A DNA stretch of 60,198 bases from Candidatus Hadarchaeota archaeon (GTDB taxonomy: Archaea; Hadarchaeota; Hadarchaeia; Hadarchaeales; JAWBSP01). Both the position numbers and the translations under genes were made by a program. Shown piece by piece: positions 1 to 60,198 of the stretch; the stretch's first letter is position 1, and each line of letters begins with the position of its first letter. Below the pieces are notes generated by a model. The model was given only the letters and a program-made list of their open reading frames with translations, did not search any database and was not told the DNA's origin. The stretch is taken from positions 1 through 60,198 of the forward strand of contig CAYYWO010000002.1 of assembly GCA_964474885.1 (NCBI GenBank), read 5' to 3'.

Positions 1-54
1 GAGCAAGTCCATCAAATTCCTCCACATCCCCCGCCTATTAGGCGGAGCTCCTTT

Positions 55-1719
55 TCAAGGTGCTAGAAGCTGGAAGATCCAAGACGAGAACAAGAAGACG
101 GATGCAGATACCAGAGCGGTGATGGAGAGGTCAAAGAGCGACTGGACCCTGTCCCCCGGAGCCTGGAGCCCCGAGGCGTAGCGGGCCACGGCAAGACTCA
201 GGACAAGCGAAAGGAGGCCTAAGTTGAACCACAAACAGGACAGATCTGCCGGGCCCAGCCCCATGGAGAGGAAGGGCATGCTCTCCAGGGCGGACAGCTC
301 GGCGAAAGTCGAGATCATCCAGGCCGAAAGAGAGCAGACCAGGGGGATGAGGACGAGACTGAGCATCCACAGGTTCGACCTGATCTCCCCCATGCGGTGT
401 CTGAACCTTCGCTCCGCCTTCTGCAGCTCCTCCAAGAGCTGCCCTGCCTCGCGCAAGGCCAGGGAGGTTGCCTCCTCGCTCATAGGCTTCAGGACCAGCG
501 AGGCCTCCAGCATTTGGGCGGAGATTGGATCCTCGACCCTCTCGGGCAGAGCGGAAAGGTCGGCAGAGCCCTCCTGGATCCGCAGGAGCAGCTCCCTGAC
601 GGGCTTGGAGATGTAGGGAAACCTCTGGATGGTCTCCGAAAGCGAGAAAAGGAGGCCCGTCCTGCCCAATCTCTGCCCCAGGAAGTCTACCGCCCTCCTC
701 CACTGCTCCACCCTCTTCACCCTTTCCCTCTTCAGCCTGATGCCCTTCCAGCTCCTCAGGATGCCGAAAAGGAAGATGCTCAGCCCGATCCCGAAAACCG
801 TCGGCAGGCTGAGGCCGAAGATCCAGAGCCAGGGTAGCAGGGAGAAGGAAGCGGGCACCAAGCCCGCCGCTGGGGAAAGGGGCTGGACGGGTGGGAAAGG
901 GAGGGTGAGCGGCCTGCGCGTGAGCAGGAAGATGGTGGAGAGCCAGAACAGGAGGGCCAGGGCGACCGAGATCACGGGATAAAAGCTTAGGTCGAACCTC
1001 CCCAGGAGGGCGAAGAGAGGGGAGAGACCGACGGTTAGGAGCACGGCCAGAGCACCGAGGGAGAGGAAGTAAAGAGCGGGGGAGACCATTCTCTGGAGCT
1101 CCTCCTCCACCTCCCTCTCGACCCCTGCGATGAGCCTCCTGGAAGTCTGGAGGAGCTCCCTCCTCGACCATTCTCCCCTCGAGACCTCCTCAAGCACCTC
1201 CCCTATCCCCTCATCCAGCTCAGACCACTTGTGCGAGATCCTAAGCATGAGCTCCTCGGGGCTGCCGCCCTCCCCTCTCTCCAGCTCGATCATCGCTCGC
1301 CGGAGATCCTCAGCCAGCATGCCCGGGGTGCGGGAGGCCCTCGCCATTGCACCGCGCAGGTTCCTCCTGTACATCAGGTCGAAGATTAGGACCAGAAGTG
1401 TCCCCACGGCATAGCCGCGTGCCTCACTCCGCCGCTGCGAGGCAACAAAAGAGGGATAAAGCATGAAGAGGAGCAGGCAGGGGAGGCAGAGAATCAGGAG
1501 ACCAGCCAAGAGGAGCCAGGGATTCCCCAGCAGGACTGAGATGGCCAGAACTACGAGCAGAGGAACCAGCAGGGAACAGAGGAGGCCGGAGGCATACTGC
1601 CCATCGCTCACCTTAAAACTGGCAAGCTCGAGCTCGCGCCTCGTCTCCTCCTTCAGCCTGTAGGCCTGCACGGGTAGGAGGCGGGCAGAAAACCTGCAGA
1701 AGGTCTCAAACCAGCTCAT
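55..1719 (-). CDS. Type IV pilus/T2SS membrane platform protein (TadC/FlaJ-like)
   Basis: 554 aa with several hydrophobic helix clusters alternating with cytoplasmic domains; overlaps the end of a secretion ATPase gene. Confidence 0.7.
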   Translation of the reverse strand: MSWFETFCRFSARLLPVQAYRLKEETRRELELASFKVSDGQYASGLLCSLLVPLLVVLAISVLLGNPWLLLAGLLILCLPCLLLFMLYPSFVASQRRSEARGYAVGTLLVLIFDLMYRRNLRGAMARASRTPGMLAEDLRRAMIELERGEGGSPEELMLRISHKWSELDEGIGEVLEEVSRGEWSRRELLQTSRRLIAGVEREVEEELQRMVSPALYFLSLGALAVLLTVGLSPLFALLGRFDLSFYPVISVALALLFWLSTIFLLTRRPLTLPFPPVQPLSPAAGLVPASFSLLPWLWIFGLSLPTVFGIGLSIFLFGILRSWKGIRLKRERVKRVEQWRRAVDFLGQRLGRTGLLFSLSETIQRFPYISKPVRELLLRIQEGSADLSALPERVEDPISAQMLEASLVLKPMSEEATSLALREAGQLLEELQKAERRFRHRMGEIRSNLWMLSLVLIPLVCSLSAWMISTFAELSALESMPFLSMGLGPADLSCLWFNLGLLSLVLSLAVARYASGLQAPGDRVQSLFDLSITALVSASVFLFSSWIFQLLAP

Positions 1720-3700
1720 CGATCTTCTCCTTCCACTTGCTCAGCGGATCCACCTCCTCCGAGCGGATAAGAAAGGAGTAGTAGTCGTAGGCCTGCGTGA
1801 CCGAGGGCAACTCCAGGAGCTGTGGCTTGGCTTCCGCCAGCTTGACCAAGAGCGATTTCATCTGGGCCTCTTGCAGGAGGCGCTGGATGAGCTCCCCCTC
1901 ATCCAAACCCAGCTTACGGCAGGCGAGCTGCAGAAGCGCGCTGCCTCCTTCCTCGGGGGGCCTGAGGAAAAGTCCCCTCATCTCCTGAGGGCCCAACTTG
2001 GACACTTCCATCGAGTCCAGGAGCCTGAGCTGCTGGGGATCACCCCTGAAGATCCTGTTCTCCAGCCTGTCCGCCTTCCTATCGTAGGAGAAGACCGGGG
2101 TGCTGCCTCCTCCTCTCACCTCCGAGATGCTTGTCACCCTCCTGACGGTGCCGCGGGGCGTCTCGAACCTAGCGCAGGTGACCATCAGGTCCAAGAAATC
2201 CAGCTCGGCTCCGCTCAGGCCCATTTGCTTGGTCAGGATGACCATGAGCTCCTCCTCGGATCTGGCGTGCATGCTCAGGATGACGGGCTGCCCCTGCCTG
2301 GCCGCCGCCCCGATGGCGGGCTTGATACTCTCCCTGTGTCTAACTTCGGTGAAGATCCAGTGGGCCGTACCACCCCTGAGGAAGGACTCTATCACCCTCT
2401 GCATCTCCGCCGGCTCCTGCACCCTCACGGAGGTCAGCCTGTAGCCCAGACGTACGAAGTCCGGGACGTGCAGCTCCTCAGTATCCTGAAAGGTCACAAT
2501 CCTCTCCGATCTGCCTATCTCCGGGATGTACGTCTCCACTTGGGAGGTCTTGGCAGTCCCTATCGCCCCGAGCACGACAACCCCGAAACCAAGACGGAGC
2601 AGGGTGGAGAGGAAGGAGCCTGCCAGGGGCGTTAGCGTCCCCAGCTGGATGAAGAGGGGCTGGGTCCAGGGCTTCCTCCTCCTCTTCCGGACGGAGGCGC
2701 TGAGCTGGGGGGTCCTGGCGAAGAAGAACCTCAGGCCCAGCTCCCCCAGCTCTGCATCCAAGTGGGGGTGCTGCTCGTCGAAGCGCTTGTCCTCAAGGGC
2801 AGCGAGCCGGCCAGCCAACCTCTCGAGCTCTAGGGTCGAGATGCAGAAGCCCGTCTGGCACTTACCCCACCTCACGTGTTCCACCATCACAGGCTGCAGA
2901 TCCACCGGAGGCTCCAGGTGGATGTCTGTCAGGTTATCGTCCCTGGAGAGGGGCTCTAGGAGGCCATACTTGGACCACCTGACCAGGAGCCTCGAGAGCT
3001 GGGCCAGCTGCTCCCTGCCAAGCCTGTTTCCGCCCAGCCCAAGCATGCGCCTGATGTATTCCCTCTCCAAGAAGTTAGAGACCTCCTCGGGCTTGGATAC
3101 GTCCACCTCCGCAGGCACCTCCCTAACAGGCTGGCGGTAGGCTGCAAACATGAGCGAGACAAGCCCTGGATCCAGCTTGAATTCGGGGAGATCCAAGTCG
3201 TAGAAGTAAGTGGATGTGCCGAGCTGCTCGTAGATCCTGACCTCCCCTCCCCCTTCCAGGGGATAGGCATCCACAAGCCTTTTCGGGTGCTTGCTCCCAA
3301 CCCAAACTGCCCTGACGAAGAAAGGGAGAATGGAGCAAGCGAAGACCTCCTCGTAGTTCTTAGGATGTAGCTCCCACTGCTCGATCAGGGCTTTAACCTC
3401 ATGAAGACCCAAGCGTTCGAGTAGCTTGGTCTCATGTGGCATCTCCATGACTCTTTCCTTCCTGTCCTCGGGCAGGTCTGAGGCGACTATAGCGTGGGCG
3501 AGCTGGGACAACCTTGAGGTGATGTAAACCCTACTGAATGCCCTCCTCAGCTCCACGCGCTGCACGGGCTCGATCCGGGACAGGTGCCGAAGGATGCACC
3601 GCCTGCAAGCGGGATCGAGCAGGGAGGAGAGGCGGGGGCAGCCTGAGCAGTCTATCTTGAGCGTGGAGATGGGTCCGGAGCGGAGGACCTCAGCCTTCAT
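1706..3700 (-). CDS. Type II/IV secretion system ATPase (FlaI/CpaF/VirB11-like) with N-terminal CxxC...CxxC
   Basis: Walker A-like GAIGTAKTS, Asp box TFQDTEEL, Walker B-like IFTEVR, His box SMHA, RRVTSISEV, LSRDDNLTDI. Confidence 0.85.
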   Translation of the reverse strand: MKAEVLRSGPISTLKIDCSGCPRLSSLLDPACRRCILRHLSRIEPVQRVELRRAFSRVYITSRLSQLAHAIVASDLPEDRKERVMEMPHETKLLERLGLHEVKALIEQWELHPKNYEEVFACSILPFFVRAVWVGSKHPKRLVDAYPLEGGGEVRIYEQLGTSTYFYDLDLPEFKLDPGLVSLMFAAYRQPVREVPAEVDVSKPEEVSNFLEREYIRRMLGLGGNRLGREQLAQLSRLLVRWSKYGLLEPLSRDDNLTDIHLEPPVDLQPVMVEHVRWGKCQTGFCISTLELERLAGRLAALEDKRFDEQHPHLDAELGELGLRFFFARTPQLSASVRKRRRKPWTQPLFIQLGTLTPLAGSFLSTLLRLGFGVVVLGAIGTAKTSQVETYIPEIGRSERIVTFQDTEELHVPDFVRLGYRLTSVRVQEPAEMQRVIESFLRGGTAHWIFTEVRHRESIKPAIGAAARQGQPVILSMHARSEEELMVILTKQMGLSGAELDFLDLMVTCARFETPRGTVRRVTSISEVRGGGSTPVFSYDRKADRLENRIFRGDPQQLRLLDSMEVSKLGPQEMRGLFLRPPEEGGSALLQLACRKLGLDEGELIQRLLQEAQMKSLLVKLAEAKPQLLELPSVTQAYDYYSFLIRSEEVDPLSKWKEKIDELV

Positions 3701-3899
3701 CCACGAAGGGTTTCCTCGTTCTCCCCCTGCTTATGTCGCGGATCTCGAGCTTCTTGACGGGTGGGCTCTCCTGACCCGTGAGGGTGTGCTCTAGGGCCTC
3801 CACCCTGCGCTCCAGCTCCTGGAGCCTCTCGTACAGGGCGGCAAACTGCTCGGAAAGATCTGGAGCCACACTCTCCGGCTGTTTCTTCCTCAGCCTCAT
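3690..3899 (-). CDS. Small coiled-coil hypothetical protein
   Basis: ATG at 3899 overlaps the upstream stop (ATGA); heptads LYERLQELERRVEALE; overlaps the ATPase start. Confidence 0.55.
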   Translation of the reverse strand: MRLRKKQPESVAPDLSEQFAALYERLQELERRVEALEHTLTGQESPPVKKLEIRDISRGRTRKPFVDEG

Positions 3900-4252
3900 C
3901 TCCTCCAGCTCAGGAGAGGGGGCAGGACCACGAGGATGCTCCCCACCGCCAGCAGAGTCAACTGTGTGCCCCAAGTGTAGGGGGCGGTCAGGGCCTCTAC
4001 TATCACGGCCAGCCCCATGGAGGAAAGGACCGGGGCGAAAGCCAAGAAAGGTGAGGATTCCATCCAGTCCTCGAAGGTCTCTCCCAGCACCGCGACGTAG
4101 CTCAGGATCAAGGCCAGGCCCAAGGAGATAAGGCCGACGTCGAAAAGGTTCTCAGGCATGGGGGAGACCCCCTTGAGGAGTGTGACCATGCCTAGGAAAA
4201 GCAAGGCTAGGGCCAGTGGGATCCGTGGAGCCATCCAGTTCTTAACCCCCAC
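3896..4252 (-). CDS. Small multi-pass membrane protein
   Basis: 118 aa with about four hydrophobic segments; first gene of the putative ATPase operon. Confidence 0.6.
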   Translation of the reverse strand: MGVKNWMAPRIPLALALLFLGMVTLLKGVSPMPENLFDVGLISLGLALILSYVAVLGETFEDWMESSPFLAFAPVLSSMGLAVIVEALTAPYTWGTQLTLLAVGSILVVLPPLLSWRR

Positions 4253-4264
4253 AATAAATGAGAG

Positions 4265-4936
4265 ATGATTGGCATTCTGATCACCGGAGGAAAAGACTCC
4301 ACATATGCGTACTGGTTGTGCCAGTCACAGGGGAGGAAGCCGGATGTCTTGATATGCGCAGTGCCGGAATCCTCAGATTCCTGGATGTTTCACCGGGTGA
4401 ACCTCGAGCACATAGATCTCTTCGCGGAGTGCCTAGGCACCCCGTTGCTGAAAATCAGGGTGAGCGGGATCAAGGAGCAAGAAGTCCAAGAGCTCACCGA
4501 GGGGCTCAGGGATCTGCGTCTGGAGGTGCTGGTGAGCGGAACCGTGGCATCTAGATACCAGAAGGAGCGCATCGATAGGTTGTGCGAGGAGATGGGTGCG
4601 GAGCACGTGACACCCCTGTGGGGCAGGGATCAGCTCGGCCTCCTGAAGGAGGAGGTAGGGGCCGGGCTACAGATCCTCATCACGAGTGTTTCAGCAGAAG
4701 GCCTCGACCAGAGATGGCTGGGAAGGATTCTTGACGAGCGGGCCGTCGAGGAGCTTGGGCTGCTGGCAAAAAGATTCGGGTTGAATCCGGCCGGGGAAGG
4801 GGGAGAATATGAGACCATGGTGCTGGATGCCCCCTTCTTCAGGAAGAGACTTGAAGTCAGGCGAATGGAAAAGACTTGGAACGGGACTCGGGGCTCCGTG
4901 AGGCTCGAGGTCCAGCTGTGTGGGAAGGATGGCTGA
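4265..4936 (+). CDS. Diphthine-ammonia ligase (Dph6-like PP-loop ATPase)
   Basis: TGGKDS PP-loop, SWMFH, SRYQKERI, PAGEGGEYETMVLDAP. Confidence 0.85.
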   Translation: MIGILITGGKDSTYAYWLCQSQGRKPDVLICAVPESSDSWMFHRVNLEHIDLFAECLGTPLLKIRVSGIKEQEVQELTEGLRDLRLEVLVSGTVASRYQKERIDRLCEEMGAEHVTPLWGRDQLGLLKEEVGAGLQILITSVSAEGLDQRWLGRILDERAVEELGLLAKRFGLNPAGEGGEYETMVLDAPFFRKRLEVRRMEKTWNGTRGSVRLEVQLCGKDG

Positions 4937-5921
4937 GACATCCATCGTTTGCTCACGCGAGTTCATGAAGCATGAGCCCGCTCCGGGGCACCCCGAGGGC
5001 CCCTACAGGATGAAGGCTATTCTGGATGGGCTCGAAAGTGCCGGGCTTTTAAGATCCATCAGGGTTCTCCCCCCCAGGATGGGGACTGAGGAGGAGGCCC
5101 GCTTGATCCATGAGGAGAGTTATTTGGAGCTCCTGAAAAAGGCTTGTTCGAAAGAAATTCCCATAGATGCTGACACACCCACGCGGAAGGAAACCTACCG
5201 GCTAGCGCTACTCGCCGTGGGGGGCGCACTGGTAGCGGCCGAGGAAGCGCTGGAGAGAGGGCCCTGCTTCGCCCTCATCAGGCCACCCGGCCACCACGCA
5301 TCTCGCTGCAGGGGGGCGGGCTTCTGCTACCTCAACAACCTAGCCATCTGCGTCCGGTGGCTCCTGAAGAAAGGTGCGCGGAGGATCATGATCTGGGATC
5401 TGGATGCGCACTGCGGGGATGGAACCGAGGAGATCTTCTACTCGGATCCTAATGTGCTCTATGTCTCCTTTCACCAGGATCCGGCGACCCTTTACCCAGG
5501 CACCGGTTTCGCCTGGCAGGTAGGGAGGGGAGAGGGGGAGGGCTTCACGGTTAACGTCCCCCTCCCTCCCGGCTCCGGTGATGCTGAATACTCGGCCTGC
5601 GTTGATGAGATCTTCCTGCCCTTGCTGGATCAGTTCAAACCGGAGATCATGGCCGTTTCGATGGGCTTTGACGCACACCGATCCGATCCCCTGACCCAGC
5701 TTTCCCTCACCTCCCAAGCCTTCGGCTGGCTCGCCTACGAGGCCCTCCGGAAAAAGTGCTTTTTCGTGCTCGAGGGAGGGTACAGCCCCTCGGCCCTTTC
5801 GGAGAGCGTGTGCAACATCGTGCGGGCTATGCAAGGGGAGGAATTCAAGAGGGCTAAACCGAAAAAAACCTCCGTTATCAAAGAGGTCAAGAGGAACCTC
5901 AGGGATTACTGGAAATTTTAG
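4929..5921 (+). CDS. Histone deacetylase family protein
   Basis: HPE, RPPGHHA, GFCYLNN, DLDAHCGDGT, GFDAH, LEGGY. Confidence 0.92.
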   Translation: MAETSIVCSREFMKHEPAPGHPEGPYRMKAILDGLESAGLLRSIRVLPPRMGTEEEARLIHEESYLELLKKACSKEIPIDADTPTRKETYRLALLAVGGALVAAEEALERGPCFALIRPPGHHASRCRGAGFCYLNNLAICVRWLLKKGARRIMIWDLDAHCGDGTEEIFYSDPNVLYVSFHQDPATLYPGTGFAWQVGRGEGEGFTVNVPLPPGSGDAEYSACVDEIFLPLLDQFKPEIMAVSMGFDAHRSDPLTQLSLTSQAFGWLAYEALRKKCFFVLEGGYSPSALSESVCNIVRAMQGEEFKRAKPKKTSVIKEVKRNLRDYWKF

Positions 5922-5964
5922 GTGAATTTCGCGTGAACTGGATGCCGCCGACGCCACTTGGTGT

Positions 5965-6630
5965 TCACAAGAGATGAACCTGCTTCCCCTTGTAAGGAGA
6001 GGTCAGAACTTCCCTTATCTCCCTAGCCTTCTCCGGGCCTATACCTTGGACGAGCTGGAGCTCCCTCTCGGAGGCCGTCATCACGCGCTCGACCGTCCCA
6101 AACCTCTCCAATAAGCGCTGGGCTAGGGTACCGGAGACGCCCGGCAGGCCCTCGACCACAAACCTCTGCTTCTCCTCAAGCGTTAATCCCTTCCTCTCTC
6201 CCCTGACCACGAGCTCCCTCCGCTTCTCTTCCTGTTCCCTCCTCGTCAGGACTAAGAGCAAGCCTGCCGTATCCACCTCATCCCGGCTCGGAAGGATGGG
6301 TATGTTAAAATCGACCGCCACCGCGAGCAGTGCTCCCCTGAGCGCGTTGGGGTGGATGCCCCTAACGGTGTAGGGATCCTCCCTGCCCTCGAGGATCAGG
6401 ACAGGCTTTGGGAAGGCCTCCTTCAGCATCCTAGCCTGCTCCAAGAGCCTCCCGTCGATGATTGACTGGACAAAGTCCCTTACGCTCTTCCTCTCCACAC
6501 CCACCTCCGAGCTGACGATGTAATCCCCGACGTCCAGCTGCCTCGTCTCCACCTGCACGCCCGCCTCGAAGAGCCTCCGGACGACACCTGAGGGGATCTC
6601 TCTGTGGTCCGCGATTATCCTCAGTGGCAT
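5965..6630 (-). CDS. ERCC4/XPF nuclease with (HhH)2 (nuclease half of Hef)
   Basis: IADHRE, GDYIV, VERKSVRDF; HhH motifs LPGVSGTLA and VQGIGPEKA. Confidence 0.9.
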   Translation of the reverse strand: MPLRIIADHREIPSGVVRRLFEAGVQVETRQLDVGDYIVSSEVGVERKSVRDFVQSIIDGRLLEQARMLKEAFPKPVLILEGREDPYTVRGIHPNALRGALLAVAVDFNIPILPSRDEVDTAGLLLVLTRREQEEKRRELVVRGERKGLTLEEKQRFVVEGLPGVSGTLAQRLLERFGTVERVMTASERELQLVQGIGPEKAREIREVLTSPYKGKQVHLL

Positions 6631-8163
6631 TCACCCCACCAGCTTAACTTGTTTTCCCTGCGTTAGAAACTTTCTCATTTCCCTCTCCTTCCAATAAGCC
6701 GACCAGTAGTAGGCCTCATCCCTCGTACCCTTCGCCAGCAGTACCACTACCCTGCCCGGCCTGGTCCTCCCTGTCCTCCCCTTTCGCTGGATGGACCTAA
6801 TCTCGCTGGGCACCGCCTCGTAAAAGACCACGAGCTCGACATCCGGGATGTCCAAGCCCTCCTCCCCAACGGCTGTGGAGACCAGCACGCTTATCTCCCC
6901 ATCCCTCAGCTTCCTCACCGAGCTTAGCTGCTGGCGCTGGCTCATCCCCCTGCTCCCTCCTCTGTCTGACTGCCCAAGCAACTTCTCGGCCCTGATGCCC
7001 TCCCGGAGAAATAACTCCAAGAGCCTTTCGGCGGTCTCCCGGAAGTTAGTGAAAACCAAGATCTTGGATGAGGGATCGTTCTGGAGCTGCTCCTTTACAC
7101 ACGCTAGGCAGGCCTCCAGCTTCGGGTGGGTGGAGAAGCCTGACTGCAGGGCGCGCTTGGCGAGAGAGAGCGCTACGGAAGTTCGCCTGTCAGATGCAAG
7201 CAGCCTATCCGCCTTACTGCTCCCGGGCTGCTGACTCTTGGCCTGCAGCCTCTCCAGGAAGTTCACCAGTGCGTGGATGCCCTGGGTCTCCAAGAGCTCC
7301 AAGCCGTGGGTCAGCTTGAGGGAGGCTGCGAGGTGAGCGAGCAGGGGCTCCTTCCCTTCTCTCTCCGCTAGGAGCTTCTGTTGGAGCTCGAGCAGGTGCC
7401 TCTTAGGCACTTCCCGGGTGGACTGCAGATAGCCTGCCTCCTTCAGCTTGGAGAGGTGCTCCTCCAGCTGATCTTCTAGCAGCCGTTTCAGGGTGATGAA
7501 ATGTTCGGGCAGTTCCACCCTCCGCCACTCCACCTTGACGGGCTTTACATAGGTGCGCACATCGCGGTCCCTCTCTCCCTTTAGGTGAACAGCTTCTATG
7601 AAGAGGTTCCGCTTCACCTCCTCTATCCTCTCCACAGCCCCTCCCGGCGAGGCGGTCAGAGCGAGAATGAGGGGGCTCCTGGCCAACCTCATGAACTGAG
7701 AGGCAATGAAGACGTACGAGTAATCACCCACAGCTCGGTGCGCCTCATCGAAGACGAGCAGACAAAAGTCCCCGAACTCCAGCTTCCCGGAAATCAAGTC
7801 CCTCTCGACCACCTGGGGGGTGGCGAAGAAGATCCTCCCCGAAGACCAAATCCTCTTCCTTTCCTGTGGTGGCCTCTCCCCCGTCAGAAAGTTGAAGTCC
7901 TCCTCGGGCAGGTTCATGCACTTCTTGAAGGTCTCGTAGTGCTGGATAGTCAGAGGCTTAGTCGGGGCCATGACTAGGACCTTCCCTTCCGGGTACCTAG
8001 AGAGCCTCCAGCAGGCTACCATTATCGCCAGATAGGTCTTGCCGAGCCCCGTCGGCATGACTACGAGCGAGTTCTTCTCGAGCAAGTGCGGCAGGAGGGA
8101 GAGCTGGTACTCGCGGAGCTCCACCGTGTTCGGTTTGAGCAGGGGATGGGAGGCGTACACCAT
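6631..8163 (-). CDS. hef: Hef/FANCM-like SF2 helicase (helicase half of Hef)
   Basis: REYQ, PTGLGKT, DEAHRA, LTASPG, EEGLDIP, IQRKGRTGR. Confidence 0.9.
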   Translation of the reverse strand: MVYASHPLLKPNTVELREYQLSLLPHLLEKNSLVVMPTGLGKTYLAIMVACWRLSRYPEGKVLVMAPTKPLTIQHYETFKKCMNLPEEDFNFLTGERPPQERKRIWSSGRIFFATPQVVERDLISGKLEFGDFCLLVFDEAHRAVGDYSYVFIASQFMRLARSPLILALTASPGGAVERIEEVKRNLFIEAVHLKGERDRDVRTYVKPVKVEWRRVELPEHFITLKRLLEDQLEEHLSKLKEAGYLQSTREVPKRHLLELQQKLLAEREGKEPLLAHLAASLKLTHGLELLETQGIHALVNFLERLQAKSQQPGSSKADRLLASDRRTSVALSLAKRALQSGFSTHPKLEACLACVKEQLQNDPSSKILVFTNFRETAERLLELFLREGIRAEKLLGQSDRGGSRGMSQRQQLSSVRKLRDGEISVLVSTAVGEEGLDIPDVELVVFYEAVPSEIRSIQRKGRTGRTRPGRVVVLLAKGTRDEAYYWSAYWKEREMRKFLTQGKQVKLVG

Positions 8164-8267
8164 CAGTAGTTCCTCGTCCTAAAATCCCGCACTGACTCCT
8201 GGCACGGTATTCCTCCCAGCTTAGTTCCACCGGCTTCTGCCCGGAACGAACCGAGCATTTTCTCAGC

Positions 8268-8342
8268 CTTTTTCAGCATTAGCAGTACGATATTCATGCT
8301 AAATTTGGAGAGAGCTGGCTGGAAGTAAATTCAGGCTCATCC
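8268..8342 (-). repeat. Degenerate relic of the IS left-end/leader region at 34760-34840
   Basis: CTAAATTTGGAGAGAGCTGGCTGGAAGTAAATTC aligns with CTAAATTCGGAGAGAGAGTTGACTGGAAGTAAATTC upstream of tnpB. Confidence 0.7.
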
Positions 8343-9326
8343 TGCTTGCAGGATCCAGAAGGGCCTGGGCAGGATCACGAGGATCCTGGTTTCGAACCTT
8401 CCCGAGGGAAACTCCCAGACATAACTGAGGGGATGGTACCCGTCCGCGCGGGGGATGACAGGATTTTCCCAGTCCTGGATCTCCTCCACAGCCCGGAGCT
8501 CCGCGATCACTCTCCACTGTCCCCACCAAAGGGTAGTACCGGGCAGATAGATGGGCGTAGCCAGCTTCCTCCCAGCCAAGCCAAGGGGATCCTCCCTCTT
8601 GAACTCCACCCGCCTCACCTCCAGCTCAGCCCTGATCCTCAGGCCTTCCGGGCTAACCTTCCCCCCTTTGGCCCCCAAGGTTTCGAGCTCCCCCTCCGCC
8701 CAAGCCCTCTTCAGGAGCTCCCCAACCAAACGCTTGGAGAGGACTACCTGACCTGTGAGGGCCTGAGCGAGGGCCTGCATGTACTGCCAGTCCCTCCACC
8801 GATCGTGTATCTCGTCCAGGCTCCCGACGAACTCGTTCATCTTGCGCTGCAGGAGGAAGAACCTGCAGGGTACCCGAACCTCCAAGCTGTCCAGGGATTC
8901 CCACATGGTCAGAAAGGGTGATCTGACGCCCAGCACCCCCGATGCGCGGTACCTAGTGAGGACAAAACCCCCTGGTAGTTCCTCAAGCTGGACATCCAAG
9001 GGGGTGAATCTGAGATAGCTACTGTCGCTCTCTAAGTTCTCGGGGCAGGTCTGGAGGATCCTGCTTCTCACAGCCTCCAGCCTCTCCTCGTCCGACCCGA
9101 ATTCGGAGGCGCACAGGGAAACCCGCTGCAGGGCTACGTATGTGAGCTGTCTCAGGCTCTCTTCGAAGGACTCCCGGAGGAGCTTCAGCTGGGATCGGAG
9201 GTGCTCCTGCTGGCAGGTGTAGGCGCCCATCTGTGCTCCCAGCCTGCCCACCTCCTGGAGCTGGAGGCAGACGGAGAAGGTGAGGACCAGAACCAGAGCA
9301 CCCAAGGCCGCAAAGTGGACGCTCAT
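8337..9326 (-). CDS. Hypothetical membrane-anchored protein of the pilin-like cluster
   Basis: 329 aa with a single N-terminal hydrophobic helix; overlaps the preceding ORF. Confidence 0.6.
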   Translation of the reverse strand: MSVHFAALGALVLVLTFSVCLQLQEVGRLGAQMGAYTCQQEHLRSQLKLLRESFEESLRQLTYVALQRVSLCASEFGSDEERLEAVRSRILQTCPENLESDSSYLRFTPLDVQLEELPGGFVLTRYRASGVLGVRSPFLTMWESLDSLEVRVPCRFFLLQRKMNEFVGSLDEIHDRWRDWQYMQALAQALTGQVVLSKRLVGELLKRAWAEGELETLGAKGGKVSPEGLRIRAELEVRRVEFKREDPLGLAGRKLATPIYLPGTTLWWGQWRVIAELRAVEEIQDWENPVIPRADGYHPLSYVWEFPSGRFETRILVILPRPFWILQAG

Positions 9327-9730
9327 TTGTAGAGCGAAAGCTGGGGTGTGATCACCCGGTTATCTGGTGTCAGCAACCGGAACCTCGCAAAGTCTACCTC
9401 CTCCGACCCCTCCGCCCCAACTGTGAAATCGCCCAACCTGAAAACGAAAACGAAGGGTGTTGAGCGCTCCAGAATGCACGAGATCCCATTCTCGAGCTGA
9501 TCCACGAGCCAAACCGGGTAGCCCAGCTGGTCTGCTTCGACCAAGAAGGACATGAGGGACTTCTGCACCATCCGGCCGCCGGGACAAGTCACGCGGAGGT
9601 TCTCGGTCAGGAGCTGGTGGAGGATGCGCCCCGCTCCGTGGGTGCTGTCAGGTAGAGCAACCAGGCCCAAGAGGAGGAGAGAAAGACAGATGCAGTTCGC
9701 GAAAACCGCAAGACCGAGGAGCCTGTCCAT
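9323..9730 (-). CDS. Hypothetical pilin-like protein
   Basis: MDRLLGLAVF... N-terminal hydrophobic helix; start chosen at ATG 9730. Confidence 0.5.
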   Translation of the reverse strand: MDRLLGLAVFANCICLSLLLLGLVALPDSTHGAGRILHQLLTENLRVTCPGGRMVQKSLMSFLVEADQLGYPVWLVDQLENGISCILERSTPFVFVFRLGDFTVGAEGSEEVDFARFRLLTPDNRVITPQLSLYK

Positions 9731-9837
9731 TTCAACCGCCGAGCACAATCCAAGTAACTGGAGACAAAGCTACTGAGGTAAAGGAAGAACAGAAACAGCA
9801 TGGTGCATACGAAGAGGGTCGCGAGCAGCTCATCCAT
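9607..9837 (-). CDS. Short hydrophobic pilin-like ORF (possibly truncated)
   Basis: MDELLATLFVCTMLFLFFLYL N-terminus; overlaps the next ORF by about 120 nt. Confidence 0.35.
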   Translation of the reverse strand: MDELLATLFVCTMLFLFFLYLSSFVSSYLDCARRLKWTGSSVLRFSRTASVFLSSSWAWLLYLTAPTERGASSTSS

Positions 9838-10219
9838 GCTCGATCTCCACGATCCCGCCGGATTTCCTTATCTTTATCCAGTTCGGAGAATCCAAGCACA
9901 TTCGCGGGATCCGCACCTGAGTGAAAACTACTACTCTGTGTCCTTCCCATCTCCCCTCGATCCGCGTCAGGCAGTTCTCCGGGATGAAGATGAGGTGCAG
10001 GTGCTCAAAAGGTACCCTCACCAGTGCCACACAGTTCGCATCCGTTTTCTCACAGCTTGAGATGATGTGAGCGAGCTTTTGCATGAATATGGTGAGTTCG
10101 GCCTGCTCCGTCTGGGACCGAATCTGACCGTGCACTTGAAAGCATGCGCCCGTGAGAATCAAGTAGACGATCGGGGCCGAGATCAGCCGGTGCAGGTAAA
10201 GCTCACCTCTCCTCCACAT
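9830..10219 (-). CDS. Pilin-like protein with class III signal-like N-terminus
   Basis: MWRRG|ELYLHRLISAPIVYLILTG; alternative start at 10240. Confidence 0.55.
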   Translation of the reverse strand: MWRRGELYLHRLISAPIVYLILTGACFQVHGQIRSQTEQAELTIFMQKLAHIISSCEKTDANCVALVRVPFEHLHLIFIPENCLTRIEGRWEGHRVVVFTQVRIPRMCLDSPNWIKIRKSGGIVEIEHG

Positions 10220-10565
10220 GGAGAACCCAACCCCCCTCATCCACGAGGCGGATCTCGTACTTCCCCGGACCCAGCTGCAGGTTTTCGGAAAAGGGAACGG
10301 GAAGCTGCTCGGACCTCCTGGGCTCCCCCTCTACCAGCAGAACCGCCACCCTCCCTGAGATCTGCAGTCTGGCCTGCTGAAGGCAGAAGCTAGCCCTACC
10401 CTTGGAACATGCCCCATCCACCGCTCCCAAGAACTCGTTGAACTCCCGCACGGCGGAGACGAGCCTCTCCCTTTGCTTGTAAAGCTGCAGGGACTCCTGA
10501 CCCACCATGCCTATCAGGCAGCAGGAAAACACACTGACCAGCATCCAGACTGGAAAAGACTCCAT
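10203..10565 (-). CDS. Pilin-like protein
   Basis: MESFPVWMLVSVFSCCLIG hydrophobic N-terminus, then helix and beta-rich domain. Confidence 0.55.
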   Translation of the reverse strand: MESFPVWMLVSVFSCCLIGMVGQESLQLYKQRERLVSAVREFNEFLGAVDGACSKGRASFCLQQARLQISGRVAVLLVEGEPRRSEQLPVPFSENLQLGPGKYEIRLVDEGGWVLHVEER

Positions 10566-10569
10566 TCCC

Positions 10570-10938
10570 TCACTCCAGGGCTACCTCCCCTTCCCAAGGG
10601 AAGTACCCATTCCTCGTCACCCTCACGCTCGCGAGCAGGATATCCGAGGGCAAGTAGAAGGTGTAAGAGTTCGAGCTGGCGCCCAGCGTGTGGGCCTTCA
10701 TACCTCCATCGTACGTCACTGTCACGGTGGCCCCTCCCACAGGCTGTCCTGTTTGAGCATCGTAAACCATCACCCTAAGCCTGTGCCCGGAGATGGAGAA
10801 CCTGACATCAAGCTCCCTCAGCATGGCGGCCTCAGAGGTCCGGACGAACTGCATCAGGACCGAGAGGCATATCATCGCTATCGCCAGGGAGATGACCAAC
10901 CTGAGCGGCATTTCAGTCAGTTCTCCTCTCTCCTCCAT
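10570..10938 (-). CDS. Pilin-like protein with carboxypeptidase-regulatory-like beta domain
   Basis: MEERG|ELTEMPLRLVISLAIAMICL; VYDAQTGQPVGGATVTV and TRNGY beta-sandwich motifs. Confidence 0.65.
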   Translation of the reverse strand: MEERGELTEMPLRLVISLAIAMICLSVLMQFVRTSEAAMLRELDVRFSISGHRLRVMVYDAQTGQPVGGATVTVTYDGGMKAHTLGASSNSYTFYLPSDILLASVRVTRNGYFPWEGEVALE

Positions 10939-10988
10939 CGCCGAGAATGGGGTGGAGCCTCCTTTTAAACTGGTATCAACTCGCTTTG

Positions 10989-11261
10989 ATGCCGTGGGTT
11001 TACATCCTCACCGATGAAAGCGGGAAGCTGTACGTCGGCTGCACCAAGAACCTGCGGACCAGGATAGAGCAGCACTTGGCGGGGAGGGTCCGGTACACCA
11101 AGGGATGGAAGAACCTCAGAGTCGCTTATGCGGAGGAGCTGCCTTCTTTCAGGGAGGCGCGAAGGAGGGAGAAGGAGCTCAAGCGATTGCCACGGAAGAA
11201 AAAGATCGAGCTGATCGAGGGCTCAAGGCTCCCCCAAAGGGTCCAGATCTTACTTCCCTAA
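10989..11261 (+). CDS. GIY-YIG nuclease (UPF0213-like)
   Basis: VYIL...LYVGCT..L..R..QH..G...YT, ARRREKELK. Confidence 0.88.
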   Translation: MPWVYILTDESGKLYVGCTKNLRTRIEQHLAGRVRYTKGWKNLRVAYAEELPSFREARRREKELKRLPRKKKIELIEGSRLPQRVQILLP

Positions 11262-11490
11262 GTTAACAGTTATCCGTTTGGTCGCACAGTGGGGCGAAAT
11301 CGTTAATACCCCAGCTCTTGCGAAGAGTGGCCTACGAAGTTACCTACACCTGAGAGGGGCAAATCTAGTTTCCCGGCAGGATCACGCGGATGCTGAGGAC
11401 CGTTTCATACCGTGGGAACGAAAATTGATTCCACTGGAATTTTTCAAGCCCCATCGCTAATTTTCGGACAGAAAGCTCGCGTTAAGAGTT

Positions 11491-11504
11491 GAAAGCATTT
11501 AAAT
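11491..11504 (+). promoter_or_regulatory. BRE/TATA promoter for the secreted hydrolase
   Basis: GAAAGCA-TTTAAAT about 20-25 nt upstream of ATG 11523. Confidence 0.5.
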
Positions 11505-11522
11505 CTTGGTAGACAGTCTGCG

Positions 11523-12494
11523 ATGAAGGTATTAGCCCCTGCCTTCTTGGCCTTGTTGCTCTTCGTCATCCCAGTTTCCGCCCTTGATCTGCCCCAAGCA
11601 TCTCAGCAAAACGACATAAGTGTGATCGACGTGCACTTCAAGAATACAGAGGGGTGGGAGCTTGCGGCTACCATTTACTGCCCGCCCGGGGGCGGAAAGC
11701 ACCCAGCAATCGTCTTCTGCGGTGGGTGGTGCTCTCAGAGATCCATGTATAGCTGGATTGGTGAGGGGCTCGCTCAGCGTGGTTACATCGCCATGCTTCT
11801 GGATCCGACAGCGACCGGGGACTCGGAGGGGGTCTTGCCAGACTGGACCGTACCTTTCTCGGAAAATATCTTAGGGATACCGTTGCGTCCAGGGGCAGCT
11901 ATTGAGGGCCCCTTACGGCTGGCGCAGGGGGTCTGGCGGCAGGACGTCTGGGACGCCATAGACTACCTCCTGAACCAGAGCCCAGTCAGAGAAATGGTAG
12001 ATGAGTCGAGGATCGGCATTGCCGGGCACTCGTTTGGTGGAGTGGCCGTCACCTCCACACCCCTACACCCGAAAGTGAAAGCAGTGGTAGCCCTCTCGGA
12101 CGTGAATCCCGCGACAGTAGGGGAACTGGGTGAACTGGGGGTACCCTTGCAGATTCAAACCGGAGATTTCGATATATTAATAAACGATCAGCTTAATCCG
12201 ATACCTTGCTACAGACTGGCCAAACCACCCAAGGAGCTCATAGTCATAGCCGGAGGAACACACGATGGCTTTAGCAACCTGCTCTATGGTTATTACCCTG
12301 CCCCTCCCTGGCAACGCGAGGTCTCCATGCGTTACATGGCTGCTTGGTTTGATTATTTCCTGAAGGGGGACACTTCTGCACTTGGGACGTTGACTTCTTG
12401 GGATAAGCATCTCTCCCGCTTGCACCTCTCCTGCTACAACTTTGGAGACGGTGAGCATTACCTGCTCCCGGAGCTAGACGTGCAACTTCCCTAG
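11523..12494 (+). CDS. Secreted alpha/beta hydrolase, dienelactone hydrolase/cutinase-like
   Basis: Signal peptide; GHSFGG nucleophile elbow; TGDFD; GGTH; AAWFDYFLKGD. Confidence 0.8.
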   Translation: MKVLAPAFLALLLFVIPVSALDLPQASQQNDISVIDVHFKNTEGWELAATIYCPPGGGKHPAIVFCGGWCSQRSMYSWIGEGLAQRGYIAMLLDPTATGDSEGVLPDWTVPFSENILGIPLRPGAAIEGPLRLAQGVWRQDVWDAIDYLLNQSPVREMVDESRIGIAGHSFGGVAVTSTPLHPKVKAVVALSDVNPATVGELGELGVPLQIQTGDFDILINDQLNPIPCYRLAKPPKELIVIAGGTHDGFSNLLYGYYPAPPWQREVSMRYMAAWFDYFLKGDTSALGTLTSWDKHLSRLHLSCYNFGDGEHYLLPELDVQLP

Positions 12495-12591
12495 CCAGGT
12501 TTGCCACACCAAAGGCTGACCGCTAAATTCAAATGCATGTCCCTACCTCCATAAATTGAGGCTCTTACCCACCACAGGATACGAGAGAAAA

Positions 12592-12666
12592 GGGGCCAGG
12601 GCCGGGATTTGAACCCGGGTCACGGGCTCCACAGGCCCGGATGCTAACCACTACACCACCCTGGCC
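12592..12666 (-). tRNA. tRNA-His(GUG)
   Basis: Cloverleaf; anticodon loop CTGTGGA; encoded G-1 and C73; TTCAAAT T-loop. Confidence 0.95.
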
Positions 12667-12943
12667 ATCAAAAAATACCCATCCCAAAATAATTCAGTTC
12701 AAAACTGCTAGAGTAAGGCCTGAGTTCCCTTGCCCACTCTCCGTTAACGTACCTTTGGTTCAGACAGTCTTTTCCCCGTCCAGCCAGCATGCACTAGGGC
12801 GCCCACCTTCATTCCCAGGCCAGCTTCCTGAGCATGCAGTCATGACCTAGTGGATTGAAGTCAGAGCTGAGCGATTTGAGAGGAGGTTTGAAAAACTGTC
12901 CCAAGCGAAAGGCTTGATGGTACCCAAAGTACCTCCGTGCACG

Positions 12944-14059
12944 ATGAAGCGTACATTTCCCAGCGCTGGACGTCTGCGAGTTGCAAGAGCGCCGGTCGTG
13001 CTCGTGGTTGCTTGCATCGCAGTGATCATCGCCGAGACTATCCTCCACCTGATCCCACCGAGACGATCTTTAACCATGCCGAGGGAGTCGAGGTCTGTCA
13101 ACGCCGCCGCTGAGCTGATTGGCGCCTATTACTACCCCTGGTATTCTGAGACGAGGCACTGGACCGAGGGCTACAAAGGAATCCCGGTGCTAGGGGAGTA
13201 CGATAGTCGCGACCAGCAGGTGATAAACACCCACATTGAATGGGCTGTCAGTAACGGGATAGACTTCTTCGCCATGAGCTGGTGGGGGCCAGGAAGCTGG
13301 GAGGACGTGACGCTGCGGGAGCACTTCCTCAAAGCAAGCTTAATCGACAGGATAAAATTTTGCATCCACTACGAGACGTGGGGTAGGTTGAAAGTGTCGT
13401 GCTGGTGGGTCAATCTCAACGACCCGGCTAATCGCGAGCGGCTGAGACAGGACTTCGAGTACCTCAGGGACACCTACTTCAACCATCCCAGCTACCTTTT
13501 GATAGACGGAAAACCTGTTGTGATCATCTACTTGGCACGGACATTCGTAGGCGATGTGAAAAACGTTATCTCCGAGCTGAGGGAGGAGTTGGAAGAGAAC
13601 GTGTACCTAATCGGCGACCTAGTGTACTGGCAGAATCCCGACGCGCCCTGGCAGAGAAGGCTGATTCAGCAGTTCGACGCGGTGACCGCCTACAACATGT
13701 ACATACCTTTCCCCGGAATAGGCAAGAACTTCGTCGACAGGGTCTCGAGGCGATACGAGGAGTGGAGGCAGGTCGCGAGTGAGCTGGGGGTCGGGTTCAT
13801 CCCTAGCGTGATGCCGGGCTTCGACGATACCGCAGTGAGGCGGGCCAAACACCCCGTCATCGAGCGCAGTCCGCAGCTCTTCAGAGATTTCTGCTCTCGG
13901 GCCCTTCAGCACCTAGATCCCAAGCTGAGCGCCGTGCTGATTACCTCGTTCAATGAGTGGCACGAGTATACGCAGATCGAACCGGCCGAGGAGTACGGGA
14001 TGACTTACTTGGAGATAGTGAAGGATGTGCTCGCCGGGACGCCCGCTTTTCAAAAATGA
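12944..14059 (+). CDS. GH99/GH71-like glycoside hydrolase, membrane-anchored
   Basis: YYYPWY, GIDFFAMSWWG, VMPGFDD, TSFNEWHEYTQIEP; N-terminal TM helix. Confidence 0.8.
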   Translation: MKRTFPSAGRLRVARAPVVLVVACIAVIIAETILHLIPPRRSLTMPRESRSVNAAAELIGAYYYPWYSETRHWTEGYKGIPVLGEYDSRDQQVINTHIEWAVSNGIDFFAMSWWGPGSWEDVTLREHFLKASLIDRIKFCIHYETWGRLKVSCWWVNLNDPANRERLRQDFEYLRDTYFNHPSYLLIDGKPVVIIYLARTFVGDVKNVISELREELEENVYLIGDLVYWQNPDAPWQRRLIQQFDAVTAYNMYIPFPGIGKNFVDRVSRRYEEWRQVASELGVGFIPSVMPGFDDTAVRRAKHPVIERSPQLFRDFCSRALQHLDPKLSAVLITSFNEWHEYTQIEPAEEYGMTYLEIVKDVLAGTPAFQK

Positions 14060-14183
14060 GCACCACTCATGCACGACGATATCTGCCTAACCACCACTAG
14101 AAAGCGGGGGAGGTACTAAATCTGAAACACACCCTCCCTTTTCATCGCTGTCTGTTCCATAGTAACAGACAAAATTGAACTCC

Positions 14184-14259
14184 TGGTGCGGCCGGCGGGA
14201 TTCGAACCCGCGCTACGGGCTTGGAGGGCCCGTGTCCTACCAGGCTAGACTACGGCCGC
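14184..14259 (-). tRNA. tRNA-Gly(UCC) with atypical C33
   Basis: GCGGCCG acceptor stem, anticodon loop CCTCCAA, TTCGAAT T-loop, encoded CCA. Confidence 0.88.
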
Positions 14260-14289
14260 TCAAAAATATTCGAGCTGGTCGATTTAGGA

Positions 14290-14940
14290 ATGATTCAGAT
14301 CGATCCCCAGCTGAAGCGGAGGTTTGAGGGGCTGGAGCTGAGGGCCTGGAGACTGGAGGGGGTGAAGGTTAAACTGCAAGATCTGGGGCTGGAGGACCTG
14401 AAGAGGGAGGTAGAGCGGCAGCTCCGGCAGAAATACACCTTGGAGAGGCTAAAGGATGAGCGCATCTTCAGAGCGTACAGGGATTTTTACTGGAGGCTTG
14501 GCATCGACCCCACGAAGGATAGGCCGGCCGGCGAGGCCCTCGTCAGGCGCGTCCTCTCGGGAAGGAGCTTGCCCACCATCAACACAGCTGTGGACTGCTA
14601 CAATCTGGCCTCCGCTGAAACAGGCATCTCCATGGGTGCCTATGATTGTTCCAGACTGAGGGGAAAACTCTGCCTCAGGCTCGCTAAAAAAGGAGAGGAG
14701 TTCTTGGGAATAGGGTTCAGGGAGCCTGTGAGGCTGAAGGGCAACGAGCCCGTGCTGGCGGACAAAGAGAAGGTCTTTGCAGTCTACCCCTACCGGGACT
14801 CCGAGCTGACCAAGATCACGCTAGATACCTCCGACATCCTGCTTGTTGCGTGCGGAGTCCCGGGTGTCGAGGGAGGGGAGCTGGAGCAGGCGGGACGGAA
14901 GGCTACTCAGTACCTCAACCGGTTTTGCCGACCTCCTTGA
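14290..14940 (+). CDS. B3/B4 domain protein (PheRS beta editing-like)
   Basis: YRDFYWRLGIDPTKDRPAGEALVRR, INTAVDCYN, YPYRDS. Confidence 0.88.
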   Translation: MIQIDPQLKRRFEGLELRAWRLEGVKVKLQDLGLEDLKREVERQLRQKYTLERLKDERIFRAYRDFYWRLGIDPTKDRPAGEALVRRVLSGRSLPTINTAVDCYNLASAETGISMGAYDCSRLRGKLCLRLAKKGEEFLGIGFREPVRLKGNEPVLADKEKVFAVYPYRDSELTKITLDTSDILLVACGVPGVEGGELEQAGRKATQYLNRFCRPP

Positions 14941-15240
14941 ACTCCGTGTGTATGCCCTCCCTCTCCACCACCAGGACCTTCCCACGTCCGTAGGCGTTGT
15001 ACCCACTCGCTCACCACCTCGGCCTTCCCTCTCAAGCTTGACCTCCCCGATCTCACCATCGCACCCCAGAACTAGCGTGACGTTCCCTCGATCAGGTAGA
15101 AAAGCTCGGGAAAGTCGTGTTTCTCCAGAACTTCACCTCTCCTCTCTGCTTGCGTGCTCCGGGCAGTAGAGGCCCACCACCAGTTGCCCTCCCTGAAGAG
15201 CACCTGCCACCTCCCCTCCTCTAAGCTCAAGCTCCTTCAT
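14935..15240 (-). pseudogene. Multiply frameshifted cupin-like gene remnant
   Basis: Frame-switching peptides WQVLFREGNW / VGLYCPEH / LEKHDFPELFYLIEG / VLVVEREGIHTEF. Confidence 0.45.
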
Positions 15241-15335
15241 GCTTGATGAACAAACCATTAAACCAGCTTCCAGCCCAAGCTACCAGTCCTTGAGGCCCCA
15301 GAACGGACACCCTCAGGGCTCGAGGATCTTTATTG

Positions 15336-16697
15336 CTACTTGAGCATTCTGGCCTCGAACTCGCGCAGGTGCCGAACGGATCTGGATACGTCCACGAAGA
15401 GCTGCCTGGCCTGCTCCACGTGCTCCTTGGTTACCTGCTTGCTACCCTGCTGGCTGGCTAGCTCTGAGGCCGGTGCTATCAGCTGCACCACGTACCTGAG
15501 CGAGGTCTGGGCACCCAAATCCGCCAAGTAATTGAGGGCCTCCTCCGTCAGGTTGACTTTCTCCGCCCTCGCTCTTATCTTCAGGATCTCCAGGATCTCA
15601 TCACGCTTGTAGGGGTAGGTGGGTATGATGAGCATCCTGTCCAGCAGGTCCAAGGGTATCCCGTGGGGGGACTGGAAATCCGTCCCCCTGACCACGGTTA
15701 CGCCACGGTTGGTAGCGAAGATGATGATGGGAGAGAGCTCCTGTTCCATCGCCTTGGTCAGGAAGGAAAAGGTCTCCACATCCAGCATGGAGCACTCATC
15801 TATGAAGACCACTCCGGGCAGGATCTCCGCTCTCCCCTGCTCGACCCACTCCTTAACCGCTTCGTCCACCGTCCTCCTCACCTCGTTCGAGATCTCCTTG
15901 CTCTCCTCGCCCCCGAACAGGAGGCTGACGACGCTCACGCCAGCCCTTGCTTGGCTCACATCCAGATCATGCAGGGTGACGGTGTAGACGAACTCCTTGT
16001 TCTTCAGGATCGGACCAGTCGGCACCTCCACGACTTGGACCGCGCTCAGATCATACCCCTCCTTCTGAGCAGCCTCCTTCGATTTGCCCAGCTTCACCAC
16101 TCTGCCTGCCTCCGGGTCTATCTGGATCACATCCCCGACTTCCACTCCCTGCCTGACCATTGCGGTGGCGAAGGCCTGATCCATCTTGAGGCGCTGGGAA
16201 GAGTCCTTTGTCGATAGCCTGACCGTCCCACCGACGGGTACCTTGACGAAAGGATTGTAGGGGTGCGGCTCCTGCTGGATAGAGAGCTCCTCTACCTTCC
16301 CCTCGTAGATCCTCCGGAGCTCGTGGATCCTGACCCCTATAGCCTTCCTGAGAGCTTGCATGAGGAACTCCGTCTTCTTCATCTCGGTCGAGTAAATCTC
16401 TGAAGCCGATATCGGGACGAAGGGAACGTCCTTTCCTAACTCCTTGGCGATGGCCAACGCCAGTGCGGTCTTCCCTGTCCCCGGTGGGCCCGCCAGGAGG
16501 ATGGCCCGTCCAGCGAACTTGCCCTTCTTCACCATCTGCACCACGATCCCTGCGGCCTCCCTCGCCGTGATTTGGCCAACCATACCGGCCGCAACCGGCT
16601 TTGCTCGGAGGCCCTCAAGGCCCAGACCTGAAATGTGAGAGTGAGCAGAGATGCGCTCCCACTCACGAAGAGCCCAAGAACTTCTCGCCTCTTCCAT
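15336..16697 (-). CDS. TIP49/RuvB-like AAA+ ATPase
   Basis: AHSHISGLGL, GPPGTGKT, FIDECSMLD, ATNRG, PHGIPLDLLDR. Confidence 0.95.
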   Translation of the reverse strand: MEEARSSWALREWERISAHSHISGLGLEGLRAKPVAAGMVGQITAREAAGIVVQMVKKGKFAGRAILLAGPPGTGKTALALAIAKELGKDVPFVPISASEIYSTEMKKTEFLMQALRKAIGVRIHELRRIYEGKVEELSIQQEPHPYNPFVKVPVGGTVRLSTKDSSQRLKMDQAFATAMVRQGVEVGDVIQIDPEAGRVVKLGKSKEAAQKEGYDLSAVQVVEVPTGPILKNKEFVYTVTLHDLDVSQARAGVSVVSLLFGGEESKEISNEVRRTVDEAVKEWVEQGRAEILPGVVFIDECSMLDVETFSFLTKAMEQELSPIIIFATNRGVTVVRGTDFQSPHGIPLDLLDRMLIIPTYPYKRDEILEILKIRARAEKVNLTEEALNYLADLGAQTSLRYVVQLIAPASELASQQGSKQVTKEHVEQARQLFVDVSRSVRHLREFEARMLK

Positions 16698-16950
16698 CGA
16701 GAATGGAGAAGGCCAAGGAGGTTAAAATAATTTTCTGCTTCAACAGAGAAGAGAGTTAGAGGTCTTGGGTGTCTTGTCAATTATGACATTCTCGTCCTAG
16801 ATGATACTGAAGCCATTTGTTATCCCACGGCACAGTCGTTGAAACAGAATTTGATAACCGGCAGAAAGATAGAGCTCTATCCACTGGTTGTCGAATTGAA
16901 GGAGAGAGTTGATTCTTTTGGAACTCTGCCAAGGGGTCCCTTTGGGGAAT

Positions 16951-18519
16951 CTATTCGCCAAGTGCACTCAGGTACAGAGTTCTTATGTCCTCATCAGATG
17001 GCAGTTTTGGTCCAGAGTATGTGCATGGGTCCTCTTTCGAGAGCTTCACAAGCCAGTCAAGTTTACTGAGAAAGTCCTTCCTACTGATACCAAACCCGGT
17101 GATTGTGGTCTTTCCACCAACTTTGTTAATAAGGGATGTTATTGCCGATACCACAGAATTCATGGAACGGCCTACGCGGAGCTCCTCGCTGACCTCCATG
17201 ACCATTTCTTTTGCCATTGCTGTGTCCTTGTAATATCGCAAAACATACGGAAGGAACAGAGCCACCGCAAAGCCATGTGGTATTCTGAAAGTCGCACCAA
17301 AGGCATGACCAAGACCATGTGCAAGTGTTGCCTGCGAATTGCCAAAGGCGAGGCCTGCAAGTGTTGCCGCATAGTGCATTTTCTCCCGGGAACTCAAGTC
17401 GCCATTATATGACCTCACCAAATGCCTGAACGTTAGCTTTATTGCCCGCAGAGCTACTGCCCGCACTATTTCATTACACCATGGGCTGAGCAGCGATTCT
17501 ATAGCATGGGAGAGCACATCCAGCCCCGTTGTCGCTACAACTTTTTTCGGAAGATTTTCAACGAAGTATGGATCAACTAGGGCGATGTCAGCAATAAACT
17601 CTCTGGTTCCAAGCCCGAGCTTCTGCTTCTCCCCTTCCCTCTTGAATGAGATCACACTAGCCCATGTGACTTCACTTCCGGTCCCGCTAGTTGTCGGTAT
17701 CAGCATAAGCTTCGCTTTCCTATGAATGTCCAGCTCCATACCCGGATCCACTCTTTCCAACGAAATACTCGGATAGTGATAGCACAACAAAATAGCCTTT
17801 GCCGCATCCATCGCAGATCCGCCACCTAGACCTATGATGAGATCGGGATTCGTCCTAGCAGCGAATTTCGCTCCCTTCCTTATGATATCCTCCGGTGGCT
17901 CGGGAGCTATTTCGTCAAACACTGAGACTTTTACATCATTCTTTTCAAGTAACGTTTTGACCTCCTCTACGAATCCGATTTTTGTCATCGTTTTATCGGT
18001 CACGATTAATGCCCTCTTTGCACTGATTCCAGAAAGAAAACTACGCACATTTCTTCCGATTATTATATGAGGTGCCAAGAACTCCGCTCTACTGAGGAGA
18101 ATTGTAGCTCTACCGCCATACTCTGAAATGACATCTTGTATTGTTCTTATGACCTCGCCCAGATATTTCCTATACCTGATAACTGTCATCAGTCCGCCCT
18201 TTATTTTTATCTTCTTTTTGAGCACCGCCGTTGTGCCAACATTCATATGCCCTTTGGCAATCCTTAAGAAAGTTCCCCACGTAAGAGTGAAGACCAGCGC
18301 GTTGCTTACCGATTTATCCGATATTCTGATATCCTCGATTATGCCGTCTTTTATCCCGACCGAGATACATAATGACCAGGGACAGTTTTCATCAGACCTC
18401 AAGTCAAAAAGCAAATTAGTCCTAAGTCCACGCCCGTACCTGATTATCTTCTCATTTCTATTTATCCTCTCTTTAACGTTCGACAAAAACTTCTCAATTT
18501 CCTTTACAGCTATTGGCAT
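16951..18519 (-). CDS. Iron-containing alcohol dehydrogenase fused to an N-terminal SCP2-like lipid-binding domain
   Basis: GLGGGSAMDAAK, PTTSGTGSEVT, GLDVLSHAIE, LAHGLGH, HG; N-terminus contains FLRIAKGHMN..TAVLKKKIKIKG; AT-rich. Confidence 0.85.
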   Translation of the reverse strand: MPIAVKEIEKFLSNVKERINRNEKIIRYGRGLRTNLLFDLRSDENCPWSLCISVGIKDGIIEDIRISDKSVSNALVFTLTWGTFLRIAKGHMNVGTTAVLKKKIKIKGGLMTVIRYRKYLGEVIRTIQDVISEYGGRATILLSRAEFLAPHIIIGRNVRSFLSGISAKRALIVTDKTMTKIGFVEEVKTLLEKNDVKVSVFDEIAPEPPEDIIRKGAKFAARTNPDLIIGLGGGSAMDAAKAILLCYHYPSISLERVDPGMELDIHRKAKLMLIPTTSGTGSEVTWASVISFKREGEKQKLGLGTREFIADIALVDPYFVENLPKKVVATTGLDVLSHAIESLLSPWCNEIVRAVALRAIKLTFRHLVRSYNGDLSSREKMHYAATLAGLAFGNSQATLAHGLGHAFGATFRIPHGFAVALFLPYVLRYYKDTAMAKEMVMEVSEELRVGRSMNSVVSAITSLINKVGGKTTITGFGISRKDFLSKLDWLVKLSKEDPCTYSGPKLPSDEDIRTLYLSALGE

Positions 18520-18686
18520 CGGTTTTTGATTTCCTCAGTAAAAATTTTTTATTCAAAATCCAGCAAGACCTCGTTGAGCGCGTTTTTCCTCGCCTCCCCA
18601 GGGTATAGTCCTGCGATGGAGAACAAAAATGTCCGTTTCCAGCTGCGATGGGCTCGACAGGAACAAAAAAGGGTAGCTCTAATTAA

Positions 18687-19724
18687 ATGGTGTTCGAGAG
18701 GGAGCGGGAAGAAGAGTATCTGTGGCCCGAAGCCCTGCTCAGGCTTCTAGAGAAGGCCTCATCGCTCGTCCCGGTGCCGGAGATAGAAGGAAAGAAGCCC
18801 GAAGTGCGGGATGTACCCCCGGCACGACTTGAGGGACAGCTGATATGCGGAGTGGACGGATCGCATGCGGGCAAGGAGCTATCAGGGCACTACTTCGGCA
18901 TTGCCGTAGCCATGGCCTACACCTCTGACTGGAGGGTGATAAGGGATGAGCGGCCTATTTTCGACGGGGACATCTACAGGCTCACCTCGGTAGCCGGGCA
19001 GACTTGGCTGTCGCTAGAGGAGACAGGATACATCTTCACCGTCGCCAAGAAGGCGGTCGAGCAAAGGAGACCGAACTGGATCATAATAGACGGACCCCTG
19101 CTCATGTATCCGGGTTTGATCTACCACGATGATCCAGACGGTGTGGACCTAGACAGGCTTAGAGGCTACAGGCTTGCGCTGCACGACTGCGCCGGGAAGA
19201 TCTTGAACTTCCTGCAGGCATGCAAGGAGAGAGGAGTAGGGACGCTCGGGCTCGTGAAGAGGGTGAGATCTTCCCTCTTCGATCCGACCAAGCGCAGGAG
19301 GGACGCCTCTTTCCTGCAGAAACACATGAGGTACGGGCAGATGACGAAACCTGTCCAGCCTGGCAAGCATCCTAGCCTGAACCTGTACGAAAAGGTCTCC
19401 CAAGAGCTGGGCTTCAAGCCGGAGGTGCCGTGGAAGGACTACTTCACGGTGGTTTATCTGAAGAGCTCGAGGGTCAAGCCGCCCTTCAGGCTCGAGCTAC
19501 CTCACTGGGTGCATCCCGAGGAGGCAGCATCCATGGTGCTCGCCGTCTCGGATCCGATCACAGGAGTCCCGGTTCACATCCAGCGGGTGGAGGGGCTGAT
19601 AAGGATCGGGCAGGAGACCCTCAGATCAGTTTACGCCCGTCTGCTCACTAAGATGCGGGGCTCCCCCGATCTTATACCGTTGCATGGGGAGGAATTTGTA
19701 GGTCAGAGGTGGGAGCGTGCCTGA
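18687..19724 (+). CDS. nurA: NurA family nuclease
   Basis: GVDGS, IIIDGPL, GLVKR, PFRLE motifs; adjacent to a HerA-like ATPase. Confidence 0.8.
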   Translation: MVFEREREEEYLWPEALLRLLEKASSLVPVPEIEGKKPEVRDVPPARLEGQLICGVDGSHAGKELSGHYFGIAVAMAYTSDWRVIRDERPIFDGDIYRLTSVAGQTWLSLEETGYIFTVAKKAVEQRRPNWIIIDGPLLMYPGLIYHDDPDGVDLDRLRGYRLALHDCAGKILNFLQACKERGVGTLGLVKRVRSSLFDPTKRRRDASFLQKHMRYGQMTKPVQPGKHPSLNLYEKVSQELGFKPEVPWKDYFTVVYLKSSRVKPPFRLELPHWVHPEEAASMVLAVSDPITGVPVHIQRVEGLIRIGQETLRSVYARLLTKMRGSPDLIPLHGEEFVGQRWERA

Positions 19725-21207
19725 GACGATAGGTGTGGTGACGAGTCCCTCAAAGATCGATGAGTTCAACATGATCCTGTTGCCGGGGCAGCATGTGAGG
19801 AGAGGTGAGTACTGCATCTTCAAGCACCCCTTGAGGCAGGACGTCTGGTGCCTGGGGAGGATCATCGGAGGGAAAAGGGCGAATCCCGAGATCCTGCCCA
19901 CGGCCATCACGGTTGTGCTCTTCAAAATGGGCTTCCAGATCTCCCCCGACAGAGAGGTCTCAATCCTAGATGTCGAGGCGATAGGCTACAAGGATGGGGA
20001 GAGCTTCAAGCCCATGGATTTTCCCGTCGCTCCAGGCTCGGAGGTCTACCGGGCGGAGACCCAGCACGTGAAGGGTTTCCTTAGGGGTAGGGAGGGCATC
20101 CAGATCCCAGTCGGCCAAGATCCCTACTCTGGGGTCGAAATCTCCCTGAGTTTGGACACTATAACCAAGGGGCACCTGGCCATCTGCGGTATGACGAGGT
20201 CCGGGAAGAGTACCTTCGTCCTCACCCTCATCCGGGAGGCCTGCAAGAGAGGTGCTAGGTTCCTCATCTTCGACCGAACCGGGGAATACATCCAGCCCCT
20301 CCAAGAAGCCGGGATCAACTGCCAAGTTGTGGACCCCTCCGACTTCCAGGGGCTTGCCTCCCTCACTCAGGAGCAGGTCGCCTCGCTTTTGGGCATCAGT
20401 CTCAGGTCGTCGGCTGGGGCCTCCCTAGTGAGCTCCATCACTGAGTTGATCGAGGTTGGGCAGAAGGAGAAGCTGAGGGATCCCCAGGAGATCCTCTCCC
20501 GCTGCGAGCGGAAAATCACCAGGTACAAAGAAAAAGCCCTGAGCGAGATCAGGAGCATGATAAAGAGGAGCACGGAGGTCTTGGAAAAACTCTCAGGGAT
20601 GAGGGAAGAGCCTGAGAACGTAATAAACCTGCTGAAGCGGCGGCAGGCAGTAATCGTGGACATGTCCAGGGAGAGATCTATCACCTCCCAGCAGACTACT
20701 GTCTCGAACGTTCTCGACCAGATCTTCTCCTTCGCCACCTCGACGCGGGGAGAAGAGCTGACCTTCCTCGTCGTGCTGGAGGAGGCGCAGTTCTATGCCC
20801 CCGAGAGAATAGTAACCTACGGTGATCCCTACAAGACAGGATCCCTAGATGCGGTGACTGCCTGCCTCTCCCAGCTGGGAGGATTCAACGTCGGATTCAT
20901 CGTGATGACACAACGCCCTGCCTACGTTAGCAAGTCTGTGCTCTCCCAGTGCAACACTGTCCTCAGCTTCAGACTCATGTCAAGCGCGGATCACGAGCAG
21001 ATCGCGGGAGTCACAGGCTACTCTCAATACAAGGTTTCGAGCCTGCTAAGCGGGCTTGAGGATCATGTCGGGTACCTCATTGGGATGGGTTCTCCCTTCG
21101 GCTTTCCGACCTTTATCCAGACTCTCCCCGACAGGCTCTACCCGAGAAAAGCCACGAAGACTCCCTCCGAGGTGCTCAAGGAGTTTTCAGCATCCCAAGC
21201 CTCTTGA
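19717..21207 (+). CDS. herA: HerA-like ATPase (HAS barrel plus FtsK/HerA P-loop)
   Basis: HLAICGMTRSGKS, IFDRTGEY, VVLEEAQFYAP, TQRP, VLSQCNT. Confidence 0.82.
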   Translation: MPETIGVVTSPSKIDEFNMILLPGQHVRRGEYCIFKHPLRQDVWCLGRIIGGKRANPEILPTAITVVLFKMGFQISPDREVSILDVEAIGYKDGESFKPMDFPVAPGSEVYRAETQHVKGFLRGREGIQIPVGQDPYSGVEISLSLDTITKGHLAICGMTRSGKSTFVLTLIREACKRGARFLIFDRTGEYIQPLQEAGINCQVVDPSDFQGLASLTQEQVASLLGISLRSSAGASLVSSITELIEVGQKEKLRDPQEILSRCERKITRYKEKALSEIRSMIKRSTEVLEKLSGMREEPENVINLLKRRQAVIVDMSRERSITSQQTTVSNVLDQIFSFATSTRGEELTFLVVLEEAQFYAPERIVTYGDPYKTGSLDAVTACLSQLGGFNVGFIVMTQRPAYVSKSVLSQCNTVLSFRLMSSADHEQIAGVTGYSQYKVSSLLSGLEDHVGYLIGMGSPFGFPTFIQTLPDRLYPRKATKTPSEVLKEFSASQAS

Positions 21208-22117
21208 GGAGCTGGCAGGCCTTGCACAGCTCCCCAACGGAGGGCTCACCGCATACCTGGCAGCTCCGGAGCTGGAAGTTCTCCGGTAACAAGCTGTCCA
21301 GAGCTGGCTTTATCCTGTCAAAGAAGCGTACGATCATGTACTTGGAGTTGGGGTGCTTGCGCTCCAGCTGATCTAAGAATTCACCCAGCTCTGCGTGCAG
21401 GCCCCGCCTGTAGGGGCACCTCTTTTCATAAAAATCGAGCCCCTTGAGCCTGGCATACAGGTGTATCTCCTCCTCCATGACATCCCGCAGGGGTTTGATG
21501 CGGGGGACGAAGCCTTCCCTAGCCTCGTACTTGGGGCCGAGTCTGCTCAGCCTGTTCAGGTCCCCTCGGATGTAGTCCAGCATGATCGCCTCCGCCTCGT
21601 CATCTAGGTTGTGGGCCGTCGCTACCTTCGTAGCCCCGAGATTTTTTGCAACCTTGTTCAGCAGGCTACGCCTCAAAACCCCGCAGTAGGTGCAGGGGCC
21701 CTCAGGCAGTCCCTCCCTCTCCGCCACGAGAAGGATTTCATCCAGCGTATGCCCGTACTCTCGCTCAAAGGTGAAAAGCTTCCACTCCACGCCTAGCCTG
21801 TCGGCTGCTCGCTTCGCGTACTCGATGCAGTGCTCCCTGAATCCCCGGATGCCCTCATCGATGGTCACTGCCACCATGTCGAACCCCCATTCATCCCGCC
21901 TCTCAGCCAGCAGGTGCAGGAGTGTTATGGAGTCCTTCCCCCCAGACAGGGCCAGCAATATCCTGTCCTTTTTTTCGATGAGTCTCTGCTCACGAACAAG
22001 GCGGCGGAACCTATGCTCCACGCTCCTGATAAAATGACGGTCGCACAGTCTGACTCCTGCATACCTGCGCTCGTAAACCGCCCTGCGCCCGCAAAAGCTA
22101 CAGCTACCCTCCATCAA
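21176..22117 (-). CDS. tRNA 2-thiouridine synthesis protein NcsA/TtuA (TIGR00269-like)
   Basis: SGGKDS, CTYCGVLRR, TAHNLDD, N- and C-terminal Zn fingers. Confidence 0.9.
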   Translation of the reverse strand: MMEGSCSFCGRRAVYERRYAGVRLCDRHFIRSVEHRFRRLVREQRLIEKKDRILLALSGGKDSITLLHLLAERRDEWGFDMVAVTIDEGIRGFREHCIEYAKRAADRLGVEWKLFTFEREYGHTLDEILLVAEREGLPEGPCTYCGVLRRSLLNKVAKNLGATKVATAHNLDDEAEAIMLDYIRGDLNRLSRLGPKYEAREGFVPRIKPLRDVMEEEIHLYARLKGLDFYEKRCPYRRGLHAELGEFLDQLERKHPNSKYMIVRFFDRIKPALDSLLPENFQLRSCQVCGEPSVGELCKACQLLKRLGMLKTP

Positions 22118-22218
22118 GAATAGCCTCCGGTTTTATGGTATCGAGTTTCCAATGAAAATTGCGTGAAATACTCATCATCCAAATCGTGACTCGCCTGAAA
22201 GCTAAAGAGGACCAAAAC

Positions 22219-22950
22219 ATGATGAAGAAAAAAACTGCTGGATCTCCTCTATGGTTTTGGATAGGAGCACTTACTTTAGCTCTGGTTATTTTCATATCCT
22301 CTGCCTCCATCATAAGCTTCATGGAAAGGTACAGCACAATTTCAGAGTGGCCTATTTTGGCAATGTTCGCTGTTGAGACACCTTTAATACTTTTTGGCAT
22401 TTATTCCGTGAAAAAGGGCAAGGGCGAAGTGTATTCACTGAAAGCTGACCTTCTCCCAGTGTTAATCATCTTTTTGCTTCTTGGATTGCTTGGACTAATG
22501 CCCCCGGGATCGCCTATTTACTATTGGGTTGGATCAGGAGTGCCAGTTTTAGCCTTTGTTGGTCTCCCAGTTTACTTTTTCCATCGTAGAGTGCTCAGGA
22601 AAATGGGTATCGCAAACATTCCGAGAGAAAGGCGGAACAGAAGAATCGTTGAATTGAACTGTTCATACGATGAGGCTTTTAACTTATGCAAGTCAGCCCT
22701 CAATTCGATTAGGGGAGCAACGATTTCAGAGATAGACAAATCTTCAGGTTCTATTGTCGCAAAAACAAGCCCAAACATGAAAGGTTGGGGAGAGGTTATC
22801 ACCCTTAACATTCAGGAGGCAGATAGCAAAGTGAAAATAGAAGTGATAAGCAAACCTCGAATTGGGCCACAACTACTTGTACTCGATTATGGGAAAAACT
22901 ATGAGAATGTTAAAAAGATTGCTGACTTTCTCTTAAGAAAAACGAGCTAA
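22219..22950 (+). CDS. AT-rich hypothetical membrane protein
   Basis: Four TM helices plus a soluble C-terminal domain (WGEVIT...DYGKNYENV). Confidence 0.65.
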
Positions 22951-22969
22951 GGGTCATGAACCATGACCC
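22951..22969. repeat. Perfect 8-bp inverted repeat (hairpin) immediately after the stop codon
   Basis: GGGTCATG-AAC-CATGACCC. Confidence 0.55.
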
Positions 22970-23111
22970 GCTACAACTCTTCACTTCGTTAGCTCGGCCC
23001 TTCGAGACTCTGACGAGCAAAATGCTTCGTTCTCCCCTAATTTTTGCCCCATCGGCAAACCTCTTTTATCCGCAAAACGTAATAATTAACAGAACTGGTT
23101 TGAATAGAAAA

Positions 23112-23594
23112 ATGGCGGAGTTCAGGCACATAGTAAGGGTTGCCGGGACCGACCTTAGAGGAGAGAAGAGACTAGACATAGCCCTCGCGGACATAAAGGG
23201 GGTTGGCTTCGCAATGGCTAGAGCTCTGGCCCACGCCGCAGGTTTGGACCCCTTCATGAAAGCGGGCTACTTAACGGATGAACAAGTTGAAAAAATAGAG
23301 GAAATTCTTAAAGACCCTCTGAAATATGGCATACCCTCCTGGATGCTCAACCGGAGGAAGGACTACGAGACCGGGAAAGACTTACACCTAGTCGGGACTG
23401 AGCTCGTGCTAGCGGAGAAGGCTGACATCGACAGGGAGAAAAAGATACGGAGCAGGAGGGGCATAAGGCACGAGCTGGGCCTGCCTGTGAGAGGGCAGAG
23501 AACCAGGACCACCGGGAGGAGGGGACTGACCGTCGGAGTCATAAGGAGGAAAGATCTAAGGGCCCAGGCCAAAGCGGAGGCCAAGAAGGCATGA
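23112..23594 (+). CDS. rps13: 30S ribosomal protein S13
   Basis: [38 protein letters not shown]. Confidence 0.97.
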
Positions 23595-24052
23595 AGAGGC
23601 AACGCAAAAAATACACAACTCCTCTAAAGCCTTGGGATAAGGAACGCTTGGCTGAAGAGAGGAAGTTACTTCAGACCTACGGATTGAAGAACAAGAGGGA
23701 GCTCTGGAGGATGCAGGCAATTCTTAGGAGCTGGAGGGTCGCCGCCCGGAGGCTCCTAGCCTCGAGGGGACCCCAGGCGGAGAGGGAGACCAAACAGCTG
23801 ATCTCCCACCTGCAGAGGCTGGGCTTGGTGGGCGAGAACGCCACGCTGGACGACGTCTTGGGACTGACGGTAAAGGACGTCCTAGAGCGAAGGTTGCAGA
23901 CGGTCATCTGGAGGAAAGGACTTGCGAACACGGTCAAACATGCTAGGCAACTCATAACACACCGCAAGGTGAAACTGGGGGACGAGATCGTCTGTTCGCC
24001 GAGCAGGCTGCTCGAAAAGGATCTTGAAAACAAGCTGGAGCTGATCAGATGA
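23591..24052 (+). CDS. rps4: 30S ribosomal protein S4
   Basis: [24 protein letters not shown]. Confidence 0.96.
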
Positions 24053-24441
24053 AGGAGCGGGAGCGCTGGGGTGTGGCACACATCTACTCCTCCTCGAACA
24101 ACACAATAGTCCATATAACTGACTTAACCGGGGCTGAAACGATAAGCATTTGGTCCGGGGGAAGGATCGTGAAGGCGGACAGGGAGGAGGGATCCCCCTA
24201 TGCCGCTATGCAGGCGGCCAGCAGGGCGGCGAGCGAGGCTATGGCAAAGGGCATAGTGGGCGTCCACATAAAGGTAAGAGCACCCGGAGGATCCAAGTCC
24301 AAGATACCCGGTCCTGGCGCGCAGGCAGCCATCAGAGCTCTGGCACGGGCTGGCCTGAAGATTGGGAGGATCGAAGATGTAACACCGATACCGCACGACG
24401 GGACCAGGCCCAAGGGGGGAAGGAGGGGGAGGAGGCTGTGA
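24049..24441 (+). CDS. rps11: 30S ribosomal protein S11
   Basis: [32 protein letters not shown]. Confidence 0.97.
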
Positions 24442-25223
24442 GGATCGAAATCACGAGCTCCCAAGGAGAGGTGCTCAGGTTCAAGCTCTATGATTCCAAC
24501 CCAGCCTTCGCGAATTCTCTACGGAGGGCTATCATGAGGGAGGTGCCCGTCTTGGCCATCGATGAGGTCGAATTCCACAAAAATGACACAGTACTCTACG
24601 ACGAGATAATCGCCCACCGTTTGGCTATGATCCCACTCGTGACACCTCCTGGCTACAGGCTGCCAGAGGAGTGCGACTGCACCGACAAGAGATGCCCCAA
24701 ATGCAGCGTCAGCTTCAAGGTCAAAGTAAGGGGACCCTACACTCTCACTTCCGCCGACCTGAAAGCTTCCGATCCGAGAGTAAAACCCGTCAGCGATAAG
24801 ATCACGATCGTTAAGGTGGGGGAAGGGCAGGAGCTCGAGTTCGAGGCCTTCGCGAGACTTGGATTTGGAAAACAACATGCAAAATGGCAGCCGGCGATCT
24901 GCGCCTACAAGTACATGCCGGTGGTGACCATCAACTCTAGAGTGTGCGATGGGTGCGGAAAGTGTGTAGAGGTCTGCCCCAGAGGGATCCTGCAGGTGGA
25001 TGGGGGGAGAGCCAGAGTCTCAGAGGTGGAAAGGTGCATTATGTGCAGAGCTTGCCAGAGAGCCTGTGAGAAGGGGGCGATAGAGGTAAAGGGGGATGAC
25101 ACGACCTTCTGCTTCTTCATCGAATCGACCGGTGTGCTACCCCCTCAGGAGATTCTGAGGAGGGCGCTGGAGGTCTTGAGAGATAAGTTCGAGGAGTTCG
25201 CGGAAGAGGTCAAAAAACTATAG
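24438..25223 (+). CDS. rpoD: RNA polymerase subunit D (Rpo3) with a 2[4Fe-4S] ferredoxin-like domain
   Basis: [24 protein letters not shown]; CDGCGKC..CP and CIMCRAC..C; GTG start overlaps the rps11 stop. Confidence 0.95.
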
Positions 25224-25247
25224 GGGATTTTTCAAAAACAATTGATA

Positions 25248-25335
25248 GCGGGGGTCGCCAAGCCAGGTCAAAGGCGCCGGCCTGAGGCGCCGGTCCCGTA
25301 GGGGTTCAGGGGTTCAAATCCCCTCCCCCGCACCA
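25248..25335 (+). tRNA. tRNA-Leu(GAG)
   Basis: GCGGGGG acceptor, loop CTGAGGC, long variable arm, CCA. Confidence 0.95.
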
Positions 25336-25389
25336 GCTTGCATTTTTTCTAAAATTGAAGTTAACTTTACATATTGAACCTGACTTCAT

Positions 25390-25924
25390 ATGAAATTTCA
25401 CAATATCCTTGAAGAGGTGTTCGGAACCCCGGAGCGGATAAAAATCCTGCGGGTATTGGCAAGCTACCCCAAGGAGTTCACATCGAGAGAACTTGCCGCC
25501 CACACGGGTGTCTCCGTTCGGCATCATCGACATCTTTAGTTTGTTCGAGCGACATGGATTTGTCAAAAGCCACAGGGTTGGAAAGTCCATAACCTGGAAG
25601 ATCAACCGGGAACATTACTTGGTCAGGTCGCTGATCAGACCAGTTATCGAGGCGGAGAGGAACCTCATGCATGCCCTTAAACGGGAGATCTCGGCTGTTG
25701 TGAGGAAATACCCGATTCAAAGGGTGATCGTGTACAGTAGCGTTGCCCGGGGTGACGAGAGGTCAGACAGTGACTTAGATCTGGCGCTCCTAGTGAAAAG
25801 AAGGGACAGATGGATCGAGCAACTGGAAGCCGAGCTTAGAGACAGGATCTCAAGGCGCTTCGGGAACACGTTGTCGATCCTAGTCTATCAGCCGCTGGTT
25901 CAAGAAGGTGAAAGGTGCTCTTAA
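25390..25924 (+). pseudogene. Frameshifted HTH-MNT (minimal nucleotidyltransferase) antitoxin
   Basis: MKFHNILEEVFGT..HTH frame breaks near 25520; downstream frame has YSSVARG..SDLD (GS motif altered). Confidence 0.7.
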
Positions 25925-25972
25925 AAGAGAAATAGAAAGCGGTGTTGTGATATTTGGTGATTAAAATGGTCA

Positions 25973-26398
25973 GTGAACAACAGGTTGACAAATTACCTCA
26001 GAAAAGCTCAAGAGTACCTCGAAGGCATAAAGGCCGAGCTGGCGAGCGGTCGCTGGAACATGGCTGTGCTAGCGGGGGTTCACTGCGCGATCTCCGCCTG
26101 CGATGCTCTTACAATTTTCTACTTGGGTAAAAAGCACAAGGGAATCAAGCATGCTGATGCCGCCAAGTTGCTAGCAAGCATAGATGCTATAGACAAAAAA
26201 GAACTAAAAGAGTAAGGCTAGTCAGTTCGTTTCGATTTTGGATTTTAAAACTCCGGTTGAGTATGACAGGACCATCTTCGATGAGACGGATGCTAGGGTG
26301 CTGCTGAAGCGGGTTGAGAGATTTTACAACTGGGTTCGAGAGAAACTGCCCCCAGTGAAAGAGTTTGGGCCCAGTGTGCTACAAGTTACCGGCTCTTG
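25973..26398 (+). pseudogene. Frameshifted HEPN toxin
   Basis: YLRKAQEYL..HCAISACDA..HADA; TAA at 26213, and the reading continues in a shifted frame as KASQFVSILDFKTPVEY...WVREKL. Confidence 0.7.
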
Positions 26399-26465
26399 AA
26401 CGGAATCCTCCAGGTAGAGTACGGAGTCGTCCGGTTTGCAAGAACAACTCTAGGGGAAACTAAAG

Positions 26466-27521
26466 CTACCCCAAAGCCTCCCTCCCAACCGCCGCTAGCA
26501 GAAGCTGGCGCTCCTCCTCGCTCCGTGCGAACACGTGCCAGTTTCCAAGCTTGACGTTGCGCAGACCGACCTCTTTAACCGCTGAGAATGCACGCAACAT
26601 CTCGCGCAGGGTCGGTGGCCTCACATGCCTGAGCTTGTTCTCGGGGAAGAATGCGAGAATCGTGAACGGGATGCGTGCATCCACCTCGCGGACAAGCTCC
26701 GCGATCTTCCTTATCTGATCCGTCTCCACCCAGCCGGGGATGTACAGCGTGAGCACCTCGAGCACGAAACCCGAATCCACGATCCGGGCAGGGGCCTCGA
26801 GCACGGTACGATTGCTCGCCCCGCAGAGCCTGCGGTACGTCTCCTTATCGTAGGCTTTGATGTCCAGCCAGAAGGAATCGACTCCTGCACTCGCCAGCAC
26901 CTCCAGGTTCTGCGGGGTCAGGCCGAGGCCGTTCGTTTCAATCAGGACCCACATCCGCTCGCAGGCGCGCTTGATGCGCTGGGTCGCTTCCGCGTAGAAC
27001 TCTGCCCTGCACACGAGATCCCCGCCGGTGAAGGCGATGATGTTGCGTGCGGGCCCGTAACCTTGAGGACTGAGAATCACTTGTTCAGGACACAACCTTC
27101 TCGGGCAAAGCTCGCCTGGTACGCCGAGCGTCTGGCATGCCCCGCAGTGCATGCAGAGGTCGCTCGCATGGAACATGGTCGCACGCTCGCGGGGCTCGCG
27201 GACGGTGACACAGAGCTCGTAGTCGGCAGCCATCCGTGCTATGTCCTCCGTCGAGGCCCAAAAGCCCTCGGCACGCTGGGTGAAGCGCCAGGAATGGCAT
27301 TTGAGACATGAATGGTTGCAGCCGCTCTGGTAGATGCTGAAGTAGTCCTCGGGGCGCGAGAGGTGGGCTGCCGCGATGAGGCGCTCCCAGCCGTGCGGTC
27401 CACGCCTAAGAGTTACCTCGCACGCCGGTTTTGGTCCCTCGGGGGTCTGGGTCAGGCAGGCCCCTGGAGAGAAACCCTGGGCCAGCATCCGGCATTGGTT
27501 CATCAGTTCAAGGTTATCCAA
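26466..27521 (-). CDS. Radical SAM protein (PFL-activase-like)
   Basis: GCNHSCLKCH, FTGGD, ETNG, DIKA; extra CxxCxxC...C cluster. Confidence 0.85.
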   Translation of the reverse strand: MDNLELMNQCRMLAQGFSPGACLTQTPEGPKPACEVTLRRGPHGWERLIAAAHLSRPEDYFSIYQSGCNHSCLKCHSWRFTQRAEGFWASTEDIARMAADYELCVTVREPRERATMFHASDLCMHCGACQTLGVPGELCPRRLCPEQVILSPQGYGPARNIIAFTGGDLVCRAEFYAEATQRIKRACERMWVLIETNGLGLTPQNLEVLASAGVDSFWLDIKAYDKETYRRLCGASNRTVLEAPARIVDSGFVLEVLTLYIPGWVETDQIRKIAELVREVDARIPFTILAFFPENKLRHVRPPTLREMLRAFSAVKEVGLRNVKLGNWHVFARSEEERQLLLAAVGREALG

Positions 27522-27619
27522 GGTCGTTTTACCAAACTTCTGCTTTACAACAAGCTCAAAAATTTTGTAAGATTGCTATATAAATAACAAGTGGAAACCC
27601 TGACCAAACACGTCCTCTC

Positions 27620-28198
27620 TCACTTTGGCGGAAGAGTGACGCGGAATAGTACAAGCTCTTCCCAAGCAATCTTCCTCCTCTTGAGCTCGAAACGCAGACC
27701 GAGCTGCTGCAGGTGCCTGCATGTATCCTCGACGCGAGCAAGGGAGGACTGGACAAAGATGCACCTCCCGCCCGGTCTGAGGTGTGAAGGGAGGCCCACC
27801 AGGAAGGGATCTATCACCCTCCTCCCGTCCGGACCGCCACACCAGCTGGGATCCTCACCCTCACAGGGGAGGTAGGGCGGGTTGAAGATTATCAGGTCAA
27901 ACTTCCCCCCGCCGACCGGCTCCCAGAGGTCCCCCTGCCTCAAGTCCAGCTTCACCCCATGTCTCTCCGCGTTCATTCGTGCGCACTCGATGGCCTTCGG
28001 GTTCACATCCGTAGCCACCACCCTACCCCCAGCCTTGGCGGCCAGAACGGCGAGGAGCCCGCAGCCCGTCCCCAGCTCCAAAACCTCCTCCCCTTCCTTC
28101 ACGTCCAGCTCCCGAGCCAGAAAGTAAGTGTCCTCGGCCGGCTCGTAGACCCCATCCAAGACGAGGAACTCCAGCTCCCCGAAGTAAACCTTCTTCAT
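27620..28198 (-). CDS. HemK2/MTQ2-like methyltransferase
   Basis: VYEPAEDT, LELGTGCG, FNPPYLP. Confidence 0.9.
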   Translation of the reverse strand: MKKVYFGELEFLVLDGVYEPAEDTYFLARELDVKEGEEVLELGTGCGLLAVLAAKAGGRVVATDVNPKAIECARMNAERHGVKLDLRQGDLWEPVGGGKFDLIIFNPPYLPCEGEDPSWCGGPDGRRVIDPFLVGLPSHLRPGGRCIFVQSSLARVEDTCRHLQQLGLRFELKRRKIAWEELVLFRVTLPPK

Positions 28199-28482
28199 CT
28201 GAGTCTTTTCCTGATCTCGGAGTCGATCAGCTTCGCCAGTGCGAGCTTGGAAACGAGGACGCACTCAACGCCCCTGAGGCTGGCCAGGTCCGATACCTTT
28301 GGATCCTGGGTGACGATCAGGAGCTTCCTGCGCCTTGCGTACTCGACCAGGTCCCTGTCCCTCGCACCCCTCAGGCCTGCGTCCTCGACCGTCACGACCT
28401 CCCAGCCCATGCTCTCGAAGTACTCCTTCAGCCCCGTGTACATCTCATCTAGCATGAGCCTGACGCCCTTCTTTCTCCGCAT
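28195..28482 (-). CDS. DUF5615 PIN-like protein
   Basis: LMLDEM, ARDRDL, IVTQD. Confidence 0.75.
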   Translation of the reverse strand: MRRKKGVRLMLDEMYTGLKEYFESMGWEVVTVEDAGLRGARDRDLVEYARRRKLLIVTQDPKVSDLASLRGVECVLVSKLALAKLIDSEIRKRLR

Positions 28483-29607
28483 TTACTCCACCTCCTTGAG
28501 CTTGCGGACTACTGCATCACCGACCTCCGAGGTGCTCGCCTTCCCCCCCAGATCGTGGGGGAGGTGTTTTCCCTCCGCCAGCACACCCGCCACTGCCGCC
28601 TCCACCTTCGATGCTGCCTCCTCCTCACCCAGCTGCTCCAGCATCATGCACCCGGCGAGGATTGCTGCGATGGGATTGGCCACGTTCTTCCCGGCGTACT
28701 TGGGGGCGGAACCGTGGATGGGCTCGAACATGCTGACACCATCCGGATTTATGTTGGCACCTGGAGCCATCCCCATTCCTCCCTGCAACATAGCGGCCAG
28801 GTCCGTGAGGATGTCTCCAAACATGTTGGGCGTCACCACCACCCCATACCACTCCGGCTTCTTCACGAACCACATGGCTACCGCATCCACAAAAGCCTCC
28901 TCCGCCTCTATCTCTGGGTACTCCGATGCCACCTGCCTGAAGACCTCCCTCCACAGGGAGTACACGTGCGTCAGGACGTTCGCCTTGTCAACGGAAGTCA
29001 CCCTTCCCTTCTTCTTCCTCCGCGCCAGCTCGAAGGCATACCTTATCACACGCTCGGCTCCCCTCCTGCTTATGACGCCCAGCTGGTAAGCTACCTCGTC
29101 CCCATCCGCCTCCAAGTCCAAGCCGAACTTCACCTTGTAGAGGCTCCTCACCAGCTCCAGCTCCTGCCTTGACCTGTCTCTCAGCCTGCCCCCCAGCCCG
29201 ATGTAAAAATCCTCCGTGTTCTCCCTCACCACGTAGAAATCCACCTGTTTCCGCTCCCGGAGGGGAGACGGGACCCCGGGGTAAAGCTTGACGGGCCTGA
29301 GATTCACGAACTGGTCGAAATGGAACCTGAGCTTGAGCAGGATCCCCTGCTCCAGCACGCCCGTGGGAACCCTGGGATCCCCGACCGCCCCCATGTAAAT
29401 GGCCTCTGTCCTGGACATCTCCTCCAGCATTTGCTCGGTAACGAGCTCCCCTGTCTTCAGGTAGTGCTCGCCCCCACAGGGAAACTCGATAAACTCGAAG
29501 TCCAAGCCCGGTGTGACCTCGCACGCCGCCTCCAGCACCTTGAGCCCCTCCCTTATGACCTCCGGCCCTATACCATCGCCTGGGATGACGGATATCCTGT
29601 GCTTCAT
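28483..29607 (-). CDS. leuB: Isocitrate/isopropylmalate dehydrogenase (probable LeuB)
   Basis: PGDGIGPEV, VRENTE, DKANVL, NMFGDILTD, FEPIHGSAP. Confidence 0.85.
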   Translation of the reverse strand: MKHRISVIPGDGIGPEVIREGLKVLEAACEVTPGLDFEFIEFPCGGEHYLKTGELVTEQMLEEMSRTEAIYMGAVGDPRVPTGVLEQGILLKLRFHFDQFVNLRPVKLYPGVPSPLRERKQVDFYVVRENTEDFYIGLGGRLRDRSRQELELVRSLYKVKFGLDLEADGDEVAYQLGVISRRGAERVIRYAFELARRKKKGRVTSVDKANVLTHVYSLWREVFRQVASEYPEIEAEEAFVDAVAMWFVKKPEWYGVVVTPNMFGDILTDLAAMLQGGMGMAPGANINPDGVSMFEPIHGSAPKYAGKNVANPIAAILAGCMMLEQLGEEEAASKVEAAVAGVLAEGKHLPHDLGGKASTSEVGDAVVRKLKEVE

Positions 29608-29643
29608 TCCGTTTTTGCGCTTCCGATAAAAACAGAATCATTT

Positions 29644-30249
29644 ATGATGGATCTCGAGAGGCTACCGACCTACGCCGAGGAGCTCGGTCTTGACCTCCGG
29701 AAGAAGAGGCACAGGTTCCTGTGGTTCCTGGCATCCCTGCTCTTCGCGAAGCGCATCTCGAGCTCAATAGCCAAACGTACCTTCAGGGTCCTGGCTGAGA
29801 ATGGGATAGACACACCGGCCAGAATAAGAGAGGCGGGGTGGGACCGTCTGGTTCAGCTGCTGGACGAGGGGGGCTACGTGAGATACGACTTCTCGACCGC
29901 CACCAACCTGCTCGATTGCGCCGAGCTACTGGAAAGAAAATACAACGGTGATATAGACCAAGTGCACGTAAAGGCCCGCGACCCCCGCGACCTGGAAGGG
30001 AGACTCATGGAGTTCAGGGGCTTCGGACCGGCAGCCGTCAACATTTTCCTCCGGGAGCTGAGGGGGATTTGGGAGAAGGCGAGACCAAAACCCTGCGGAA
30101 TCGCCTTGAAGACCGCGAGGAGGGTCGGATGCAAAAATGTGGAGGATGTGGAGAGCAAGCTCGTCAGGCTGGCGCTTGAGTTCTGCAAGAAAAAGAGATG
30201 CCACGAGTGCCCCGTCAGGGAGAAGTGCCGCTCGCCCGTTAACCAATGA
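29644..30249 (+). CDS. HhH-GPD family DNA glycosylase-like protein with Fe-S motif
   Basis: LDEGGYVRYD, FRGFGPAAVNIFLRE, CKKKRCHECPVREKC. Confidence 0.78.
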   Translation: MMDLERLPTYAEELGLDLRKKRHRFLWFLASLLFAKRISSSIAKRTFRVLAENGIDTPARIREAGWDRLVQLLDEGGYVRYDFSTATNLLDCAELLERKYNGDIDQVHVKARDPRDLEGRLMEFRGFGPAAVNIFLRELRGIWEKARPKPCGIALKTARRVGCKNVEDVESKLVRLALEFCKKKRCHECPVREKCRSPVNQ

Positions 30250-30652
30250 ACTTTGCGCAGAGATCGACCAGCTCTCTGACCTGAGCGAAGACCTGCTTGG
30301 CATAATCCATACTAAACGCTTTACTGGCTGGGATGCCCTGGCGCTCATAGCCGTACATCGCGGGCCCTCTTATTTTGGTGAGCTCCGAGAGCAGCCTTTT
30401 GAATTCTCCTATCCGCTGGCGGAAGTGGTCGGGCAACCTGCCCTCGATTTCGGGTAGTGCATCGCTAACATCATGCTCCCTTGGGTACTCGACCCCCAGG
30501 TACCTCAGAGTGGCCTTCGCGGCCATCTCTAGTGCCTCCTGGGATCTGCGCAGGGCACCAGGTGCATCCCCGTCCTGAACTGCCAGCTCGGCCTCCTTCA
30601 GACAGCGGCGCGCCCGGTGCAGGTAGTCCCGCGCCATCTCCTGGTTCCTCAA
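30239..30652 (-). CDS. HEPN domain toxin
   Basis: SQEALEMAAKA, PREHDV, RGPAMYG. Confidence 0.85.
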   Translation of the reverse strand: MRNQEMARDYLHRARRCLKEAELAVQDGDAPGALRRSQEALEMAAKATLRYLGVEYPREHDVSDALPEIEGRLPDHFRQRIGEFKRLLSELTKIRGPAMYGYERQGIPASKAFSMDYAKQVFAQVRELVDLCAKFIG

Positions 30653-31146
30653 AGCTCCACCACCTCGCCCGGCTTCAATCCCGGCTTGAGGATCCAGTAG
30701 TGGCCGCGCTTGGTGCGGACCTTCCTGGTTCCGAGCTCCTCCATCCTGCGCCTCAGCGCCTCCAGCTCAGCCCGCAGGATTCCCTCGTCGTAAAGGATCA
30801 CAGCATCATCCACCATGTCCAGCATTATGGGCGGGTGCCCCTTCAGCTCCTCTGGGGTCAGCAGGATGTCCGATATGAGCGCCGGCTTCCCCTGGGCACG
30901 CAGCCTCCGGTAAGCCTCGGACTCCCTTATCTCCAGATGAACTTGGGAGGTTTCCTGGACGCGCCTGCCGATGTCAGCGGGGAGGCCATCCACTACTGTC
31001 AGGACGTCGATGTCGCTCCCCTCCCTCTCCTCCCCGCGGGCCACAGAACCGAAAACGCAAACGGCCTTCAGCCTCCCCCCGTAGAGTCTCCTCATGCGCT
31101 CGACGTACTCCTGGAGCAACTCCATGTGGTCGGGGGAGAGTCCCAT
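30649..31146 (-). CDS. MNT nucleotidyltransferase antitoxin
   Basis: FGSVARGE..GSDIDVL; YWILKP C-terminus; overlaps HEPN. Confidence 0.88.
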   Translation of the reverse strand: MGLSPDHMELLQEYVERMRRLYGGRLKAVCVFGSVARGEEREGSDIDVLTVVDGLPADIGRRVQETSQVHLEIRESEAYRRLRAQGKPALISDILLTPEELKGHPPIMLDMVDDAVILYDEGILRAELEALRRRMEELGTRKVRTKRGHYWILKPGLKPGEVVEL

Positions 31147-31453
31147 CGTCCCTCTCTTTTAGAACTCTATAAGCGGGAAAGGTCCTAAGTAAGCCGCTGG
31201 CTACCTTGTCTTTTGGTTAATCATTTTGGTAAGTAATCAAGAAGAGCTTTGGTATCTGAGAGAGCATGGAAGAGGGATAGAAAACCAACAGAAGAATGAA
31301 GGACAGGTCTGAACTCCGGAGATACGGCTGGCTCGCAACGAGAGGAGGTCATTTACTCCGGTATCCTCTGCTGAGTTTGAGCCAAAGAGTCACCTCAGCA
31401 TGGTAGAAGTCAGGAGCCGGTACTCCTCTCTTGCTCCGTCTGGAGCCCGTCTT

Positions 31454-32082
31454 CTAGGAGCTTTTCCAGCAACTTGACCACCTTCCTTCTGTCTTCCTCG
31501 GTGTATTTGGTAGTCCCAAATATGCCCTCCAGCTGTCCACAAAAGTCCTCCTTTTCAATGTTGGAATTAGGTTTCCTTCGAGTTTTGACCTGAAAACCTC
31601 CGGGTATGGTAGTATCTGCATTATCCGCCCGGTTAGGCCCGGCGGGAGGCCTCGCTCAAGCACCAATGAGGCCAGATCGCGGACGTCAGATGGTCTGGCG
31701 GAGATTACCTTCATTATGAAGTAGTCGACATACCTCGGAACAAGCACACCGACCTTCTCACCAGCCACGGTGATCGCCGCACGCACCCCCTCCATCATGG
31801 CCTCGTCCACCAGTATGACGTCCTTGGACTCTCTCCCCCTTATCTCCCCCTCCATGAAGTCCAAAGACACTCGACAGAGAAATCCTGCGGAAGAAGGGCG
31901 CACAGCCTTTCTATAGTCCATCCATCTTCTCTCTTGGTGACGAAGTCGCAGTCCCTCGTAAACCTCGTTAGGGGGATGAAGGCTCCCAGAGCATAGCCCC
32001 CCATCAGGAGAAGCCTAGGGTTGTTGAACCCATCGGTACCTTTAGACAGGTGCTTCAGAACCTTGAGCACTTCCTCGTTCAC
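31454..32082 (-). pseudogene. Frameshifted AbiEii-like nucleotidyltransferase
   Basis: LMGGYAL..RFTRDCDF in 31840-32082; MKVISARPSDVRD in a second frame, 31454-31921. Confidence 0.65.
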
Positions 32083-32105
32083 GGCGTCTCATGAGGTCTA
32101 TGGCT

Positions 32106-32814
32106 CTAGGCAAACTCTACCACCTCTTCGACCGCCTCGTCCACCAGTTCCCCAACATCCTCACGCCTCAAGCTGGTAGACCTAACCCTGAAAACCCTCT
32201 TCCCTAACCTCTCGTTCAACAGGCTACAGCCGTACTTCACCGCCGTCCACACTCTGACATCCGTTCTCGATACCCGCTTCCACCTAGCCATGCGCTTTAG
32301 CTTCCCAAAATCTACCTCCTCTCTCCTGAAGTACAGGATCGCGAAGGCATCAGCGAAGGACCACTCAGACATGCAGCTTACGATGCAGGACTCAGGGGCT
32401 TCGACCAATAACCCATCAACTCCTCTATAGTCATAGGGGATCTCCCTATGGTACTCCACCTCAAAATTCCACCCCATCTGCCTCGCGAAGCCCTCCAGTG
32501 CCCTCTTGTAGGATATGTCTCGGACAGCCAAACGATAAATATCCCGGTGGATGAAGTCGTAGTTCCATATGCTTGCGGCTGTCTGCTTGATTATGACCTT
32601 GAATCCCCTCATCCTTAATCAGAAAGTCCCAAGGATTGCCACACTCTCAGGGTATGTAGTACCAGCCCCAGCTCGCACGCTTGACCACGCCTTTTCTACA
32701 CAACCTATGCAAGTACTCCTTAGCCCTGGGGTGCGCCTTCTCGGCATCCCTAACTCTGAACAAGACGCCCCTCCAGTTATTTATCAGTGTCCCGAAATCC
32801 TTCAAGGTTGTCAC
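32106..32814 (-). pseudogene. Disrupted AbiEi-like antitoxin/regulator
   Basis: GTG at 32814; YLHRLCRKGVVKRASWGWYY wHTH; TGA at 32647-32649; then a frameshift into the 32106-32612 ORF. Confidence 0.6.
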
Positions 32815-32873
32815 CTTTCAATATAAAATGGCACGCACTTAAAAATACGTCACCTTTTTGCCCAAAATGGCAC
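32810..32873. promoter_or_regulatory. Two 25-bp quasi-palindromic direct repeats (candidate autoregulatory operators)
   Basis: GTCACCTTTcaatatAAAATGGCAC (32810-32834) and GTCACCTTTttgcccAAAATGGCAC (32849-32873). Confidence 0.6.
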
Positions 32874-33068
32874 ACAAATCCAAAATTTGGGGGGTACAGA
32901 TGTTTGAGAACCCCATTGGCAAACCTCAGTCCGAACAGCCAGGTTGGTTTGAAGGATGTGCTCCTTGACGGTGTCAATAAATCTTCCGACCGACCAAGTC
33001 CGAAAACCCCGTCGTGGTCAGCATGATGGCTATCGGCACGCACCTCGAATATTGCCCGTAGCTGAACC

Positions 33069-33575
33069 TCATTCACCGAACCTCCTCCCGTAACGCTCCA
33101 GGTGAACGAGATCCCGCAGCGGCTTCTTCGGCCTGGGCGGGTAAGTCTTGGCGGGGTAACCGACCGTCATGCACACCACCACCCTCTTGTTCTTCGGGAT
33201 GCCGAGCAGGTGCTTCAGCAGGCGCTCGGAGAACGCACCGATCCAGCAGGTGCCCAGTCCCAGCTCCACCGCCTGCAGGGCCAGCTGCTGGAGCGCTATG
33301 GAGAGGTCGATGGGTGCCCAGCGGTCCCCGGGCTCCACCACTCCAGCTATAAAGACCGGCGCCTTGGCCACGAACCTCTGGAGCATGCAGGCGAGGACGA
33401 GCTTGGCACGGGTCGCCCTGTCCGTCACCACCACCAGCTCCCAGGGCTGGCGGTTCCTGGCGGAGGGGGCCAGCCTCGCAGCCTCTAGGAGCCTGAGGAG
33501 CTTCTCCCGCTCAACGGGCTTCTCCAGGTAATCCCTGACGCTCCTCCTGAGACGGATGGCCTCGGATATCTCCAT
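33069..33575 (-). CDS. Nitroreductase family protein
   Basis: RRSVR, APSARNRQPW, GLGTCWIGAF. Confidence 0.92.
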   Translation of the reverse strand: MEISEAIRLRRSVRDYLEKPVEREKLLRLLEAARLAPSARNRQPWELVVVTDRATRAKLVLACMLQRFVAKAPVFIAGVVEPGDRWAPIDLSIALQQLALQAVELGLGTCWIGAFSERLLKHLLGIPKNKRVVVCMTVGYPAKTYPPRPKKPLRDLVHLERYGRRFGE

Positions 33576-33595
33576 TTTTTTAAGGCGGGTGCCAC

Positions 33596-34873
33596 GTGAA
33601 CTACCCCCAGCTTCCGCAGGGGGCTTCCTGCTTCAAAGACGGGGCTTGCCCAGCGACCACGGCTGAAGCCGGGACGCTGAGTAGGGGCCCCATCTCCACA
33701 GGCGTCAGTTCGGGCCGTCCCAGCCCTACCCGGAGGATCCGACAGGCAGCCACATAGTCCCTGTCGAAACCCTCCGGAATGTTCTGGGAGGTGCCCCTCG
33801 GGTTCACCTCCACAAACCGCCTACCGGCGCTCTCAGCCTTGTAGGACAGCATGTGGAGGAACTTCCCCCAAGAGGCATCCAGTATCTTTTGGGCTAGGTT
33901 GTGATTCCTGACCATCTTGCTGATGTCGAGCTTCTCCACGCATATCACGTCGTAGTTGTCCACGTAGAAGTGCGAGAGCTTGTGTAAAAAGTCGTTTCGC
34001 TGGTTCACGAGCTTTTCATAAACGCGTGCCAGCCTTATCCTCGCCTTCTCCCAGTTCCTGGAGCCCCTGCACTTCCTCGAGAGCCTGCGCTGGAGCGTGC
34101 GGATGCGCCTCAGCGTGCGCTCGTAGCACCGGGGGTTCTCGACCCGCCTGCCCTCGCTATCCGTCAGGAAGTGCCTGATGCCCACGTCTATCCCGATTGC
34201 CCTTCCCGTCCTCGGCTTGACCTCCGGCTCCTTCTCCACTTGGAAGATCGCGTACCACCTGCCCGAGCGCTCCCGCTTGATGATGACACCCTTTATTTTT
34301 CCTTTGACCTTCCTGTGGAGCTTTACCGGGATCTCCCCGATCTTGGAAAGCACGAGCCTCCCCTTTTCGAGCTTGAAGCCCGACTGATTGTAGTTGAGCG
34401 TCTTGAACCATTTCCCCTTGAAGCGGAGCTTCCCTACCTTCCTGCCCTCCCTCCTCAGCCTCGCGAGCGCCCGGAGGTTGGACCAGAGCTGGTGGTTCAC
34501 CATCTGCAGGACTTTCGAGTACACCTCCCGGAGCTCAGGCTTCTCGTGGTGCTTCAAATGAACGATCAGGGCTTGCGTGTCCGTTTGCTTGAGCTTCATC
34601 CCCTTCTCCCTCGCCAGGTTCAGCTCGGAGAGCAGGCGGTTGTACAGCCACCTGCAAAGCTCCATGTGCTCCAGGAGCCTCTGCTGGGTGCCCTTGGACG
34701 GGTAGATCCTGAACCTGTACGCAAGCTGCATCGGCTCACCCGCTTCGGGATTCACAGGTCTTTTTGCACTCTAGCAATTATGACATTTTTGCCTAAATTC
34801 GGAGAGAGAGTTGACTGGAAGTAAATTCGGCTCTCATCCCCTCCCTTTGGAAGGGGGCTTCCCGCCGATAGAG
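33596..34873 (-). mobile_element. IS200/IS605-family (IS1341-type, tnpB-only) element
   Basis: Right end GGGGTAGTTCAC after the tnpB stop; left-end hairpin CCCCTTCC-AAA-GGGAGGGG preceded by TTTAA; no tnpA. Confidence 0.75.
33601..34731 (-). CDS. tnpB: TnpB RNA-guided endonuclease lacking the C-terminal zinc finger
   Basis: AYRFRIYP, IGIDVG (RuvC-I), VEKL (RuvC-II), LSYKAE, TSQ directly followed by DRD (RuvC-III). Confidence 0.92.
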   Translation of the reverse strand: MQLAYRFRIYPSKGTQQRLLEHMELCRWLYNRLLSELNLAREKGMKLKQTDTQALIVHLKHHEKPELREVYSKVLQMVNHQLWSNLRALARLRREGRKVGKLRFKGKWFKTLNYNQSGFKLEKGRLVLSKIGEIPVKLHRKVKGKIKGVIIKRERSGRWYAIFQVEKEPEVKPRTGRAIGIDVGIRHFLTDSEGRRVENPRCYERTLRRIRTLQRRLSRKCRGSRNWEKARIRLARVYEKLVNQRNDFLHKLSHFYVDNYDVICVEKLDISKMVRNHNLAQKILDASWGKFLHMLSYKAESAGRRFVEVNPRGTSQNIPEGFDRDYVAACRILRVGLGRPELTPVEMGPLLSVPASAVVAGQAPSLKQEAPCGSWG

Positions 34874-34929
34874 TTAAAAGATGGAAAAGCCTTTTTGACC
34901 CTAACGACCGTAATAGGTTGGGGAAGAAC

Positions 34930-35040
34930 ATGCCGGGTGCGGAACTCCTCTGGGAGATCGTCGGGATCCTTCTGCTCGTGGAGCTCGCATTCGAGATCCG
35001 GGACCGGGTGGAGGAGTGGAGGAACGGGCGCGGGAAGTGA
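34930..35040 (+). CDS. Putative 36-aa single-helix membrane peptide
   Basis: MPGAELLWEIVGILLLVELAFEIRDRVEEWRNGRGK; purine-rich RBS-like GGGGAAG; fills an intergenic gap. Confidence 0.4.
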   Translation: MPGAELLWEIVGILLLVELAFEIRDRVEEWRNGRGK

Positions 35041-35044
35041 TTAC

Positions 35045-35518
35045 CTACCTACTCTTCAGATAGGGGATCAGGCCCCCCGCCTTGAGGATTTCCATGACGA
35101 AGGGTGGGAGGGGATCCAGCTGGAGGACTGCCCCGGTTTTCAGGTTCGTAAGCCTGAATTCCTCTAGGTCAAGCCGCACCTCATCTCCCGACTGGAAGCC
35201 CTCCGTTGACTTGCACGTGAGGACGGGCAATCCCAGGTTTATCGCATTCCGGTAGAAGATCCTGGCGAAGGAGAGGGCAACAACCGCCGAGATGCCCGCG
35301 GCACGTAGAGCAAGGGGGGCGTGCTCACGGCTGGAGCCGCAACCGAAATTCCTCCCCGCCAGGATCACGTCCCCCGGGCGCACGCGCTTCGGAAAATCGG
35401 GGTCCAGGTTCTCCATCACGTGCCTCGCCATCTCCTCCCCGCTCAGACCGACCAGGTACTTCCCGGCTATGATGTCATCCGTGGACACGTGGTCCCCGAA
35501 CTTCCAGACCCTAGACAT
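35045..35518 (-). CDS. leuD: 3-isopropylmalate dehydratase small subunit
   Basis: STDDII, NFGCGSSREHA, FARIFYRNAIN. Confidence 0.9.
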   Translation of the reverse strand: MSRVWKFGDHVSTDDIIAGKYLVGLSGEEMARHVMENLDPDFPKRVRPGDVILAGRNFGCGSSREHAPLALRAAGISAVVALSFARIFYRNAINLGLPVLTCKSTEGFQSGDEVRLDLEEFRLTNLKTGAVLQLDPLPPFVMEILKAGGLIPYLKSR

Positions 35519-36755
35519 ACTCCCTCGGGTCGGTTATTTTTCCGTTCACCGCTGAGGCGGCTACCGTCAGGGGGGATGCCAGGTAAATCTCCGCCTTAGG
35601 GCTCCCCATCCTCCCCTTGAAGTTCCTGTTGGAGGAGGAAATGCAGACCTCCCCGGGTGCCAGAATTCCAACGTGGCCACCCATGCATGCCGCACAACCC
35701 GGTGGGACGACTACCCCTCCCGCCTCCACTATCGTCCTCAGGACGCCCGTCCGAAGTGCCTCCATGTAAACCTCCCTGGAAGCGGGGGAGACTACCAGCC
35801 TGACGCCCTCCTTCACCCTTTTCCCCTTGAGCACCCTGGCAGCCTGCTGCAGATCCTCCAGCCTGCCATTGGTGCAACTCCCCAAGAATGCTTGATCTAT
35901 CTCCACCCCCTCCACCTCCACCACTGGCCTGACGTTATCCACCCTGTGCGGGCAGGCGACCTGCGGCTCCAGCTTGGAGACATCGAAATGCGCCTCCTTT
36001 TCCCACTCGGTCTCTGGATCGCTCGTTACCGGCCTGGCGGGCACACCCCTCCCCTCCAGCCACCTCAGCGTTTTTTCATCTGGTGGGACTATTGCGGACT
36101 TTGCGCCCATCTCCACACCCATGTTGCAGAGGGTCATCCGATCGGAGACCTCCAGCTGGCGGATGGTTTCCCCGTGAAACTCAACGGCATAATAGTTTGC
36201 CCCGTCCGCTCCCACCTCCCCGATTATGTGAAGGATTAGGTCCTTCGCAAGTACGCCCTCGGGCAGGTGCCCCTCGACCACTATTTTGAAGTTCTCGGGG
36301 ACCCTGAACCAGAGGCTCCCCCGAACCAAAACGTATGCCATTTCGGTGGAACCTATGCCGGTGGCGAAAGCTCCGAGTGCCCCATAGGTGCAGGTGTGGG
36401 AATCCGCACCCACTATCAAAGCGCCCGGGTAAGCGTGCCCCCTTTCAATGAACACCTGGTGGCAGACCCCCTCACCCACCTCGTGGACCTCAACGCCCCG
36501 CTCCCTGAGCCTCCTGAGTCTGGTGTGCTCGGAGGCTGCCGCCACGGAGGCTGCCGGTGATTGGTGATCCAGCACAACCACGAGAAGATCCGGGTTGGGG
36601 ATGTCCGACCCGAGCTCAGAAAGGACGTTGAGGGTTAGGGGGCCCGTGATGTCGTTTATCATGCACCGATCGACTCTGGCCTCCACGATCTGGCCCGGCT
36701 CGACCTGCTGGACGCCTGCGTGCGAAGCTAGGATCTTGTGGGCGATGGATGCCAT
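35511..36755 (-). CDS. leuC: 3-isopropylmalate dehydratase large subunit
   Basis: [34 protein letters not shown]. Confidence 0.9.
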
Positions 36756-38416
36756 TGTCTGATAGCTCCCTCGGAGGCGGATGAAACCGTCCCCGAATAC
36801 AGTGCGAGGTACCCTCTTTGGAAGCGCGGCTTGAAGGGGGGCAGCTGCTTCAGCCTGGCCTTCAGCTCATCCTCGGGGATGAGCAGGTCCACTCTCCTTC
36901 TCGGGATGTCTATCAGTATCCGATCCCCGTCCCTCACTGCCGCTATGGGGCCTCCCTCTGCTGCCTCGGGGGAGACGTGCCCGATGCAGATGCCCCTGGT
37001 TCCCCCTGAGAATCTCCCATCAGTCACCAGTGCGACTTGGGTTCCGAGCCCCATCCCCACCACGGCCGAGGTTATCCTCAGCATCTCCCTCATCCCCGGC
37101 CCTCCCTTCGGGCCTTCATACGTTATCACTATCACGTCCTTCCTCCTGATCCTGCCGGAGAGTAGTGCCTTGACTGCCTCATCCTCTCCCCTGAACACTC
37201 TGGCCTTCCCTTGGAACCTCTTCAGCTGGGGGGACAGGCCTGCCAGCTTCAGCACGGCCCCTTTGGGCGCGAGGCTCCCGTAGAGCACCGCAATCCCTCC
37301 TTCTTTCCTGTAAGGTTTGCTGAGCGGCCTAATGACCCTCGAATCCAAAACTTTAACCTTCCTGAGGTTCTCCTCGACCGTCAGGCCCGTGACCGTCAGG
37401 GGCGTGCGCTTGATGAGCTTGCCGAGCTGCTTCATGAGGGCCGGCACCCCACCCGCCCTATCCAAGTCTATCATGAAGTACGGCCCCCCAGGCCTCAGGT
37501 TGCAGAGCTGAGGAACCCTGCGGCTCAGCCTGTCGAACATGTCCAAGTCTAGCCTTATCCCGAGCTCCGCGGCTATTGCGGGTAGGTGCAGGAGGGTGTT
37601 CGTGGATCCGCCGAGGGCCAGATCCACCACTATTGCATTCTCGAAGGCCTGCCTGGTCATGATCTTCTTCGGCGTCAGATTCCTGCGCAGGAGCTGCACC
37701 ACCTGCCTGCCGCTCTCCTCCGCGAGGCGCAGTTTTCTCGCATCGATGGCGTGGCATGTTGCCATACCCGGGAGGGACATGCCCAGTGCTTCCGTCAGGC
37801 ACGCCATGGTGTTCGCCGTAAACATACCCGCACACGAACCCGGACCGGGGCAGGCCCTGTTCTCGATCTCCTTGGCCTCCTTGGGGCATATCTTCCCCGC
37901 CTTGAGCTTCCCTACAGCCTCGAAGGCACTTATGACATCCAGCCTCTCCCCCCTCCACTCGCCAGGGAGCATGGGGCCTCCCGTCACAACTATGGAGGGC
38001 AGGTTGAGCCTCGCAAGAGCCATCAGCATGCCCGGAATGATCTTGTCGCAGCTGCACACGGCCACCACGGCATCGAACCTGTGGGCCTGAACGACGAGCT
38101 CAATACTATCGGCAATAACCTCCCGGGAGGGCAGGGAGTAGAACATGCCCTCGGTCCCCATGGCCACACCATCGCAGATCGCTATGGTGTTGAACTCGAG
38201 AGGCACAGCCCCGGCCGCCCTCACACCCCTCGCCACCGCCCTAGCTACCTCATCCAAGTGCACGTGCCCCGGAACGATCTGATTCCAGGAGTTGGCTATT
38301 GCAACAAGCGGTTTGTCCATTTCCTCGTCGACTAGACCAACCGCTTTAAGAAGGGCTCGCCTAGGCAGTGCCTCGTCTCCTTCCGTGACCTCCTTGCTTC
38401 TGAGCCTCAACCCCAA
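36728..38416 (-). CDS. ilvD: Dihydroxy-acid dehydratase
   Basis: [40 protein letters not shown]. Confidence 0.95.
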
Positions 38417-38582
38417 AACTCTCTTTTGGAGTTAAAATCATGAGCCAAGTCGGAAACAAGAGAGGGCTGATGGTTATCAGGTAAAAAACGATTTCCCGGC
38501 ACAGACCCGAAAATCTGCTTACTTGGAAATGAATCTCAAATTGCTGCTTTTCCAGAGACTCAAGTCGCCCTTGGTTCCTCAC

Positions 38583-38985
38583 TCAGTGAAGAGGGATTAT
38601 CTTCAATTTCGGCAACTTCCGGAAGTCCTTTACGTTGTCGGTCAAAATTGGAACTCTCAGCTTCAACGCCTGTTGTGCGATCATAGCGTCGTATGCGAAG
38701 CACATAGTGCTCCCGCGATTTCAGATGCTCTCACAACATCCTCTTTGTCGAAGCCGAGCCACTCAACTGAGGGGTGGCTTATGATGTTCTCCACTCGCCG
38801 CCTTGCGGTACCCCTATCAAAGAGCCTGCTCAGCTTGCGGAAAACCTCAGAGCAAATAATTGCGTTGATGCCTAACCCTCCCCCTAACAGCACTCGAAGC
38901 TTTTCAACCGCGGCTTTATGTTCGGGGCATTCTCGACTTCTGCGAAAATCCAGACGTTCGAGTCGACGATGATCAACTGGACCAC
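38583..38985 (-). pseudogene. Frameshifted VapC/PIN toxin
   Basis: LIIVDSNVWIF / ICSEVF / DAMIA..ILTDNVKDF lie in different frames. Confidence 0.7.
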
Positions 38986-39212
38986 TGCTCCTCCTCGAGC
39001 TTTTCAAGCAAGGACTTTGCTTCTAAGCGGATGAAGAACGATGTCCCTCAACAACGGGTCATCTGGGGCATAATCTCATCCACCTTGCTGATCACCAACT
39101 CCTTTCCCCGTCTCTTTACGATTAAAGGCTGCTTCGGCTTTAATCTCCACGCTTTGCGCACTTCGCGTGGCAGTACTATCCTTCCTTTTTCATCAACTCT
39201 GACTAAGGTCAT
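38973..39212 (-). pseudogene. AbrB/MazE-type antitoxin, C-terminus frameshifted
   Basis: VRVDEKGRIVLPREVR; the continuation DPLLRDIV..LEKLEEEQW lies in other frames. Confidence 0.65.
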
Positions 39213-39273
39213 TTTCCCACTTAAAAGTGGGATTTTTCCCATTTCAGTTTTTGCTTGCTGAGCGCTATGCTAG

Positions 39274-40077
39274 ATGAGGCTACGCCGATACGTTGCGGAC
39301 ATGATCAAGCTGGCACAGACTCAGCTACCAGCCGATGTACGGAAGGAGCTCGAGCGAGCCAGCAGGATTGAAACCAGCAAAATAGCGAGAGTACAACTGG
39401 AGTGCATGCTGAAGAACTTGGAGGTGGCATCAGAGAAAAGGGCGCCCATTTGCCAGGACACGGGCGCCCTTTGCTTCTTCGTCCGGGGGTTCCAAGGGGA
39501 CATCCTCAAAGAGATCCGGGAAGGTGTGAGGATAGCCTCCTCGGAGATCCCCCTGAGGCAGAACATGGTCGACCCGGAGACCTCCCGGCAGGAGCTCTGG
39601 TTTTCGGCTTATTTTGAACCGGGCAAGGAGAAGGGTATAGACCTGCTGGTGAGGGGGGCGGGAGCCGAGAACTGGAGCAGACTGTACATGCTCAAACCAG
39701 AGAGACTTGAGTCCGTGGTGGACCTGATCCTTTCGCTCCTCAAGGAGGCCGGGGGAAATGCCTGCCCACCCGTCATCGTGGGCATCGGGATAGGCGGGAC
39801 CGCGGATGTTGCGTGCCTCCTTTCTAGGAAGGCTCTGCTGAGGCCCCTGGACGAACCTAGCCAGCTGGGAGAGCTGGAGGAGCGGATAAGGACCGAGGCA
39901 AACAAACTAGGGATAGGTCCCATGGGATTGGGAGGGAAGACCACCGTTCTGGGAGTGAGGGCACTGAAGGCACCGTGCCACCGCGCCACCCTCCCGGTCG
40001 CCATAAGCCTGCAGTGCTGGGTGGCGAGGAGGGCCCACCTGAGGTTCAGAGGGAGGAAGATTGAAGTTTTCCAATGA
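39274..40077 (+). CDS. Class I fumarate/tartrate hydratase alpha subunit
   Basis: PICQDTG, GAGAEN, ACPP, GIGPMGLGG. Confidence 0.9.
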   Translation: MRLRRYVADMIKLAQTQLPADVRKELERASRIETSKIARVQLECMLKNLEVASEKRAPICQDTGALCFFVRGFQGDILKEIREGVRIASSEIPLRQNMVDPETSRQELWFSAYFEPGKEKGIDLLVRGAGAENWSRLYMLKPERLESVVDLILSLLKEAGGNACPPVIVGIGIGGTADVACLLSRKALLRPLDEPSQLGELEERIRTEANKLGIGPMGLGGKTTVLGVRALKAPCHRATLPVAISLQCWVARRAHLRFRGRKIEVFQ

Positions 40078-40610
40078 GAGAGCTGAGACTCCCCCCATCC
40101 GAGGAGGAGTTGCGGAGCTTGAGAGCAGGGGAGTTTATCTCGGTGACCGGACGGGTGTTCACCGCGAGGGATAGGACGTACATGCGGATCCTCCAGCTCC
40201 TGGAAAGTGGGGAGAAATTGCCCGTCGACCTCCGGGGACAGTTCATTTACCACTGCGGACCCATCGTGAGGAAAAACATGCATGGTTACCAAGTCATCTC
40301 CGCCGGTCCGACCACGAGCTCAAGAATGGATGACGTGCAGGTGAAGTTCGTCCAATCCACAGGGATCAGGGGCCTCATAGGGAAGGGGCGGATTGACAAG
40401 AAAGTTGCCAAGCAAATATCACGGCTGGGATGCATATACTTGACCTTCACGGGTGGGGCCGGGGCGCTGGCGGCTAGCATGGTGGAAGGTGTGGAGGAGG
40501 TAATCTGGGAGGAGTTAGGGCCTGAGGCCATGTGGGTCCTCAGGGTGAAGCAGTTCGGACCCCTGCTGGTCACCCTAGACCTCAGGGGAAAAGGCCTTAG
40601 GGTTTTATAA
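40074..40610 (+). CDS. Class I fumarate/tartrate hydratase beta subunit
   Basis: TARD, YHCGP, GPTTSSRM, IGKG. Confidence 0.9.
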   Translation: MRELRLPPSEEELRSLRAGEFISVTGRVFTARDRTYMRILQLLESGEKLPVDLRGQFIYHCGPIVRKNMHGYQVISAGPTTSSRMDDVQVKFVQSTGIRGLIGKGRIDKKVAKQISRLGCIYLTFTGGAGALAASMVEGVEEVIWEELGPEAMWVLRVKQFGPLLVTLDLRGKGLRVL

Positions 40611-40656
40611 AAAGAGGTTTACTTTAATCGGCTGGCAGGGGTGTGGGAGGAAAAGC

Positions 40657-41433
40657 TTGAGATCCACACCCCTACAGGGAAAGGCTAGTTGGATTAGAAG
40701 GATCCCGGAACTGGCCAAGCATGCGAAATTGGTTTACTTTGTTGAAGAGCCAACCAGTATGCGGATCCCCAAGGGTTCGCTGGTCTTCACTTGCAACAGG
40801 GAGGTCGCGAAGTCCCTACGGTCCTCCATCCTCATAGACTCTAGTTTTCCGGGAAAAGAGGAGCTTTACGACCACATCCTCTACGAAGGGTGCAGACTCG
40901 GCAAGCTACGCCCTGGGGACTGGGTGATCATCTCCCATCTGAACGGTGGGGATGGGGACTCCATAACGCAGAAGAAAGTGCCCGACTGGATCGTTCTCCT
41001 CGTCCGGCCGCCTGTCTTTGAAACCATACAATTCGCAAAGATCCTGTCCCGGGAGGGCATAGGGGCTTCCTTCCTCATCGGGGATGAAAGGCGGCTTAGA
41101 AGGGTGGTGAAGAGGAGGATCCTGCGGTTCAATCCGTTCAGGGGGAACGAGGTGCTCATAACCCGGCACGAGTACTGGCAGGATCTGAAGTTCTTCGCCA
41201 AGCTGGACGGAGCCTTCCTCATCGATCCCCAGGGCAGAGTAATAGACTGCGCCGTGCAGCTGGACTTGGGGGAGGTCGAGATCGAGCTGAGCGGAGGGAC
41301 CAGGCATTATGCCGTCGCCTCCGCAACTAGAGCGGCCGGATGCACGGGGGTTGTCGTCTCCGAGGAAAACAAAACGATCAGCATTTTCCAAGAGGGAAGG
41401 AGAGTCCTCCAAATAGGACCACTAAAAAAATAA
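40657..41433 (+). CDS. Diadenylate cyclase (DacZ-like)
   Basis: EGIGASFLIGD, LDGAF, GTRH, VVVSEE. Confidence 0.8.
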   Translation: MRSTPLQGKASWIRRIPELAKHAKLVYFVEEPTSMRIPKGSLVFTCNREVAKSLRSSILIDSSFPGKEELYDHILYEGCRLGKLRPGDWVIISHLNGGDGDSITQKKVPDWIVLLVRPPVFETIQFAKILSREGIGASFLIGDERRLRRVVKRRILRFNPFRGNEVLITRHEYWQDLKFFAKLDGAFLIDPQGRVIDCAVQLDLGEVEIELSGGTRHYAVASATRAAGCTGVVVSEENKTISIFQEGRRVLQIGPLKK

Positions 41434-41443
41434 AAACAAAAAA
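41424..41443 (-). terminator. Oligo-T terminator of the surface protein gene
   Basis: A-tracts AAAAAATAAAAACAAAAAA on the + strand just downstream of the minus-strand stop at 41473. Confidence 0.45.
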
Positions 41444-41472
41444 CTGCAAATCAAACCGGTTTTGCCGTCCGC

Positions 41473-44352
41473 CTACCTCCTCCTGAAGATGGCGACTGCA
41501 GCCAGGATGAGTGCGATGATCACTAGGATGGTGGCATAAGTTGCCCAAGGTGTCACGGTGCGTGTCACTGTCAGTGTCTCGATGTCAGACTGGTTGCCCA
41601 CCTTGTCGGTAGCTCTCAAGGTGATCACGTTGACGTCTGGCTGCAATGGCACAGATACTGAGAAGCTCCCGTCCGCATTGATCGGCACCTGCGTGGAGAA
41701 CGTGCCGCACTGAACGGTCAAAACTATCTCATCGTAGGTCTCCCAGTCGTCCTTTGCAACGGTACCCTTGACCACTATAGTTGACTTATCAGTCTTCACC
41801 TCCTTGGTGGTGGGTTCGGTTATCGTTACGCTAGGCTTGCTCGCATCCACGAACACCGTTCCGAAGGTCTCCAAGCTGCTCTCGTTTCCGGCTGTGTCGA
41901 TGAGCTTGGCCGTTATCGTCAGGGCCTGACCCTGCGTCAGGTTGGACAGGGTAACGCTCCACTTGCCGTCGGATCCCACAGTCACTGACCGAACCTCCTG
42001 CCCGTTGATGTAGATCTTCAAGGTTGCACCAGGTTCTCCCGTCCCTTCCAGCGTTAGGGTGGCCTGCCTCATGGTGTACGGTGAGGCTGGTGTGGTCCCC
42101 AGTAGCGGGCTCCAGCTTGGAATAGTGGGAGCAGACGGTGGCTCGGCGTCCACAGTGAACTCGATGTTCTCCATTACCCTGTGCGGGGCCTTGCCCTCTC
42201 TGGAACTCATGGAGTCCCCAGCGAATACCACTAGGTTAAACTTCACCACACCTGTTAGCGTTCCCAGTGAGAAGGTGTTCTCGAAGGTGTAGGGTGCCGT
42301 TATGCCGAAGACATTCGAAACCACGTTCTCGATGTTCTCGACCTTCGGGTGGGTCTTTGGTGTTAGGATTACCGGTTGGGCTTTACCTTCTATGTAGAGA
42401 GCCACCACGTAGCCCCTGTCGAAGTTCTCATTATCCAAGTAGTTATCAAGAATATTTTCATTGCAGAAGTTCTCGATGCCAAGAACAGTATCCCTGAAGT
42501 TCACAGTGATGGTTATCTTGTTGTCCGGCACATCCTTCTTACCCAAGAGGGCGCCTGGCTCGGGTGAGATCACGTTTATGACCGGCGGGCTGAGATCTAT
42601 GTACACGTTTTCCACGTTTTCCTCTCCCACGTTCCCTGCCTTGTCTATGATCCTCGCCCCGATGGTGTGCTTGCCCTCCGTTAGGGTAAGGGTAAAGCTC
42701 ACCAAGCCCGTGGGGCTGGCCTTGCCGCTTGCAGCAACCGTGTTGTCCACCAGCACCTCGAGCAGGAGGTTCTCTGGCGAGTAACCTGGCGGTGTCCACA
42801 CTAAGCTGTCGTGGTTTTCATTGAGGGTTGCCGAAATCGACCAAGTCGACTTGTCCTGGATGCCTATTGGAATGCCCAAGGACATCAGGTCCGGCGGGCC
42901 AGGGGCCCGGCGGTCGACGAACACCAGCTTGTCCTTCTTTATGGTCGAAACGGTGTTTCCGACTTCGTCCCTAGGGTTGATCACCTCAATGGTCAGGTAA
43001 CCATCTCTGTTCTCGTTCTCCCCCGTGGTGTAAACGCCGATATAGGTCTTGTTGTCTGTGGTTGTCATCTCTATCACGACGTTCTCGCCCCTGTTCTCCC
43101 GCACGATAACGTTGTCGAACCAGAAGACTTCATCCGAGCTAACCGTGATGGTGATGTTCTCGTCCTTACCTACCCAAGTCTTGTCCACTTCCACGTTGAC
43201 GGTTAAAGAGTTGTCTACGGTTATCTGGAAGGCCCACTCCTTGGGAAGACCGGTGATGTCTACAGTTTGGACGTAGAAAGTGTAGGTTCCGGCAGCGGAT
43301 GGACCTGTGATGGCGAAGGGGAAGCTCAAGTTCTCGCCCGCGGCGATCTTATTATCTCCTATCCCTGTCCAAGTTCTGTTGTCGGGGTCCTGCATCCAGC
43401 CCTCAGGAACGTTATCGACAGCGCTCGCCTCCACCCTGGTATCCCTCAATCTAATCACTTTTGTGTTCTCTGCTATCTTAACCTTCAGGGAACCCAGAAT
43501 TCCTACCACAGTGTCAGGCGGTATCACCACGATGCCCTCCACCAGCTCCACTACCTCCCCTGCCATGGAAACTCCAGCAAGGGAAGGACTGGTGGTGAGG
43601 CTAGAAGAAACGCACCTGAAGTGGTTGTCGCTCACTACCCTCACCTTGATCCCAGCAGCAACGGCTAGGTTCTCGTTCTCCCTCCAGTTCTCGTTTGGTG
43701 CCACAACTTGTGCCAGCAGGTTCTCCGGCAAGCGGAGTACATTTTCACCGGTATCGAGGATGGCCAAGGTGTCTTGCAGGAGCCTGAGTCGGTTGTCGCT
43801 CACTAGGGCAACGGTCAGGGGTTGCGAAACTTTCAGGTTCTCCAAGTTATCGGTCATCAACTTTTCGTTTAGTAAATTCTCCACATTCTCCGTGTAGTAA
43901 TTCCCTATGGGCTCCATGATGGCGTTTTCCATCAACTGATAGCGTGTGCCACCAAAGTAGAAGTTCTCATATTTGGGGATTATTACGTCCGTGTTTTCGA
44001 AGATAATGAAATTGTCGGCGTTGTCAAGCTCTACCTCCACAATGGTGCCGGCCGGTAGAAGCACCAAGTTGTCATCGACTAAATAGACTATGTTGTCTTT
44101 CGGCACCTTTTTTAGGGGTGCAAAGCCATCCCACCCTGAAGGTAGCCTCGCCAGAGTAACTTGCTTTATAGCGTCCGAACCCTCAGCATTAGCGATTGTG
44201 ATGGTTAGAATCCCTTTCCAACCTCCCTTCACCTTGGTCCGGTCGGGGGTCACAGTGACTGTGTGAGCTGCTGACGCTGTCCCTGTGAACATGAATGCCG
44301 CTACCTGTGCTAACAAGACGGCTGCAATCGCCACTGCCACGTGTCCCTTCAT
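41473..44352 (-). CDS. Large secreted surface (probable S-layer) protein with Ig-like domains and a C-terminal TM anchor
   Basis: Signal peptide (ASA|A); repeated DxxGN Ig-like motifs; C-terminal TM plus RRR; strong BRE/TATA and GGGGGTGA RBS. Confidence 0.85.
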   Translation of the reverse strand: MKGHVAVAIAAVLLAQVAAFMFTGTASAAHTVTVTPDRTKVKGGWKGILTITIANAEGSDAIKQVTLARLPSGWDGFAPLKKVPKDNIVYLVDDNLVLLPAGTIVEVELDNADNFIIFENTDVIIPKYENFYFGGTRYQLMENAIMEPIGNYYTENVENLLNEKLMTDNLENLKVSQPLTVALVSDNRLRLLQDTLAILDTGENVLRLPENLLAQVVAPNENWRENENLAVAAGIKVRVVSDNHFRCVSSSLTTSPSLAGVSMAGEVVELVEGIVVIPPDTVVGILGSLKVKIAENTKVIRLRDTRVEASAVDNVPEGWMQDPDNRTWTGIGDNKIAAGENLSFPFAITGPSAAGTYTFYVQTVDITGLPKEWAFQITVDNSLTVNVEVDKTWVGKDENITITVSSDEVFWFDNVIVRENRGENVVIEMTTTDNKTYIGVYTTGENENRDGYLTIEVINPRDEVGNTVSTIKKDKLVFVDRRAPGPPDLMSLGIPIGIQDKSTWSISATLNENHDSLVWTPPGYSPENLLLEVLVDNTVAASGKASPTGLVSFTLTLTEGKHTIGARIIDKAGNVGEENVENVYIDLSPPVINVISPEPGALLGKKDVPDNKITITVNFRDTVLGIENFCNENILDNYLDNENFDRGYVVALYIEGKAQPVILTPKTHPKVENIENVVSNVFGITAPYTFENTFSLGTLTGVVKFNLVVFAGDSMSSREGKAPHRVMENIEFTVDAEPPSAPTIPSWSPLLGTTPASPYTMRQATLTLEGTGEPGATLKIYINGQEVRSVTVGSDGKWSVTLSNLTQGQALTITAKLIDTAGNESSLETFGTVFVDASKPSVTITEPTTKEVKTDKSTIVVKGTVAKDDWETYDEIVLTVQCGTFSTQVPINADGSFSVSVPLQPDVNVITLRATDKVGNQSDIETLTVTRTVTPWATYATILVIIALILAAVAIFRRR

Positions 44353-44392
44353 TCTTCACCCCCTTTTTGTTTTGCAAACCAACGTATAAGTC

Positions 44393-44407
44393 TATTTAAG
44401 CCTTTCG
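44393..44407 (-). promoter_or_regulatory. BRE/TATA promoter of the surface protein gene
   Basis: CGAAAGG-CTTAAATA on the minus strand about 40 nt upstream of the ATG; RBS GGGGGTGA at 44356-44363. Confidence 0.6.
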
Positions 44408-44500
44408 TTTTCCGTCGAAAAACATCGGAAGCTATTTCGAAAAAATCTGGAGAATCTACACGGATGGAGAAACGTTAATTCGCTTTTCGCCGAAGCTTCG

Positions 44501-44896
44501 ATGAAACCGCAAAGAGTAGTGACCTGCTTCCTCGAGAGGGAAGGAAAAGTCCTCCTCCTGAAGCGGAGCGGGAAGGTCGGCACTTACCGGGGGAAGTGGG
44601 GGGCTGCCGCCGGTTACATAAGAGAGGGCGAGTCCCCGCTGCAGGCCGCAATAAGAGAAGCAAGGGAGGAAACGGGAGTTGAAGAGCTGGAACTCGTGAA
44701 GGAAGGTGAGCCCTTCGCCTTCACTGACCCGGATATCGGTGTGACATGGCAGGTCCACCCCTTTAGGTTCAAGTGGGTGAGAGGGGAAGTCAAGATCAGC
44801 TGGGAGCACACAGAGTACAGGTGGGTAGATCCGGCTGACATGGAGAAGCTGGACACCGTCCCCAAGCTAACCGAAAGCTGGCGCAGAGTGAAATAA
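44501..44896 (+). CDS. NUDIX hydrolase
   Basis: Nudix box AGYIREGESPLQAAIREAREETG. Confidence 0.92.
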   Translation: MKPQRVVTCFLEREGKVLLLKRSGKVGTYRGKWGAAAGYIREGESPLQAAIREAREETGVEELELVKEGEPFAFTDPDIGVTWQVHPFRFKWVRGEVKISWEHTEYRWVDPADMEKLDTVPKLTESWRRVK

Positions 44897-44914
44897 ATCA
44901 CCGAGGAACAGAAA

Positions 44915-45079
44915 ATGGGACTCATCTGCTCATGCTGCAACCGCCCTGTCGGGAGCGGGGAAATTGCGACTAGGTTCCCTTGCCCCAACTGCGGCCAATT
45001 CGAGATCGTGCGTTGCCAGACCTGCAAGAAGATCTCCAACACTTACAGGTGCCCGAGATGCGGGTTTGAGGGACCATGA
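44915..45079 (+). CDS. Small Zn-ribbon protein (DUF1610/HVO_2753-like), missing from the ORF track
   Basis: CSCC..FPCPNCG..RCQTC..YRCPRCGFEGP; typical position upstream of aEF-1beta. Confidence 0.9.
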   Translation: MGLICSCCNRPVGSGEIATRFPCPNCGQFEIVRCQTCKKISNTYRCPRCGFEGP

Positions 45080-45330
45080 GCAAGGTAGCCGTGCTCTTGC
45101 GGGTGCTCCCAGAAGGAACGGAAGTGAACCTAGACGAGCTTGAGAAGCGGGTGAGGGAGCTGGCAGAAGTGAAGGACATCTCCAGGGAGCCCATCGCCTT
45201 CGGCCTGGAGGCCCTGAAAGTGCTCGCCCTGGTTCCGGACGCGGAAGGGGGCTCGGAAGAGCTCGAAAGGCGCCTCTCATCTCTCAAAGGCGTATCCTCG
45301 GTTGAAGTGATCGGGGTTACCCTGGTGTAA
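45076..45330 (+). CDS. ef1b: Elongation factor 1-beta
   Basis: VLPEGTEVNL, EPIAFGLEAL. Confidence 0.92.
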   Translation: MSKVAVLLRVLPEGTEVNLDELEKRVRELAEVKDISREPIAFGLEALKVLALVPDAEGGSEELERRLSSLKGVSSVEVIGVTLV

Positions 45331-45336
45331 TTTTTG

Positions 45337-46605
45337 ATGAGGCTCCACGTCGGAATCGACGACACGGACTCCAAGGAGGGCATGTGCACGACCTACGTGG
45401 GTGCAGTGTGCATCAGGAGGTTAAAGGACTGCGCCAGGTTGCTGGATCACCCGAAGCTCATCCGCCTGAATCCCAACTGCCCCTTCAAGACCAGGGGTAA
45501 CTGCTCGATCTCCTTCTCCGTCGAAACAGAGAACCCGCGGGAGGTGAAGCGGATCGTCCTGGAGACGGTCGAGGAGCTGGCCGAAAAGGATCCAAGCACG
45601 GAGAGCGGGGTGGTTTTCGTCGAAAGGGGCTTGGAAAGGCTGAGAGCCTATGCCCGCAGGGTCGTGAGGGAGCTCGTCAGCCTAGAGGAAGCCGAAAAGC
45701 TCGCAGCAAGCATCGGAGCGGAGGTCTACAAGTGGAGGGGAGAAGGGAGGGGGATAGTAGGCGCCCTCGCGGCCGTGGGGCACCCTCTCGATGGGGACTT
45801 CACCTTCGAGCTGCTCGCCTACCGGCGGAGAGAGTGGTGGGGGAAGCCCAGGCAGATCGACCCTGACTCGGTGGCTGAAATGGACAGGAGGACCTTCCCC
45901 CGTACCTTCGACAACCTGGATCCAACGACCGGGGAGATCAGAATCACCCCGCACACACCCTGCCCCGTGCTCTACGGCATAAGGGGGGAGAGTGCGGAGG
46001 CTGTGCTGGAGGCCCACCGCATGGTGAGGACCCTCGAACCCGTCGATTTCTTCCAGATATACAAGACCAATCAGGGGACGGATGAGCACCTGATCGAGGT
46101 ATCCAGCCTCAAAGAAGTCCGCCCGCTCATGTCCGTGATCGCCGAGGGAGAAGTTTCGAAAAACCCGAGGATAATCAAAGGTGGTCACGTGATCTTTTCC
46201 ATATCTGACGGATCCGCGGAGCTGGACTGCGCAGCCTACGAGCCCACGAGAGAATTCAGGGAGGTAGCGCTGAAGCTGCACGCGGGGGATAGGGTCAGGG
46301 TTTACGGTGCTGCAAAGCAAAGAGAAGGTCTGCCTCTCACGATAAACCTGGAAAAGCTCGAAGTCGTAAAAGTGGGGAAGCTGTTCAGAAAGCTCAACCC
46401 GACCTGCCCCTCCTGCAGGAGGAGGATGAAGTCCCAAGGGGAAGGGAAGGGGTACCGGTGCCCGAGATGCGGGGAGGAACTACCACCGGGAAGTGAAAGA
46501 TACGTGGAGGTCGAGAGGGATCTCCGGGAGGGGATCTACGAGGTACCGCCCCGGGCACGGAGGCATCTCTCAAAACCCTTGGTTAGGATGGGGAGAGTTT
46601 ATTGA
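45337..46605 (+). CDS. tiaS: tRNA(Ile2) agmatinylcytidine synthase
   Basis: GIDDTDS..GMCTT, RLNPN..KTRGN, TNQGTD, ARRHLSKP. Confidence 0.93.
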   Translation: MRLHVGIDDTDSKEGMCTTYVGAVCIRRLKDCARLLDHPKLIRLNPNCPFKTRGNCSISFSVETENPREVKRIVLETVEELAEKDPSTESGVVFVERGLERLRAYARRVVRELVSLEEAEKLAASIGAEVYKWRGEGRGIVGALAAVGHPLDGDFTFELLAYRRREWWGKPRQIDPDSVAEMDRRTFPRTFDNLDPTTGEIRITPHTPCPVLYGIRGESAEAVLEAHRMVRTLEPVDFFQIYKTNQGTDEHLIEVSSLKEVRPLMSVIAEGEVSKNPRIIKGGHVIFSISDGSAELDCAAYEPTREFREVALKLHAGDRVRVYGAAKQREGLPLTINLEKLEVVKVGKLFRKLNPTCPSCRRRMKSQGEGKGYRCPRCGEELPPGSERYVEVERDLREGIYEVPPRARRHLSKPLVRMGRVY

Positions 46606-47141
46606 TCGTCGGTTTAGACCTGGCTGGCTCACCAGAAAGGCCGACCGGCGTGGCCTTCTTGGAGAGGCGCCTGCAGACCTGCACACTCTTCCAGGACGAG
46701 GAGATAATTGTTGCCTGTCAGGACACCAAACTGGTGGCGATAGATGCCCCTCTGAGCCTGCCGAAGAAAGGCGCCCTGAGAAAATGCGACCGAGACCTCA
46801 TAAGGATGGGATACAGGGTTCTCCCGCCCCTGCTCGGGGGCATGCGGGCCCTCACCCTCAGGGGGATCAGGCTCGCACGTCTTATAAGGAAAAGCGGGAC
46901 GGAGGTGATCGAGATCCACCCGAGGACCTCCGCCCTGATACTCTTCGGGGAGGAGGACAGGAAGAAGTGGCTCAGACATCTGGAAAAGCTGGGTGGGCGA
47001 CCGAGAAACAAGCACGAAATCGATGCAGCCGTGGCCGCGCTCACCGGAAAGCTGTTCCTCGAGAAGAAGACCAGAAATGTGGGGCGAATCGTCATCCCCT
47101 TGAGCGATCGTCCTTCGTCCCCGCGGAGAGGGCCGAGGTGA
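46602..47141 (+). CDS. DUF429 RNase H-fold protein
   Basis: VGLDLAG, AIDAPLSLP, IEIHP, HEIDA. Confidence 0.8.
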   Translation: MIVGLDLAGSPERPTGVAFLERRLQTCTLFQDEEIIVACQDTKLVAIDAPLSLPKKGALRKCDRDLIRMGYRVLPPLLGGMRALTLRGIRLARLIRKSGTEVIEIHPRTSALILFGEEDRKKWLRHLEKLGGRPRNKHEIDAAVAALTGKLFLEKKTRNVGRIVIPLSDRPSSPRRGPR

Positions 47142-47955
47142 TCCTGGCCAGACTGGAATACACGAGGCCCGTCCTCGACGCAAGATTTCTCAGGGAGATC
47201 CGGTAGCCTGCTTCCTTGGCAGCCCTGTAGATCGCCGCACCCGCCACCACGGCGGGGGATTTGCCCCTTATTTTCACACAGAGTTCCCTCGCCCTGCACC
47301 TCACCCCTGCCGGGAGGCCCAGCATGCTCGCATACCTGTCCAGATAGTTCAGAACTGGAGTCGGCTGCAGTCTTATCCCAAGCTCCCGCGAAAGCAGGTG
47401 TGCGAATCTCCTCAGCCTCTTCTTCAGCCTTGGGCGGTGCCCGGGGAGCAACTTCAGGAACTCGTCCTCGCGGAGCGGATAGCCCCTCTCCTTGCATACC
47501 AAGTAGCAGACTGCCAAGCAAAGCAGGCTCTGACTCCTGCCTGCCGTCAGCCCTCTTGCCCTCGCCCTCCGGTAAAGCAGGCAGGCTTCTCGGTAAAGGG
47601 AGGCGGGGAGGTTCAGCTTCCTGCAGAGGTCGGAAATGGTCAGGAGAGCTGACCTGAGGGTCCTTTGATCCCACCTCTCCGCCCTCGATCTTTCCTGCTG
47701 GCACTTCATCCTCCTCAGCTTCGCCCTCAGGCTTGGGGGCAGATCCCTCGGTATGGAAAACTGCGAACCCAAGCCGAAATCGTGGATGGTTGGATCCTCA
47801 CCCGCCACAGGATCACATGTCCTTCTTCTCCCCTGTCGCTTCAGCTCGGGCTCGGAGATCCTTTCCAGTATGACCAAGCCACACCTAGTGCAGATCTGCT
47901 CACCCCTCACGCTGTCGTAGAAGACGGACGGGGAGCCGCACTGGGGGCACCGCAT
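47092..47955 (-). CDS. tfb: Divergent transcription factor B paralogue
   Basis: CPQC..GEQICTRCGLV Zn ribbon, TIHDFGLGS, two cyclin repeats, GRS and GKSP motifs. Confidence 0.8.
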   Translation of the reverse strand: MRCPQCGSPSVFYDSVRGEQICTRCGLVILERISEPELKRQGRRRTCDPVAGEDPTIHDFGLGSQFSIPRDLPPSLRAKLRRMKCQQERSRAERWDQRTLRSALLTISDLCRKLNLPASLYREACLLYRRARARGLTAGRSQSLLCLAVCYLVCKERGYPLREDEFLKLLPGHRPRLKKRLRRFAHLLSRELGIRLQPTPVLNYLDRYASMLGLPAGVRCRARELCVKIRGKSPAVVAGAAIYRAAKEAGYRISLRNLASRTGLVYSSLARITSALSAGTKDDRSRG

Positions 47956-47959
47956 GGTT

Positions 47960-49087
47960 TCACCCCAGCTTGTGCTGGAGCTTGACCGCAGCCTCCTCCA
48001 CATCCGCCCCCGCTAGGAGTTTTGCTAGAAGTCTCCCCGCCGATCGATCCCCATCCACAAGCTGGATGAGCTCGTGCGTTTTCCTCTCCCAAGACCGGGC
48101 CAAAAACTGATACAACTGCCTCTCCCTCTCGAAAGCGGCACCCATCTCCTCCAGCCAGCGGCTCTTGTACTTGCTTAGGAAATCCTGGCTCACATCCCCC
48201 TCCGTTATGGCATCCAGCGCCACCTCACCCGCGAGCTCCCCGCTCCGCAGGGCAACGAGCAGGCTCCCCCGGGAAATTGAGAGGACTTGCCAGCCCGCAC
48301 CACCCACCGCCAAGGCACCATCGGAACAGAAGATCCTCTGGTTCACGTCCGGGAAGAGGGCCCTGGAGCTTGAGACGGGGGCCGCCCCTCTCAGCTGCCG
48401 GATCCTCGAAACGAACTCCTCCAAGGAGGTCTCAGGATCCATCCTGAGACCCTGCACGCCCGCTACCGCAAACCCCTCCGTAAAGGGGTGGACCCAGCCC
48501 ACCCCAAGCGGGACGAGATATGGATCGAAGCGGAAGGATACCCAGTCGAAGGGCTCGACCCCCGCCAGCACGTGGTGAGCGGAGTAAACCGCCTGCTCCG
48601 GTTTCAGCTCTAGCCCCAGATGTTTCAGGAGGAGGCCCGACCAGACACCGCTGCATCCGCTCGCATCGATCACGACCTGGCACCTCACCTCTTCCCTCCA
48701 CGTTCCCCCCTCCAGCTTCACCCCTTCTACCCTGTTCCTCTTCACCAAGAGCTCCTTGACCGGGCTGCTTGTCCAGAGCTCCACACCCTTCTTTCTCGCT
48801 CTAAGAGCGAGGTGTCTGACCAGCCACTTCCAATCCAAGATGACACCCGGGTAGTCTACTTCCGCCTGCATGCCGTGAGCCTCGAACCTGACGCGCTTGA
48901 CCCGCTGGACGACCGCCCTCTCTAGCTCGGAAGGCAGGTGCTCTGAAGGCAGCCAGACGGACGAGAACTGGGTGCCGAGGGAAGCCTGCATTTCACAGAC
49001 CAAAACCTTGGCTTCGGGTGAAATCCGGTTCGCGGCAGACAGTCCAGCAGGGCCTGCTCCGATGACCACCACGTCGTACTCCTGCAT
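47960..49087 (-). CDS. Geranylgeranyl reductase family FAD oxidoreductase
   Basis: YDVVVIGAGPAG, VIDASG, PLGVGWVHP; divergent GG-A-G motif. Confidence 0.75.
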   Translation of the reverse strand: MQEYDVVVIGAGPAGLSAANRISPEAKVLVCEMQASLGTQFSSVWLPSEHLPSELERAVVQRVKRVRFEAHGMQAEVDYPGVILDWKWLVRHLALRARKKGVELWTSSPVKELLVKRNRVEGVKLEGGTWREEVRCQVVIDASGCSGVWSGLLLKHLGLELKPEQAVYSAHHVLAGVEPFDWVSFRFDPYLVPLGVGWVHPFTEGFAVAGVQGLRMDPETSLEEFVSRIRQLRGAAPVSSSRALFPDVNQRIFCSDGALAVGGAGWQVLSISRGSLLVALRSGELAGEVALDAITEGDVSQDFLSKYKSRWLEEMGAAFERERQLYQFLARSWERKTHELIQLVDGDRSAGRLLAKLLAGADVEEAAVKLQHKLG

Positions 49088-49154
49088 CCCCGCTTATCCA
49101 GCGGAGATCCTTTATAAAAAGCTGACAGATTTCTAGCCCGCCGGGGACTAGGTT

Positions 49155-49640
49155 ATGAGGTTCGCCTTGGACGGCATGCTCGGGAGGCTGGCACGCTGGC
49201 TCAGGCTGACGGGGCACGATGTCCTCTACGTCAACGAGCTCGATCTGCCTCCCGAAAAGCAAGACGAGTTCCTGCTGCAGAAGAGCCGCGAGAACTACAT
49301 AGTGGTCACCTCCGACAGGTCACTCTACCAAAGGGTAATCAGGGAAGGGGGTAGGGCCTCCTTTATCCAATCCAGCGAGCTGACGGAACAGCTGATCGAG
49401 CTGAGCAGGGAGGTGCCACTGGAGATAAATCTGGAGGAGTCTAGGTGCCCCCTCTGCAACGGCGAGCTGGAAGAGGTTGGGAGAGATGAGGTGGCAGGGG
49501 CAGTGCCCCGGTCCGTTCTGCAGAGGCACGAGCTCTTCTGGCGATGCGTCAGGTGCGGAAAGATATACTGGCAGGGAACCCACTGGAAGAATATTCTGGC
49601 AACTTTAGAGGAGTTCGAAAAGAAGAAGAATGAGGCTTAG
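49155..49640 (+). CDS. Mut7-C RNase domain protein
   Basis: DGMLGRLARWLR, SRCPLCNG, CVRCGKIYWQGTH. Confidence 0.88.
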   Translation: MRFALDGMLGRLARWLRLTGHDVLYVNELDLPPEKQDEFLLQKSRENYIVVTSDRSLYQRVIREGGRASFIQSSELTEQLIELSREVPLEINLEESRCPLCNGELEEVGRDEVAGAVPRSVLQRHELFWRCVRCGKIYWQGTHWKNILATLEEFEKKKNEA

Positions 49641-50223
49641 CGCCGAGGAGGGTAAATTTCTCGTCAGGCTGGCGAGGGAAAGCATCCTCGCCAAGATGAA
49701 GGGGCAGGCCATCAAGGTGCCCGAGGTATCAGAAAAGCTTAGAGAGAAGAGAGGGGTGTTCGTTTCCCTCCACAAAGATGGGGAGCTCAGGGGATGCATC
49801 GGTTACCCCTACCCTTACCTCCCCCTGGTGGAGGCCACCATCCAAGCTGCCCTCGCCGCCGCCTTTGAGGACCCCAGATTCCCACCCGTGAAGATGCAGG
49901 AGATGGAGCACACCACGGTCGAGGTCAGCGTGCTCAGCGAGCCGGAGCTCATCGTGGTGAAGGAGCCTAAAGATTACCCGAAAGCCGTGGAAGTCGGCAA
50001 GCACGGCTTAATCGTGGAAGGTGTGGGAACGAGCGGATTGCTCCTGCCCCAAGTGGCTATCGAGTTTGGGTGGGATGCTGAGGAATTCCTCTCTCAGACG
50101 TGCATGAAGGCGGGCTTGCCTCCAGATATGTGGCTGACCAAGGAGGTGAGAGTGAGCAGGTTCACAGCGCAGATCTTCTCGGAAGTTAAGCCAGGAGGAG
50201 ACGTGGTGGAGAGGAAGCCGTGA
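49630..50223 (+). CDS. AMMECR1 domain protein (TIGR00296-like)
   Basis: GVFVSL, LRGCIG, DPRF, GLLLPQV. Confidence 0.92.
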   Translation: MRLSAEEGKFLVRLARESILAKMKGQAIKVPEVSEKLREKRGVFVSLHKDGELRGCIGYPYPYLPLVEATIQAALAAAFEDPRFPPVKMQEMEHTTVEVSVLSEPELIVVKEPKDYPKAVEVGKHGLIVEGVGTSGLLLPQVAIEFGWDAEEFLSQTCMKAGLPPDMWLTKEVRVSRFTAQIFSEVKPGGDVVERKP

Positions 50224-50712
50224 ATGATCGAGAAAACGAGGTACTTGATCCTCGGAGTTCTGATCGCGAGCTGGTCCCTCGGCATCTTGTGCTTCAAGCA
50301 GGTCGGGGAAGTGCCCGTCAGGGACCTCTCGCCCGTGCGGGAGGGAAGCTGGAAGTGCGCATCCCAGTTCATCCTGCTGGTAGTTGCGGCTTTTTTCCTG
50401 GGCCATGTCGGTTTTGGTGTTGCGGCAGGGGCCATTTCGTTCCTCAGGGGGGTCTCGGACGGCAGGTACCTCTTCGATCTCCTTGAAATACTCAGCTTAC
50501 AGGTGCCGGCGGATCCGTACTTTGAGATCCTTGTCCTCCTCGGAAACACCCCTCTCTTTATCTGGGCGCTCTCTTTAGGCGGGGAGCGCTCCCTGACGCT
50601 CCTCTCTAGGTTGAGGGGTAAGCCAGTTTTGGGTTCAAGTTACCTCAAGGAACTCTCCCTCTTGCTGTCCACCTCTTTTCTAACCGCAGTCGCTTGGCTG
50701 CTCATAGCGTGA
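50224..50712 (+). CDS. Hypothetical membrane protein
   Basis: 162 aa with about four hydrophobic helices; directly follows the AMMECR1 gene. Confidence 0.6.
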   Translation: MIEKTRYLILGVLIASWSLGILCFKQVGEVPVRDLSPVREGSWKCASQFILLVVAAFFLGHVGFGVAAGAISFLRGVSDGRYLFDLLEILSLQVPADPYFEILVLLGNTPLFIWALSLGGERSLTLLSRLRGKPVLGSSYLKELSLLLSTSFLTAVAWLLIA

Positions 50713-50768
50713 ACCTTTCGGCCAAGAAGTTTCCACTTGAAGGTTAAAAGCCAAGCGGGGACATTTTG

Positions 50769-51122
50769 ATGAAGATTCTGAAAAAGATCCTAGGTACGGA
50801 GAAGAAACCGAAGTATACAGATGTTCAGGTGGTGGAAACAGATGTCCGGGAGAGAACAGGGGTTGAACCCATTTATGTCAAGAGTTTTGAACTGAACTCG
50901 ATTTCTGATGTCCAGACCATCTCGCATGAGCTGAGGGAGGGGAACATCGTGATAGTAAAATTAACCCCTCTGCTGAACAAGGACCCCGACGAGCTCCGGG
51001 AGGCTGTCGAACAGCTGAAGGGGATCTGTCAAACCATTGGAGGGGATCTGGCCAGACTGGATCCGGAAAAAATCATCGCAACCCCTAGGTTGTGTATCAT
51101 CCAGGTAAAAGAGAGCTCCTAA
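50769..51122 (+). CDS. sepF: Cell division protein SepF
   Basis: LREGNIVIV, LKG...IGGDLA, IIATP. Confidence 0.85.
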   Translation: MKILKKILGTEKKPKYTDVQVVETDVRERTGVEPIYVKSFELNSISDVQTISHELREGNIVIVKLTPLLNKDPDELREAVEQLKGICQTIGGDLARLDPEKIIATPRLCIIQVKESS

Positions 51123-53030
51123 TCACCTGAGCCTTATTGTCTCCAAGTTGTAGGGCGCGCGTGTTTCGACGGAGAGTATCCTGTGAATGGCAGAAGCCAG
51201 ACTGAGGCATTTCGATTCCTCACCGTGGCAACATATCACCCTGCTGGGTTTGGGCCTCATCCTCTTCACCCAGTTTATCAGGTGGGAGCGATCTGAGTGG
51301 CCACTGAACCCCTCGATTGTCTTCACCTGCAGCTTCACCTTGACGCCCCTGATCCTGCCACCCGGCTCCGGCATGGGGACCTCGGGGCATCCCTTCTGGA
51401 TCCTGCTACCCAAGGAGCCCTCCGCCTGATAGCCGACGAAGATCAGGCTGTTCCTCTCGTTCTCCGCCAAGTGTTTGAAGTACTCCAGCACAGGCCCGCC
51501 AGTCATCATACCCGAGGTGGACAGGATCACGCAGGGCTCATCCGATTTGATTACGGCCTGCCGGTGGTCGGGCCCCTCCACCCTCTCGAAGATAGGCGCC
51601 CGGAAGGGGTTCGAGTCTTCTGAGAGGATCTGCTCCCTGATCTCGGGGTTTAGATATTCGGGATAGAGGGCGTGCACGCACGTGGCATCCCAGATCATGC
51701 CATCCAGGTAGACCTTGCCCTCGAACAGACCCTTCTGGTACGCATCAGCAAAGACCAGCATGATCTCCTGGGACCTGCCCACCGAGAAAACGGGGATGAT
51801 CACCTTTCCGCCCCGCTCCAAGGTTGAGTTGGTGGTCTGGATGAGCTCGGCCTCCGCCTGGTCCCGTGGCGGGTGAGCGTCCTCGGGCCCCCCGTAGGTA
51901 CTCTCCATTATCAGCGTCTCCACCCGAGGGAAGATCCTGGCTGCCGGGAGAAAGAGGCGCGTCTTTTCGAACTTTATGTCCCCGGCGTAAACCAAGTTGT
52001 GCAGCCCCTCGCCTATGTGCAGGTGTGTGACGCAGCTCCCCAGGATGTGCCCGGCGTTGTGGAAGGTTATCTTGACATCTGGGGAGATGTCCGTCACCTC
52101 CCCGTAGTTGAGCGTTATGCAGTGGGTCAGGAAGGCCCTCATCTCATCCCTCCCGAACGGGGGCTCCCTCCCCTGCTCCTCGCATACCTTCAGGTAGTCC
52201 GAGCCCAGGAGCAAGACTAGGTCCCTGGTCGGAGGGGTGCAGTAAACCGGTCCCTCGTACCCGTACCGGAAGAGGGAGAAGACGAAACCCGAGTGGTCCA
52301 GGTGCGCATGGGAGAGGACCACTGCCTCTATCTGGCGCAGATCTGCCTCGGGGACATCCATGTACGGATATGCCTTCTCCTCGGAGGCTACGTTCACACC
52401 GCAGTCCAGCAGGATCCTGCTCTCAGGGGTTTGGAGAAGCACCGCAGATCTCCCCACCTCTCTCGAGCCTCCCAGAAAGGTTACCCTCACCCACTCCTGC
52501 TTGGAGGCGCGGCCCCGGTAGATCCTCCTGCCTATCTTCCTCAAGACCGATCTCCTAGTTTCGAGATCCGCTCTGAGCGACCTGTACAGGTGGTCGACGA
52601 AGGTTGATCTGATGGGCGGCGCCCTCACGACCCTAGGCGCCCACCCCGTCTTGCCCAGTATCTCCCTGAAGATCACCCCCTCTTTACCCACCACCATCCC
52701 GGGCTTGACGGCCTCTATGATGACCTCCCCTAGCTCCTCGTTGAACTCGAGCGAGCGTATCTCCGCCTCCGCGGGGACTATCCGCCTTATCTCCTCCTCC
52801 GCCTTCCGCTCCTCCAAGCGGAGGCTTGGATCCGGCCTGAGCAAGATGCGCTTCCTGAACTTCTTGGCCAGCTCCCTCACGAGTCCCGCGTTCTCGACGA
52901 AGGCCGTGAAATCCTTGCAGTAGAAAACGATGGTGGGTCCCTCCACGTCCACCTTGGAGATGGAGGGCAGGAGATCGTACTCTTCCTTCAACGCCTGCCT
53001 AATCCCCTTCAGCATTTCGTCCGCCGTCAT
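51123..53030 (-). CDS. fttA: Beta-CASP ribonuclease aCPSF1 (FttA)
   Basis: KH domains, GGSREVGRS, SHAHLDH, AGHILG, GFSGHSD, HGE. Confidence 0.95.
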   Translation of the reverse strand: MTADEMLKGIRQALKEEYDLLPSISKVDVEGPTIVFYCKDFTAFVENAGLVRELAKKFRKRILLRPDPSLRLEERKAEEEIRRIVPAEAEIRSLEFNEELGEVIIEAVKPGMVVGKEGVIFREILGKTGWAPRVVRAPPIRSTFVDHLYRSLRADLETRRSVLRKIGRRIYRGRASKQEWVRVTFLGGSREVGRSAVLLQTPESRILLDCGVNVASEEKAYPYMDVPEADLRQIEAVVLSHAHLDHSGFVFSLFRYGYEGPVYCTPPTRDLVLLLGSDYLKVCEEQGREPPFGRDEMRAFLTHCITLNYGEVTDISPDVKITFHNAGHILGSCVTHLHIGEGLHNLVYAGDIKFEKTRLFLPAARIFPRVETLIMESTYGGPEDAHPPRDQAEAELIQTTNSTLERGGKVIIPVFSVGRSQEIMLVFADAYQKGLFEGKVYLDGMIWDATCVHALYPEYLNPEIREQILSEDSNPFRAPIFERVEGPDHRQAVIKSDEPCVILSTSGMMTGGPVLEYFKHLAENERNSLIFVGYQAEGSLGSRIQKGCPEVPMPEPGGRIRGVKVKLQVKTIEGFSGHSDRSHLINWVKRMRPKPSRVICCHGEESKCLSLASAIHRILSVETRAPYNLETIRLR

Positions 53031-53037
53031 GCCGGAC

Positions 53038-53670
53038 CTAACAGAGCTTTTTTATTTCCTCAGGCGAGAGAAGCCTGACCCCTTCATCTGTTATGACGGC
53101 CGCCCGGATTTCGTTCCCGGTTGCGATGTCCCTCTTCATGGCCACACGAACTGCCTGAACGACCAGGGGCAGGGCCTCCGAGACCTCCATATCCTCCCTG
53201 AACATCCTCTCGAGCAGGCCGTAGGCGACGGGCGAGCCGGACCCGGTGGCAGCCATCCGCTCCTCCGTCACCGTCCCGTCCAAGTCAACAAACGCCAGCC
53301 TCGGTTTCGAATCGTAGCCGCCCAGCAGCAGGTTCACGATGTAGGGGAAGAGGTACTGGGAGTTCAGCACGCGAGAGGCTATCCTGGCGAGGGGCATGAC
53401 CTCGATTTCCCTGCCCTCGACGACCCTGTACAGTCTCGCCTCCGCCTGCAGGAGCTCCACTAGCTTTTCGGCATCCCCAACCGCTCCCGCTATGGTCACC
53501 GCTATCCTGTCCGTCACTGCGTAGATCTTCCTGGCCTCCTTGCTGGCCACCACGTGACCGGCGGTTGCCCTGGAGTCGCATGCCAGAACCGTCCCATCCG
53601 TGCAGGCAACACCTACAGTAGTCGTTCCCCCAAACTTCTCAATCTTTTCCTTTAACTTCAAACCAAACAC
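53038..53670 (-). CDS. psmB: Proteasome beta subunit
   Basis: G|TTTVG, DSRATAG, ATGSGSPVAYG. Confidence 0.95.
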   Translation of the reverse strand: MFGLKLKEKIEKFGGTTTVGVACTDGTVLACDSRATAGHVVASKEARKIYAVTDRIAVTIAGAVGDAEKLVELLQAEARLYRVVEGREIEVMPLARIASRVLNSQYLFPYIVNLLLGGYDSKPRLAFVDLDGTVTEERMAATGSGSPVAYGLLERMFREDMEVSEALPLVVQAVRVAMKRDIATGNEIRAAVITDEGVRLLSPEEIKKLC

Positions 53671-53736
53671 CTCGCCTTGAATCCTAATATCATGTGTTCT
53701 CCATAAATAGCTCTTCCCGCCAGCAGTTGATTAGAA

Positions 53737-54660
53737 ATGGAGAGGGAGTTCGAGACCAAGAGGATTTTCCAGCACCTAGACGAACTCTGCTACTCCATAG
53801 GGCCCAGGCCAGCCGGTTCGGAGGCCGAGAGGCTCGCCTCTGAATACGTCAGGAGCCGGTTCGCCGAAGCGGGATTAAAGACCAAAACTCACCGTTTCAT
53901 CTTCTGGAAGCCTGAGAGATGGCTCCCGTGCCTATTCCTCCCTCCCGTCCTGGCCTTTTTTTCGAGAACTGCTTGCCTGGTCACATGGCTGGCTGCCACG
54001 GTTTTTCTCGCCACCAGAAGGGGAAGGTCCGTCATTGTCTCGGCGTCCCAATGGAGAAAGCCGAAGATCGTGATAGGTGCCCAGCTCGACTCAGGACCCG
54101 TCCCTCCAGTCGGGATCCTTAAGCTTTACCTCCCTCTGAGCTCTCTTCTGGTCGCGCTCTGGTTTTTCCTCATAGAGTGGAACTTCTTCCCCCTCCTGGT
54201 GGTTGCTCCTCTGCTCTCGTTTTTCACCAAGAGATCCCGCTCCCCGGGTGCCACCGATGCCTCCGGCTTAGCCCTGCTCCTCGAGCTATGTGAGCGTCAT
54301 AAAGAGGGGGTGATCTTCGCTGCCGCTGGAGCGGGGGAGAGACGAAGGGCCGGGCTCAGAGAGCTCTGCCGGATCTTCCAAGGTAAGACCGTGATCTGGT
54401 TGGAGAGGATCGGGAAGGGAAAACTCATCGTGCAGGAAAGGGGGACACAGCTCTCGAGAAAACTCAACCTTCCGAACGCGGGCCCCCCGCCACTCCGGAG
54501 CCCCCTCTGTCTGATACGGTCCGATGCCCCCCATGAGGACGCCGCCGATGATTTGCCTGAAAAGGTCTCCGCGGCGAACCTCGAAAGGCTCGGGAAAACC
54601 ATGCTAAAATGGTTAAGTCAATTTAGCGATGCATCCCTCAAAGAAGATCGTAGGAAGTAG
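53737..54660 (+). CDS. Degenerate M28 peptidase-like membrane protein
   Basis: GPRPAGSEAE N-terminus; IGAQLDS, GATDASG, GER in place of the canonical motifs. Confidence 0.6.
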   Translation: MEREFETKRIFQHLDELCYSIGPRPAGSEAERLASEYVRSRFAEAGLKTKTHRFIFWKPERWLPCLFLPPVLAFFSRTACLVTWLAATVFLATRRGRSVIVSASQWRKPKIVIGAQLDSGPVPPVGILKLYLPLSSLLVALWFFLIEWNFFPLLVVAPLLSFFTKRSRSPGATDASGLALLLELCERHKEGVIFAAAGAGERRRAGLRELCRIFQGKTVIWLERIGKGKLIVQERGTQLSRKLNLPNAGPPPLRSPLCLIRSDAPHEDAADDLPEKVSAANLERLGKTMLKWLSQFSDASLKEDRRK

Positions 54661-55834
54661 AGGGCGGGAGCTGGAGAATCTGCGGATCCTGCTCTGCATC
54701 TGCGGCAGTGTGGCGGCTTCCGAGGCTCCTCGGCTCGCCAGGGAGCTCATGCGGAGGGGTGCCCAAGTTAGGTGCGCCATGACCGAAAAGGCCCTTGAGA
54801 TGGTATCCACCCAGCTGATGCACTGGGCTACTGGAGAGGAAGTCATCTGCGGGATGAGCGGGCACCTGGAGCACCTGCGGCTGGCGGACTGGTCGGACAT
54901 CATCGTTGTCGCCCCAGCCACCGCGAACACCATTGGAAAGATCGCAAACGGGATCTGTGACAACGTGGTGACGGCCACTGTCTGTGCAGCCCTGGGATTG
55001 GAGAAGCGCTTGGTCATCGTCCCGTCCATGGCGGAGTCCATGCTCAGGAACCCTTTCGTTCAGGAGAACCTGCGGAGACTCGAAGAAGGGGGGCTGCACG
55101 TTCTTAGGCCAAAGATCGAGGAGGGGAAGGCCAAGATCCCCGGACCCGAGGAGATCGCTGACTATGTCGCCAGCCTGCTGAGACCGAGGGACCTCCAGGG
55201 GAAGAGAATCATAGTGACCGCCGGCCCCACCCACGAGCCGATCGACGACGTGAAGTTCATCTCGAATGCGAGCTCCGGAAAAATGGGGGTGGAGCTCGCA
55301 AGGGAAGCCAGGGACAGGGGGGCCCGGGTCGTGCTCATCTACGGGCCGGGGACTGAGAAGCCCCCGGAGAACGTGGAGGTCATCAGGGTCAGGACGACGG
55401 AGGAGATGGCCCGAGCCGCCAGGGAGGGGATGCTGAAGGGGGCCGATGCGGTGATCTTCGCTGCCGCCCCCCAGGATCTCAAACCCGAGAGGAGGGCCGA
55501 GAAGAAGCTCAGAGCTGATCAAGAGTACCAGCTGAAGCTCGTGCCTGCCCCCCGCGTGAGTGCGGGCGCGAGGGAACTCCTCCCAAATGCGGTGCTGGTC
55601 GCCTTCAAGGCGGAGTACCGAGTGACGGACTCCCAGCTGCTGGAGGCTGGAAGGGCCAAGCTGCAGGAGGGGTTTGACATCGTGGTGGCCAACGATGTGG
55701 GGAGGGAAGGCGTCGGTTTCGCCTCGGATGAAAACGAGGTCCTCATCATAACCCCCACCGGCTACCGGAAGGAGAGGGGATCGAAAAGATACCTGGCGAG
55801 GCTCATCATCGATGAAATAGCCAAGCGGAAGTGA
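54629..55834 (+). CDS. coaBC: Phosphopantothenoylcysteine decarboxylase/synthase
   Basis: GSVAA, APATANTI, TAGPTHEPID, NASSGKMG, AFKAE, VANDV. Confidence 0.93.
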   Translation: MHPSKKIVGSRGRELENLRILLCICGSVAASEAPRLARELMRRGAQVRCAMTEKALEMVSTQLMHWATGEEVICGMSGHLEHLRLADWSDIIVVAPATANTIGKIANGICDNVVTATVCAALGLEKRLVIVPSMAESMLRNPFVQENLRRLEEGGLHVLRPKIEEGKAKIPGPEEIADYVASLLRPRDLQGKRIIVTAGPTHEPIDDVKFISNASSGKMGVELAREARDRGARVVLIYGPGTEKPPENVEVIRVRTTEEMARAAREGMLKGADAVIFAAAPQDLKPERRAEKKLRADQEYQLKLVPAPRVSAGARELLPNAVLVAFKAEYRVTDSQLLEAGRAKLQEGFDIVVANDVGREGVGFASDENEVLIITPTGYRKERGSKRYLARLIIDEIAKRK

Positions 55835-56724
55835 AGTGTTGGGCTTTCGTTCCGGGCCACGTCTCCGGCTTCTTCCAACCGGTGATCTCCCCCTCCCCCT
55901 ACCGGACGGGATCTAGAAACTTCGGCCCCTGCCTGTCTTTGGGGGTCTGGACATGCGCGGAGAATGGGGATGGGATCTACCTGAACGATAGAGAAGCCGA
56001 GATCGAGCCGACGGGCTGGGTCCTAAGGAGGCTGGGGGTCCGAGTTCGCATAAGACACTACTGCCAGGTTCCATTAGGTTCCGGTTTTGGTGCGAGCGGA
56101 GCCTTCGCTCTAGGAACTGCCCTAGCTACAGCAAGACTTCTCGGGCTGAAAGCGCGTAAGAGAGAGCTTGTGAGGATTGCCCACGAGGCTGAAGTGACCT
56201 GCCGGACGGGTCTGGGGGATGTTGGCCCCCAATCCTTAGGCGGCGTCGTCGTCACGACAAGAGCTGGGGCACCTCCTTATGGGAAATGGAGGCGCCTGAG
56301 GACGGGCAAGGTGAGGATCCTCTGCGCCAATCTGGGCCCAATCTGCACAAAAGACCTGCTGAGAGATGAGGAGTTCCTGAGGAAGGCAAGGGCCCTTGGG
56401 GGGAGAGCCCTGAGGAAGGTTCTGGCTAGGCCCACGCTTGGGCGAGCCATGGAGGCCAGCTTGGAGTTCTCGAAGAGCCTGGGCCTGCTCGATCGGGAGC
56501 TGGAAGGGCTGATCAGAGTCTGTCGGAGGGAGGGGGTCCTAGCCAGCCAGATCATGCTCGGTCGCGGGATCTTCTGCTTCGTTCCGCAAAAGAAAATGCC
56601 CCGCGTCAAGAGGGGCTTGGTCGAGGTCCTGGGCAGGGAGAAGGTCCTATCGTGCAGGGTCGGAGGGGGCGCCGAGATCAAAAGTGCTCCTCGTGGCAGA
56701 CCTGCGAAAGCGGCAGCCTCCTAG
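55831..56724 (+). CDS. Pantoate kinase (GHMP family)
   Basis: PGHVSGFF, PLGSGFGASG, AHEAEV..TGLGDV; follows coaBC. Confidence 0.88.
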   Translation: MKCWAFVPGHVSGFFQPVISPSPYRTGSRNFGPCLSLGVWTCAENGDGIYLNDREAEIEPTGWVLRRLGVRVRIRHYCQVPLGSGFGASGAFALGTALATARLLGLKARKRELVRIAHEAEVTCRTGLGDVGPQSLGGVVVTTRAGAPPYGKWRRLRTGKVRILCANLGPICTKDLLRDEEFLRKARALGGRALRKVLARPTLGRAMEASLEFSKSLGLLDRELEGLIRVCRREGVLASQIMLGRGIFCFVPQKKMPRVKRGLVEVLGREKVLSCRVGGGAEIKSAPRGRPAKAAAS

Positions 56725-57199
56725 GCCGGGCAGGCCTCTCAGCTGGCTTCCCTATCGGGATGATTGCAACCGGCCTGACGTTCTCAGGAGCATTTATCAC
56801 GCGAGCCACTTCTTCGTCCAGAAAGGCGCCCACCCAGCACGCGCCGTATCCCAAAGCGTGGGCAGCAAGCAGAATATTCTGAACCGCGGCAGCGGTGTCC
56901 TGGATGCAGTAGAGCTTCTTCCCCCGCTCCCCGTACCTCCAGGCGGATCTGGATACATTGGCGCAAACGACTATCACCAGCGGCGCCTCCGCTATGAACT
57001 CCTGCCCCAAGGCGGCGTCGGCTAGGGCCCGCTTCCTTTCCGGGTGCCTGACCAAGACGAACTCCCAGGGCTGGCAGTTCCCAGCACTGGGGGCTAGGCA
57101 GGCGGCCTCCAGAATTTTCTGCACGTGCTGCTCGGGGATAGGGTCGGGCCTGAAGCTCCGGATGCTCCGCCTCTCTCTGATCGCCTCGAAAACGTCCAT
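56678..57199 (-). CDS. Nitroreductase family protein
   Basis: RRSIRSF, APSAGNCQPWEF, GACWVGAF. Confidence 0.92.
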   Translation of the reverse strand: MDVFEAIRERRSIRSFRPDPIPEQHVQKILEAACLAPSAGNCQPWEFVLVRHPERKRALADAALGQEFIAEAPLVIVVCANVSRSAWRYGERGKKLYCIQDTAAAVQNILLAAHALGYGACWVGAFLDEEVARVINAPENVRPVAIIPIGKPAERPARPRRLPLSQVCHEEHF

Positions 57200-57228
57200 C
57201 CTTTTTTGAGAGGGTCCGGTAAAAGAGA

Positions 57229-57474
57229 ATGTACGAGGTGGACCACCTGCTGGTAAGAAGTTACCAAGCCCTGGAGGACAAGGTTAGGGATGGTCCGCTG
57301 ACGGAAGATGACATAAAGATGGTTTTTGAAATCCACATCGCACCCAGGCTGGAAAGGCTACAGCGACAGCTCGGCATCAGGGACCCTGTAGAGCTCAAGA
57401 GGCTGGAGGACTACATCTTCTCCAAGCTCCGGGAGAAGAGCGAGCTCCTGAACTCCCAGTACTGGTCGAAGTAA
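57229..57474 (+). CDS. Hypothetical helical protein
   Basis: 81 aa with host-like codon use; coupled (TAATG) to the next ORF. Confidence 0.6.
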   Translation: MYEVDHLLVRSYQALEDKVRDGPLTEDDIKMVFEIHIAPRLERLQRQLGIRDPVELKRLEDYIFSKLREKSELLNSQYWSK

Positions 57475-57731
57475 TGGTGGAGGAGCTCCAGTGGCTGGAT
57501 AGAAACAAGAATGCAGAACTCGTTTTCAGGCTCATCTCGGAGGAAGAGGAGGTAACCCCCCTCCAGCTCCTCCAGGCCTCCAAACTGGAGTGCTGGCTGC
57601 TGAAGCACATCCTGGACCGGCTGCAGAAGGAGGGGCTGGTGAGGAGGAGCCAGGCAGGTTTCGCCCTCACGGAAAAAGGGAGGAACCTGAAGGAGAAGCT
57701 CAAAACCACTCTCGAACTCAAAAAGGTATAG
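57474..57731 (+). CDS. Winged-helix DNA-binding protein
   Basis: ILDRLQKEGLV...FALTEKG wing motif. Confidence 0.7.
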   Translation: MVEELQWLDRNKNAELVFRLISEEEEVTPLQLLQASKLECWLLKHILDRLQKEGLVRRSQAGFALTEKGRNLKEKLKTTLELKKV

Positions 57732-57752
57732 ACGGGCAGTCCTAGGGATTAG

Positions 57753-58547
57753 ATGCCGAAGGCCATCTTCAAGGGGAGCCTATCTTTTGGTCTGGTAAAC
57801 ATCCCCATCCGCGTTTACCCGGCCGTCCGTGAGAAGAGGGTAGCGTTCAGGCTGGTCCACAGGGATTGCAAGACTCCCCTGCAGAACAAGAGATGGTGTC
57901 CCCACTGCAACAGGGAGGTGCCGCTGAGAGAGATCGTCAGGGGGTTCCCCCTCACGCCGGACACTCTTGTGCTGATAGAGGATGAGGAGCTCCAAAAGCT
58001 GCAGCTGAAGACGCTGAGGATGATCGAGATCCAGGCATTCGTGGATGCGGGGGAGATAGATCCCCTGTACTTCGGTACCTCCTATTTCCTGGAACCGGAG
58101 GAGGGTGGGGAGAAGGCCTACACCCTCTTCAGGGAGATCCTGTCCCGCACCGGGAAGATCGCGATAGGTAAGGTGGTCATGCGGAACAAGGAGCACGTCG
58201 TGGCGATCCGGGCCTACCAAAATGCCCTGCTTATGGTCACCCTGCACTACTCCGACGAACTGCTGAACCCGCAGGAGCTCGAGAACCTCAAGAAGGTGAT
58301 CGTGGTCAGGGAGCAGGAGCTCAAGATGGCGCAGATGCTGATCGAGCAGCTCGCGGGTGAGTTCAGGCCCGAGCAGTTCAAGGACAGGTACAGGGAGGCC
58401 GTCCTCCAGCTCGCCAAGCAGAAGGCCGAGGGGCAGCTGGTCCCCATCCCGCGTGCTAAAGAGGTGAAGGCCACAGTTGACCTCATGAAGGCCCTGGAGG
58501 CCTCCATTCAGGAGATAAAGAAAAAGAAGAAGGCCCAGGCAACTTGA
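57753..58547 (+). CDS. ku: Ku protein (NHEJ)
   Basis: GSLSFGLVNIP, IDPLYF..SYFLEP, FKDRYRE, VDLMKALEAS. Confidence 0.95.
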   Translation: MPKAIFKGSLSFGLVNIPIRVYPAVREKRVAFRLVHRDCKTPLQNKRWCPHCNREVPLREIVRGFPLTPDTLVLIEDEELQKLQLKTLRMIEIQAFVDAGEIDPLYFGTSYFLEPEEGGEKAYTLFREILSRTGKIAIGKVVMRNKEHVVAIRAYQNALLMVTLHYSDELLNPQELENLKKVIVVREQELKMAQMLIEQLAGEFRPEQFKDRYREAVLQLAKQKAEGQLVPIPRAKEVKATVDLMKALEASIQEIKKKKKAQAT

Positions 58548-58561
58548 AGGGGCTCAACTGG

Positions 58562-59497
58562 ATGGAGGCCAAGTTGAAGCCCATGTTAGCCTACCCTGCA
58601 GCCCGCCCCTTCGACTCCCCAGACTGGGTCTTCGAGCCGAAGTTCGACGGCACGAGGTGCCTTGCCTTCGTCGGGGAGAGGCTGAGGCTGCAGAACAGGC
58701 GGCTCGTGGACATAACCAGGCGCTACCCCGAGCTCGGAGGGATCAGGCAGAGGGTCAGGGCGAGGGAGGCGATAATAGACGGGGAAATCGTCGTGCTCCG
58801 AGGAGGGAAACCTGACTTCAACCTCATCCAGACGAGGGAGCAGACGGAGGGGAAGGCTGACTTCCTGTCCAAGATCTACCCGGCATCCTTCGCCTGCTTC
58901 GACCTGATCTACCTGAACGGAGAGCCCCTCATAGACTCGCCGCTGGCCGAGAGGAAGAAGAGGCTTGCGGAAATCCTGGACGAGGGGGAGGAGATCTTCC
59001 TGGTGAGGCACGTGACCGAGAACGGCACCCTGCTCTTCAGCAGGATGACGGAGGAGGGCTGGGAAGGGATCATGGCGAAGAGGGCCGAAAGCCGCTATCA
59101 GCTGGGCAAGAGGAGCCGGGACTGGCTCAAGATAAAACGAACGAGGACCATGGACTGCGTGATCCTGGGGTACACCCCCGGTGAGGGGTGGAGGGAGGAT
59201 TACCTAGGAGCGCTCGTGATCGGCGCGTACGAGCACGGGAAGCTCACCTTCCTGGGGAAGGTCGGGACGGGGTTCAGCGAGCCGATCCTCAGGGAGCTGA
59301 AGAGGAAGCTGGATGGGATCCGCGGACCGAAGCCCGTTGAGGCTGAGCCCCCCTACGAGGTCAGGTGGGTGAAACCCGAGCTGGTCTGCGAGGTGAAGTA
59401 CCTAGAGATAACTAAGGACAGAAAGCTCCGGGCCCCCTCTTTCGTCCGGCTGAAGGATAAGGATCCCCGGGAGTGCGAGCTACTCGACGATAACTGA
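58562..59497 (+). CDS. LigD-type ATP-dependent DNA ligase (ligase domain only)
   Basis: PMLA, EPKFDG, IDGEIV, FDL, EGIMAK, WLKIK, GKVGTGF, LRAPSF. Confidence 0.92.
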   Translation: MEAKLKPMLAYPAARPFDSPDWVFEPKFDGTRCLAFVGERLRLQNRRLVDITRRYPELGGIRQRVRAREAIIDGEIVVLRGGKPDFNLIQTREQTEGKADFLSKIYPASFACFDLIYLNGEPLIDSPLAERKKRLAEILDEGEEIFLVRHVTENGTLLFSRMTEEGWEGIMAKRAESRYQLGKRSRDWLKIKRTRTMDCVILGYTPGEGWREDYLGALVIGAYEHGKLTFLGKVGTGFSEPILRELKRKLDGIRGPKPVEAEPPYEVRWVKPELVCEVKYLEITKDRKLRAPSFVRLKDKDPRECELLDDN

Positions 59498-59710
59498 CGT
59501 CTCCGTGCTCAGGACCCCTCCCGTTCGCTGGATCTTGTCCACCACCATCTGCGCCAGGGCTTTCGTGTCCTCCGCCTCGGCCAGGACGACCAGGTCGAAC
59601 CTCCCCGTGGTAGCGTAGACTTCCTGGACTCCCTGGATCTTCCTGATCTTGTCCACGAGCTTCAATGCCTTACCGGGTTGGGTTCGGACGTATACCAGTG
59701 CCCTCATCAT
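59480..59710 (-). CDS. Lrp/AsnC ligand-binding domain protein
   Basis: VYATTGRFDLV, VLSTETSVI. Confidence 0.85.
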   Translation of the reverse strand: MMRALVYVRTQPGKALKLVDKIRKIQGVQEVYATTGRFDLVVLAEAEDTKALAQMVVDKIQRTGGVLSTETSVIVE

Positions 59711-59855
59711 TCCCTCGTCTGGGGATTTAATTTCTGTAAGTCCCCGCTGGCGACCTCTGAATCAATCTAGCGTCCCGCTGAGGGTTCGGCATGTCCCGAG
59801 TTGAAAGCGGGGGAGCCAGGAGCAGAGTTAGTCAAAAAAGAAAAAAGAAATTGAT

Positions 59856-59930
59856 GGGCCCATAGCTCAGTGGTAGAGCGCTCGCTTCGCAAGCGAGAGG
59901 TCGCGGGTTCGAATCCCGCTGGGTCCACCA
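59856..59930 (+). tRNA. tRNA-Ala(CGC)
   Basis: GGGCCCA acceptor with G3:U70, loop TTCGCAA, CCA. Confidence 0.96.
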
Positions 59931-60144
59931 GCAGTTTGGGTTCAGAACCTATTTCCCATTTTTTCGGGAAGTGAGGAAAATGACGAATAAAATAAGCAAA
60001 TTGGTGCAGACCAGGTGGGATCAATTGAACCGTTAGCATCACGACGGTGAGCTGCCGGGGAAGCCGAGCGCTCCCGCTCCCCGCAACCTAGTCGTCCCCT
60101 ACCCGCGTCCCGTGCCCCTGCCGGATGTCCAAGGATCGGCCGGA

Positions 60145-60198
60145 TCAGGCTTCGCGCAGCAACCACTTCCAGAGCGGGACGAACCTCACCCGCTTCCC
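60145..60198 (-). CDS. C-terminal fragment of a probable AAA+/DUF4143 ATPase (continues off the window)
   Basis: GKRVRFVPLWKWLLREA-stop resembles the C-terminus of archaeal DUF4143 ATPases. Confidence 0.5.
   Translation of the reverse strand, partial: GKRVRFVPLWKWLLREA

Follow-up and report, generated by a model that had tools for sequence, protein, structure and literature searches.

An [Asp/Glu]-Asn motif of extracytoplasmic proteins in Hadarchaeales co-occurs with a divergent AglB: a candidate non-canonical N-glycosylation sequon

In two accounts of the field, N-X-S/T counts as the acceptor signal that N-glycosylation shares across the three domains, and WWDXG as a fixed element of the enzyme (PMC11407970, PMC8342417). 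The former, a 2024 review, presents WWDXG as a motif found alike in AglB, PglB and Stt3, and the latter assigns the Ser/Thr-binding pocket of oligosaccharyltransferase (OST) to WWDYG together with the DK/MI motif. Archaeal AglB is not always strict on N-X-S/T, as the Haloferax volcanii glycoproteome study indicates: rare haloarchaeal sites deviate from it, with three confident exceptions that have no common motif in a proteome otherwise conforming to N-X-S/T (PMC8241124). In Hadarchaeales, unlike these exceptions, a non-canonical context is dominant and selected, with no sign of selection on the classical one. Halobacterium variants carrying Asn-Ala-Ser, reportedly described by Zeitler et al. 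1998, represent another non-canonical AglB site. In Campylobacter PglB, whose sequon is D/E-X-N-X-S/T, the upstream acidic residue is read by an Arg.

The motif described here, an Asn directly preceded by Asp or Glu ([D/E]-N), resembles the canonical N-X-S/T signal (X other than Pro; recognised by STT3, AglB or PglB) in being short, Asn-centred, extracytoplasmic, enriched at the surface and averse to Pro at +1, and in that Hadarchaeales possess an STT3-fold enzyme with an aligned DxE catalytic motif. It differs in that its determinant is the acid at -1, with no preference for S/T at +2, and in that the Hadarchaeales AglB carries [EQ]WS[YF]GH in place of the WWDYG pocket. With the PglB sequon it may share a contribution of the upstream acid to recognition, and invariant R538 and R539 of the Hadarchaeal AglB, near a DK-like helix, are candidate counterparts of the PglB Arg; its acid, however, stands at -1 rather than -2 (where D/E is at 1.01x), S/T at +2 is dispensable and the lineage is archaeal. 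Our literature search (non-canonical sequons, WWDYG, Hadarchaeota, archaeal glycoproteomics) found neither a D/E-N motif nor a WWD-less AglB, and nothing on N-glycosylation or AglB in Hadesarchaea. With slightly better than even confidence, we propose that [D/E]-N serves this divergent AglB as acceptor, as a non-canonical sequon for N-glycosylation.

A probable S-layer protein dense in [D/E]-N

The gene from which the analysis started lies in a stretch of 60,198 nucleotides (the window) and encodes a 959-aa protein of a Hadarchaeales archaeon, probably its S-layer or major envelope protein, a label that is plausible from the sequence. Like membrane-anchored archaeal S-layer glycoproteins, it has a signal peptide (putative cleavage TASA/AH), a chain of beta-sandwiches and a C-terminal transmembrane (TM) anchor (Table 1). 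In the AF2 model (mean pLDDT 86.5) the ectodomain begins with many short, solenoid-like strands (~85-310) and continues as Ig-like sandwiches; the signal-sequence helix (6-21) has low pLDDT. The stalk comprises two Ig-like domains of Big_6, Big_13 or Glucodextran_B type (Pfam), with residues 759-825 matching Ca_tandemer (NCBIfam). A fold search with the model returned only generic multi-Ig chains (TM 0.2 or less); the Ig-domain S-layer protein of Nitrosopumilus maritimus (PDB 8c8m), at rank 17, is itself a generic match (TM 0.20, amid titin, complement and contactin chains). A search of 31 related genomes, the bin under study (G000, 92.09% complete) among them, gave matches in 26, and the named homologues are hypothetical proteins of 'Candidatus Hadarchaeales archaeon'; a related-locus search over genome contigs found no confirmed loci. 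The source organism is an uncultured archaeon from a hot spring. The BRE/TATA, ribosome-binding and oligo-T terminator signals noted in the original prediction are all visible by resemblance to consensus, the BRE/TATA-like stretch reading AAAGG-CTTAAATA (within 44393-44407, upstream of the gene) and the three oligo-T runs resembling an archaeal terminator.

Table 1. Coordinates of the envelope protein gene, its protein regions and flanking signals in the window, and of the AglB gene
Feature	Position	Strand	Basis
CDS, 959-aa probable S-layer / major envelope protein P0001	41473..44352, stop codon included	(-)	ORF list, translation
N-terminal signal sequence, ~residues 1-28 (hydrophobic helix 6-21, then TASA/AH)	44269..44352	(-)	sequence
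Ectodomain, residues 86-729, all 46 [D/E]-N sites	42166..44097	(-)	site positions, AF2
Membrane-proximal stalk, residues 735-932, without [D/E]-N	41557..42150	(-)	Pfam, NCBIfam
C-terminal transmembrane anchor, helix 936-955, and RRR cytoplasmic end	41476..41550	(-)	sequence, AF2 helix
Expression signals of the P0001 gene	44356..44407	(-)	read directly; consensus resemblance only
BRE-like CGAAAGG	44401-44407	(-)	direct reading of sequence
TATA-like CTTAAATA	44393-44400	(-)	direct reading of sequence
Shine-Dalgarno GGGGGTGA, 3 nt upstream of ATG	44356-44363	(-)	direct reading of sequence
Three oligo-T runs (6, 5, 7 T), 30-50 nt past stop codon	41424..41443	(-)	direct reading
Divergent AglB, P0003	G000:C1:98397-100637		

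Asp or Glu directly precedes 46 of the 66 Asn residues (17 D, 29 E), precisely the number that had been counted by hand, against an expectation of 8.19 (s.d. 2.59); in 20,000 shuffles the maximum was 19 and 46 was never reached. An early estimate that about four sites are also N-x-S/T sequons is borne out (N325, N341, N399 and N434, among seven N-x-S/T sites), as is the observation that the motif is absent from the membrane-proximal portion, the last site being N729 and none of the six Asn at 783-920 following an acid. In the stalk, the N-x-S/T sites N823 and N920 were rejected as glycosites, being part of an invariant D-x-A-G-N domain signature (invariant alignment columns). Across 33 family members the partition is the same: D/E-N makes up 1317 of 1944 Asn over the first ~720 aa, where 245 would be expected, and 10 of 230 over the last ~230 aa, below the 22 expected; each of the 11 Hadarchaeales orthologues examined retains 38-48 sites at 32-58% identity.

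In 81 site columns from the 33 homologues, acid and Asn occur together 1142 times, both are missing 1043 times, and acid alone (296) or Asn alone (104) is far less frequent (odds ratio 38.7), a pattern of joint gain and loss that suggests sequon-like evolution; both D and E appear in 52 of the columns. Their occupancy is distributed bimodally, 27 columns standing at 70% or more and 44, lineage-specific, at 30% or less. The two classes pull in different directions with regard to an alternative that we consider unlikely, though deserving of weight, in which [D/E]-N goes unmodified, has been selected for a structural or physico-chemical role in the beta-rich extracellular proteins of a thermophilic lineage, and has nothing to do with the AglB change. 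The motif might form a turn or cap strands at their N-terminal end, or its carboxylate and amide might together ligate Ca2+ or another cation, rigidifying loops or lattice contacts. The conserved columns, together with the concentration of sites at loop-to-strand junctions (39% fall at -1..0 relative to where a strand starts, by DSSP offsets in the AF2 model, vs 20% background), also fit a structural cap or turn, and the short-stranded, solenoid-like region at 85-310 is compatible with it; the lineage-specific columns argue against it. Tandem sites are common, and EN-x-EN (Asn at +3, 1.99x) accords better with cation chelation than with two bulky glycans, yet the sole match to a family named for Ca2+ stabilisation, Ca_tandemer, falls in the part of the protein that has no sites. 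Some site clusters lie in low-confidence loops of the model.

Compartment, lineage and sequence context of the motif

The bias extends well beyond this protein. Genome-wide, the observed/expected ratio (O/E) of D/E-N is 2.37 in proteins with an N-terminal hydrophobic segment (n=90), 2.76 in other TM proteins (n=105) and 2.64 in multi-TM proteins (n=93), vs 0.94 in 761 ORFs without a hydrophobic segment, all classes being products of home-made heuristics for ORF calling and TM assignment; cytoplasmic proteins, originally noted as unbiased in the window, are thus unbiased across the genome. In the membrane/secreted set, EN (z 26.3) and DN (z 18.2) head the ranking of all 400 dipeptides by over-representation, SP (z 9.3) coming next, and DQ, EQ, DS, ES, ND and NE show no enrichment (DQ 0.64, EQ 0.89). 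Around Asn, from -6 to +6, D/E is enriched at -1 only (2.75x; other offsets 0.91-1.22). Within polytopic proteins the sites occupy domains of known outward orientation and unrelated fold, namely MMPL loops (6/8 and 2/4), SecDF P1 (5/13), ApbE (4/5), the PDZ loop of a site-2 protease (5/10) and the C-terminal domain of AglB itself (7/11). In a 7543-aa giant, D/E-N accounts for 311 of 472 Asn outside vs 2 of 12 in the 468 aa past the last TM segment (1.8 expected), and in a 2838-aa giant the sites lie within FN3-like arrays and avoid the Trp-solenoid blocks. A positive-inside test using a home-made TM finder, with 63 of 93 proteins usable, failed to separate the two faces of the membrane (O/E 1.92 inside, 2.14 outside), probably through topology errors, and the compartment argument relies on the domains of known orientation.

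These distributions make it very improbable that the bias is an artefact of composition or repetition, whether a beta-helix Asn ladder, a copied repeat domain, or a DNA-level or codon-pair effect. Several of the most biased proteins are indeed giant, multi-domain and partly repetitive, and in secreted ORFs of <600 aa DN is barely enriched (1.12), though EN reaches 2.01. However, the count in the envelope protein is beyond the reach of shuffling, the bias is directional and Asn-specific, it persists at 40% GC and 58% GC, and cytoplasmic proteins encoded by the same DNA lack it. A repeat artefact was rejected on the grounds that non-repetitive housekeeping membrane proteins are biased and that the solenoid repeats of the 2838-aa giant are avoided; the narrower scenario of a single protein with a beta-helix Asn ladder likewise fails, given genome-wide bias in non-solenoid folds. 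Codon pairs at the sites in the 959-aa protein gene track its ordinary codon usage and no single hexamer accounts for the bias, on which basis a DNA-level hexamer bias was also rejected.

A further comparison comes from within the bin. In secreted/TM ORFs of the high-GC contigs, D/E at -1 is at 3.15x, vs 0.94 in cytoplasmic proteins, the outcome that the original prediction had anticipated for secreted against cytoplasmic proteins, and S/T at +2 is at 1.12x. On 28 low-GC contigs (38 secreted/TM ORFs) the corresponding values are 0.98x and 2.29x. These contigs are foreign, bearing a classical N-x-S/T signal and no D/E-N signal, and constitute an internal control.

The flanks of the motif extend its signature. 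Pro follows the Asn in 24 of 1090 D/E-N sites (2.2%) vs 173 of 2078 other Asn of the same proteins (8.3%; p=3.5e-13), the cytoplasmic figures being 6.5% and 9.1%, and it occupies -2 in 11.6% of sites vs 4.0% of other Asn (p=3.4e-15); both the avoidance and the preference are confined to extracytoplasmic sites. S/T at +2 is equally frequent in the two sets (145/1090, 13.3%, vs 274/2078, 13.2%; p=0.96). The extended signature of [D/E]-N, with Pro favoured at -2 and avoided at +1 and no S/T preference at +2, is an OST-like flank rule, and its recognition-type character, restricted to extracytoplasmic sites, also weighs against the unmodified structural motif. An Asn mark for an extracytoplasmic reaction independent of AglB, such as transglutaminase-like cross-linking or deamidation, or spontaneous succinimide or isopeptide formation stiffening the wall at high temperature, appears improbable to us. 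Proteins with a transglutaminase core and a membrane anchor are indeed encoded in the genome and bear [D/E]-N sites of their own (L118, 7/11; L123, 7/17), Lys is depleted beside the sites (0.37-0.39x at -2 and +1), and the compartment specificity would suit any extracellular enzyme; but transglutaminases act on Gln, and neither DQ nor EQ is enriched, while known succinimide and isopeptide chemistry is governed by the residue after Asn or by distant residues, not by -1. Nor does any enzyme change track the motif as that of the AglB pocket does.

Among relatives, the comparison with which had been suggested at the outset, the bias is present in Hadarchaeales families f1, f2, f3 and f5, and [D/E]-N tags the extracytoplasmic domains of proteins throughout the order. 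The sole outgroup genome of the phylum (G031, 381 kb sampled) has an AglB with WWDYGY and D/E at -1 at 1.08x; N-x-S/T is without enrichment there too (0.96), so that a missing classical signal is not by itself diagnostic. In an MMPL transporter, one of eight aligned G000 loop sites is common to f5 and none to the outgroup, and the absence of [D/E]-N at equivalent positions in the outgroup, and largely in f5, implies that the folds do not need the motif. This finding, the range of unrelated folds that carry it and its absence from cytoplasmic beta-proteins of the same organism all count against the structural alternative. Six proteins of a sister clade with other WWD replacements have D/E-N at 33 of 101 Asn vs 7.3 expected. 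This clade with altered WWD is known from metagenome proteins only. A related-locus search with its AglB (P0083) over genome and metagenome contigs found no confirmed loci, and it was not found as a second gene in 66 Hadarchaeota genomes.

A divergent AglB and a possible rewriting of the code

The original prediction had proposed that a non-canonical D/E-N site may be served by an altered oligosaccharyltransferase or another Asn-modifying enzyme, and had suggested inspecting AglB for changes in the WWDYG and DK motifs. Its interpretation is supported, every computational check of it that was run having come out favourably. Each of the 32 Hadarchaeales AglB sequences that span this stretch has [EQ]WS[YF]GH at the place where STT3A, STT3B and yeast Stt3, aligned with it, have WWDYG. 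Among the best 150 matches to the AglB profile, D/E-N O/E is 3.51 in 40 xWSxG proteins vs 1.30 in 90 WWDxG proteins. P0003 keeps the OST fold, a GT-C membrane domain with a C-terminal globular domain: its AF2 model (pLDDT 78, pTM 0.73) has only PglB, STT3 or AfAglB at Foldseek ranks 1-19 (E 1.4e-15 to 1e-10, TM ~0.5), and STT3B in the PDB is a hit of the family profile (E 4.8e-17). A Pfam STT3 search of G000 gave no match, reporting neither P0003 nor a canonical AglB, and P0003 scores only 20.7 bits on NCBIfam archaeo_STT3; same-genus copies exceed the Pfam cut-off. Since Pfam STT3 does not report this AglB, pipelines could score the genome as being without N-glycosylation.

In the mechanism that we propose, the Ser/Thr pocket of AglB is rebuilt, [E/Q]-W-S-[Y/F]-G-H standing in place of WWDYG, and the region of the DK-like motif reads G-R-R-x-D-x-x-[R/W]; invariant Arg538 and Arg539 might read the carboxylate at -1; and the divergent enzyme would attach a glycan to the Asn of [D/E]-N on extracytoplasmic domains. 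The rebuilt pocket could equally reflect relaxed specificity or lost function, and we know of no STT3-type enzyme that recognises an acidic residue at -1. The link between AglB and the motif rests on one phylogenetic contrast and on AglB's own composition; as both are common traits of one clade, their correlation amounts essentially to one evolutionary event and one outgroup genome. An ectodomain with ~1 [D/E]-N site per 16 residues would bear a glycan coat denser than any known to us for an archaeal S-layer, and the extracellular stalk, with its deficit of sites, needs an extra assumption under glycosylation.

The broader proposition, on which we are evenly divided, is that Hadarchaeales and the metagenome-only sister group have rewritten an otherwise universal N-glycosylation code, an OST without the WWD pocket reading a two-residue [Asp/Glu]-Asn sequon carried by the S-layer and giant adhesins at densities reaching one site per 16 residues. 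If true, a whole archaeal order would have a rewritten code, demonstrating that natural rewriting of the N-glycosylation code occurs, and its OST would be the first natural one whose sequon requires no hydroxy amino acid; sequon-based predictions of archaeal glycoproteins would miss Hadarchaeales, and glyco-engineers would have an interest in an OST whose sequon is minimal and orthogonal. The question is directly testable, involving a single enzyme family and a single dipeptide, with predicted sites in the thousands. Were [D/E]-N unmodified, it would still be a very strong, lineage-specific and unexplained rule of extracellular protein sequence.

Invariant residues of the Hadarchaeales AglB include W468, S469, G471, H472, D39, D153, E293, R369 and R372. 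The DxE catalytic motif is D153-R-E155 (D invariant, E in 16 of 18), its F-D-R-E being aligned by HMMER to the Y-D-N-E of STT3. D39, within T-T-S-D-S-G, was matched by eye to the position of the first catalytic motif, and the assignments of E293, R369 and R372 to catalytic motifs were likewise made only by eye. In the DK-like G-R-R-x-D-x-x-[R/W], R538 and R539 are invariant; D541-xx-[R12/W4/Q/F]-xxx-[M9/I4/L3], in a helix (538-547) 74 residues past the WWD position, is a match by eye only to the DK motif D-xx-K-xxx-M or the MI motif, as defined in PMC8342417. In the region of the TIXE/SVSE motif of loop EL5, a low-pLDDT loop (279-294) without HMMER alignment, the sequence is Y-A-[SGT]-E, with A291 and E293 invariant, and bears a resemblance to SVSE.

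The surface-protein gene and the secreted proteome

The gene under study encodes P0001, a probable S-layer or major envelope protein, whose layout is collected in the table with that of the other features. Its AF2 model, built from 33 homologues, has a mean pLDDT of 86.5, and a fold search returned only generic multi-Ig chains, with a Nitrosopumilus S-layer protein at rank 17. Homologues were matched in 26 of 31 related genomes (counting G000, the bin to which the window belongs), those with names being hypothetical proteins of "Candidatus Hadarchaeales archaeon" or "Hadesarchaea archaeon". Its neighbors, encoded on the opposite strand, have housekeeping functions with no relation to it (fumarase alpha and beta, a DAC-domain protein, NUDIX, EF-1 beta and TiaS), so the gene is solitary. 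The TATA/BRE-like element, Shine-Dalgarno sequence and three oligo-T runs seen there agree with the signals originally described. The DAC-domain neighbor, 258 aa long with the diadenylate cyclase (DAC) domain at its C-terminal end, is encoded convergently to this gene, and its stop codon falls within the oligo-T terminator tract.

Positions of features in the window and in genome G000
Feature	Position	Strand	Basis
P0001 CDS, 959 aa	window 41473..44352	(-)	ORF call and translation
P0001 signal sequence	N-terminal	(-)	hydrophobic
P0001 beta-rich region, many short strands	residues ~85-310	(-)	AF2 model
P0001 Ig-like sandwiches	to residue ~735	(-)	AF2 model
P0001 stalk, two Big_6 / Big_13 / Glucodextran_B-type domains	residues 735-932; window 41557-42150	(-)	Pfam, NCBIfam
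P0001 C-terminal helix, then RRR	residues 936-955	(-)	AF2 model
P0001 tandem D/E-N clusters	residues 156-172, 628-643, 673-676; within window 42424-43887	(-)	
P0001 promoter, BRE/TATA-like AAAGG-CTTAAATA	upstream of gene	(-)	resemblance, read from sequence
P0001 Shine-Dalgarno GGGGGTGA	upstream of gene	(-)	read from sequence
P0001 oligo-T runs, three	after stop codon	(-)	read from sequence
258-aa DAC-domain protein	window 40657-41433	(+)	
7543-aa giant protein	G000:C10:15331-37962	(-)	
P0003, AglB homologue, 746 aa	G000:C1:98397-100637; locus L017 2398-4638		orthologue of same-genus STT3 match
P0003 helix at DK-motif place	residues 538-547		match by eye

Forty-six of the 66 Asn residues of P0001 directly follow Asp or Glu (D/E-N; 29 after Glu, 17 after Asp), while 20,000 shuffles gave a mean of 8.19 (sd 2.59) and a maximum of 19, none near 46. 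The hand count in the original prediction (about 46 of about 66) proved exact in every number, and its remarks that few sites (about four) lie in N-x-S/T and that the membrane-proximal end is free of them were borne out: seven Asn occur in N-x-S/T, with D/E-N overlapping at four of them, no site lies beyond N729, and none of the six Asn in the final 230 residues is D/E-N. A single DNA word as the cause is excluded by the codon pairs at the sites (GAG-AAC 20, GAC-AAC 11, and six others), which mirror the general codon usage of the gene. The stalk N-x-S/T occurrences (G-N-E-S at N823, G-N-Q-S at N920) form part of an invariant D-x-A-G-N signature of Big_13/Big_6-type domains and are probably structural, not glycosites. 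Tandem sites spaced 2-4 residues apart (ENVEN, DNLEN, ENILDNYLDNEN, ENIEN) occupy stretches of lower model confidence; genome-wide, Asn at +3 of D/E-N sites is enriched 1.99x.

The excess extends across G000 (1,183,335 bases, 60 contigs, 92.09% complete), for which 1049 non-overlapping ORFs of at least 100 aa were taken by a simple longest-ORF rule and classed by a Kyte-Doolittle heuristic. Observed/expected (O/E) D/E-N was 0.94 in ORFs lacking a hydrophobic segment (n=761), as the supposed absence of bias in cytoplasmic proteins had implied, versus 2.37 with an N-terminal hydrophobic segment (n=90), 2.64 in multi-TM ORFs (n=93) and 2.76 in other TM ORFs (n=105), so that the excess is found only in the membrane/secreted classes. 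The most significant cases are nearly all large proteins beginning with a hydrophobic segment: the 7543-aa giant, strongest in the genome (314/488 Asn, 72.3 expected), a 2838-aa giant (80/138, 15.6 expected), P0001 (8.2 expected), and six others ranging from 19/33 to 48/79 (3.2 to 9.9 expected). When all 400 dipeptides are ranked in the secreted set, EN comes first (z 26.3, O/E 2.73), DN second (z 18.2, O/E 2.48) and SP third (z 9.3), with DQ, EQ, DS, ES, DD, ND and NE at or below expectation; over twelve positions around Asn, Asp/Glu is enriched at -1 alone (2.75x), the rest lying between 0.91 and 1.22. The signal is therefore directional, Asn-specific and extracytoplasmic-specific. Secreted ORFs below 600 aa are enriched in EN (2.01x) and hardly in DN (1.12x), the giants in both; this could reflect a preference of a putative reader for Glu over Asp, or differing domain make-up.

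Distribution of sites across folds and orthologues

These patterns, together with the comparative evidence, make it somewhat more probable than not that in Hadarchaeales [D/E]-N has taken over from N-X-S/T as acceptor signal for Asn modification, which would most likely be glycosylation by an AglB with an altered pocket. The non-canonical mark on surface proteins originally inferred is the best-supported reading on statistical and comparative grounds. Pfam names for 20 ORFs show that the sites fall in regions facing outward, in families with no relation to one another. An MMPL/RND transporter carries them in its two large loops (6/8 and 2/4 Asn), SecDF in its P1 loop (5/13) and a site-2 protease in its PDZ loop (5/10); ApbE (4/5) and phosphodiesterase (7/21) domains, transglutaminase-core proteins and a LamG lectin also have them, as does AglB in its C-terminal globular domain (7/11, versus 0/6 in its other loops). 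In the 7543-aa giant, 311/472 Asn before the last TM segment are D/E-N and 2/12 in the 468 residues past it (1.8 expected). Of eight aligned loop sites in the MMPL transporter, one is common to the orthologue from family f5 and none to that of the outgroup, which argues that the fold has no need for these residues. In the 2838-aa giant, FN3-like arrays carry 4-7 sites per 100 aa, Trp-solenoid blocks 0-2, and the final ~440 residues are likewise avoided. A beta-helix Asn ladder confined to one protein, named at the outset as a refuting explanation, is ruled out by the unrelated folds that carry sites and by their avoidance of the Trp-solenoid blocks. Several observations count against the sequon reading nonetheless: sites would have to be modified at a very high density, the P0001 stalk is free of sites, and a positive-inside topology test of polytopic proteins failed to separate the two sides of the membrane (O/E 1.92 inside, 2.14 outside).

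All 11 P0001 orthologues in related genomes (32-58% identity) hold 38-48 D/E-N among 60-76 Asn, where 7.3-10.7 are expected; eight of them have no more N-x-S/T than expected and three slightly more (15 vs 14.3, 13 vs 11.3, 12 vs 10.0), and 19-36 reference sites are common to orthologue pairs. Over 33 family members, the N-terminal ~720 residues show D/E-N at 1317/1944 Asn (245 expected), the stalk being depleted (10/230, 22 expected). In 81 site columns, acid and Asn occur together 1142 times, neither 1043, acid alone 296 and Asn alone 104, an odds ratio of 38.7 that is descriptive only, the sequences being related. Both Asp and Glu are used in 52/81 columns, and occupancy is bimodal (27/81 at >=0.7, 44/81 at <=0.3). 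To judge from these alignments, kept sites, steady turnover and interchangeable acids amount to sequon-like behavior. The conserved fraction would fit a structural role just as well: the 27 highly occupied columns would suit a structural or cation-binding motif, and in the AF2 model 39% of P0001 sites lie at offset -1..0 of a strand start, versus a background of 20%. The placement of a conserved fraction at strand starts is also counted against the sequon. We consider such a motif an appreciable, though rather unlikely, explanation.

The flanks were compared in 250 membrane/secreted ORFs of high-GC contigs, with other Asn in the same proteins as controls. Pro at +1 follows 24/1090 D/E-N (2.2%) versus 173/2078 other Asn (8.3%; p 3.5e-13), and Pro at -2 precedes 11.6% versus 4.0% (p 3.4e-15); in cytoplasmic proteins the +1 contrast is weak (6.5% vs 9.1%) and that at -2 absent. 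D/E-N sites thus resemble the classical sequon, for which avoidance of Pro at +1 is described in PMC8342417, but differ from it in having no preference for Ser/Thr at +2 (13.3% vs 13.2%; p 0.96).

The AglB acceptor pocket in Hadarchaeales

A Pfam STT3 search, which matches 28/31 genomes of the related set including both of the same genus, gave no match in G000. Its sole AglB homologue, P0003, is itself unreported by Pfam and scores 20.7 bits on NCBIfam archaeo_STT3, a divergence such that automatic annotation could score the genome as lacking an oligosaccharyltransferase (OST). HMMER aligned V-V-A-I-E-W-S-Y-G-H of P0002, the same-genus orthologue, to S-W-W-D-Y-G-Y of STT3A. The altered AglB motif that the original prediction suggested looking for is present: P0003 reads V-V-A-V-E-W-S-Y-G-H at the WWDYG position, and [E/Q]-W-S-[Y/F]-G-H occupies it in 32/32 Hadarchaeales AglB covering the region, with W, S, G and H invariant. 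In a 2024 review (PMC11407970), WWDXG is common to AglB, PglB and Stt3, its fourth position alone varying, and according to PMC8342417 WWDYG with DK/MI forms the pocket that binds Ser/Thr and accounts for the need for a hydroxy amino acid.

Apart from this pocket the enzyme looks, from sequence and model, like a working OST. Hadarchaeales AglB has invariant D39 within T-T-S-D-S-G, F-D-R-E aligned to STT3 Y-D-N-E, invariant E293 in Y-A-S-E (SVSE-like by eye), and invariant R369 and R372; the 19 best PDB matches of the P0003 AF2 model (pLDDT 78, pTM 0.73) are PglB, STT3 and AfAglB structures. Judged by eye, a helix with the pattern D-xx-[R/W]-xxx-[M/I/L] occupies the place expected for the DK motif, and the invariant residues R538 and R539 come before it. 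In the proposed mechanism, the Asn of [D/E]-N would be the acceptor of an Asn-linked modification, the pocket-altered AglB would attach a glycan there, and R538/R539 may read the -1 carboxylate; this chemistry, the enzyme assignment and the role of the two Arg we infer from statistical and comparative evidence. We know of no precedent for recognition of the -1 residue by an OST, which counts against the sequon reading; that [D/E]-N instead serves another Asn-directed reaction is improbable. In the literature searched, nothing was found on Hadarchaeal glycosylation, a D/E-N acceptor context or WWD-less AglB; enrichment cultures containing Hadarchaeota have been described (PMC10811742, PMC11297162). 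Archaeal exceptions to the classical sequon are known from Haloferax volcanii, with three isolated non-canonical sites (PMC8241124), and, as cited there, from Halobacterium, with Asn-Ala-Ser variants.

Low-GC contigs and contrasts among lineages

Within the bin, 28 contigs below 45% GC, all outside the window (C13, C16, C17, C18, C24 and 23 further short contigs), comprise 141,103 bases, or ~12%, the core being 52-64% GC. Their 38 membrane/secreted ORFs show Ser/Thr at +2 enriched 2.29x and Asp/Glu at -1 0.98x, the high-GC contigs 1.12x and 3.15x, respectively. Two secreted proteins of C13 (39% GC) carry 18 and 22 N-x-S/T, versus 7.6 and 8.6 expected, and D/E-N at only 6/49 and 4/54 Asn. These opposite signals indicate that one method picks up the classical sequon in foreign DNA and D/E-N in Hadarchaeal DNA. 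We regard it as very improbable that the bias is an artefact. One of the two C13 proteins has no orthologue among the other 65 Hadarchaeota genomes. C13 also encodes small DNA-binding-like and P-loop proteins beside these two; it could represent a mobile element or virus, or else a neighboring organism that was mis-binned.

The bias sought in relatives was found in samples from G003 (family f2, 58% GC), G018 (f5, 40%) and G011 (f3, 48%), with Asp/Glu at -1 at 4.24x, 1.88x and 1.56x versus cytoplasmic values of 0.93-1.06. In the outgroup G031, whose AglB motif is W-W-D-Y-G-Y, the 381 kb sampled gave 1.08x for membrane/secreted and 0.82x for cytoplasmic ORFs. As 65 of the 66 genomes of the phylum sample belong to one order and G031 alone to the outgroup, this is a single phylogenetic contrast, and is counted against the sequon reading.

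An AglB profile search of 1.84 billion representatives returned 1928 AglB-like proteins at E <=0.001. Among the best 150 of these, 40 have xWS[YFH]G and an O/E of 3.51 for D/E-N in their own sequences, 90 have WWDxG with an O/E of 1.30, 2 have YWDYG, and the other 18 include fragments. Six metagenome proteins with intermediate scores together hold D/E-N at 33/101 Asn, versus 7.3 expected, with the motifs HWELGY, DWEIGY, PWPVGY, DWYLGY, PFGIGH and HWEMGY. These six (P0083, P0085, P0088, P0091, P0092 and P0096) form an AglB-like sister clade with further replacements of WWDYG, and the cluster table places two paralogues of this clade on one 250-kb contig.
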